Positions 1 through 64,000 of a stretch of 64,000 nucleotides of DNA are shown piece by piece. The DNA is from Parachlamydiales bacterium (GTDB lineage Bacteria > Chlamydiota > Chlamydiia > Chlamydiales > JAFEGQ01), in NCBI GenBank assembly GCA_050250135.1, contig JBFWPF010000003.1, positions 3,142 to 67,141 of the forward strand, written 5' to 3'. The notes under the pieces were generated by a model. It made no database searches and had not been told where the DNA came from. It saw only the letters and a list, made by a program, of their open reading frames with translations. How positions within the stretch are numbered: the stretch's first letter is position 1; every line of letters begins with the position of its first letter. The translations under genes were made by a program, and so were the position numbers.

Positions 1-8723: not shown

Positions 8724-10289
8724 AACGGTTTGGCGTTCGGGTTCGGGGAGGGAGACCTCTTCGACGACGTCGATATGGTCGCGCTCAGCCTTGGCAAAGT
8801 GGCGCCCTAAGTTCCGCACCGCAATGATCCAGCCGCCAAGGATGACCACAAGCATGCCGCCAATCCAGGGGATAATCGCGGCCACCTCCTTCCCGCTGAG
8901 GAGGAACATCGCCTGGTAGATCGCCGCTCCCCCCGACTTCCCTAGCCGAGAACCCACGCCGTCAATCGCCGCCTTGCCCTGAAGCCTCGACTCCTTGCTC
9001 ATCGGGATAAAGCACATCTCCTTCGTCGCATCAAAGACGGTGTACTTGGAGGCGCGGCTCATCACGTTTTGTGCCGAGCCAAAGAAGAGGATAAAGTTGG
9101 CCGCGCTCATCCCAAAGATGGCCGCGACCGTACTCACCGAATAACCAGAGAGGTACTGGAGGCCGAAAAAGCCGAGGCTGGTGATCAAGAGGACGATCGG
9201 TGTGACAAGGGCAACCCGGGTCCACCCAAAGCGGCGGATGGCATAGGAGGTGAAGAGGGCCATCACCGTGGAGACAATACTGGTAACGATAGTCACCTGA
9301 CCAAAATAGGCGTTGTAGAGGGCCTTATCGGAGTAGACCATTTTGACATGTTCCTTCCAGGCCACCTCAACGAGGTAGATCACGATGTTGTAGGCGACGG
9401 CGACGGTAGCGATGCTGAGGAGGTACTTGCTCCTGCTGATATGGGCAAAGCTGCCGAGGAGGGAGGCCTTCGAGCGCATCTTTTTGAGCTTCCGGTCGAT
9501 GCCGACCTGGGAGACCTCCATCCGGGGAGAGACGACCTGGAAGTGGTACCACCGGAAAAGGAAGAGGAGGGCAACCCCGGTCCCCAACACGGCAAGGGTA
9601 GTGAGGAGGAGGGAGTGGTAGTGGGGGTTGCTACTCCCCCATGTCGCCTTAACAAAGGCCATGGTGCACCACCCGGCCACGCAGCCCGAGAGGTTGGCCG
9701 AGATCGCAAAGAGGCTGTAGAACCGCTTGGCCTCCTCAATCTTGGTGATCTCGCTGGCATAGCCCCAAAAGAGGACGGTAAGGCACATCGCGCCCCAAAG
9801 CTCAGCCATCACATAAAAGAGGGCATAGGACCAGTAGCGGATCACCGCAATCATCCCGATAAGGCCGCTAGGCAGGTGCCCCTGAAGCCAATCGGCAAGC
9901 CCATGGAGATGGATCGTATCCCCTAATGGGTAGAGGACAAAGGTAAACAGGGCAAAAAAGGCGAGGAAGCCACAGATAATGGCATAAAAGAGTTTGGTTG
10001 TCGTCAGCCGGTGGCTCAGCTTGTAGAAGACAGCGGAGAGGAAGAAGGCCATCGGGAGGAGGACCCAGATCTTGGCAAAGGGAAGGGCGTGGGTTCCGCT
10101 GTTGGGAGCGGTGATGAGCATCGAGTCCTTAACGCATCGCAAGATGTTGTATATGAAGACGATGCCGAAGCTTAGGAGGCACATGGGGAGGACGCGGATC
10201 AGCTCGTGCCGTTCGACGGGGAAGAGGATGGAACGGGTTTTGGAGAGTAGCCTCCTTATAGAGCCATCAGACATAGGGGGTTTCCCCAT
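8721..10289 (-). CDS. TLC-family nucleotide transporter (ATP/ADP translocase, NTT)
   Basis: The N-terminal block is FPVERHELIRVLPMCLLSFGIVFIYNILRCVKDSMLIT. The protein has about 12 TM segments and a length (522 aa) typical of chlamydial/rickettsial Npt/Tlc proteins. Confidence 0.9.
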   Translation of the reverse strand: MGKPPMSDGSIRRLLSKTRSILFPVERHELIRVLPMCLLSFGIVFIYNILRCVKDSMLITAPNSGTHALPFAKIWVLLPMAFFLSAVFYKLSHRLTTTKLFYAIICGFLAFFALFTFVLYPLGDTIHLHGLADWLQGHLPSGLIGMIAVIRYWSYALFYVMAELWGAMCLTVLFWGYASEITKIEEAKRFYSLFAISANLSGCVAGWCTMAFVKATWGSSNPHYHSLLLTTLAVLGTGVALLFLFRWYHFQVVSPRMEVSQVGIDRKLKKMRSKASLLGSFAHISRSKYLLSIATVAVAYNIVIYLVEVAWKEHVKMVYSDKALYNAYFGQVTIVTSIVSTVMALFTSYAIRRFGWTRVALVTPIVLLITSLGFFGLQYLSGYSVSTVAAIFGMSAANFILFFGSAQNVMSRASKYTVFDATKEMCFIPMSKESRLQGKAAIDGVGSRLGKSGGAAIYQAMFLLSGKEVAAIIPWIGGMLVVILGGWIIAVRNLGRHFAKAERDHIDVVEEVSLPEPERQTV

Positions 10290-10419
10290 GCAACAAGGAG
10301 GGTATTGAGAGGGGCAGGAGGGGGAGAGTGGGGAGCCCTAGGGGCTGGTTGTCCATGGTCCTCTTGTCCATTGACGAGGGCCGCAGTATAGCGGAAAGGG
10401 CGATCGGACGCAAGGGGTA

Positions 10420-10484
10420 GGGTACATGTTCACGAGGGTAACCCCCGCCCCTAGGGAGGGGGTTACCCTCGTGAACATGTACCC
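10420..10484. repeat. Perfect 27-bp inverted repeat with an 11-nt spacer (hairpin/operator candidate)
   Basis: GGGTACATGTTCACGAGGGTAACCCCC - gcccctaggga - GGGGGTTACCCTCGTGAACATGTACCC. Confidence 0.85.
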
Positions 10485-10548
10485 GGTAACTCCCTTAAAA
10501 TCGGAAATGGGGCAAAATGGAGAAAAAATCTCGAATCTGCCCCATCCC

Positions 10549-11709
10549 ATGTTTAATAGAGCATTAGCTACTAAACTTAAAGAACTTGCAAAAAAGTACC
10601 GGGTGGTCACTATAACCGGACCTCGCCAGTCAGGCAAGACGACCCTGGTCCGCAAGGTCTTTCCCGACAAGCGATACGTCAACCTGGAGATGCCGGAAGA
10701 GCGGGAACTGGCGGAGCGGGATCCTCAGGCCTTTCTTGAAAGGTATCCTAATGGGGCTATCCTTGATGAAATCCAAAGGGTTCCCCAGCTTCTCTCCTAT
10801 ATTCAGGTGATCGTGGATGAGAAGGAGGCTAAGGGGATGTTTATCCTAACTGGGAGCCATCAGCTTGCCCTCCATGCCGCTGTTGCCCAGTCTCTAGCGG
10901 GTAGAACTGCCCTTCTCTCCCTACTCCCTATGAGCCTTAAGGAGCTGGAGGAGGCAGGTATCACCCTTTCATTAGATGAGGCCCTTTACACGGGAGGGTT
11001 CCCCGCGATCTTTCAGGACCAGTTGGAGCCGACCAAAGCCTATCGCAATTACCTGCAGACCTATATCGAACGGGACCTCCACCAGATGACCCACGTGCAC
11101 GACCTCACCCTCTTTCAGCGGTTTATGGTCCTTTGTGCGGGGAGGATCGGGCAGGTGCTCAATCAGGAGGGGTTGGCCAATGAGGTGGGGGTCTCCGGAC
11201 AGACCATCCGGCAATGGCTCTCTATTTTGGAGGCATCCCATATCGTGATCCGTTTACAGCCCTATTATGAAAATCTAGGCAAACGGGTGATCAAATCGCC
11301 CAAGCTCTACTTCACCGATGTCGGGCTTGCCAGCTACCTGCTGAAAATTGAGAGCGCGGAACAGATGTCGCGGGACCCTCTTCGAGGAAGCTTGATCGAG
11401 AACCTGGTCCTCCTAGAGCTGGTCAAAGCCCGAGCTAACCAGGGGCTCGATCCCAACCTCTACTACTTCCGCGATAGGCGGGGCCGGGAGATTGACCTGA
11501 TCTATCAGAGGGGGCGGGAACTTATCCCAATCGAGATCAAGGGGGCTCAGACCTTCAATAAAGAGTTTTTTAAAAATCTCCTTTTCTTCAAAGAGCTGGT
11601 GGGTGAGCGCTGCCCTGTTGGGTATGCGGTTTATGCGGGGCAACAGGAGCAGCGAGTAGGCGAATTTGCCCTTCTCAACTACCGGCACGTCTCCCGCCTA
11701 CTGGACTAG
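10549..11709 (+). CDS. AAA-family ATPase with a DUF4143-type C-terminus
   Basis: MFNRALATKLKELAKKYRVVTITGPRQSGKTTL contains a Walker A motif close to the N-terminus. The track ORF starts at 10426, inside the hairpin. ATG 10549 fits the usual family N-terminus. Confidence 0.8.
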   Translation: MFNRALATKLKELAKKYRVVTITGPRQSGKTTLVRKVFPDKRYVNLEMPEERELAERDPQAFLERYPNGAILDEIQRVPQLLSYIQVIVDEKEAKGMFILTGSHQLALHAAVAQSLAGRTALLSLLPMSLKELEEAGITLSLDEALYTGGFPAIFQDQLEPTKAYRNYLQTYIERDLHQMTHVHDLTLFQRFMVLCAGRIGQVLNQEGLANEVGVSGQTIRQWLSILEASHIVIRLQPYYENLGKRVIKSPKLYFTDVGLASYLLKIESAEQMSRDPLRGSLIENLVLLELVKARANQGLDPNLYYFRDRRGREIDLIYQRGRELIPIEIKGAQTFNKEFFKNLLFFKELVGERCPVGYAVYAGQQEQRVGEFALLNYRHVSRLLD

Positions 11710-11713
11710 GGAA

Positions 11714-13039
11714 TTACCGTTTTTTGGTGGGGATAATGAGGACCTTCTCGACGCAGCGGTCGCTTGACTCGAGAATCTCTAACTCAAAGTCATCGTGGTG
11801 GATGCGGAGCCCCTTTGGAGGGATCTCCCCGGCGCGATGGAAGGCATACCCCCCAATCGTGTCGTAGTCCCCCTCTTGAGGGATGGTGATGTCAAAGGCA
11901 TCCTCAATGTCGAGGATGGACATCCGAGCGTCGACGATCCACCCTCCCCCCTCCTGAGCGACAAAGAGGGGCTCCTCTTCGTCATACTCGTCGGCAATCT
12001 CCCCAACGATCTCCTCCAAGCAGTTCTCAATGGTAACGATCCCCTCGGTACCCCCATATTCGTCGACGACAACGGCCAGGTGGCTCTGCTTTTGCCGAAA
12101 CTCGCGCAGGAGGTGGATGACCGAGCTGGTCTCGGGAACAAAGAGGACCGGCTTGGCATGGGTGGAGACGGGCTGGTCGAGGGGAGAGAAATCGCCGCTC
12201 TCGCTGCACCTGAGGAGGAGGCCCATGAGGTCTCGGTACATAAGGAGGCCGACAATGTGGTCGAGGTTCTCCCGGTAGACGGGTGCCCGGCTATACCCCT
12301 CCCGGGTAAGGAGCTCGATGGCCGTCTTGAGGGTGCTATCGGCCTCGATGCCAAAGATGTCGATGCGGGGGACCATGATCTCCCGGACGATCCGCTCGGG
12401 CAGCTCAGCGACCGATTCGAGGAGAGCCTTCTCCTCTTCTTCAGCGCTGGTGCTGGTAGGGGCCTGCTGAATCATCTCGACGATCTTCTCCTTCATCTGC
12501 TCGACGGGGTGGTGGAGGTCGGGCATGTAGAGGGAGGAGAAGCGGCGCCCTGAGAGGAGGAGGAGAAGGAGGGTGGCGGGGAGGGCGATGAGGAGGTAGA
12601 GGGTGGCAAAGGGGCCAAAAAAGCGGAGCATCGGCTCGGGATGGCGGAGGGCAAGGGCCCTGGGGATATAGTCGCCGATCACGAGGAGGAAGGGGAAAGC
12701 GACGATAAGGGCGATGATGAGGAGGGTGTTGACCCAGGCGTAAGAGAGGGAGCCCCCTTGGAGGGTCTCGCTAAAGATGTAGAGGAGGATGGCGAGGCAG
12801 ATGGTGAGGATGTAGCGGACCGCATGGCGAGCACAGGAGAGGGAAAAGAGGAGGGCCTCCTGCTCGCGCTCGCCGAAAAGGGGGCGGAGGAGGGTGCGGT
12901 AGAAGTAGAAGTAGCCGCTGCTCCGGAGCTGCTCCTGGGAGTGGGTCTGCTCAAGGCTCCGAAAGCCGCGGGTAACCGCCTGCAGGACAAAGGAGCCAAA
13001 GAGTCCGATAAAAAAGATGATCGTGCCGGTCAGAATCAT
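11714..13039 (-). CDS. CNNM/hemolysin-family protein (DUF21 TM domain, CBS pair, CorC_HlyC; TlyC/CorC-like)
   Basis: The N-terminus is TM-rich. CBS region: IMVPRIDIFGI..YSRAPVY. CorC_HlyC end: GGWIVDARMSILDIED..IGGYAFHRAGEIP. Confidence 0.85.
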   Translation of the reverse strand: MILTGTIIFFIGLFGSFVLQAVTRGFRSLEQTHSQEQLRSSGYFYFYRTLLRPLFGEREQEALLFSLSCARHAVRYILTICLAILLYIFSETLQGGSLSYAWVNTLLIIALIVAFPFLLVIGDYIPRALALRHPEPMLRFFGPFATLYLLIALPATLLLLLLSGRRFSSLYMPDLHHPVEQMKEKIVEMIQQAPTSTSAEEEEKALLESVAELPERIVREIMVPRIDIFGIEADSTLKTAIELLTREGYSRAPVYRENLDHIVGLLMYRDLMGLLLRCSESGDFSPLDQPVSTHAKPVLFVPETSSVIHLLREFRQKQSHLAVVVDEYGGTEGIVTIENCLEEIVGEIADEYDEEEPLFVAQEGGGWIVDARMSILDIEDAFDITIPQEGDYDTIGGYAFHRAGEIPPKGLRIHHDDFELEILESSDRCVEKVLIIPTKKR

Positions 13040-13521
13040 GGGGTCAGGAGCCTCCCTGCTGTTTGGAGCCGCTCCATGTGGCGCCTCTCGGCCTCTCTCA
13101 TCTCTCTCTCCCTCCCCTCCTCTTTGTCATCATAACCCAAAAGGTGCAAGAGGCCATGGACGAGGTAAAGGGTGGTCTCCCAGTAGGGATCCCCCCCGTG
13201 CTCTTGGGTGTAGAGGAGGGCCTGCTTGGGGCAGACAAAAACATCGCCAAGAAGCTCTCCGTCCACGGGAAGGGAGATGCAATCGGTTAGGCTGGGATCC
13301 TGAAAGTACTCCATATGGAGCTGGGACATTTCGGTGGCATCGACAAAGTGAATCCCCACCTCTTGGGGCTCTTTCCCCTCATCGGCTACGACCGACTGGG
13401 CGATCGGGCCTGCCCCCGCCTCGCTGAGCGAAAGGTCGGTTTGCCGGTTCTCGATGATCACGTCCAAGATTACTTTTTCTTCGGCAGCTTGACTTGAGGA
13501 GAGGGGCCTAGGTCGACCCAA
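13036..13521 (-). CDS. ybeY: Endoribonuclease YbeY (rRNA maturation factor)
   Basis: The metal motif is VHGLLHLLGYDD; the usual third His reads Asp here. The real start is probably internal, near 13465, because the long ORF overlaps the upstream gene by about 50 nt. Confidence 0.8.
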   Translation of the reverse strand: MGRPRPLSSSQAAEEKVILDVIIENRQTDLSLSEAGAGPIAQSVVADEGKEPQEVGIHFVDATEMSQLHMEYFQDPSLTDCISLPVDGELLGDVFVCPKQALLYTQEHGGDPYWETTLYLVHGLLHLLGYDDKEEGREREMREAERRHMERLQTAGRLLTP

Positions 13522-15395
13522 ATAGGAGAGCTCCAGGCGATATGGTCATCGGTCTGGGTGACCCGCAGGTAGTAGTAGGCAAAGGGAGATTGTTCGGCCG
13601 GCCCCTCGAGGACCACCTTGCGGAGATCCTCCATGTCGTCGTAGGTAAATTCGGCATAGTCGCGATCGGCTTTGAAAGTGGTAAGCACCTTTCCATTGCG
13701 GATCAGCTCGATCGAGGCGATCCCATCTGTCGCGGCGACATAGCCGGCGATGTGGCGGTTGACGATCAGGCCAGGCTTTTCGTCGGTCGAGAGCTCGCTA
13801 CCGATGTGGCGCCCCGCTACAGAGAGGCCGACCACGATCCGGGCTCCAGTGGTGGCGTAGCAGGAGCGGTTAAAGAGGGCGGCGGTCAGCGCCTCCCGGG
13901 TGTGCTTGGAGGCGATGATCGCGGTAAGCCCGGGGCTATACTGGCGCTGGTCGCTCTCGTAGAATTGGCTGTAGATCCCCCGGTCATCCAGTCCCCCGGC
14001 CACAAAACCAAACCGGTGGCCCCGCTTGAGGGCGGCCTGAACCGAGCCGGCCGCCAGCTCCTTTACCCCCCCCTTTCCGTCGGAGGTGATGGGGCGGGTA
14101 TTCCCCTCTTTCTCGGTGCACTCAGAGGAGCCCCAGGCGTTGTAGATCTCCACCACACGCTCAAACTCAGGGAGGACCTCGTTAAAGTCGAACCCATGTT
14201 TCCCCCCCATGGTGAAGGTGGGGATGGAGAGGAGCTCGCCAGCGGGAATGCTCCGGTAGATCTTGGCGAGCTGGTTGTTCTTGAGGTCCTTGCTGCGGAG
14301 GAGGGGCTTATTGTCCTTGGTGTAGATCATCTGCCGGGTCCCTTCGGCGGGTGACTCCCCTGTCCACTGAAAGCCGAGGAGGGCGGTAAACCGGTCATCC
14401 TCGTTGAAGCTTTGGATATTCTGGTTGACGAGCCGCCACACCTCGTTGGAGGTCTCATCGGGGCTGTCAAAGCAGGAGGTGGAGGCAAAGTTGAGGCTGA
14501 GGTCATCCCGAAGGACGCGCAGGTAGGACTCGACGTTCTCAGCTGAGTCATACCGCTCCGACTCCCCATGGAGGAGGCCCCAGAAAATCTGGTCCTCAAT
14601 GTCGGAGAGGCACTTTACAGGGGCCGAGAGGAAGATCTCCTTGGTCTTCACATTCTCGAGGCGGATCCGGTAGATCCCCTCCTCGCGAAAGTAGAGGTTG
14701 GGGAGGGTCACAAAGCCGGTCTCGGGGACGTAGAGCTTCCAGTTGAGGTTCTCCCGGAGGTTCTCATAGGAGAGGTCGATCAGGGTGTCGTCAGGGGCGT
14801 CGGAGGTGAGGTTGCCAAACTCATCCTCAAAGCGGATGGTGATATCAAATCTTTTGTTGCGGGCGACGAGGGAGGGGGCTAGGACGCGGATATTGGCGAG
14901 CTCACTGCCCCGCACATCGAGCTGAAAGGGTTCGGCCTCCCCGTAGCTCCCCGTCCCTTTGGGGTCGAGGTAGAGGTGGAAGGTCCGCCGCCGCTGGGTA
15001 AAGAGCTGAGCCCGGTTCCCCTTTTCGTGGCTCTGCTTGGCCTTGGCAGGGGGAGCTCCCACCACAATGGTAAAGCTCTCCCCGACCTTGAGGTTTGAGG
15101 GGAGCTCGAACTCATAGTGGGGGGTGATCGAATCGGCCGCCTCAACCTCTTTGGCTGCGACCGGTTTCTGCCCTTCTACCTCGGCGTAGATGACGTTTGA
15201 GGCCGCTTTCAGGTTGACCTGGGGGGCCTCCCAGTCGATATCCCGACCGAGGTTGCCCATATCAAACTTAAATTTAGCACCCGCCTTGAGGGCATTTGCG
15301 GTCTGGAAGACAAATCGCCAGGTACCGATCTCCCCTGCTCGGAGGGAGCTCGGCTCGCAAAGACCAATGGAACGCCTCATTCGCATGAGGGGCAT
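13470..15395 (-). CDS. Conserved hypothetical 641-aa protein, possibly DUF3604/PHP-like
   Basis: The ORF is long, GC3-rich and uninterrupted. The central IFWGLLHGES and C-terminal YYYLRVTQTDDHIAWSSPIWV blocks resemble my memory of DUF3604. This was not verified. Confidence 0.5.
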   Translation of the reverse strand: MPLMRMRRSIGLCEPSSLRAGEIGTWRFVFQTANALKAGAKFKFDMGNLGRDIDWEAPQVNLKAASNVIYAEVEGQKPVAAKEVEAADSITPHYEFELPSNLKVGESFTIVVGAPPAKAKQSHEKGNRAQLFTQRRRTFHLYLDPKGTGSYGEAEPFQLDVRGSELANIRVLAPSLVARNKRFDITIRFEDEFGNLTSDAPDDTLIDLSYENLRENLNWKLYVPETGFVTLPNLYFREEGIYRIRLENVKTKEIFLSAPVKCLSDIEDQIFWGLLHGESERYDSAENVESYLRVLRDDLSLNFASTSCFDSPDETSNEVWRLVNQNIQSFNEDDRFTALLGFQWTGESPAEGTRQMIYTKDNKPLLRSKDLKNNQLAKIYRSIPAGELLSIPTFTMGGKHGFDFNEVLPEFERVVEIYNAWGSSECTEKEGNTRPITSDGKGGVKELAAGSVQAALKRGHRFGFVAGGLDDRGIYSQFYESDQRQYSPGLTAIIASKHTREALTAALFNRSCYATTGARIVVGLSVAGRHIGSELSTDEKPGLIVNRHIAGYVAATDGIASIELIRNGKVLTTFKADRDYAEFTYDDMEDLRKVVLEGPAEQSPFAYYYLRVTQTDDHIAWSSPIWVDLGPSPQVKLPKKK

Positions 15396-15401
15396 TATGG
15401 G

Positions 15402-16109
15402 CTAACGGTGAATCAAGGTCAAGAATCCCTGATAGGTGAAAGCGCCGAGGATGCCGCCAATGATGGGGATGAAGATGGGGAGGAGGGCCGAGCGCCACTC
15501 CCCGCTCCCCTGCCGGCCGGGCAGCAGGGTGCAAAAAGCGCGGGAGCCGAGATCGCGGGCGGGGTTAAGGGTAAAGCCGGGAGCGGTGCCACAAGCGGCA
15601 TAGAGGGCCAAAACGATCAGGCCGATCAAAAAGGGGGCCATAGCAGCCACATCGGTGCTGCGAACCGCAATCATCCCGGCAAGGAAGATAAAAGAGGGGA
15701 GGAGGGCGGCCACAAGGGGGGACCACCCTGGGGTGGAGGGGGTCGCAAAGAGGGGCAAGAGGTTGCTATTGGAAGGGAGGCGGGCCCATCTGGTCCAAAA
15801 GAGGAGGTAGGCGCACCCAGCGCCAAGAAAGCTCCCGACCAGCTGCCCGCCCAAGTAGAGGGGGACCCATTTCCAGGGGACCTGGCCAATGACGGCGTAA
15901 CCCAAGGTGACGGCCGGATTGAGGTGCCCCTCCGAGATCGGATGGACCATGTAAATGGCGATTGCCCACCCGAGCCCCCAGGCAATGGCGATTTCGAGCC
16001 GCCCCTCAATCTTCTGGAGTGAGCCGCTAAAGCGGGCCATGCAATAGGCAGAGGTGCCGAGCAGGAAGAGGACAAAGGTTCCGAAAAGCTCGGCAATAAA
16101 GAGGCTCAT
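15402..16109 (-). CDS. MIP-family channel (aquaporin/aquaglyceroporin)
   Basis: Two NPA boxes are present (HLNPAVTLG and LNPARDLG) with six TM segments. Confidence 0.85.
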   Translation of the reverse strand: MSLFIAELFGTFVLFLLGTSAYCMARFSGSLQKIEGRLEIAIAWGLGWAIAIYMVHPISEGHLNPAVTLGYAVIGQVPWKWVPLYLGGQLVGSFLGAGCAYLLFWTRWARLPSNSNLLPLFATPSTPGWSPLVAALLPSFIFLAGMIAVRSTDVAAMAPFLIGLIVLALYAACGTAPGFTLNPARDLGSRAFCTLLPGRQGSGEWRSALLPIFIPIIGGILGAFTYQGFLTLIHR

Positions 16110-17068
16110 CGGAAAATGCGTTGGATGCTCTGATTGATCGCTTGAATGGGGACACCTAGGTCCTCAGACATCATCTTGGTCAGCTGCTGGATGGCCGTCG
16201 TCTTGGCATAGATGTCCGATACGGTGTTGTTCCCCATCGTGGCCGCTTGGGCCTGCATCTGCCGCACCGCCCCTAAAGCCCCATCATAGGTGGTCCAAAC
16301 GCCGGGAAAGTTCTTTCGCAAGTCCTCACCCTCCTGGTTGGGAGCATTCATCGCCTGCAGGAGGCGGACCATCTGCTCAGGGGTAACCACCAGCTTTCCA
16401 TACTTGTCGGAGAGCTCTTTAAAGCCCTTCGCCAATTCGATAACCTTCTCTTTGCTCTTTTTTTGCCCGATAGCCATAACGATAATACCCGCAATCCCCA
16501 CAAGCTGTTTTAGTGCTTCGGGGGGCTTACCCAATATCTTGTCCGGCCACGCTTTGAGTGTCTGTTCGAGGGTCTTCACGTCCGCTTGGAGGGTCAAGTA
16601 GTCGGACTTTTTCTCCTTTTTGTTATCCCAGTCCTTGATGTACTGCTGCAAGTCGTCGTTGAACTGGCGAACCGCTTCGATGATCCCACCCCCTTGCAGC
16701 AGCTGTGCGATCTGGTCGAGCGAGTTGATGAGCAGGCTGTAGTAGGGGCTATTCTTAAAAGGGAGCATATCCTGCTTCACCTGGTCGATCGAGCTCTCCA
16801 CATTGGTGACAATGGTGGAGGGGCTTTCGGAGGTGTCGGTAACGGCATTGAGGGCGGCAGCAAGGGTGACGAGGTCTTTGGCGAGTTTGCCCAGATTTTT
16901 CCCCTCGTTGGCATCCCCCTGCAGGCTCTCCCTAAAGGTCTCCAGGATCTTCTGAAATTCGGCTAAGAGGACCCCGGCGAGTCCCCCCTCCCCCATTCCG
17001 GGGATTTTGGGCGCCTCGGCAAAACCGGTGATGTGGAACTGAATATTCCCTGAATCGCCACTCGACAT
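16106..17068 (-). CDS. Hypothetical helical protein with one hydrophobic segment (LVGIAGIIVMAIG)
   Basis: The ORF is GC3-rich. An AT-rich promoter-like region lies upstream (17069-17174). Its stop overlaps the MIP start (ATGA). I recognise no motif. Confidence 0.6.
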   Translation of the reverse strand: MSSGDSGNIQFHITGFAEAPKIPGMGEGGLAGVLLAEFQKILETFRESLQGDANEGKNLGKLAKDLVTLAAALNAVTDTSESPSTIVTNVESSIDQVKQDMLPFKNSPYYSLLINSLDQIAQLLQGGGIIEAVRQFNDDLQQYIKDWDNKKEKKSDYLTLQADVKTLEQTLKAWPDKILGKPPEALKQLVGIAGIIVMAIGQKKSKEKVIELAKGFKELSDKYGKLVVTPEQMVRLLQAMNAPNQEGEDLRKNFPGVWTTYDGALGAVRQMQAQAATMGNNTVSDIYAKTTAIQQLTKMMSEDLGVPIQAINQSIQRIFR

Positions 17069-17174
17069 CGATTAACCTCACAATTGTCTAATTTAATTAT
17101 AACATCGCAAGTAATTAGATATCAATAGATAGCGCCGTTTTTGTTAGTAGTTGAAAATAAATGAAGTGGAAATT

Positions 17175-18179
17175 TTAGTGTAAAGTAGGTGTTAATCTGA
17201 GGGCGGGCATGAGCGCGGCAAAGGTCTCGGGTGAGAGGGCTTGGGGGCGGTCGGTGAGGGCCGCTTCGGGGTGGGGGTGGACCTCCAGCATCACCCCATC
17301 GGCACCGGCGGCGATAGCAGCTTTAGCCATGGGGGGGACGAGGGAGGCCTTTCCGCAGGCGTGGCTCGGGTCGACAATCACAGGCAGGCGGCCAAGCTCC
17401 TTGAGGGCGGGGACGGCGGCCAGGTCGAGGGTATTGCGGGTGTAGGGTTCAAAGGTCCGGATGCCCCGCTCACACAGGATCACCCGGTCGTTTCCTCGGC
17501 TCATGATGTACTCGGCAGCGAGGAGGAGCTCCTCGTAGGTGGCCGAGAAGCCTCGCTTGAGGAGGACCGGCTTGTCGGTGGTTCCGAGGGCCTTGAGGAG
17601 GGGGGTGTTTTGCATGTTGCGGGCGCCGACCTGGATCACATCGACATAGTCGACAATCAGGTCGAGGGCTCCGATCTCCATCACTTCGGAGACGGTGGGG
17701 AGGCCGGCTGCCTGAGCGGCCGCCTTGAGGTAGCGGAGCCCCTCCTTACCGAGCCCTTGGAAGGTGTAGGGAGAGGTGCGGGGCTTGTAAGCTCCGCCAC
17801 GGAGCATATCGGCCCCAAGGTGGGCCATTAAGAGGGCCGACTCGTAGATCTGCTCCTCACTCTCAACGGAGCAGGGGCCGGCGATGATCACGGGGTCTCC
17901 CCCTCCGATGACCACCCCTCCAACCTCGACGGTAATGGGAGAGGGGTCAAGCTCTTTACCGGCTAAGCGGTAGGGCTTGGTGAAGGAGCGGACCTCCCGA
18001 ACAAGGGGAAGGCGGCGGAGTTGGTCGGCGGTCATCAACCCCCGGCTCCCCTCTTCGAGGTGGAGGTGGATCGCCTCTCCGCCGGTGTGAGCGGAGACCG
18101 GGAGTCCAAGCCACTCGAGGTGGGCGATGAGGTCGTCGATCTGGTCTGAGGTGGCGTCTGGGTTGAGGACTAAGAGCAT
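17175..18179 (-). CDS. 3-deoxy-7-phosphoheptulonate (DAHP) synthase, type I-beta, with an N-terminal ferredoxin-like regulatory domain
   Basis: The catalytic region contains [33 protein letters not shown]. The ~75-aa N-terminal extension resembles that of the Thermotoga-type enzyme. Confidence 0.9.
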
Positions 18180-19222
18180 GGGACCATCTGGGAAAGGCGG
18201 TTAGCTAAAAGGCGGTCGGCAAGGACAAGGTTGCCCATCGCTTCGACAACGCGAGTTGCCCGGATAGCCACGCACGGGTCGTGGCGGGAGCCTGGCGGGA
18301 GGGTGAGCGTGGCGGGATTACCCTCACTGTCGATAGTCTTTTGGGGTTTAGCGATGGAGGAGGTGGGTTTGAACGCAACGCGGCAGATGACCGGCTCACC
18401 CGTGGCAATCCCGCCGAGAATCCCCTCTGGGAGGGGGTTGTGCTCGCTCCCCTTCATCCTGGCACTCGAAAATCCGGCTCCCACCTCTACCCCTCTGCTT
18501 GCTGGAAGGCTCATCATAGCATAAGCGAGGAGGGCTTCAAGTTTTTGGTAAACCGGGTCGCCAAGACCCGCTGTGTTCCCGAGGGCGACCATTTCAACCA
18601 CACCTCCCAAAGAATCCCCCTCCTTTCGGGCCTCCTCAAGCCGCAGGCGCATCTTCTGCTCGGCCTTAGGGTCGGGACAGAAAAGGGGGCTCGATAGGAT
18701 CTGGGAGCGTGTGGGGAGGAGAATCTCGCCCATCTCGATGCCACCACACTCGCGCAAGTAGGCGATCACCTCGATCCCGTGAGCAGCAAGCAGCTTTTTG
18801 GCCACCGCTCCAGCAGCAACGCGGCAGGCTGTCTCCCGCGCTGAGGCCCTCCCCCCTCCCCTGTGGTCCTGGAGCCCATATTTCTGCTGGTAGCTCTTGC
18901 CGGCATGCCCGGGCCTTATCAGGTGGCGGATCGGATCGTACGCGGAGGGCTTAGCATCCCGATTTTCGATCAGCAGAGAGATTGGAGCGCCGGTTGTCTC
19001 CCCTTCGAACAGGCCGGAGAGGATTTGGACACGGTCCGGTTCGCTTCGAGGAGAGGTGTAGGGGCTCTTCCCTGGCGCGCGAAGGGCAAGCTCAGCGTCG
19101 ATCTCCTCTGCGGTAAGGGGGAGGGCAGCGGGGCAGCCGTCGATCACAACGCCGATCGCCTTGCCGTGAGACTCCCCCCACGTGGTGATTTGGAAGTGGG
19201 TTCCAAAGGTGTTACTGGCCAC
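18170..19222 (-). CDS. aroC: Chorismate synthase
   Basis: SNTFGTHFQITTWGESHGKAIGVVIDGCPA is present. I place the start at GTG 19222-19220 (VASNTFG). The track ORF extends to 19315 but overlaps aroK. Confidence 0.9.
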   Translation of the reverse strand: MASNTFGTHFQITTWGESHGKAIGVVIDGCPAALPLTAEEIDAELALRAPGKSPYTSPRSEPDRVQILSGLFEGETTGAPISLLIENRDAKPSAYDPIRHLIRPGHAGKSYQQKYGLQDHRGGGRASARETACRVAAGAVAKKLLAAHGIEVIAYLRECGGIEMGEILLPTRSQILSSPLFCPDPKAEQKMRLRLEEARKEGDSLGGVVEMVALGNTAGLGDPVYQKLEALLAYAMMSLPASRGVEVGAGFSSARMKGSEHNPLPEGILGGIATGEPVICRVAFKPTSSIAKPQKTIDSEGNPATLTLPPGSRHDPCVAIRATRVVEAMGNLVLADRLLANRLSQMVPCS

Positions 19223-19682
19223 AGAATGCTCGGAGCGCCTCCCAATCTTCTGCGCAGCATGCCCCATCGGCCACCTCTTCGTAAAGGGGAATGCGCCGCT
19301 TAAGATAGGCCTCAAAATGGGCTCTGGAGGGGGCTGTGGTGGGAAGACCGCGGACTAGCCACCGCTGCCAGAGCGTTTCTGAGTCGAGTTGCAGGTGGAT
19401 CACCAGACGGGTGCTAGCCAGTTGATGACGGATGGCAACCGATTCCACAGCGCCCCCTCCGGTTGCAATTACCACCTTTGAGCGTGCAAGCTGAGGCAAT
19501 AAATGAGCCTCCTCCACCTTACGAAAGCCCTCCTCCCCAAGCTCTAAGGCCACTTCACGGGGAGGTCTCCGTAACAGAGCGTCGCTGTCTACAAATTCCC
19601 ATCCAAGCTCCTCGGCCAATTGTGCTCCTAGAGTCGTTTTCCCGACGCTATAGGGGCCAACCAGGATTATCCGATCTGGCAT
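19212..19682 (-). CDS. aroK: Shikimate kinase
   Basis: The P-loop is ILVGPYSVGKTTLG, followed by FVDSD. The size is 156 aa. Confidence 0.85.
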   Translation of the reverse strand: MPDRIILVGPYSVGKTTLGAQLAEELGWEFVDSDALLRRPPREVALELGEEGFRKVEEAHLLPQLARSKVVIATGGGAVESVAIRHQLASTRLVIHLQLDSETLWQRWLVRGLPTTAPSRAHFEAYLKRRIPLYEEVADGACCAEDWEALRAFCGQ

Positions 19683-20875
19683 CCAATCCCCCTCATATCC
19701 TCCCAGAAGGTCGGATAACTCTTTGCGACAACGGCCGGGTTTTCGATAACCGTCTCTCCCCTTGCGCCTAGAGCCGCTATGGCAAGGGAGAGGGCGATCC
19801 GGTGGTCATGGTAGGTGGAGACTCGCGCCCCCCTTAATGGGGACTCTTCGATGATCAGGCCGTCGGGAAGCTCGGTGACTTGCCCTCCCATCTTGGTGAG
19901 CTCTGTTGCAATCGCGCTGATCCGGTCGCTCTCCTTCTTCCGCGCAATGGCACCGCCGTAGAGGACCGTCCTTCCTGGCGCATAGCAGCCGAGCACGGCA
20001 AGGAGGGGGAGGGCATCGATAAAGGGGCCGACATCGATCTCACACCCCCCTTTGCGCAGGGTGGGGAGAAGGTCTAGGGCCCGCTTATCCCCTTGGACAT
20101 CGCCCGGATCGAGGCCATCGAGCTCGATCGGCGAGCCGGTCACAAAGGCCGCGGCGGCCGGGTAGAGGGCCGAGCTGTAGTCGCCCGGCACGGTAAAGGT
20201 GAAGGGGGCAAACTGACCTCCTTGGACTAAGAACGTCTGATAATCTGCGTGAGAAACGGGCCGGCCAACCCGCTTGAGCCAAGAGAGGGTCAGCCCGACC
20301 CAAGGGGTTTCTCCCGGATTTTCCACCCGGATAGTGCTCCCTCCCTCGAGAAGGCTGGTCGCGATGAGCAGGGCTGAGACGGGCTGCGAATCGGCCCCAT
20401 CGATCACCACCTCGCCCGGTTTTATGCGCCCTTGAACCAGGAGCCCTCCGCCGACGTTCTGAGCCGCAAAACCGCCCAGCTGCTTGATTCCCTGGATCAG
20501 AGGGGTAATGGGACGCAGCGTGCGGATCGACTCATCCCCTGTGATCAGGGTGGGCCCCTTGGCAAGGGCGGCCACGGCGCCGACAAAACGGAGGATCTGC
20601 CCTGAATTGGCCGCGTCGACGAGACCGAGGGGAGGGACCCTCCCCCCAATCCCTCTGATCGCGATGCTGCTCCCCTCTCGCTTCACCCCAGCGCCCATCT
20701 GACGAATGACCGTCACCATCGCTTCAACATCGGGAGAAGCAAGAAGATTATTTACTTTACTTTCTCCCATCGCCAGGGCGGCAAAGAGGAGGGCTCTCAT
20801 CGAGTGGGACTTGGAGGGGGGGATTGTGAGGCGGCCCCTTAGCTGAGCTCCCCCCCTTATGCTACAGGTATTCAT
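19667..20875 (-). CDS. aroA: 3-phosphoshikimate 1-carboxyvinyltransferase (EPSP synthase)
   Basis: LTIPPSKSHSMRALLFAALA and DHRIALSLAIAAL are present. Confidence 0.9.
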   Translation of the reverse strand: MNTCSIRGGAQLRGRLTIPPSKSHSMRALLFAALAMGESKVNNLLASPDVEAMVTVIRQMGAGVKREGSSIAIRGIGGRVPPLGLVDAANSGQILRFVGAVAALAKGPTLITGDESIRTLRPITPLIQGIKQLGGFAAQNVGGGLLVQGRIKPGEVVIDGADSQPVSALLIATSLLEGGSTIRVENPGETPWVGLTLSWLKRVGRPVSHADYQTFLVQGGQFAPFTFTVPGDYSSALYPAAAAFVTGSPIELDGLDPGDVQGDKRALDLLPTLRKGGCEIDVGPFIDALPLLAVLGCYAPGRTVLYGGAIARKKESDRISAIATELTKMGGQVTELPDGLIIEESPLRGARVSTYHDHRIALSLAIAALGARGETVIENPAVVAKSYPTFWEDMRGIGCQIG

Positions 20876-22211
20876 AAGCCTCCTGTGCCGAAATGCCGAA
20901 CCACGTTTCCATTTGGTGGGCCGCCTGGTGGCGCCACATCGCCTCGCCCGTAACCGTTTGACAACCCCGGGCTTTTGCCCCTTTCAGAAAGGCGGTCTCT
21001 ACCGGGCGGGTGATGATCTCCAGGACCCGCGCCCCTGCGGGAAGGCGGCTGGGGTCGATGGGAGAGGCGTCGACCTGGGGCTCCATACCAACAGAGGTGG
21101 CCTGAACCACAATCTCCTCGGTAAGGGGCTCCTCCAGCCTTCCCCACCGGACGCCGGTCTCCTCAGCCAGATGGCGGGCCCGCTCCGGAGTCCGGTTGAT
21201 CACCCTAACCTGCGCCCCCCTCCTCTTCGCTTCAACCGCGATTGCCCTCCCTGCCCCCCCTGCACCGATGATGAGGACCTGCTTCCCTTTGATATCTCCT
21301 AGAGCGTTGCAGGCGCCGATCCCATCAAAGTTAGAGCCCACGTAATGCCCATTGCGCAGAACGAGAGTGTTTACTGCCCCCTCCTCCGTCTCAACCAGAG
21401 GGCAGATCGCCTCCTTTAGGGGCATGGTGACGCTGAGCCCCCGAATGCCGAGCGTAGCGGCTAGAGAGAGAAAGCGGGGGAGCTCCTCGCTGGCGCACGG
21501 AAAGGGGAGGTAGACGGCGTCGAGGCCAAGTTTGGCGTAGGCCTGGTTATGCTTGGCTATCCCGGGGCTGCTCACTGGCCGCCCTCCGAGAAGGCCGAGG
21601 ATTTGGGTCTTTTCAGAGAGGGAGCGGAAATGGTAGCGTTCGAGCAGCACTTCAGCCGTCAGCTGACCCGGAGCGCTGCTGTTTGCCTCGTCCAAAGCGG
21701 CGTACGTCCAAGGAGCGCCAAAGGCACCGGCAAGGACGCGGGTTGCGATCCCCGCTGGCCCCATCCCCATCCCGATCACCCCTGGGCGGCGCTTGCACAG
21801 CTCCAAGACCCGAAGGGCGTCGGCCGCCGAATGGGCCGTCGTCGCTACTTTGTAGTAATCGGCCCCTCTCTTTTTTAGAGTCGCGAGGAGCCCCTCAAGG
21901 TCAGCGGGAGTCCCGATATAGTCGTGGTAGGAGGCGATCGTCTGCACCCCGGCGGGCACGGGAGGGAGCTTCTCGACATCGAGATCGGCAAAGGCGGGCC
22001 GCAGCTCCAGGATAGCGGGATCAAACTCCCCTTTTAGGGTGAAAATCGTCGGCTTCTCGCCCATCAGCGCCTCTATCTGCTCCGGCCTCTCCCACTCGAT
22101 CAGGTCGAGCCGAAGTTCAATCAGGTCGGCGAAGGTTGCCCGCGCGATCGCCCTCCTCGCCTCCTCAAGGGTGGGCCCAATAATGGGAATACAAAGCTTG
22201 GCAGGCAACAT
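20862..22211 (-). CDS. aroDE: Bifunctional type I 3-dehydroquinate dehydratase / shikimate dehydrogenase
   Basis: The N-terminal half is AroD-like (CIPIIGPT..IELRLDLI). The C-terminal half is AroE-like, with GLLGGRPVSSPGIAKHNQAY and the Rossmann motif VLIIGAGGAGRAIA. Confidence 0.85.
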   Translation of the reverse strand: MLPAKLCIPIIGPTLEEARRAIARATFADLIELRLDLIEWERPEQIEALMGEKPTIFTLKGEFDPAILELRPAFADLDVEKLPPVPAGVQTIASYHDYIGTPADLEGLLATLKKRGADYYKVATTAHSAADALRVLELCKRRPGVIGMGMGPAGIATRVLAGAFGAPWTYAALDEANSSAPGQLTAEVLLERYHFRSLSEKTQILGLLGGRPVSSPGIAKHNQAYAKLGLDAVYLPFPCASEELPRFLSLAATLGIRGLSVTMPLKEAICPLVETEEGAVNTLVLRNGHYVGSNFDGIGACNALGDIKGKQVLIIGAGGAGRAIAVEAKRRGAQVRVINRTPERARHLAEETGVRWGRLEEPLTEEIVVQATSVGMEPQVDASPIDPSRLPAGARVLEIITRPVETAFLKGAKARGCQTVTGEAMWRHQAAHQMETWFGISAQEAYEYL

Positions 22212-22249
22212 GGCGGCATGGTATCATGGTGGGAAATTTAGAGACTTTT

Positions 22250-23770
22250 ATGCGCCGCGCTCTCTTCCTCTCCCTCCTCCTTTTAGTGAGCTGCCAGCCC
22301 GCCTCTAAACCGGTTCAGAGTACCCTCAGGATGGCCATCACCGAGGATATCGAGAGCTTTGATCCGCAGCGGGCCCGCTCCATTGCCTCGCAAACGGTTT
22401 GCAAGATGCTCTACGACGGGCTGATGCGGATCGATGAGGAGGGGAGACCGATCCCCTCTCTCGCTCAGGTGATCTCGATCTCGGCCGACAAGCGGACCTA
22501 CACGATTACGCTCCAAGAGAGCCTCTGGACCGATGGGGAACCGGTGACCGCTTACGACTTTGAAGCCGCCTGGAGGGAGGCTCTCGACCCCGAAACGGGC
22601 TCCGAAAATGCCGCTGTCTTCTATCCTATTCTGAATGCCCGCGCTGCTCACGCCGGTGAGCTCTCGCTCAAGCAAGTCGGGGTGAGGGCGATCCATGCTC
22701 AGCAGCTGGTCGTGCAGCTCGGGGCGCCAACCCCCTACTTTCTCGAGCTTCTCGCCCACCCCGCCTACTCCCCCAAGGCCCCCGACGGAAAGGGGACCAA
22801 CGGCCCCTTTCGACTCGCCTCTCACCGCCTTCAGGAGGCCATTGTCCTCGAGAAAAACCCCACCTACTGGGATGCCGACGCGGTCCAGCTCGATGGGATC
22901 ACCCTAAAGGTGGTCCCCGACTACACCACCGCCCTCTACCTTTTTGAGAAGGGGGAGCTCGACTGGATCGGCAGCCCCACCGGCAACCTCCCCCAAGAGT
23001 ATGCCGAGCGGGCGCAGCTCTACACCGCCCCTGTTGCGGCAACCCTCTGGTACAAGTTCAATACGACTAGGCCCCCCCTTGATAACGCTAAGCTGCGCAA
23101 AGCGCTCTCTCTAGCGGTCGATCGGCAGGCCCTGGTCCAGCACGTGCTAAAGGGGGGACAGGAGGCCACCGCCTCTCCCCTTCCCCCAGCGTTGCAAGGC
23201 GAGCGGAGGCTGCCGGCGGTCGATATCGCAAGGGCCAAGGAGCTTCTTAAGGAGGCTCTGGAGGAGATGGGGATCGACGAGCTCCCCCCCATTACCCTTA
23301 CCTATGCTAACGGGGAGCTAACCACAAAGCTGACTCAGGCACTCCAGGAACAATGGCGGCAGGTTCTCGGTCTGAAGGTCTCCCTTGAGTCGACCGAATT
23401 CAAGACCCTTCTCTCCCGAATGGGGAAAATGGACTACCAGATGGGAGGGGCAAAAGCCTGGTTTGCCGACTTCCAGGACCCGACCGGCTTCCTCTCCCTT
23501 TTCACCCACGCCGAAGAGCCGGGCGAGGGGGGGCTGAATGAAACGGGCTGGGAGGATCCCGCCTACGCCCGCCTTATTGAGCGGGCCGAGGTCGAGGTCG
23601 ACCCCGCCAAGCGGGCCGCTCTCCTCAGCGAAGCTGAGGCCCTCTTTATGGAGGCGATGCCTGTTCTGCCGATCTGCGACTACCGCTACCGCTACCAGAA
23701 GCGGGACTTTGCCGGCGAGCGGATCCCTCCCGCCGGAACCCCCGACTTTAAATGGGTAAGGAGGGAGTGA
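22250..23770 (+). CDS. oppA: ABC transporter substrate-binding lipoprotein, family 5 (oligopeptide/dipeptide/nickel type), orphan copy
   Basis: The lipoprotein signal MRRALFLSLLLLVSC starts at ATG 22250. SBP_bac_5-type blocks are present (WTDGEPVTAYDF, NPTYWD). Confidence 0.8.
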   Translation: MRRALFLSLLLLVSCQPASKPVQSTLRMAITEDIESFDPQRARSIASQTVCKMLYDGLMRIDEEGRPIPSLAQVISISADKRTYTITLQESLWTDGEPVTAYDFEAAWREALDPETGSENAAVFYPILNARAAHAGELSLKQVGVRAIHAQQLVVQLGAPTPYFLELLAHPAYSPKAPDGKGTNGPFRLASHRLQEAIVLEKNPTYWDADAVQLDGITLKVVPDYTTALYLFEKGELDWIGSPTGNLPQEYAERAQLYTAPVAATLWYKFNTTRPPLDNAKLRKALSLAVDRQALVQHVLKGGQEATASPLPPALQGERRLPAVDIARAKELLKEALEEMGIDELPPITLTYANGELTTKLTQALQEQWRQVLGLKVSLESTEFKTLLSRMGKMDYQMGGAKAWFADFQDPTGFLSLFTHAEEPGEGGLNETGWEDPAYARLIERAEVEVDPAKRAALLSEAEALFMEAMPVLPICDYRYRYQKRDFAGERIPPAGTPDFKWVRRE

Positions 23771-23791
23771 GGTTTGTACCCAATACGTGGG

Positions 23792-24105
23792 CAGGACATC
23801 TGCAAAGTCTGGCTGACCATTCAGATAGGATTTTACCACAGAGAACACAGAGAGGCACAGAGGGGGTGTAGGAGGCAAAACGCATGTCTCCCGGGGATGG
23901 CCCGCCCTACGTTAATGCTACAATAGATAGGCGATCGGAACGCTGGGATTGCTCCCCAGGGGCCTCCCCCTGGGGAGCAGCTGTGTGGGCTTATTCCGAA
24001 GGAATAAGATCACCTCTGTGCTTCTCTGTGTCCTCTGTGGTAAAATTTCCTAATCAACTTGGGGGCAGGGAATGAACAGCTGGCACAGACTTTGCAGATG
24101 TCCTG
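23792..24105 (+). repeat. Family-B composite palindromic element, copy B1 (314 bp)
   Basis: Outer TIR: CAGGACATCTGCAAAGTCT / AGACTTTGCAGATGTCCTG. Inner IR: TTTTACCACAGAG..CACAGAG. Internal hairpins: GCTCCCCAGGGG-cctc-CCCCTGGGGAGC and CTTATTCC-gaa-GGAATAAG. Confidence 0.9.
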
Positions 24106-24155
24106 GGCGGCAGGGGGTGCTCAGATGGCGCATCGCGATGAGGCCTGGTTTTTAA

Positions 24156-24312
24156 CCCCTGATTGCGACCTATCGTCCTGAGGGCATCGACAGTAGGCGG
24201 TCATCTGGAGCACATCCCTCCTCACCCGGGTTTACAAACCCGGCCTCGTCACGATGTGCGCCATCTGATCACCTCCTGCCGCCCCCTCAGGACGATAGGT
24301 CGCAATCAGGGG
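24156..24312 (-). repeat. Family-A element, copy A2 (157 bp, inverted relative to A1/A4)
   Basis: It has the same termini as A1, and its interior is the reverse complement of A4 with substitutions. It ends 1 nt from the MFS stop codon. Confidence 0.9.
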
Positions 24313-24313
24313 T

Positions 24314-25555
24314 TTAAGCGGTAACACCCGCCTTGCTAGGGCGGAGAAGGGTATAGACCATTAACGCGATCAGTAGCGTGGCGGGACAGAGGGCGAGGAC
24401 CGCTTGGTAGGCGCCAGGTGAAGGGCTCGCCCCCTCCGTTGGGAAAAAGAGGTCGAGCAGGATCCCAATCAGCGGCTGAACAAGGGCTCCTCCAACGAAG
24501 ACCATCGTATTGGTAAAGGCAATCGCCGTCCCCTTTGCCGCAGCCACATTTATCCGGGTAACGTAAGAGTAGGCGAGAAGCTGCGCCGAGCAGAATAGTC
24601 CCAAGCAAAAGAGAAGGAGAGAGGCCCATCTGATCCCGATCTGGGGCAGGTAGAGGATCGGCATGAGAGCCAGGAGTGCAAGGCTTGTTGAGGCGATCAA
24701 TAGCCCTTTTCTGGCCTGAAAGCGGTCGGCAAGGAGGCCGATGATAGGCCCCCCTACAATAAAGCCGATGTAGATAAGGGAGGTGGTAAAGGCCGCGCCG
24801 TTTTGCGAGACGCCATAAACCGCCCGGATAAACGGGACACCCCAGAGGGCGGCAAAGCAGACTATCGGGATATAAAAGAAGAGGGTCCCAACGGCAATTA
24901 CCCAGCTCTGCCCATTCTGCAGCACCCCCTTCGCCTGGTACCAGAGCCGGCCGAATGTGGGGGGCAAGCTAGCCTTGGTGACATTGGGCGGATCCTTACG
25001 AGCCGTGAAGTAGAGGAGGGTGGCGAGGGCAAAACCAAAGAGCCCCAACACAAGCATACTTGGCCGCCACCCAAAATGGGTGATAGCAAAACTGAGGGGC
25101 CCCTGGCCGGTCACCGCCCCGAGCATCCCGAGGGAATTGCTCAGCCCGATCAGCAGGGCAAGCCGCCCCGCCGGAAACCACTGGGTGACCACGTAGACGA
25201 GGCCGACCCAGGCAAAGGCCGAACCGGCCCCCATCAGGAATCGGCCGCCCCCGGCTAAGGCGAGGTAGGGGGCGATGCTAAAGAGGAGGGCCCCGAGGCC
25301 GCAGAGGGCGCTGGCGATCGAGAGGAGGCTGCGGGCCCCATAGCGGTCCATCATCACGCCGATGGGGAACTGGAGGGGGGCATAGGCGTAGAGGTAGAAG
25401 GCACTCACCGAGCCGACCACACCGGCCGAGACCTGAAAGGAGCCCTCCAGTTCGGGAACCATCACACTCGGTGAGACCCGCAAAACGAGCTCGTAGTAGC
25501 TAAAGAGGAGGGCAAGGCCCCACACAACCCAGCGAAACAGGCGATATTGACCCAT
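24314..25555 (-). CDS. MFS transporter (12-TM type)
   Basis: About 12 hydrophobic segments are present, with an MFS loop motif MMDRYGARS. Confidence 0.85.
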   Translation of the reverse strand: MGQYRLFRWVVWGLALLFSYYELVLRVSPSVMVPELEGSFQVSAGVVGSVSAFYLYAYAPLQFPIGVMMDRYGARSLLSIASALCGLGALLFSIAPYLALAGGGRFLMGAGSAFAWVGLVYVVTQWFPAGRLALLIGLSNSLGMLGAVTGQGPLSFAITHFGWRPSMLVLGLFGFALATLLYFTARKDPPNVTKASLPPTFGRLWYQAKGVLQNGQSWVIAVGTLFFYIPIVCFAALWGVPFIRAVYGVSQNGAAFTTSLIYIGFIVGGPIIGLLADRFQARKGLLIASTSLALLALMPILYLPQIGIRWASLLLFCLGLFCSAQLLAYSYVTRINVAAAKGTAIAFTNTMVFVGGALVQPLIGILLDLFFPTEGASPSPGAYQAVLALCPATLLIALMVYTLLRPSKAGVTA

Positions 25556-25564
25556 CTCCCTGTT

Positions 25565-27187
25565 CTACCCCGGATTAGGCCCTTGCGTCCAGAGGGGCCG
25601 GCGCATCCTATGGTAGACAAGGAGGGCGATCATGGTGAGGAGGAGGCCGAGGAAAACCCAGCCAAAAATCCAAATGGCGTCGAGGAGGGAGGCGAGCTTG
25701 GATTGGTTGAGGATATCGGCGATGATCAGCTGGGTCGACTGCTCCCCTCCCCTAACCGGCCCCGAAGCGGTCGAGAGATGGGTATCGAGCGTCCGATAAA
25801 ATTGCTCATAGCGGGGGGAGTAGACGTTGACCATCTCCCCAAAGCGCGCGTTGTGGTAGGCCTCTCGGGTGATCTGAATCGTCTGGATAATCCCGCTCCC
25901 GAAGGCCCCTCCCATCTGCCGGATAAAGGTCACAATAGCGGCGCCCCGGGGAGCGATGTCGTGGGGAAGGTCGGAGAGGGCGAAGGTGGTGATGGGGCCG
26001 AGGGTGAGACTGACCCCTACAGCACGCATGGAGATGACCACAAAGAGCTGCCCCATGGTGCTCTGCACGGTGTAGCTGTGATCGATAAAGCAACTCAAGG
26101 TGATCAGGGCGATCCCAACTAGGGCAAAGGCGACGGGGGGTACTCGGTGGACGAGAAGGCTGGGGAGAATGCCCCCTAAACAGTAGATCAGGCCGATGGA
26201 GCTGAGGAACCAACCGACGGTCCACTTCTCGTAGCGGTAGATCGTCTCAAGCATCCCGATCGAGGTTAGGGTAACGCCAAAGATCATGACACCAACGATC
26301 GCCATACCAAGGCAGCTGATGATAAAGACCGGGTCCTTGAGGAGGCGGTGGTCGAGGAGGGGGTATTTGCGGGTCCAGGTGGCGTAGACGAGAAGGGAGA
26401 GGGCAAGGAGGCTGACGATCCAGCAGCTGATCGTAAAGCCGGAGCGCCAGCCGAGGGTGTTCCAGGGCTCCTTGACCTGAGTGACAATGAGAAAGAGGGC
26501 AAAAGCGGCGGTGTAGAGGCTAAAAAGGCTGAGGTAGTCGTAGGGGGGGCGCTTTTCGGTGGGGAGTTCAGGGCAAAAGAGCAGCAACAGCAGGAGGACG
26601 GGAGGGGCCAAGATAATGTCGGGAAGGCTCATCAGCTGCCAGGTTCCGATCTGGCCGATGTAGCCGCTGTAGAGGAGGCCGAGAGCAATACCCAAGCCAA
26701 AGGTGATACTAGAGGAGAGGGAGATGACGATCGCTCTATACCGATCGGAGAGGAGGCGGCTGAGGATCGCAAGGCCTACGCTAATGACCACACCCCCGCC
26801 CAGCCCTCCGATGAGGCGGCAGAAGAACATGATAGAGTAGTGGGAGGTAAAAGGGGTGAGGATAGCGCCCGACATAAAGAGGAGGATGCCGCAAAAGAGG
26901 ACCCGCTTAAAACCGTAATTCCAGCTGATCCGGACGGCAAAGAGGGGGGAGAGGCCGACGGTGAAAAGGAAGATCCGGCCAAGCCAAAGGCCATGGGTGG
27001 GAGAGACGGCGAGGGCCCCCTCCACTTCGCTTAGAAGCAGGATGATCGACATCAGGCTGATCACAACGGAGGTGCCGGCAAACGTGACGGTGACGGCAAG
27101 CCACCACAAGGCAGCGGCGGGAAAACGGCGGCAGCAGAGGGGCTGATGCCAATTCAGGAGCTGAGCGAAGGGCCATCGAGAGGGCAT
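25565..27187 (-). CDS. MFS DHA2-type (EmrB/QacA-like, 14-TM) efflux permease
   Basis: The protein has about 14 TM segments and is operonic with HlyD and TolC genes. I prefer the start at ATG 27187 (MPSRWPF). The track ORF extends to 27256. Confidence 0.8.
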   Translation of the reverse strand: MPSRWPFAQLLNWHQPLCCRRFPAAALWWLAVTVTFAGTSVVISLMSIILLLSEVEGALAVSPTHGLWLGRIFLFTVGLSPLFAVRISWNYGFKRVLFCGILLFMSGAILTPFTSHYSIMFFCRLIGGLGGGVVISVGLAILSRLLSDRYRAIVISLSSSITFGLGIALGLLYSGYIGQIGTWQLMSLPDIILAPPVLLLLLLFCPELPTEKRPPYDYLSLFSLYTAAFALFLIVTQVKEPWNTLGWRSGFTISCWIVSLLALSLLVYATWTRKYPLLDHRLLKDPVFIISCLGMAIVGVMIFGVTLTSIGMLETIYRYEKWTVGWFLSSIGLIYCLGGILPSLLVHRVPPVAFALVGIALITLSCFIDHSYTVQSTMGQLFVVISMRAVGVSLTLGPITTFALSDLPHDIAPRGAAIVTFIRQMGGAFGSGIIQTIQITREAYHNARFGEMVNVYSPRYEQFYRTLDTHLSTASGPVRGGEQSTQLIIADILNQSKLASLLDAIWIFGWVFLGLLLTMIALLVYHRMRRPLWTQGPNPG

Positions 27188-28140
27188 GTCAGCTCTTTGT
27201 CTTGTGGGCCACAGGAGGAGGTCGCCAGGGGCTTTACTTTTATAAGCACCTCGCAAGAGAGGCCGGGAAAGAGGTAAAGGGGCTCCCCTTTAGGAAAGTC
27301 ATCGGGCGGGCGGATCGAGATCTTGAGGGGAACTCGCTGCGCCACTTTGGTGTAGTTCCCTGTGGCGTTGTTCTGCGGTACGAGGGAGAACTGGGAGGCG
27401 GCCGCCCCCTTAATCGTGAAGATCTCCCCGTGGAACCGGTAGCCGGGGTAGGCGTCGACCCGGATGTCGACGGGGTCACCTAGGCGGATATTCTCCATCT
27501 TAAACTCCTCAAGGTTGGCGAGGACCCAGACATCCTGGAGGTCATACATGGTGTAGAGGGCCTGCCCAGGGGAGACGACATCCCCAACCCAGACCCACCG
27601 CTTGGCGATCACCCCATCGCGCGGTGCATGGATAGTGTAGTGGACGAGCTGAGCCTCGATCACCTCAAGCTGCCGAACCGCCTGCTCAAGGGCGGCGATC
27701 GAGAGGGCAAGGCCCGCCTCAGCCATCCAAAAGTCCTTCTGCTTGTGGTCGAAGTCCTGGGCCGAGATCACCCGGTCCCCAATCCCCTCTTCGGCCCGGA
27801 TGTAGTCATTGCGAACCTTCTCGAGGAGGGCCTCTTTGACCTTGATCTCCTGCTGCAGCCGGATAATGTTGGCTTCGGCCTCCGCCTTTTGGGCAAGGGG
27901 AACGTTGTTCTGCAGCTGGGCGATCAGCTGCCCCTCCCTTACCGTGTCCCCCTCATCGACGTAGAGGGAGAGGATCCGCTCGGTGACGTTGGAGGTCAGG
28001 TTAGTCTGATAGGCTTCGATGTTGGCGTCGTTGGTCCAGACGACCCGTCGCCACTCAAAGAAAAAGAGGCCGACCGCGACTCCGATGATCACAAGGGCGG
28101 ACAAGCTGATGGCTAGGGTCTTGGGACGGTCTATCGACAT
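27154..28140 (-). CDS. HlyD/EmrA-family membrane fusion (periplasmic adaptor) protein
   Basis: A single N-terminal TM is followed by a lipoyl-like segment (YVDEGDTVREGQLIAQL), a coiled-coil hairpin and a beta-barrel end. Confidence 0.85.
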   Translation of the reverse strand: MSIDRPKTLAISLSALVIIGVAVGLFFFEWRRVVWTNDANIEAYQTNLTSNVTERILSLYVDEGDTVREGQLIAQLQNNVPLAQKAEAEANIIRLQQEIKVKEALLEKVRNDYIRAEEGIGDRVISAQDFDHKQKDFWMAEAGLALSIAALEQAVRQLEVIEAQLVHYTIHAPRDGVIAKRWVWVGDVVSPGQALYTMYDLQDVWVLANLEEFKMENIRLGDPVDIRVDAYPGYRFHGEIFTIKGAAASQFSLVPQNNATGNYTKVAQRVPLKISIRPPDDFPKGEPLYLFPGLSCEVLIKVKPLATSSCGPQDKELTCPLDGPSLSS

Positions 28141-29618
28141 CGCAAATCGGCTCCGCTGGCGTGGATGAGGCCGTAGTAACCCGCCATCAGGTCGAACTCG
28201 GCCCGGTTGCGGATGTTGAGGGCGTCGATCAGGTTGTCCACCACGATCTGGTAGTCAAAGACGGTGATGTAGCCGATCTCAAGCTGGCTCTTGGCCAGAT
28301 CGAGGGTCTGCTGAGCGAGCCGGACATTCGATTCGGCAGTCACAAAACTGGCCACCCCATCCTCTATTTCAAATATTTGCTTTCTTACGTCCTCATAGGC
28401 CATCTGGACACTTTTCTGGTACTCAAACTGTTTGGCGCTCCGGTTGTGGATCGCCTTTGAGATCCGGTAACGCCGCCCGAAGCCGTCAAAAAGGAGCCAC
28501 TTGACGCTGTAGCCGAGCCCCCAGGAGAAGCTCTGGTTAAAGAAATTGGAGGTGGGGGTGTCAAGCATCTTGGTGGGGTAGCCTCCGTAGTTAAACTCCA
28601 GGTTGATCTGAGGCCAGTACTCCCCCCGCTGCTTGCCCACCTCCTCTTGCGCGATCCGAACTTCGGTCCGTGCCTCGGCCAGTTCGGGGCGGTAGGTGAG
28701 GGCAAGCCCCTCCCACGAGGCGACCTCGCTTGGCGAGAAGAGAGTGGCCATGAGCCGCTCTTGAGTGATCGGGTATCCCTTTTTGTAGATGGGCCCCTCG
28801 GGATCCCCCTCCTCAAAGAGGGCGGCCATCCGGTCGACCTTGGTGGCCAGTTCGGGGATGGAGCCGATCGGGATCCCCTCGGAACCGATCTCCACCTCCA
28901 CCTTGCCGGGGTCGTAGCCGAGGACCCGGACAAAGGCATCGAGGTCGACCCGGTAGCGCTTGATCGCATCGTAGTAGACCGAGGAGGCGTTGGCGACGGC
29001 CACCTTGCTCTGGTTGACGTTGAGGAGGATGGTGGTGCCGATCTTGTAGTCGGCCTGCTCCTGGACAGCAAGGCTGGTGAGGAGCTCTATCTTCTGCTTC
29101 GCCGTCTCCACCGTCTCCCGATCGTAAACGAGCTGGTAGTAGAGGGTCCGGGTCTGGAAGAGGATGTCGATGGTGGCGGCGTTGAGGAGGGCCCTCATCT
29201 GCTGGACGATCAGCCCCGCTATTTTGGCGTCGAACCACTTGTCGGTCGAGATCAGCGCCTGGGTTGTGTTGAGCTGGGTGAGAAAAGCGCTGCGAGCATT
29301 GGCGAACATCACCACCTCCTCCGCCTTGTAGCCGAGGCTGACCAAATTGAGTTCAGGGAGCCATTTGGAGAGGGCATCGAGCCTCCCCTGCTGTGCCCGC
29401 ATCAGAAGCTGCCTCATCCGGTGGAGGTCGGGGTTGTGGGAGAGGGCAATCGCCTCGGCCTCCTCAAGGGTCACGGTGCCTAGGGGGCAGGGGTCCTCTG
29501 GGGGGCAACAAGGGGGCGGAGCGGGGCGACAGCACGGGGTAGGGGGCGAGTAGGAGGGAGTACGGGGGCCACAGCCCGACAGGACCAACAGAAAGAGCAG
29601 CCACCCGATTCTTCTCAT
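28131..29618 (-). CDS. TolC-family outer-membrane efflux lipoprotein
   Basis: A lipobox is present (LLVLSGC). The helical halves show the two-fold repeat typical of OEP/TolC proteins. Confidence 0.8.
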   Translation of the reverse strand: MRRIGWLLFLLVLSGCGPRTPSYSPPTPCCRPAPPPCCPPEDPCPLGTVTLEEAEAIALSHNPDLHRMRQLLMRAQQGRLDALSKWLPELNLVSLGYKAEEVVMFANARSAFLTQLNTTQALISTDKWFDAKIAGLIVQQMRALLNAATIDILFQTRTLYYQLVYDRETVETAKQKIELLTSLAVQEQADYKIGTTILLNVNQSKVAVANASSVYYDAIKRYRVDLDAFVRVLGYDPGKVEVEIGSEGIPIGSIPELATKVDRMAALFEEGDPEGPIYKKGYPITQERLMATLFSPSEVASWEGLALTYRPELAEARTEVRIAQEEVGKQRGEYWPQINLEFNYGGYPTKMLDTPTSNFFNQSFSWGLGYSVKWLLFDGFGRRYRISKAIHNRSAKQFEYQKSVQMAYEDVRKQIFEIEDGVASFVTAESNVRLAQQTLDLAKSQLEIGYITVFDYQIVVDNLIDALNIRNRAEFDLMAGYYGLIHASGADLRCR

Positions 29619-29700
29619 ATTAAATTATTTTCTTACATATCAGGGGTTGATTGGCAAGCGGTTATCGTTTAGGCTGTCACCGCGATAACGGAGCTTGAAA

Positions 29701-29847
29701 CCTCTGATTGCAACCTATCGTCCTGAGGGCACCCACAGTGGGCAGTCATCTGGAGCACATCCCTCCTCACCCGGGTTTACAAACCCGGCCTCGTCGCGAG
29801 GTGCGCTACCTGACCACCCCCTCAGGACGATAGGTCACAACCAGAGG
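29701..29847 (-). repeat. Family-A element, copy A3 (147 bp, diverged termini)
   Basis: The termini are CCTCTGATTGCAACCTATCGTCC and GGACGATAGGTCACAACCAGAGG. The interior matches A2 apart from a ~10-bp deletion. Confidence 0.85.
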
Positions 29848-29854
29848 TGAAACG

Positions 29855-31429
29855 ATGCGTAAACTCCTTCTCCTCCTCCTGCTGGTATGCTGCCAAACCG
29901 CCCCCGTCAAAAGAGAGGGGGTGCGGATCAACCTCTTTACCGATCCCACTGCTCTCGACCCTCGCCTAGCCGAAGGGATGGGGAGCAACACGGTCGTCCT
30001 CGAGCTTTTTGAGGGGCTGGTTCGGATCGGCCCGAGTGGGGAGCCCGAGCTGGCGCTAGCAAAGGAGGTGACGGTCAGTGAGGATGGGCTCGAATACACC
30101 TTCACCTTGCGCCCCTCGAAATGGTCAAACGGGGAGCCCCTTACGGCTCAGGATTTTGTTTTTGGATGGAAGGAGGCGCTGCGGCCCGACTTCCCCTCCG
30201 AGTGTGCCTACCTGCTGTTTGAGATCGAGGGGGCGCGGGAGGCTAAGCTGGACGGGGCATCCCCCGATGGGATCGGCGTCTGGGCCGAGGGGCCCCACAT
30301 TCTGCATGTCCGCCTCACCCATCCGGCTCCCTACTTCCTCCACTTAACCACCAACTCCCTCTATTTTCCGATCAATCGGAAGGCGGCAAAGCGCCATCCC
30401 CGCTGGGCCGACCGGCCGGGCCCCCACTTTGTGACGAACGGCCCCTTTAAGTTGGTGAAGTGGGAGCATGGGGCGGAGCTGGTTACGGTGAAAAATCCCC
30501 ATTACTGGGCAGCCGATGAGGTGACGATCGAGGAGATCCACCACTCGATGATCGACAACTCGACGACCGAGATCACCATGTTTGAGCAGAAGGAGCTCGA
30601 CTGGGCCGGCGGGCCGATGTCGATGCTCCCCTACGACGCGATCCCCTCTCTGCGGGAGGAATTTGGGGTCGAGGTCTTCGGGATCGATGCGGTCTACTGG
30701 TACCAGTTCAACACCAGTCACCCCCTCCTCAAAAACCGGAAAATCCGGCAGGCGCTCGCCTACTCGGTCAGGCGGGATGAGCTGGCCCGAAACCTTGCCA
30801 AGGGGGCCCACCAGCCCGCCACCGGCCTCATCCCTCCTAATATCGTGCGCAAAGGGCGGGACTACCTGGGCGGGAGGGGCGACGAGGAGATCCAAGCCCT
30901 TTTTGCCGAGGGACTTGAAGAGGTTGGGATGGCGGGAGAGCGCCTCCCGACCCTAACCCTTAGCACAAATATCTCGGAGGACCACCTCAAGCTCGCCCAG
31001 GCGATGCAGCACCGGTGGCACACCCTCTTTGGGCTCACCGTCAACATCGACCCCTCCGAGTGGAAGGTCCACCTCGGCAAGCTCCACACCGGCTCCTACG
31101 ACATCGGCCGCTTTGGGTGGTATGCCAATTACCGCGACGGGGTCGACTTCCTTAACCGCTTCCGCTTCCCCAGCTGTAAAAGGACCTGCGAGGGGTGGGA
31201 TCAGGAGAGCTTTGCCCACTTTGTCGACCGGATCGACTGGTGCGCCGACAGGGGCTGCCGAGACCGGCTTATCGCCGAGGCCGAGGGGTGGCTAATGGAG
31301 GAGATGCCCGTTGTTCCCCTCTTCTTTCTCAACTTCAACTATATGAAGCACCCCGATCTCAAGGGGACCGTCTTCAGCCCATTTGGACGGGTCGATTTTC
31401 GTTGGGCTTTTTGGGAAAGATCTGTTTAA
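29855..31429 (+). CDS. oppA: ABC transporter substrate-binding protein, family 5 (oligopeptide type)
   Basis: A signal sequence MRKLLLLLLLVCC is present with SBP_bac_5 blocks (WSNGEPLTAQDF, NPHYW). It is the first gene of the permease/ATPase operon. Confidence 0.85.
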   Translation: MRKLLLLLLLVCCQTAPVKREGVRINLFTDPTALDPRLAEGMGSNTVVLELFEGLVRIGPSGEPELALAKEVTVSEDGLEYTFTLRPSKWSNGEPLTAQDFVFGWKEALRPDFPSECAYLLFEIEGAREAKLDGASPDGIGVWAEGPHILHVRLTHPAPYFLHLTTNSLYFPINRKAAKRHPRWADRPGPHFVTNGPFKLVKWEHGAELVTVKNPHYWAADEVTIEEIHHSMIDNSTTEITMFEQKELDWAGGPMSMLPYDAIPSLREEFGVEVFGIDAVYWYQFNTSHPLLKNRKIRQALAYSVRRDELARNLAKGAHQPATGLIPPNIVRKGRDYLGGRGDEEIQALFAEGLEEVGMAGERLPTLTLSTNISEDHLKLAQAMQHRWHTLFGLTVNIDPSEWKVHLGKLHTGSYDIGRFGWYANYRDGVDFLNRFRFPSCKRTCEGWDQESFAHFVDRIDWCADRGCRDRLIAEAEGWLMEEMPVVPLFFLNFNYMKHPDLKGTVFSPFGRVDFRWAFWERSV

Positions 31430-31460
31430 ATGGCCTTTGACTTTTGTGGGGTAGTTTCCC

Positions 31461-32402
31461 GTGAGTTTCCGATTTTTTGGGAAAAAATGTGCCATCCTTC
31501 TCGTCGCCCTCTGGTTGATCGCCACGGTAACCTTTTTTCTGATGAAGGCGATCCCGGGCGACCCCTTTACCCAAGAGCAGGCGATCCCTGAGGAGATCCT
31601 CAAGGCCCTCCGCCACCACTACCACCTCGACGACCCCTGGTACTCCCAGTACGGCCACTACCTGAAGTCGCTCCTCACTTGGGACTTGGGACCCTCCTTT
31701 AAGTACAAGTCGCGCACCGTTAATGAGATCATCGCTCAAGGGTTTCCCGTGTCGGCAGCGCTTGGGCTGCAGGCCTTTTGCATCGCCTTGGGATCGGGTG
31801 TGCTCCTTGGCGTCATCGCCGCTGTAAAGCGGGGAAAGTGGCAGGATTACCTGTGCATGGGATCGGCTGTCTTGGGCCTCTCGGTCCCCAGCTTTCTCTT
31901 AGCGACCTTTCTCCAGTACCTCTTTGCGATCAAGCTTGGGATACTCCCCGTCGCCCGCTGGGGAACCTTTGCCCAATCGATCCTCCCCACCTGGTCCCTT
32001 GCGGCCCTGCCGACCGCCTTTATTGCCCGTCTGACCCGCTCGGGAATGCTCGAGGTTCTGCGGCAGGACTACATCCTGACCGCTAGGGCGAAGGGGCTCG
32101 GCGAGCCGGCCATCCTGATCCGCCACGCCCTCCGAAACGCCTTCCTTCCCGTCCTCACCTACCTCGGCCCCCTCCTCGCGAACATCCTGTGCGGCAGCTT
32201 TGTGGTGGAAAAGATCTTTGGCATTCCTGGCCTAGGGCAGTGGTTTGTCACCGCCGTCACCAACCGGGACTACACCGTGATCATGGGGATGACTGTTTTC
32301 TATAGCGCCATACTCCTTACCGCCGTCTTCTTGGTCGACCTCTCCTATGGCGTACTCGATCCCCGGATCCGCACCCCAAGGCGGAGGGAGTCCCCAGGAT
32401 GA
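31461..32402 (+). CDS. oppB: Oligopeptide ABC transporter permease
   Basis: The N-terminus is of the BPD_transp_1 type (LMKAIPGDPF), and the EAA-like loop reads DYILTARAKGL. Confidence 0.9.
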   Translation: MSFRFFGKKCAILLVALWLIATVTFFLMKAIPGDPFTQEQAIPEEILKALRHHYHLDDPWYSQYGHYLKSLLTWDLGPSFKYKSRTVNEIIAQGFPVSAALGLQAFCIALGSGVLLGVIAAVKRGKWQDYLCMGSAVLGLSVPSFLLATFLQYLFAIKLGILPVARWGTFAQSILPTWSLAALPTAFIARLTRSGMLEVLRQDYILTARAKGLGEPAILIRHALRNAFLPVLTYLGPLLANILCGSFVVEKIFGIPGLGQWFVTAVTNRDYTVIMGMTVFYSAILLTAVFLVDLSYGVLDPRIRTPRRRESPG

Positions 32403-33361
32403 GTGTGGAAGCTGAGATCAAATCCCCTTCCCTGGAGGAGACACTAGAGGCCCTTCAGGAGGAGACCCTCTTCCAGCCTTTAAGGAGAACCCAAGAGCCC
32501 CCCTTAGGACCTGCCGGCCCCAGCCTCTCCTATTGGGCCGATGTCTGGCACCGCTTTAGGGGGCACAAGCCCGCGATAGTCAGCCTGTGCGCCCTCCTCT
32601 TGCTCATGCTCTTTGCCCTCTTTGCCCCCCTCTTCTCGAGCTACACCTTCTACGAGACCCACCTTGAGCTCAACAACCTCTCCCCCTGCAAGATGTTCTG
32701 GTTCGGCAGCGACGACCTAGGGCGCGACATGTTTGTCCGGATCTGGACCGGCGCCCGGATCTCCCTCTTCATCGGCGTGACAGCGGCAGGGATCGACCTC
32801 ATCCTCGGTGTCTTGTGGGGAGGGACCGCCGCCCTCGCTGGGGGGAAGATCGATGAGGTGATGATGCGGGTCGCCGATGTCCTCTACGCCATCCCCTACC
32901 TGCTGATCGTGATCATGCTCATGGTCGTGATGGGCCCGGGCCTCCTCACCATCATCATCGCCATGAGCATCACCGGCTGGATCGGCATGGCCCGGCTCGT
33001 CCGGGGCCAAGTGCTCCAGCTCAAGCAAAGGACCTTTGTCCAAGCCGCCGTTGCCCTCGGCGCAAGCGGCCCCCGCATCCTCTGGAAGCACCTCATCCCC
33101 AACACAATGGGCCCCATCATTGTGATGATGACCCTCACCATCCCCACCGCCATCTTCACCGAAGCCTTCCTCAGCTTCCTCGGCCTCGGCGTGCAGGCCC
33201 CCATCGCCAGTTGGGGAACCATGGCCGCAGAGTCGCTCTCCGCTATGCGCTACTACCCCTGGCGCCTCTTCTTCCCCGCCGGCTTTATCTCCGGGACTAT
33301 GCTCGCCCTTTATATCGTCGGAGATGGACTCCGCGACGCCGTTGACCCGAGGATGCGATGA
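32399..33361 (+). CDS. oppC: Oligopeptide ABC transporter permease
   Basis: OppC-type blocks are present: FWFGSDDLGRDMFVRIW and FVQAAVALGAS. The start overlaps oppB by 4 nt. Confidence 0.9.
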   Translation: MSVEAEIKSPSLEETLEALQEETLFQPLRRTQEPPLGPAGPSLSYWADVWHRFRGHKPAIVSLCALLLLMLFALFAPLFSSYTFYETHLELNNLSPCKMFWFGSDDLGRDMFVRIWTGARISLFIGVTAAGIDLILGVLWGGTAALAGGKIDEVMMRVADVLYAIPYLLIVIMLMVVMGPGLLTIIIAMSITGWIGMARLVRGQVLQLKQRTFVQAAVALGASGPRILWKHLIPNTMGPIIVMMTLTIPTAIFTEAFLSFLGLGVQAPIASWGTMAAESLSAMRYYPWRLFFPAGFISGTMLALYIVGDGLRDAVDPRMR

Positions 33362-34353
33362 CCCCATTGCTGGAAGTTGAAGACCTGCGAGTTACCTTTC
33401 AGACCCGCTACGCCACCATCGAGGCGGTACGGGGGATCGGCTTTGCTGTGCGGGAGGGAGAGACCCTCGCCATCGTCGGTGAGTCGGGATCGGGAAAGAC
33501 CGCCGCCGCTCTCGCGATCGCTGACCTCCTCTCTAAAGAGGGCTCGCTAGTTAAAGGAAAAATTTTACTTCAAGGGGTAGACCTCCTCTCCCTCCCCACC
33601 CGAGCCCGCCGCCACGCCCGTGGGGGGCAGATGGGGGTGGTCTTTCAGGACCCCATGACCTCCCTAAACCCGCTGATGAAGATCGGTCGCCAAATCACCG
33701 AGACGATCCGCCATCGGAAGGGGGTCACGCGCGACGAGGCCAAGCGGCGGGCCTGCAGGCTTTTGGAGCGGGTTGGGATTGCCGAGGCCGACCGCCGTTT
33801 CAACCAGTATCCCCATGAGTTTAGTGGCGGGATGAGGCAGCGGGTGATGATCGCACTTGCCCTCGCCTGCGAGCCCAAACTCCTGATCGCCGACGAGCCG
33901 ACGACCGCCCTCGATGTGACCATTCAGGCGCAGATCCTCGAGCTCCTCCAAACGGTGCAGCGGGAGTCAGGGACCAGCATCCTCCTCATCACCCACGATC
34001 TGGGCGTAGTCGCGCAGGTAGCCGACCGGATGGTGGTGATGTATGCGGGGCAGATCGCCGAGCAAGGGAAAACCGAGCCCCTCTTTGCTGCGCCCGCCCA
34101 TCCCTACACCCGGGCCCTTCTCGCTTCGGTTCCACGAGGGGGCCTCCAGGCGATCATCCCGGGCTCCCCTCCCGATCTCTCCCACCCCCCTCCCGGCTGC
34201 CCCTTTGCCCCCCGCTGCCCCTACGCCATGGGGATCTGCAAGCAGCGGAGGAGCAGCCCCTACTCCCTTAGCCCCAACCAGATCAGTAGCTGCTGGCTCC
34301 ACCATCCCAAAGCGAAAGGGCAGCGGGAGCTCTTTCTACAGGAGAAGAGATGA
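33358..34353 (+). CDS. oppD: Oligopeptide ABC transporter ATP-binding protein
   Basis: Walker A GESGSGKT, signature FSGGMRQR, Walker [13 protein letters not shown], and an oligopeptide C-terminal Cys motif. Confidence 0.9.
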
Positions 34354-35363
34354 TCCCACTCCTGTCGGCCCGAGACCTTAAGAAGGTCTACCGCAGCAGA
34401 CGGGGGCGCCTCCAGGCGGTCTCGGGTGTGAGCTTCGACATTTTCCCCGGAGAGGTCCTTGGCCTTGTCGGCGAGAGTGGGTGTGGAAAATCGACCGTTG
34501 CCAAGATGCTGATGCGGCTGACCGAGCCCTCGAGTGGAGAGATCACCTTCTCTGGCCAGGATCTCTTAGCGATCCCCAAGCGGCGCCTCCCCCCGATCCG
34601 CCAGCAGATCCAGATGGTCTTTCAGGACCCCCATGCCGCCCTCAATCCGAGGATGTCGATCCGCGACGCCATCGCCGAGCCCCTAGATATCCACCGGCTC
34701 GCTAAGGGTAGGGAGAGGGAGGCGCGGATTCTCGAGCTCCTTAGCCTGGTCGGCCTCCGCCCCGACTGCCTTGAGCGCTACCCCCACGAGTTTAGCGGCG
34801 GCCAGCGGCAGCGGATCGGGATCGCCCGCGCCCTTGCCTCCAATCCCCGCTTCCTGATCTGCGACGAGCCGGTCTCTGCCCTCGACCTCTCCATTCAGGC
34901 TCAGGTGATCCGCCTCCTCCAGCGGCTCCAGCAGGAGATGGCCCTCACCTACCTCTTTATCACCCACAACCTCGACGTTGTCCGCCTAATCTCCAACCGA
35001 GTTGGGGTGATGTACCTCGGCCAACTCGTGGAGATCGCCTCGACTGAAAAGCTCTTTGCCACCCCCCTCCACCCCTATACCCGCGCCCTCCTCTCGGCCA
35101 TTCCCATCGCCGATCCCGTAGCCGAACGGAAGCGCTCACGGATCGTCCTCCCTGGTGAACCCCCTAGTGCCCTCGCCCCTCCAAGCGGCTGCCGCTTTCA
35201 TACCCGTTGCCCTATGGCGACCAAACGGTGTAGAATCGAAAGGCCGAAATGGATCGAGATGGGAGGGGGCCACAAGGTCGCCTGCCATCTCTATCAACAG
35301 GAGGGTGCCCTTGTTCAAATATCTCCTTATTCTCCTCCCAACGCTCCTGTGGGGGACACCTGA
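34350..35363 (+). CDS. oppF: Oligopeptide ABC transporter ATP-binding protein
   Basis: Walker A GESGCGKST, signature FSGGQRQR, Walker B FLICDEPVSALD. Confidence 0.9.
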   Translation: MIPLLSARDLKKVYRSRRGRLQAVSGVSFDIFPGEVLGLVGESGCGKSTVAKMLMRLTEPSSGEITFSGQDLLAIPKRRLPPIRQQIQMVFQDPHAALNPRMSIRDAIAEPLDIHRLAKGREREARILELLSLVGLRPDCLERYPHEFSGGQRQRIGIARALASNPRFLICDEPVSALDLSIQAQVIRLLQRLQQEMALTYLFITHNLDVVRLISNRVGVMYLGQLVEIASTEKLFATPLHPYTRALLSAIPIADPVAERKRSRIVLPGEPPSALAPPSGCRFHTRCPMATKRCRIERPKWIEMGGGHKVACHLYQQEGALVQISPYSPPNAPVGDT

Positions 35364-36612
35364 GCCCCGCATGGGCGAGCTCCCCGGGGCCCTCCACACC
35401 TATGTTTGGGAGGTCTCTTCCGCCGATCCGATCGAGCTGCACCTGATCGTGCCCGTCGGGCCGGTCCATGAGAAGGAGAGGGAGGCGGGGGCCGCCTACG
35501 CCCTCTTCCATCTTGTTCAGCTCAGCAGCGGCCGCCACTCTCCCGAAGAGCTTGCCACCTTTTACCAAGAGATCGGCCACAACCCGTGGGCCGACTTTCG
35601 GGGCGAGCATCTCGACCACCTCCCCTTTCGCCTCCGGATCCCTCTCGACAAGGCCCATCTTATGCCGCGCGCCCTTGAGATCATGGCCGATTGGCTCTGG
35701 GGGTGGAGCCCCGACCCCGCTCAGTACGAAGAGCTCGCCCGCCGGGAGGCGGGGCCCCTCCCTCCCCTTGAAACCTTGGTCGAGTTCTACAACACCACCT
35801 TTCTCTCCCTCCCTGCTGCCGTTATTGCGGCCGGCGACTTTGATGGGGAGGCGACCGAGCAGCTGATCGGCTCGGCCTTTGCCACCCCGCCCGCCAGCGA
35901 TTTGGGACCCGTCTCCCTCCCTGTCCACCGCTCGATCTCCCCTGCCCAATGGAAGGTCACCCTCGGCCTCCTTTCCGAACAGGAGGGGGTCACCCGGATG
36001 AGCGTCAATCTCCTTATGCCGACCGCCATCCCTCTTCCCCTTGAGCCCCGCCAATTTGTGGCCATCGCCCTCCTCAGCTACCACCTCCGCCACCACCTTG
36101 GGCAGCAGCTCGGGTGGAGTGACACCCAGCAGGGCTCCATCAGGGGGGGGATAGGCTCTCCCACCCGCTCCTGCCTCTTTTACGGCCTCTCCTTCAAGTG
36201 CACCGGCGATCAGTTCCTCCCCTTTATGGAGGCGCTTGAGAGGGAGCTTGGCCGAATCCAGCGGGGGGAGGTCTCCGAAAAGGAGCTTGGGCCGATCCTC
36301 TCCGAGCTTGACCTTGAGGTGAGGGAGCTTCTCAGCCAGCTTCCCCCTGTCCAATACGCCGACGATTCGACCGGCCATTTTTTGGGCACTCAGTTTCTCC
36401 CTACGCCGGCCAACATCGCCGCTATCTACCGGGTCCTGGCCACCATTGAGAGCGACCAGCTTCAGCGCTTTACCGAGGGCCTTGTTCCCCTTTCTCAATC
36501 GTGGCTCAAGATCAGCGCCAAAGGGGGAGAGGGGTCGATCGAAGAGCTGCAAGGGCTTATCACTGCCCTGGCTGAGCAATTGGGGGTAGCCTCTTTAGAC
36601 GATGAGGAGTAG
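35311..36612 (+). CDS. M16 (insulinase)-like protein lacking the HxxEH zinc motif, probably non-catalytic and secreted
   Basis: A TTG start at 35311, 6 nt after AGGAGG, gives the signal-like N-terminus FKYLLILLPTLLWG. The motif position reads YALFHLVQL instead of HxxEH. An alternative ATG lies at 35371. The track ORF starts at 35155, inside oppF. Confidence 0.55.
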   Translation: MFKYLLILLPTLLWGTPEPRMGELPGALHTYVWEVSSADPIELHLIVPVGPVHEKEREAGAAYALFHLVQLSSGRHSPEELATFYQEIGHNPWADFRGEHLDHLPFRLRIPLDKAHLMPRALEIMADWLWGWSPDPAQYEELARREAGPLPPLETLVEFYNTTFLSLPAAVIAAGDFDGEATEQLIGSAFATPPASDLGPVSLPVHRSISPAQWKVTLGLLSEQEGVTRMSVNLLMPTAIPLPLEPRQFVAIALLSYHLRHHLGQQLGWSDTQQGSIRGGIGSPTRSCLFYGLSFKCTGDQFLPFMEALERELGRIQRGEVSEKELGPILSELDLEVRELLSQLPPVQYADDSTGHFLGTQFLPTPANIAAIYRVLATIESDQLQRFTEGLVPLSQSWLKISAKGGEGSIEELQGLITALAEQLGVASLDDEE

Positions 36613-36646
36613 ACTCTCCGTTGAATCCAAAGGGGGCGACCTCTAG

Positions 36647-46367: not shown

Positions 46368-46524
46368 CCCCTGATTGCGACCTATCGTCCAGGGGGCGCG
46401 GCAGATGGTGGTCAGATAGCGCACATCGTGACAAGGCCAGGTCTTTAGACCTGGGTGCGGAGGGATGTGTGCTAGATGGCCCCCAGCTGTCGATGCCCTC
46501 TGGACGATAGGTCGCAATCAGGGG
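46368..46524 (+). repeat. Family-A element, copy A4 (157 bp)
   Basis: It has near-perfect 23-bp TIRs and is nearly identical to A1 across the interior. Confidence 0.9.
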
Positions 46525-46580
46525 TCTGAAGGAACGGGCCCTAGATACCCACGACCTTTTCGATAGGAGTGAAGCTGGCG

Positions 46581-47045
46581 TCAGGAGGGAGTAGCCAAAG
46601 CCTTGCAAAACCCTTCGCAGGCCTCTTCGAGCATATCGAGGGCAAGCTCAAAGTCCTCCTCGGTCCCGTGGTAGGGGTCGGGGATATCCTGGTTGGGCCA
46701 CTTCGAGGAGAAGTCGCCGATGAGGTAGAGGTGGTCGGTCGGGTAGTCCCCCTCTGCCCGCCTCACAATCTCAGCAAGGATAGAGCGGTCGGCGGCGAGA
46801 ATGTAATCGAAGTGCTCAAAGAAATCGGGGTGGAAGACGGCAGCACGGCTCTTTAGGTCGAGCCCCCGCTTTTTGGCCGCCTTGCGCATCCGGGGATCGG
46901 GCAGCTTCCCCAAATGCCAGTCACCTAGCGCGCAGCTGGCCACTTCGAGATCGAGCCCCCGCTCCTTTGCCATCCGCTCCAAAATCCCCTGCCCGGCTGG
47001 TGATCTGCAGATATTCCCTAGGCAGACAAAGAGGACGCGGGTCAT
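46581..47045 (-). CDS. Low-molecular-weight protein-tyrosine phosphatase
   Basis: The P-loop is VLFVCLGNICRSP (CX5R-S) and the DPY loop reads IPDPYHG. The start overlaps the kinase stop (ATGA). Confidence 0.9.
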   Translation of the reverse strand: MTRVLFVCLGNICRSPAGQGILERMAKERGLDLEVASCALGDWHLGKLPDPRMRKAAKKRGLDLKSRAAVFHPDFFEHFDYILAADRSILAEIVRRAEGDYPTDHLYLIGDFSSKWPNQDIPDPYHGTEEDFELALDMLEEACEGFCKALATPS

Positions 47046-48877
47046 GCGGCGCTCCGCGCGCAGCGGAAGCCGTAGGTGCTGTTAGCGGTGCCTGGGTTGT
47101 TCCGGTGGCGGTGAGAGGTGCGCAGGTCCTCGGTAAGGCTCTTCCAACACCCCCCTCGAAGGACCCGGTAGACCCCCTGGTGGGGCCCCATCGGATTGTC
47201 GGGCTCTTGCGCCGAGACATCGTAGTAGTTGTACTCATACCAGTCTTGGCACCACTCGTAGACATTCCCCGACATATCGTAGAGGTCATATCCGTTGGGA
47301 GGGTAGCTCTTTACCGCGGTGGTGTCCGAGCTAAAGAAGTTGGCCTGGCTCTTTTCGATTCTATCGCCCGTTGCGTAGTCGTGCCCCTCCTCGCCCCCTT
47401 TAGCGGCGATCTCCCACTCGGCCTCGGTCGGCAGCCGCTTGCCCACCCAGCTAGCATAGGCAACGGCTCCATACCAGGTCACCCCCACAACGGGGTGCTT
47501 GGAGTAGCCCGACTCGATCATCATCCGTCCCCCACTCTTCCGGATCCGAGACTCCTTGAGGACCAAAAGGTCGTGGTAGTCGGGCCCCTTCTCCCCCCCC
47601 ATATACTCGAGGAAGAGGGCAAACTGCTCGTTGGTAACAGGGTGGACATCAATGGCAAAGCTGTCGACATGGATCTTGTGGCACGGCATCTCGTCGCGGC
47701 TCCCCCCGTTGCTGCCCCGAATGTAGGTCCCTGCTGGAATCACCACCTCATCGGTCATAATCGGCTCAACGTTCTTGACCTCTTTCGGCTCAGGCCGGTA
47801 GGGGGTCACCTGAGGGGTGTGCTCAAAGGGGAGGGTCACCCGGGGGGGCTCTAGCTTCGCCGGCACCACGGGGGCCACAAGGGGCTTTGCCTTGACCAGC
47901 TGCTGGGCCCTAGCGACCGGTGCCTCGACCGCTTTAAGAGGGACGCGAACCCCCTGCTCCACCTCATCCAGGATATCGAGGAGGCACTCGGGCCGCTTAG
48001 CCGGATCGCTCTGGAGGCACCCCTGGACCAGCGCATCCCAGTCTAGCTTCCAGTCGGGGACAACTTCTGAGGGCATCGGAAAGACCCCCTCAGGCAACTT
48101 GCCTGTGATCATCCAATAGGCCAATACCCCAAAGGCGTACATGTCGGCCCGGGCCGTAACAGGGGTCCCCTCGATGATCCGCTTTTGCTCGGGGGCTAGG
48201 TAGGTGTAGCTCTGCAAAAAGGACTGGTGGAGTTGGGTCAATTTCTTCCCCTCCACCGCTGTGTAGGCCCCTGTGGAGACCCCCTCAATCCCCAGCGCCT
48301 CCGCTACCGTCGCATAGAGACGGGTGAGCACACTGCCGACCCCAATCACCTTCGAGAGGCCAAAGTCGGAGAGGGTGAACTGAAGCCCCGACCTCTCCCG
48401 ACCCACCAGGATGTTGCTCGGCTTAAGGCCTCGGTGGATCAACGCCCCCTCCCCTGCTGCCTTCTCGTGGGCATAGTCGAGAGCATCGGCGATTTGGCGG
48501 AGCATCGCCAAAAGTTCCTCCTCACTGAGCCTCCCTTCGGTGGACACGTACTGGCTAAGGTTTGTCGACTCGCCAATTGAATCGACCACACAGTCGGTGA
48601 CCAGAAAGTAGAGCCCCTGGTCGTAGGAGACATTGTGGATCTTTACGATGTGGGGGTGTTCGAGGGTGGCCAGCTGCTTGACCTCCTCTTCGAAGCGGGC
48701 GATAAAGGCACGATCCCCTGCCAACTCTTTCGGAAGCACCTTGAGAACGTGCTGCCGCTTCATATAGCGGTGCTCAGCTAGGTAGACGGTGCCGAGCGAG
48801 CCCTGCCCGATTTGCTTGATGACGGTGTAATCGCCGAGTGCCTTGAGTGACATGGAGCCTTCCGGGGATAGTGACAA
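47042..48877 (-). CDS. pkn1: Ser/Thr protein kinase fused to a C-terminal FGE-sulfatase (SUMF1-like) domain, Pkn1-type
   Basis: Hanks kinase motifs are present: GQGSLGTVY, VLK, HRGLKPSNIL, DFG and APE. The C-terminus has VTWYGAVAYASWVGKRLPTEAEWE and RVLRGGCW..GFRCA. As I recall, this architecture is that of chlamydial Pkn1. Confidence 0.85.
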   Translation of the reverse strand: MSLSPEGSMSLKALGDYTVIKQIGQGSLGTVYLAEHRYMKRQHVLKVLPKELAGDRAFIARFEEEVKQLATLEHPHIVKIHNVSYDQGLYFLVTDCVVDSIGESTNLSQYVSTEGRLSEEELLAMLRQIADALDYAHEKAAGEGALIHRGLKPSNILVGRERSGLQFTLSDFGLSKVIGVGSVLTRLYATVAEALGIEGVSTGAYTAVEGKKLTQLHQSFLQSYTYLAPEQKRIIEGTPVTARADMYAFGVLAYWMITGKLPEGVFPMPSEVVPDWKLDWDALVQGCLQSDPAKRPECLLDILDEVEQGVRVPLKAVEAPVARAQQLVKAKPLVAPVVPAKLEPPRVTLPFEHTPQVTPYRPEPKEVKNVEPIMTDEVVIPAGTYIRGSNGGSRDEMPCHKIHVDSFAIDVHPVTNEQFALFLEYMGGEKGPDYHDLLVLKESRIRKSGGRMMIESGYSKHPVVGVTWYGAVAYASWVGKRLPTEAEWEIAAKGGEEGHDYATGDRIEKSQANFFSSDTTAVKSYPPNGYDLYDMSGNVYEWCQDWYEYNYYDVSAQEPDNPMGPHQGVYRVLRGGCWKSLTEDLRTSHRHRNNPGTANSTYGFRCARSAA

Positions 48878-48911
48878 TCCCCCTCAGACTAGATAAAGGA
48901 GGAGAAAAAGG

Positions 48912-49103
48912 CTACTCTTCCTCCTCCCTCTCCTCAGGAAGCTCTACGCCGTTGAAGGCCTCGATAAGGGTGGTAATCCCCTCAGGGAAGCCAATCCGCT
49001 TGAGCTGCGAATCAAAGTCGGTATACCAACTCTCAAAAGCATCAAGCTTCGCCTCCAAACGGGCAACCTTACCTAATAGGACCTGCTTTTCGGATTGTTC
49101 CAT
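48912..49103 (-). CDS. Hypothetical small (63 aa) helical acidic protein, first gene of the kinase operon
   Basis: GGGAGAGG precedes the ATG. Codon third positions are moderately GC-rich. I recognise no motif. Confidence 0.45.
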   Translation of the reverse strand: MEQSEKQVLLGKVARLEAKLDAFESWYTDFDSQLKRIGFPEGITTLIEAFNGVELPEEREEEE

Positions 49104-49152
49104 TTTTCCTCTCCCTAAGAAAACCCAACACCACTATTAAACCATAAAAGCA

Positions 49153-49181
49153 TTGACAACTGATTAACTATTAGTTAATTA
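49153..49181 (+). promoter_or_regulatory. Candidate promoter/operator: TTGACA hexamer followed by the palindrome TTAACTA-T-TAGTTAA
   Basis: TTGACA lies at 49153-49158. The perfect 7-1-7 palindrome lies at 49164-49178 in the AT-rich divergent gap, about 70 nt upstream of the ferredoxin start. The -10 assignment is ambiguous. Confidence 0.3.
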
Positions 49182-49250
49182 TCCTTAATAATTATATTAC
49201 TACAAACCAAAGGGTTGCGTTAATTCTCCCCCTCTGGCACCCTCTCCCCT

Positions 49251-49514
49251 ATGGGCAAGCTGATATTCGAAGATACGGGCGAAGAGGCCGAACTCCCTGA
49301 GGGAGAGCGGATCCAGGAGGCGTGCGAGGAGGCGGGGATCCCCTTTGCCTGCACCGAAGGGATCTGCGGCACCTGCTGCATCGAGGTGACCGAGGGGATG
49401 GAGAACCTATCCGACTATACGGAAGCCGAACAGGACTTTCTCGGAGACCTTGATTTTGAACGGCTTGCGTGTCAGTGCCAGATAAAAAACGGTACTGTAA
49501 GAATCAAATTTTGA
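49251..49514 (+). CDS. 2Fe-2S ferredoxin-like protein
   Basis: The Cys pattern is C-x4-C-x2-C ... C (ACTEGICGTCCIEV ... LACQC). Confidence 0.75.
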   Translation: MGKLIFEDTGEEAELPEGERIQEACEEAGIPFACTEGICGTCCIEVTEGMENLSDYTEAEQDFLGDLDFERLACQCQIKNGTVRIKF

Positions 49515-49521
49515 GGGACTT

Positions 49522-50079
49522 ATGACTATTACCCGCACGCTAACCATTGATCAGATCTTCGAGCTCTTCCCTTCTAAGGCACAGAAGTTAGCTGGCGAGA
49601 TGTCCAACACGGGGCTCCAGTGTGTGGGGTGCCATGCGGCCACTTGGGAGACCCTAGAGGCGGGGATGTATGGGCATGGGTTTGAGGATGGGGAGATCGA
49701 CGCCCTCGTTGACCGGCTTAACGCCATTCTGGCTGAGGAGGAGGCTCCTGCGGATACAATCACCTTGACCAAGCGGGCTGCCGACAAGTACCGGCAGATC
49801 CTGGCGGCAGAGGGGAAGGCGGGTTGGGGAATCCGCCTCTCTGAGAAGGCGGCCGGTTGTCACGGCTTTGAGCATGCGCTCGACTATTCGGAGAGGGCTA
49901 AAGAGGGGGACGAGACCTTCGTTTCGGAGGGGGTTGAGGTCCATGTTGACCAGGCTTACGCCGACCGCCTTCTGGGCTGTGAGATCGACTACGTCGACGG
50001 CCTCCAGGGCTCTGGCTTTAAGATCAGCAATCCCAACGTCCGCTCCTCTTGCGGCTGCGGCAGCTCCCACGGCTATTAA
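49522..50079 (+). CDS. Fusion of a DUF1858/redox-disulfide-like N-domain with a HesB/IscA-type Fe-S assembly domain
   Basis: The N-terminus (TIDQIFELFP..GLQCVGCHAATWETLE) is of the ScdA_N/DUF1858 type. The C-terminus (GIRLS..GCHGFEH..FKISNPNVRSSCGCGSS) is an IscA/HesB signature. Confidence 0.75.
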   Translation: MTITRTLTIDQIFELFPSKAQKLAGEMSNTGLQCVGCHAATWETLEAGMYGHGFEDGEIDALVDRLNAILAEEEAPADTITLTKRAADKYRQILAAEGKAGWGIRLSEKAAGCHGFEHALDYSERAKEGDETFVSEGVEVHVDQAYADRLLGCEIDYVDGLQGSGFKISNPNVRSSCGCGSSHGY

Positions 50080-50088
50080 CCCGACTTG

Positions 50089-50622
50089 CTAGGGCGTGTA
50101 ATCAATTGTCTTTCCCTTTTGTCCGTCGGATATTGGCCCTCCCCTTCGACTCAGGACATCTGCGAAGTCTGTGCCAGCTGTTCATTGCCTACCCTCAAGG
50201 TGATTAGAGAATTTTACCACAGAGGGCACAGAGGTGATCTTATTCCTTCGGAATAAGCCCACACAGCTGCTCCCCAGGGGGAGGCCCCTGGGGAGCAATC
50301 CCAGCGTTCCCATCGCCTATTTACTGAAGCATTAACGTAGGGCGGGCTATTTTGTCCCCCGGGCCATCCCCGGGGGACAGGCTGCTTAGGCCTATTCCGG
50401 AGGAATGGGCCTAAACTAGGGGCCGTGGCCCCATGGACATCCGATTTGCCTCCTACACCCCCTCTGTGCCTCTCTGTGCCCTCTGTGGTAAAATCCTATC
50501 TGAATCGTCAGTCACACTTTGCAGATGTCCTGGCTTTGGCCCTCCCCTTCGACTCGGAAACATCCCTGGAAACCCCCTTTCTCTCTGGATATCAAGGACA
50601 TTTAATTGATTACACGCCCTAG
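50089..50622. repeat. Family-C element, copy C2, carrying a nested family-B insertion
   Basis: The TIRs are CTAGGGCGTGTAATCAATT and AATTGATTACACGCCCTAG. The interior outside 50152-50532 matches C1. Confidence 0.8.
50152..50532 (-). repeat. Family-B element, copy B2 (381 bp, inverted relative to B1, with ~67 extra bp)
   Basis: It has the same outer TIR and inner CACAGAG inverted repeats and hairpins as B1. It is flanked by the 18-nt direct repeat GGCCCTCCCCTTCGACTC (50135-50152 and 50538-50555). Confidence 0.9.
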
Positions 50623-50742
50623 TTACTAATGCCTTTTCTCCGGCGGGCATTCGCTCCCAGCGCTGTTTCTTTGCCTTGCAAATGCCCTGCGGCTCAGAAC
50701 CGGCTCTATTGTGGCGCGATGGCGCACATCGCGGCCAGGGCA

Positions 50743-52365
50743 CTAGGGCTGGCGCTTTCCTCCCACGGTCACCTTCTCTCCGTTGAAGCGGGTAAAGGTG
50801 TAGCCCTGGAACGACTCGTTAAAGAGGAATGAGTTGTTGTTGAGCACATCGATAGCGATCTGCTCCCCCAGGTTCATCCCATCAAAGCCATCGCTCCTGT
50901 AGTGGACACCAGCGTGGTCCCTCCCAAGGGCAATATTGGCCGCAAGCTTGTTCAGCTCTCCCCCAACGGTGAGCGGAGTGCCCACATAAGCTTGCAAAGC
51001 GGTATTCGTCGCATCGGGCTCTAGCGGCACTGGGATAATGAAGTTCTCATTGAAGAGGGCTTTGAGGATCGTGACCGCTGCCCCGATAAAGGTGGCGTGC
51101 CCTGCGGGGTAGGCGGGGTGGACCGGACTCCCCTCAGGGTAGGCGCCAGCCAGGAAATAGGAGCCAAAAGCGGAAAAGATGAGGGGTAGGGCCGATGAGC
51201 TAAGGAGCTGTGAGTTGATCCCCAGGCTGGCTCCATTAACCAGCGTCTCCTGCACGTAAAAGCCATATTCCTCGGGGCGGAGGCGCCGGTTGACCTCCCA
51301 CTTATGGTACCAAGCGGCCTGCAACCCCTCCTGAACCGCCTCCTGCATCAGGGCGATAAACTGCCCGATACCAAAGGTCACAAACCCATCTTGGGTCGCA
51401 TTGGTGAGGTAGGGATTGGCGGGGTTGAGGGCAGCAGGCCCATAGCTGTTTAGGATCAGCAGTGCCGAGAAGGCGGCAAGGCCTGGTGTGTCGCGGTGGA
51501 CAAATTCGGTCAGATCGCGCGGGGTTCGGATAAACGTAGGGGTCGGGTCGAACATGATGAGCAAACCGGTATCCCCACCTGTGACCACATCAAACCAATT
51601 GGGGAACGTGTAGTTGAAGTCGTTCACAATCGTCGGAACGGTGAGGTCGCTTGGGAGCGGCACCTGAAAGGACTGGGGAAGGGTGGCTGCGCCGTAGGGG
51701 ATGTTCTGATAGAGAAACTGGGAGATGTAAGGGCCCACCAAGTCTCCCGGCGTATTCCCCCTCAGAAAGGTGCCAGGAGTCACCATCCCTCCCACCTTCG
51801 GCCCGCGGAAATCGGTCAGGGTGCTGAGGTCCATAGTAGCCGCGGTAACGGTAGCGTTGCTACCGAACTCATTAAAGGGGACATCCCGCACAAGGACGGT
51901 CCAGTAGAGCTCGACCATCTCACCTGCCGTTTGGGCAGAGGCAAAGGTGGGCGCCGGAGGAATGACCCTCAGCCACGAGTCGTTTCCAGGCAGGGAAAAG
52001 GCAAGAGCTGCCTGGGGATTAACCAGCCGAAAAATCCCCTGCCCGATCTCAATCGCATCGTAGTCGGTCTGAGTGCCGGTAGAGACCGCCCTCACCAGGG
52101 AATCGTAAGCGGGCACATCGGGATAGCCCGAGACGAGGTGGTCGAGCCCCTTGTTGAAATTGCCCCGCCGGTCGGCGTAGCGCTGTTGATCCCCGTTGAA
52201 CTCCTGGGCGGGCTCGGGCTGCCCCTCATCAAAGCCGGCAACCGCCGCTTTGACGGTGTGGGCCTCCACCTGCCGCTGCCCCCGTTGGATGTCGAAGAAC
52301 CCCTTGTCGGAAATGGCCGACACGGCGAGGGGCATCAGCAATACAGTGCTTACGAAAAGGCGCAT
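50743..52365 (-). CDS. Secreted PAP2-superfamily protein, vanadium-dependent haloperoxidase-like
   Basis: A signal peptide MRLFVSTVLLMPLAVSA is present. The motifs are K-x7-RP (KWEVNRRLRP), PAGH (HPAYPAGHATF) and R-x5-H-x3-D (GRDHAGVHYRSD). Confidence 0.7.
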   Translation of the reverse strand: MRLFVSTVLLMPLAVSAISDKGFFDIQRGQRQVEAHTVKAAVAGFDEGQPEPAQEFNGDQQRYADRRGNFNKGLDHLVSGYPDVPAYDSLVRAVSTGTQTDYDAIEIGQGIFRLVNPQAALAFSLPGNDSWLRVIPPAPTFASAQTAGEMVELYWTVLVRDVPFNEFGSNATVTAATMDLSTLTDFRGPKVGGMVTPGTFLRGNTPGDLVGPYISQFLYQNIPYGAATLPQSFQVPLPSDLTVPTIVNDFNYTFPNWFDVVTGGDTGLLIMFDPTPTFIRTPRDLTEFVHRDTPGLAAFSALLILNSYGPAALNPANPYLTNATQDGFVTFGIGQFIALMQEAVQEGLQAAWYHKWEVNRRLRPEEYGFYVQETLVNGASLGINSQLLSSSALPLIFSAFGSYFLAGAYPEGSPVHPAYPAGHATFIGAAVTILKALFNENFIIPVPLEPDATNTALQAYVGTPLTVGGELNKLAANIALGRDHAGVHYRSDGFDGMNLGEQIAIDVLNNNSFLFNESFQGYTFTRFNGEKVTVGGKRQP

Positions 52366-52377
52366 AAAACTCTCCCT

Positions 52378-53133
52378 TTAGAAAATGGTGCCCACGAGAA
52401 CCCGCAAACCGGCACTCCACCGCTCGAGGCGGGGGATCACCAAGGGGGCCTCTACCGAGTTCAAAACCCGAACTCGGCCAAACCGGTTGTAGTCAAAGAA
52501 GGGAACGAGGCGGAAGGTCATATGGCGACATTTCCACCACGGCAGGATAAAGTCCCTCCTGAAGGGGAGCTGCACCCGAAAGGCATAGCCCCAGTGAGGG
52601 TCAAGGTTAAGCCCAACCAGACGGAGGTTGTCATAGACATCGGGGCGGAACTCAAACTGAAGGGCCCCCTCCCATCCACAAAACTCCCGCATTAGGTAGA
52701 AGCCCACCGGGATGAAGAGCTTGTCGTATTGGTAGAGGAGATTGGCCTGCCCCGGGTCTTGTCGGTTCTCAAACCGATCCCACCCAAAGCCCACGTAGGG
52801 GATAAACCAAGAGGAGCAAAAGAGGCACCCCCTTCCCACCTGGAGCTCCACAAAGTACTCCGCCAGCGAGCTCCTCTGGCAAGGCACCCCTGTGATCCTT
52901 CCGGCGTTCCAGGTCCCCTCGAAATTGAGGTTGCTAAAGTAGCGACCACACTGGGCTGTGAGGCCGGTCGTCACCCCTCCCTGGTACCCCTCTAGATCGG
53001 AGGGGTTATTGAACTTGAGGTGGGTGTAGTTGAAATGGGGTCCAGCGTAGATCTCATACTCGACCCGCGCCGATAGGCCCGTTGCAAGGGCACAGAGTGC
53101 TGGAACCAGCCAGCGTCTTAGTGAAATCTTCAT
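52378..53133 (-). CDS. Putative outer-membrane beta-barrel protein
   Basis: The signal MKISLRRWLVPALCALATGLSA starts at ATG 53133. Aromatic/polar strands alternate, and the C-terminal residue is Phe (..LVGTIF). Confidence 0.5.
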   Translation of the reverse strand: MKISLRRWLVPALCALATGLSARVEYEIYAGPHFNYTHLKFNNPSDLEGYQGGVTTGLTAQCGRYFSNLNFEGTWNAGRITGVPCQRSSLAEYFVELQVGRGCLFCSSWFIPYVGFGWDRFENRQDPGQANLLYQYDKLFIPVGFYLMREFCGWEGALQFEFRPDVYDNLRLVGLNLDPHWGYAFRVQLPFRRDFILPWWKCRHMTFRLVPFFDYNRFGRVRVLNSVEAPLVIPRLERWSAGLRVLVGTIF

Positions 53134-53266
53134 GTGCAAGGAGTCTGCACGTCCCACTAAAAGCAGGCAAGAAAAAAGTTTAAATCACTTATAATAAGTC
53201 ACTTATAACATACGTTGACCGAAATTTATCTTTCCTTTAAAATAAAAGGAGATTGGAGGTGACCCG

Positions 53267-55794
<2,528 letters not shown>

Positions 55795-55800
55795 AAGACC

Positions 55801-55995
55801 GCAGAGAGCACAGAGGCGGCCCTACTCTTCCGGAATGGGCCTAGGATAGCCCACCGGACAAAATAACCCTAATGCAGGAATAGATATTCGATGGGAACGG
55901 TGGGATTGCTCCCCAGGGGCTCTCCCCCTGGGGAGCAGGCATGCGATCTTATTCCATAGGAATAAGATGGCCTCTGTGCCTCTCTGTGGTAAAAT
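55801..55995 (+). repeat. Family-B element, partial copy B3 (inner part only, no outer TIRs)
   Basis: It shares GGGATTGCTCCCCAGGGGCTCTCCCCCTGGGGAGCAG, CTTATTCCATAGGAATAAG and CCTCTGTGCCTCTCTGTGGTAAAAT with B1. Confidence 0.8.
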
Positions 55996-56025
55996 AATTC
56001 CCGTGAACGCGCCATACCTATTGCC

Positions 56026-64000: not shown

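What the first reader, a model, noticed from the sequence alone, without database searches (positions are those of the whole stretch)
46368..46524. Family-A 157-bp rod-like palindromic element with compensatory substitutions between copies
Four full copies occur at 4931-5087 and 46368-46524 in one orientation, and at 24156-24312 and 29701-29847 in the other. A fragment lies at 24109-24148. All share 23-bp termini (CCCCTGATTGCGACCTATCGTCC / GGACGATAGGTCGCAATCAGGGG). The interior also pairs with itself, so the whole unit can fold as one long hairpin. Comparing A4 with the reverse complement of A2, the apical stem changes from CCAGGTC/GACCTGG to CCGGGTT/AACCCGG, which is two double compensatory changes. 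In the middle stem, t-a becomes a-t and a-t becomes g-c, while a tandem G.A/A.G mismatch is kept in both copies. Structure-preserving covariation argues for selection on a folded nucleic acid (RNA or cruciform/ssDNA), not only a decaying MITE. No transposase is present in the window.
Basis: seen in the sequence. Interest (0 to 1): 0.65.

Follow-up and report, generated by a model that had tools for sequence, protein, structure and literature searches.

The report
Structured hairpin MITE of chlamydial IS982
The 157-bp palindrome is a small non-autonomous mobile element derived from an IS982-type insertion sequence of environmental chlamydiae, and its interior is a conserved, strand-specific folded module that these transposons keep more faithfully than their own terminal repeats.

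Summary
The window holds four copies and one fragment. The 1.7-Mb genome holds 56 full copies, nearly all exactly 157 bp, most with a 5-bp target duplication (T-N-N-N-A), so the element is a real MITE.

The covariation is real. Double-sided changes on a single tree branch number 26 at true pairs (21 end in a Watson-Crick pair). Shifted-partner controls give 4-9 (0-2 Watson-Crick). All 56 copies fold better on one strand, and G.U outnumbers A.C.

A covariance model found the same roughly 157-nt hairpin in at least 25 of 400 chlamydial genomes. Only the three tandem G.A motifs are conserved (AGAU/AGAU and GACGA/GAGGA). Every helix covaries, and the terminal repeats differ between lineages.

The parent is an IS982-family insertion sequence. 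In G383, G003, G073, G261 and G296 the module lies just inside a terminal repeat and reads inward, always upstream of the transposase and often at the far end too.

Private mutations in young copies look neutral (10 G.U, 10 A.C, 10 other). Propagated changes favour G.U (17 against 4).

The fold is therefore selected during the element's propagation, not as a host gene. Whether it acts as DNA or RNA is unresolved. It matches no Rfam family.

The parts
46368..46524 (+). Copy A4, a full 157-bp element in the module's forward orientation
   Evidence: R1 scores it 171.6 bits. R2, built without any sequence of this genome, scores it 139.9 bits forward and 68.3 reverse.
46363..46367 (.). Left copy of the 5-bp target-site duplication, TCTGA
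46525..46529 (.). Right copy of the 5-bp target-site duplication, TCTGA
46368..46390 (+). Left terminal inverted repeat, CCCCTGATTGCGACCTATCGTCC (class-1 IS982-like terminus)
   Evidence: The same terminus type bounds the IS982-like insertion sequences of G383, G003 and G261.
46502..46524 (+). Right terminal inverted repeat, GGACGATAGGTCGCAATCAGGGG
46414..46417 (+). 5' AGAT. With 46474-46477 it forms the first tandem G.A/A.G motif, 47 nt from the terminus.
   Evidence: The flanking A-U and U-A pairs are kept in 49/49 and 47/49 sequences.
46430..46434 (+). 5' half of the central purine loop. The family consensus is GACGA; this copy reads GACAA.
46437..46454 (+). Apical 7-bp stem (CCAGGTC/GACCTGG) with loop TTTA. 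The sequence is free between lineages and the stem always pairs.
   Evidence: helix 5, 95% of cells paired, 7 of 7 pairs changed on both sides.
46457..46461 (+). 3' half of the central purine loop. The family consensus is GAGGA; this copy reads GCGGA.
46474..46477 (+). 3' AGAT, the partner of 46414-46417
4931..5087 (+). Copy A1, 157 bp
   Evidence: R2 scores it 132 bits. Its target duplication is imperfect, TCGAA/TCCAA.
24156..24312 (-). Copy A2, 157 bp, of the older subfamily. It is inserted into an older copy.
   Evidence: (target duplication TTAAA). R2 scores it 139.1 bits.
24109..24148 (+). Remnant of an older copy: the left arm up to the apical loop, cut short by the insertion of A2
29701..29847 (-). 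Copy A3, 147 bp, diverged, with a 10-bp internal deletion
   Evidence: target duplication TTTCA. R2 scores it 96.8 bits.

Best explanation
The element is a non-autonomous transposon (MITE) of an IS982-family insertion sequence found in environmental chlamydiae. It consists of a left terminal repeat, one copy of that lineage's conserved sub-terminal hairpin module, and a right terminal repeat. An IS982-type DDE transposase moves it in trans and makes a 5-bp target duplication at T-N-N-N-A sites. That transposase is not in this 91%-complete assembly.

The module is a helix of about 110 nt. Its stems are free to change as long as they pair. Three tandem G.A motifs are fixed: AGAU/AGAU, and GACGA/GAGGA about 11 bp further up.

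The strand that reads inward from the terminus is the one that must fold. It tolerates G.U(T) but not A.C.

Selection for the fold acts when the element propagates. Copies decay neutrally once inserted.

Shown:
- the element is a MITE;
- the parent family is IS982;
- the module is conserved and covaries;
- the fold is strand-specific;
- the constraint acts at propagation.

Inferred: the module is a cis-acting part of the transposon's own life cycle. My preferred form, at about 45%, is a folded DNA arm (single-stranded or extruded) that the transposition machinery needs next to the terminal repeat. The main alternative, at about 35%, is an RNA fold in inward-reading transcripts that shields or controls the transposase gene.
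For: It is a MITE:
- 56 full copies, nearly all 157 bp.
- 38 of 56 have perfect 5-bp duplications, all T-N-N-N-A.
- 12 copies are identical.
- Copies are almost all intergenic.
- Read depth over the element is about 100 times that of the flanks.

The parent is IS982-like:
- G383, L105:12455-15186, carries the same terminus, a TTTGA duplication, the module, then an SD and ATG of a transposase. That transposase scores 134.8 bits on NF033520 against a cut-off of 130.
- The same order recurs at three more G383 sites and in G296 and G100.
- Intact 1.0-1.16-kb insertion sequences in G003, G261 and G073 score 144-166 bits on NF033520. They have class-1 termini and a 5-bp duplication.
- R2 finds modules reading inward at their ends.

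The fold covaries:
- within this genome.
- across genera: covariation score 0.755, against 0.197 for shuffles and 0.10-0.17 for slid partners.

The fold is strand-specific.

The constraint acts at propagation:
- Terminal branches of the young clade show 10 G.U, 10 A.C, 10 other changes and no double changes.
- Internal branches show 17 G.U against 4 A.C (p = 0.007).
- Deep terminal branches show 15 Watson-Crick to Watson-Crick double changes.

There is no orientation bias relative to neighbouring genes, 15 sense to 10 antisense.
Against: - No transposase of the family is present in this genome. Several other genomes rich in these elements also lack one in their assemblies (G185, G390, G231, G029), so current mobility here is unproven.
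- Lineages with other termini and roughly 7-bp duplications have no identified parent.
- G261's successful insertion sequence has the module at one end only. This weakens a strict need for it at both ends in transposition.
- No DDE transposon is known to me to need a folded single strand.
- The contrast between internal and terminal branches is modest (Fisher p = 0.07).
- The cross-genome alignments were fitted to the model's structure, which inflates pair counts.
- No strand-resolved RNA data could be obtained.
Confidence: 0.78

Rival explanations
1. The module works as RNA. Transcripts entering the element from outside fold into the hairpin. The hairpin then insulates the transposase gene from read-through (by processing, termination or blocked translation), or it acts as a regulatory leader. 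MITEs merely inherit it.
For: - The module always lies 40-50 nt upstream of the transposase SD and ATG, in the sense orientation.
- G261's 31-copy insertion sequence keeps only that upstream module.
- G.U tolerance fits RNA.
- RNA-seq contigs of organism B run from both flanks into the element.
- From my own knowledge: hairpins at the left ends of IS10, IS50 and IS200 protect their transposase genes in this way.
Against: - MITE lineages have no transposase gene to protect, yet they went on compensating and avoiding A.C on propagated branches.
- Many insertion sequences also carry the module at the far end, antisense to the transposase.
- No promoter-like sequence lies upstream of the module inside the terminus (read from the sequence).
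- Generic insulation does not explain three invariant G.A motifs.
Confidence: 0.35
2. It is an ordinary decaying MITE. Its palindromy is kept up by a mutational mechanism (hairpin-templated repair or template switching between the arms) without selection for a fold.
For: - Copy C4:69310-69466 has a 9-nt patch of its left arm converted to the exact complement of the right arm (CATCCCTCCTTACCCAGG / CCTGGGTGAGGAGGGATG). This shows that such events happen.
- Private mutations in young copies look neutral.
Against: - Templated correction would erase mismatches. Yet the G.A motifs are at least 90% conserved in 56 plus 32 sequences from more than 20 genomes.
- It gives no reason for G.U to outnumber A.C on one strand.
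- The converted copy did not spread; it is unique.
- Sequences from different genera share almost no stem sequence yet keep 88% pairing.
Confidence: 0.05
3. It is a host-beneficial small RNA or cis-regulatory RNA element (a terminator, mRNA stabiliser or sRNA) that happens to be spread by transposition. In that case each inserted copy is under selection.
For: - The fold is very stable.
- Copies are enriched between convergent genes and often abut stop codons.
- Analogues such as bcr1, ERIC and Correia elements are transcribed and affect mRNAs (PMC3184786).
Against: - In tandem gene contexts the orientation is 15 sense to 10 antisense, which is no bias.
- Private changes in young copies break pairs as often as not.
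- Only a minority of chlamydial genomes carry the element, with copy numbers from 1 to more than 50.
- The position next to stop codons follows from the T-N-N-N-A target (TAA) in a 58% G+C genome.
Confidence: 0.1

Closest known systems
IS982-family insertion sequences and their MITEs (for example MITECca01/ISCca4 of Cardinium, PMC9769881)
   Same: - The termini match those of insertion sequences whose transposases pass the NCBIfam IS982 model.
- The target duplication is short.
- The derivative is non-autonomous, multi-copy and mostly intergenic.
- The Cardinium paper also notes a short conserved word (AGMTTGTW) just inside the left repeat, shared by the MITE and its parent.
   Different: - Canonical IS982 elements from Lactococcus, Enterococcus, Geobacillus and Pseudanabaena are about 1 kb. 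They have no room for the module and give no match to it.
- No conserved folded module has been described for the family in the papers I could search.
- MITECca01 is about 240 bp and restricted to one lineage.
bcr1 repeat of the Bacillus cereus group (about 155 bp)
   Same: It has about the same size, 5-bp A/T-rich direct repeats and tens to more than 100 copies. It is transcribed, and compensatory base changes maintain a predicted RNA structure (PMC3184786, citing Okstad 2004 and Klevan 2007).
   Different: - bcr1 folds as two independent stem-loops, not one rod.
[quoted passage not shown]
- There is no sequence relationship, and the phylum differs.
Correia/NEMIS, ERIC/YPAL and RUP: bacterial MITEs that fold as long RNA hairpins
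   Same: They are palindromic MITEs that sit in intergenic regions, are co-transcribed with neighbours and form long hairpins.
   Different: - In those elements the terminal repeats are the conserved part, and the duplications are TA. Here the interior loops are the conserved part and the termini vary between lineages.
- Strand-specific G.U excess and invariant tandem G.A motifs are not part of their description, to my knowledge.
Sub-terminal hairpins of IS200/IS605 elements, and REP/REPIN elements mobilised by RAYT
   Same: They are strand-specific, imperfect hairpins next to the element ends that are needed in cis. REPINs are hairpin doublets that evolve within genomes (PMC3116915).
   Different: - Those elements use HUH (Y1) transposases on single-stranded DNA.
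- They have no terminal inverted repeats and make no target duplication.
- Here there are inverted repeats, 5-bp duplications and a DDE-type (IS982) parent.

Membership tests
MITE (non-autonomous inverted-repeat transposable element) | Terminal inverted repeats | tested here: met
   23-bp termini occur at 8 sites in the window and 127 in the genome.
MITE (non-autonomous inverted-repeat transposable element) | Target-site duplication that differs between copies | tested here: met
   38 of 56 copies have a perfect 5-bp duplication of varied sequence, T-N-N-N-A.
MITE (non-autonomous inverted-repeat transposable element) | Small, multi-copy, with no coding capacity | tested here: met
   157 bp and 56 copies. 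The frames that cross the element are chance ORFs.
MITE (non-autonomous inverted-repeat transposable element) | An autonomous partner with the same termini | tested here: met
   A partner was found in relatives (G383, G003, G261, G073). None is in this genome's assembly.
IS982 family (as parent) | The transposase passes the curated IS982 model | tested here: met
   NF033520 scores are 165.6 (G003), 156.4 (G261), 144.6 (G073) and 134.8 (G383 fragment), against a cut-off of 130.
IS982 family (as parent) | One ORF, about 1 kb, short duplication (3-9 bp) and ends beginning AC (ISfinder description, from memory) | tested here: met
   - The insertion sequences are 1.02-1.16 kb with one ORF of 283-303 aa.
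- The duplications are 5 bp: CTTTG and TTTGA.
- Termini read ACCC in most lineages but CCCC in this genome.
IS982 family (as parent) | The transposase is shown to move this element | not testable with these tools
   This needs a transposition assay.
IS1380 family (first guess, from CC ends and a 4-5-bp duplication) | An IS1380 transposase in genomes that carry the element | tested here: not met
   NF033539 is absent from G000, G100 and G157. The only hit was a weak cross-match to an ISAs1 gene.
Any Rfam RNA family | A score at or above the gathering threshold | tested here: not met
   The window gives no hit at gathering thresholds. An E-value scan of four diverse copies gives only sub-threshold plant miRNA-precursor hairpins.
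IS200/IS605-type or REP/RAYT single-strand elements | No terminal inverted repeats, no target duplication, insertion next to a fixed tetra- or pentanucleotide | tested here: not met
   Inverted repeats and variable duplicated targets are present.
Structured functional RNA (in general) | Covariation supporting the helices | tested here: met
   One caveat: the alignments were fitted to the model.
Structured functional RNA (in general) | A discrete transcript of defined ends and strand | tested here: inconclusive
   No RNA runs exist for this organism. In organism B, unstranded RNA-seq contigs cover the element from both flanks.

The most novel reading that the evidence does not exclude
The module would be a new kind of transposon cis-element. 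It is a folded single strand, DNA or RNA, with three tandem G.A motifs, and a DDE-type (IS982) transposition system in chlamydiae needs it beside its terminal repeat. It is conserved more strongly than the repeats and is shared by lineages with different termini and different duplication lengths (5 bp and about 7 bp). If the lineages with about 7-bp duplications turn out to depend on another transposase family, the module would be a portable structured cassette that different transposons have adopted.
Probability: 0.3. Interest if true: 0.8.

Novelty: new variant of a known kind. Interest (0 to 1): 0.62.

Why it matters
MITEs are usually treated as inert deletion derivatives in which only the terminal repeats matter. 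Here the logic is reversed. Across chlamydial families the termini drift, while an internal fold with fixed purine-purine motifs is held by compensatory change on one strand only.

This gives a clean, testable case of structure-dependent propagation in a DDE transposon family whose mechanism is essentially unstudied.

It also supplies an unannotated, high-copy structured motif (tens of copies per genome in several lineages). That motif will otherwise keep appearing as candidate sRNAs, toxin ORFs or terminators in chlamydial genome annotation. It is also a ready marker for recent transposition in uncultured chlamydiae.

Tried and rejected
- IS1380 or piggyBac-like parent, guessed from CC ends and a 5-bp duplication. 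No such transposase is present.
- Tn3-like parent. The ends read CCCC from the outside in, not GGGG (read from the sequence).
- ISAs1 and IS630 copies in G000:C10. Their repeats differ (CAGGGCTAGCGC...).
- A TIR pair 2.3 kb apart in G000:C10. It flanks lepA, not a transposase.
- Terminus-like hits in G165. They are a coincidence inside an IS4/IS1634-like ORF.
- The IS66-like 479-aa gene between termini in G383. It is a 1634-bp insertion sequence inserted into a larger MITE, not the parent.
- The canonical IS982 of G298:C14. It has different termini and no module, so it is not the parent of the GACCTTACGC lineage.
- A recurrent neighbouring gene. None was found.
- Exact-terminus scan of one genome per species. 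It found nothing outside this genome.
- RNA data for this organism. None exists; only DNA metagenomes from landfill and activated sludge hold the element.
- IS982 elements from other phyla. They show no module.

Full report
**1.

The 23-nt terminus CCCCTGATTGCGACCTATCGTCC occurs eight times in the window with at most three mismatches, against none in shuffles. These sites bound four elements:
- 4931-5087 (+)
- 24156-24312 (-)
- 29701-29847 (-)
- 46368-46524 (+)

The strand of 46368-46524 folds into one rod of -127.1 kcal/mol (z = -14.3). Its complement gives -100.7. The fragment at 24109-24148 is the left arm of an older copy, into whose A/T-rich apical loop A2 inserted.

**2. Genome-wide census and proof of mobility**

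The window is C3:3142-67141 of a 1.70-Mb, 45-contig assembly with about 58% G+C. blastn finds 56 full-length copies, nearly all exactly 157 bp, and about nine fragments.

Orientation is well defined: copies are about 94% identical forward and about 74% reverse. There are clear subfamilies, one of them with 12 identical copies.

Thirty-eight copies have a perfect 5-bp direct repeat, always of the form T-N-N-N-A (TTTAA, TTAAA, TATTA, TTCAA, TCTGA and others). The element therefore transposed, and it is a MITE.

With a simple self-trained gene caller (1386 genes, 88% coding), nearly all copies are intergenic:
- 19 lie between convergent genes.
- 25 lie between tandem genes.
- 9 lie between divergent genes.

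In tandem contexts the fold-forming strand is sense 15 times and antisense 10 times, which is no bias. Many copies abut stop codons. This follows from the TAA-containing target.

In the source metagenome, read depth over the element is about 100 times that of the flanks.

**3. Covariation within this genome**

I built a tree of the 40 distinct copies and reconstructed changes by parsimony.
- Changes on both sides of a pair on the same branch number 26 at the true pairs, and 21 of them end in a Watson-Crick pair.
- With the partner slid by 1 to 4 columns there are 4-9 such changes, and 0-2 end in a Watson-Crick pair.

The tool's own count on 20 copies gives 21 pairs changed on both sides. Shuffles give 8.5 +/- 2.0 (0 of 500 reach the observed value), and slid partners give 4-9.

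All 56 copies are more stable on the same strand, with means of -115 and -91 kcal/mol. Eight pairs are G.U in many copies, seven of them in the majority, while A.C is rare.

The purine-purine positions are kept in all subfamilies:
- 48-49/108-109, G.A/A.G;
- 61-69/88-96, GTGACGAGG opposite GTGAGGAGG.

**4. Where the selection acts**

I split the events by branch type.
- Terminal branches of the young clade carry private, post-insertion changes. They show 10 Watson-Crick to G.U, 10 to A.C, 10 to other mismatches, and no double changes. This is what neutral decay predicts.
- Internal branches carry changes that were copied by later transposition. They show 17 to G.U against 4 to A.C (binomial p = 0.007).
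- Deep terminal branches carry 15 Watson-Crick to Watson-Crick double changes.

The direct contrast between internal and terminal branches is modest (Fisher p = 0.07). Together with the lack of orientation bias, this says the fold matters for propagation of the element. It does not say each inserted copy serves the host.

**5. The same fold across chlamydiae, with different termini**

None of 40 relatives, and no species-representative genome, has the exact element. Four metagenome contigs carry an element with the same termini, length (157 bp) and duplication (TTTAA). Its interior is largely different in sequence and still forms a hairpin.

A covariance model of 20 copies from this genome (R1) then found full-length matches of about 150-165 nt in 25 of 400 genomes of the phylum, from at least ten families. 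With more thorough scoring, several genomes hold tens of copies:
- G185, at least 41
- G390, at least 38
- G298, 20
- G231, 18
- G029, 17

In the alignment only these letters are at least 90% conserved: AG.T ... GAC.A ... A.G.A ... AGAT. That is one tandem G.A flanked by A-U and U-A, and about 11 bp further up two tandem G.A pairs around a C-G pair (consensus 5'-GACGA-3' opposite 5'-GAGGA-3'), followed by a 7-8-bp apical hairpin of free sequence.

On 32 sequences, none from this genome:
- 88.4% of cells pair, against 53.2% in shuffles;
- 66 of 67 pairs change on both sides;
- the covariation score is 0.755, against 0.197 (0 of 500 shuffles reach it) and 0.10-0.17 for slid partners.

The caveat is that this alignment was fitted to the model. 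Independently of any alignment, 32 of 32 sequences are more stable on the model strand, by 18.7 kcal/mol on average. G.U to A.C is 152:47, and 223:68 in the larger set.

A second model built only from other genomes (R2) scores the window's copies at 97-140 bits forward. The only reverse-strand match listed scores 68 bits.

The terminal 20 or so nt are inverted repeats everywhere, but they fall into unrelated sequence classes:
- (A/C)CCC-N3-TTG-N3-CC-CTA, with 5-bp duplications. This class includes the present genome.
- C(T)GACCTTACGC, and CTCACCTTACGCAAAAAAT, with about 7-bp duplications.
- CCAGCCATTCCCGCTAAT, with about 7-bp duplications.

Rfam has no such family.

**6. The parent**

In the near-complete genome G383 the terminus occurs 84 times. 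It bounds elements of about 57, 160, 390-425 and 500 bp.

At L105:12455-15186 a 5-bp duplication (TTTGA) flanks the following, in order:
- the terminus;
- the module (12461-12606);
- about 45 nt;
- GGAGG-N5-ATG and an IS982-family transposase gene (NF033520 134.8 bits, cut-off 130), interrupted by an IS4-like insertion;
- a second module reading inward from the right terminus.

The same terminus-module-transposase order recurs at three other G383 sites and in G296 and G100. All of those genes are broken.

Intact relatives exist:
- G003, in the same family as this genome, has 9 copies of 1159 bp with a 295-aa ORF. Its terminus is ACCCAG(T/A)TTGCTACCCTGA and its duplication is CTTTG.
- G261 has 31 copies.
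- G073 also carries intact copies.

All score 144-166 bits on NF033520. R2 detects modules reading inward at both ends in G003, G073, G296 and G383, and at the transposase-proximal end only in G261.

The architecture is therefore left repeat, module reading inward, transposase, (module reading inward from the other side), right repeat. The 157-bp element is a left repeat, one module and a right repeat. The larger MITEs carry two modules facing each other.

The first AGAT lies 47-48 nt from the terminus in insertion sequences and MITEs alike.

IS982 elements from Lactococcus, Enterococcus, Geobacillus and Pseudanabaena are too short for the module and do not match it. The module is thus a feature of the chlamydial lineage, at least among those tested.

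This genome has no IS982-like gene (tblastn; NF033520). Its 56 copies are orphans in the assembly, which is 91% complete.

**7. How it most likely works**

Shown: mobility, the parent family, the conserved fold, strand specificity, and constraint at propagation.

Inferred: the role of the fold.

A host function for individual copies is unlikely (sections 2 and 4).

Arm-to-arm templated repair does occur. Copy C4:69310 has a 9-nt patch converted to the perfect complement. It cannot, however, explain the conserved mismatches or the G.U bias.

Two readings remain.

(a) A folded DNA arm beside the terminal repeat is needed in cis for transposition.
- For: MITE lineages, which have no gene to regulate, kept compensating and avoiding A.C on propagated branches, even within the terminal-repeat part of the stem. 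The distance from the terminus is fixed. The module occurs at both ends of many insertion sequences.
- Against: one end suffices in G261. I also know of no precedent in DDE transposons.

(b) An RNA fold in inward-reading transcripts insulates or regulates the transposase gene.
- For: the module is always upstream of the gene and in sense orientation. Left-end hairpins of IS10, IS50 and IS200 set a precedent (my own knowledge). RNA-seq contigs of organism B run into the element from both flanks (these data are unstranded).
- Against: the constraint persists in MITEs.

I put (a) at about 45%, (b) at about 35%, and everything else at about 20%.

**8. Comparison with what is known**

IS982-derived MITEs are known. 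MITECca01 in Cardinium is one, and that paper notes a conserved word, AGMTTGTW, just inside the left repeat (PMC9769881).

The nearest functional analogue is bcr1 of the Bacillus cereus group. It is about 155 bp, has 5-bp direct repeats, is transcribed, and shows compensatory changes (PMC3184786).

What differs here:
- The interior loops, not the termini, are the conserved part across families.
- The fold is strand-specific.
- The same module is found with termini of different classes and different duplication lengths.

I searched the paper library for MITEs and IS982 in chlamydiae and found no description of this module. I reached it independently, and here I extend it to the parent insertion sequence and to the phylum.

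**9. Verdict**

This is a real MITE of a known transposon family. It carries a previously unannotated, strongly supported structured module whose mode of action is open. I class it as a new variant of a known kind, with interest 0.62.

Noticed in passing
G000 C4:69310-69466 (outside the window): In one copy, nine nucleotides of the left internal loop have been converted to the exact complement of the right arm (CATCCCTCCTTACCCAGG...CCTGGGTGAGGAGGGATG). This looks like a template-switch (quasi-palindrome correction) event. The variant is unique, so it did not spread.
   Followed up: partly
G000 C10:21589-21621 and 23884-23930 (L009): Two solitary terminus fragments in inverted orientation flank the lepA gene, next to a full copy at 21427-21583. 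They may be remnants of deleted copies, or a composite arrangement around a housekeeping gene.
   Followed up: partly
G000 C10:336-3863 (L062): An IS630-type transposase split into two frames lies next to an ISAs1-family element. The ISAs1 element has perfect 22-bp inverted repeats (CAGGGCTAGCGCATCAAAAATT). Both are unrelated to the 157-bp element.
   Followed up: yes
window 135-146 of several copies' right termini (for example G000 C4:2337, C6:22554, C21:24181, C22:27834): A right-terminus variant GGACTAGAGGTC (instead of GGACGATAGGTC) recurs in diverged copies without a matching change in the left terminus. It is a shared marker that breaks pairing.
   Followed up: no
L016:2626-2986 (metagenome contig Ga0180438_10003723): An element of about 360 bp, with termini CCCCGGGTTGCTACC and duplication TCTAA, contains two modules facing each other. 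G383 also has about 57-bp elements made of two termini only, at six or more sites.
   Followed up: partly
L080:135-291, L081:1501-1658, L094:1501-1652: In three genomes a module copy directly abuts or overlaps the 3' end of a tRNA gene. ARAGORN called tRNA-Leu in L081 and tRNA-Phe in L094. In L080 the tRNA is only a T-arm-like flank read by eye and cut by the contig start, with no ARAGORN call. L080 and L081 also share a GNAT acetyltransferase neighbour, but with the element in opposite orientations.
   Followed up: partly
L105:10837-11904 (G383): A TnpB-family RNA-guided endonuclease gene (NF040570, 1.7e-55) lies close to the degraded IS982-like copy. G383 also has several copies of a 1634-bp single-ORF IS66-family element that has inserted into the larger MITEs.
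   Followed up: partly
window 46581-48877 (- strand): Directly beside copy A4 lies an operon. It holds a Ser/Thr kinase fused to an FGE-sulfatase domain (611 aa), and an LMW tyrosine phosphatase whose start overlaps the kinase stop. The element sits 56 nt downstream of the phosphatase stop codon.
   Followed up: no
L079:1327-1471 (G329): A second long hairpin of about 145 nt lies directly beside the module copy. It may be another palindromic MITE family. It was seen only as sub-threshold miRNA-precursor-like hits in Rfam.
   Followed up: no
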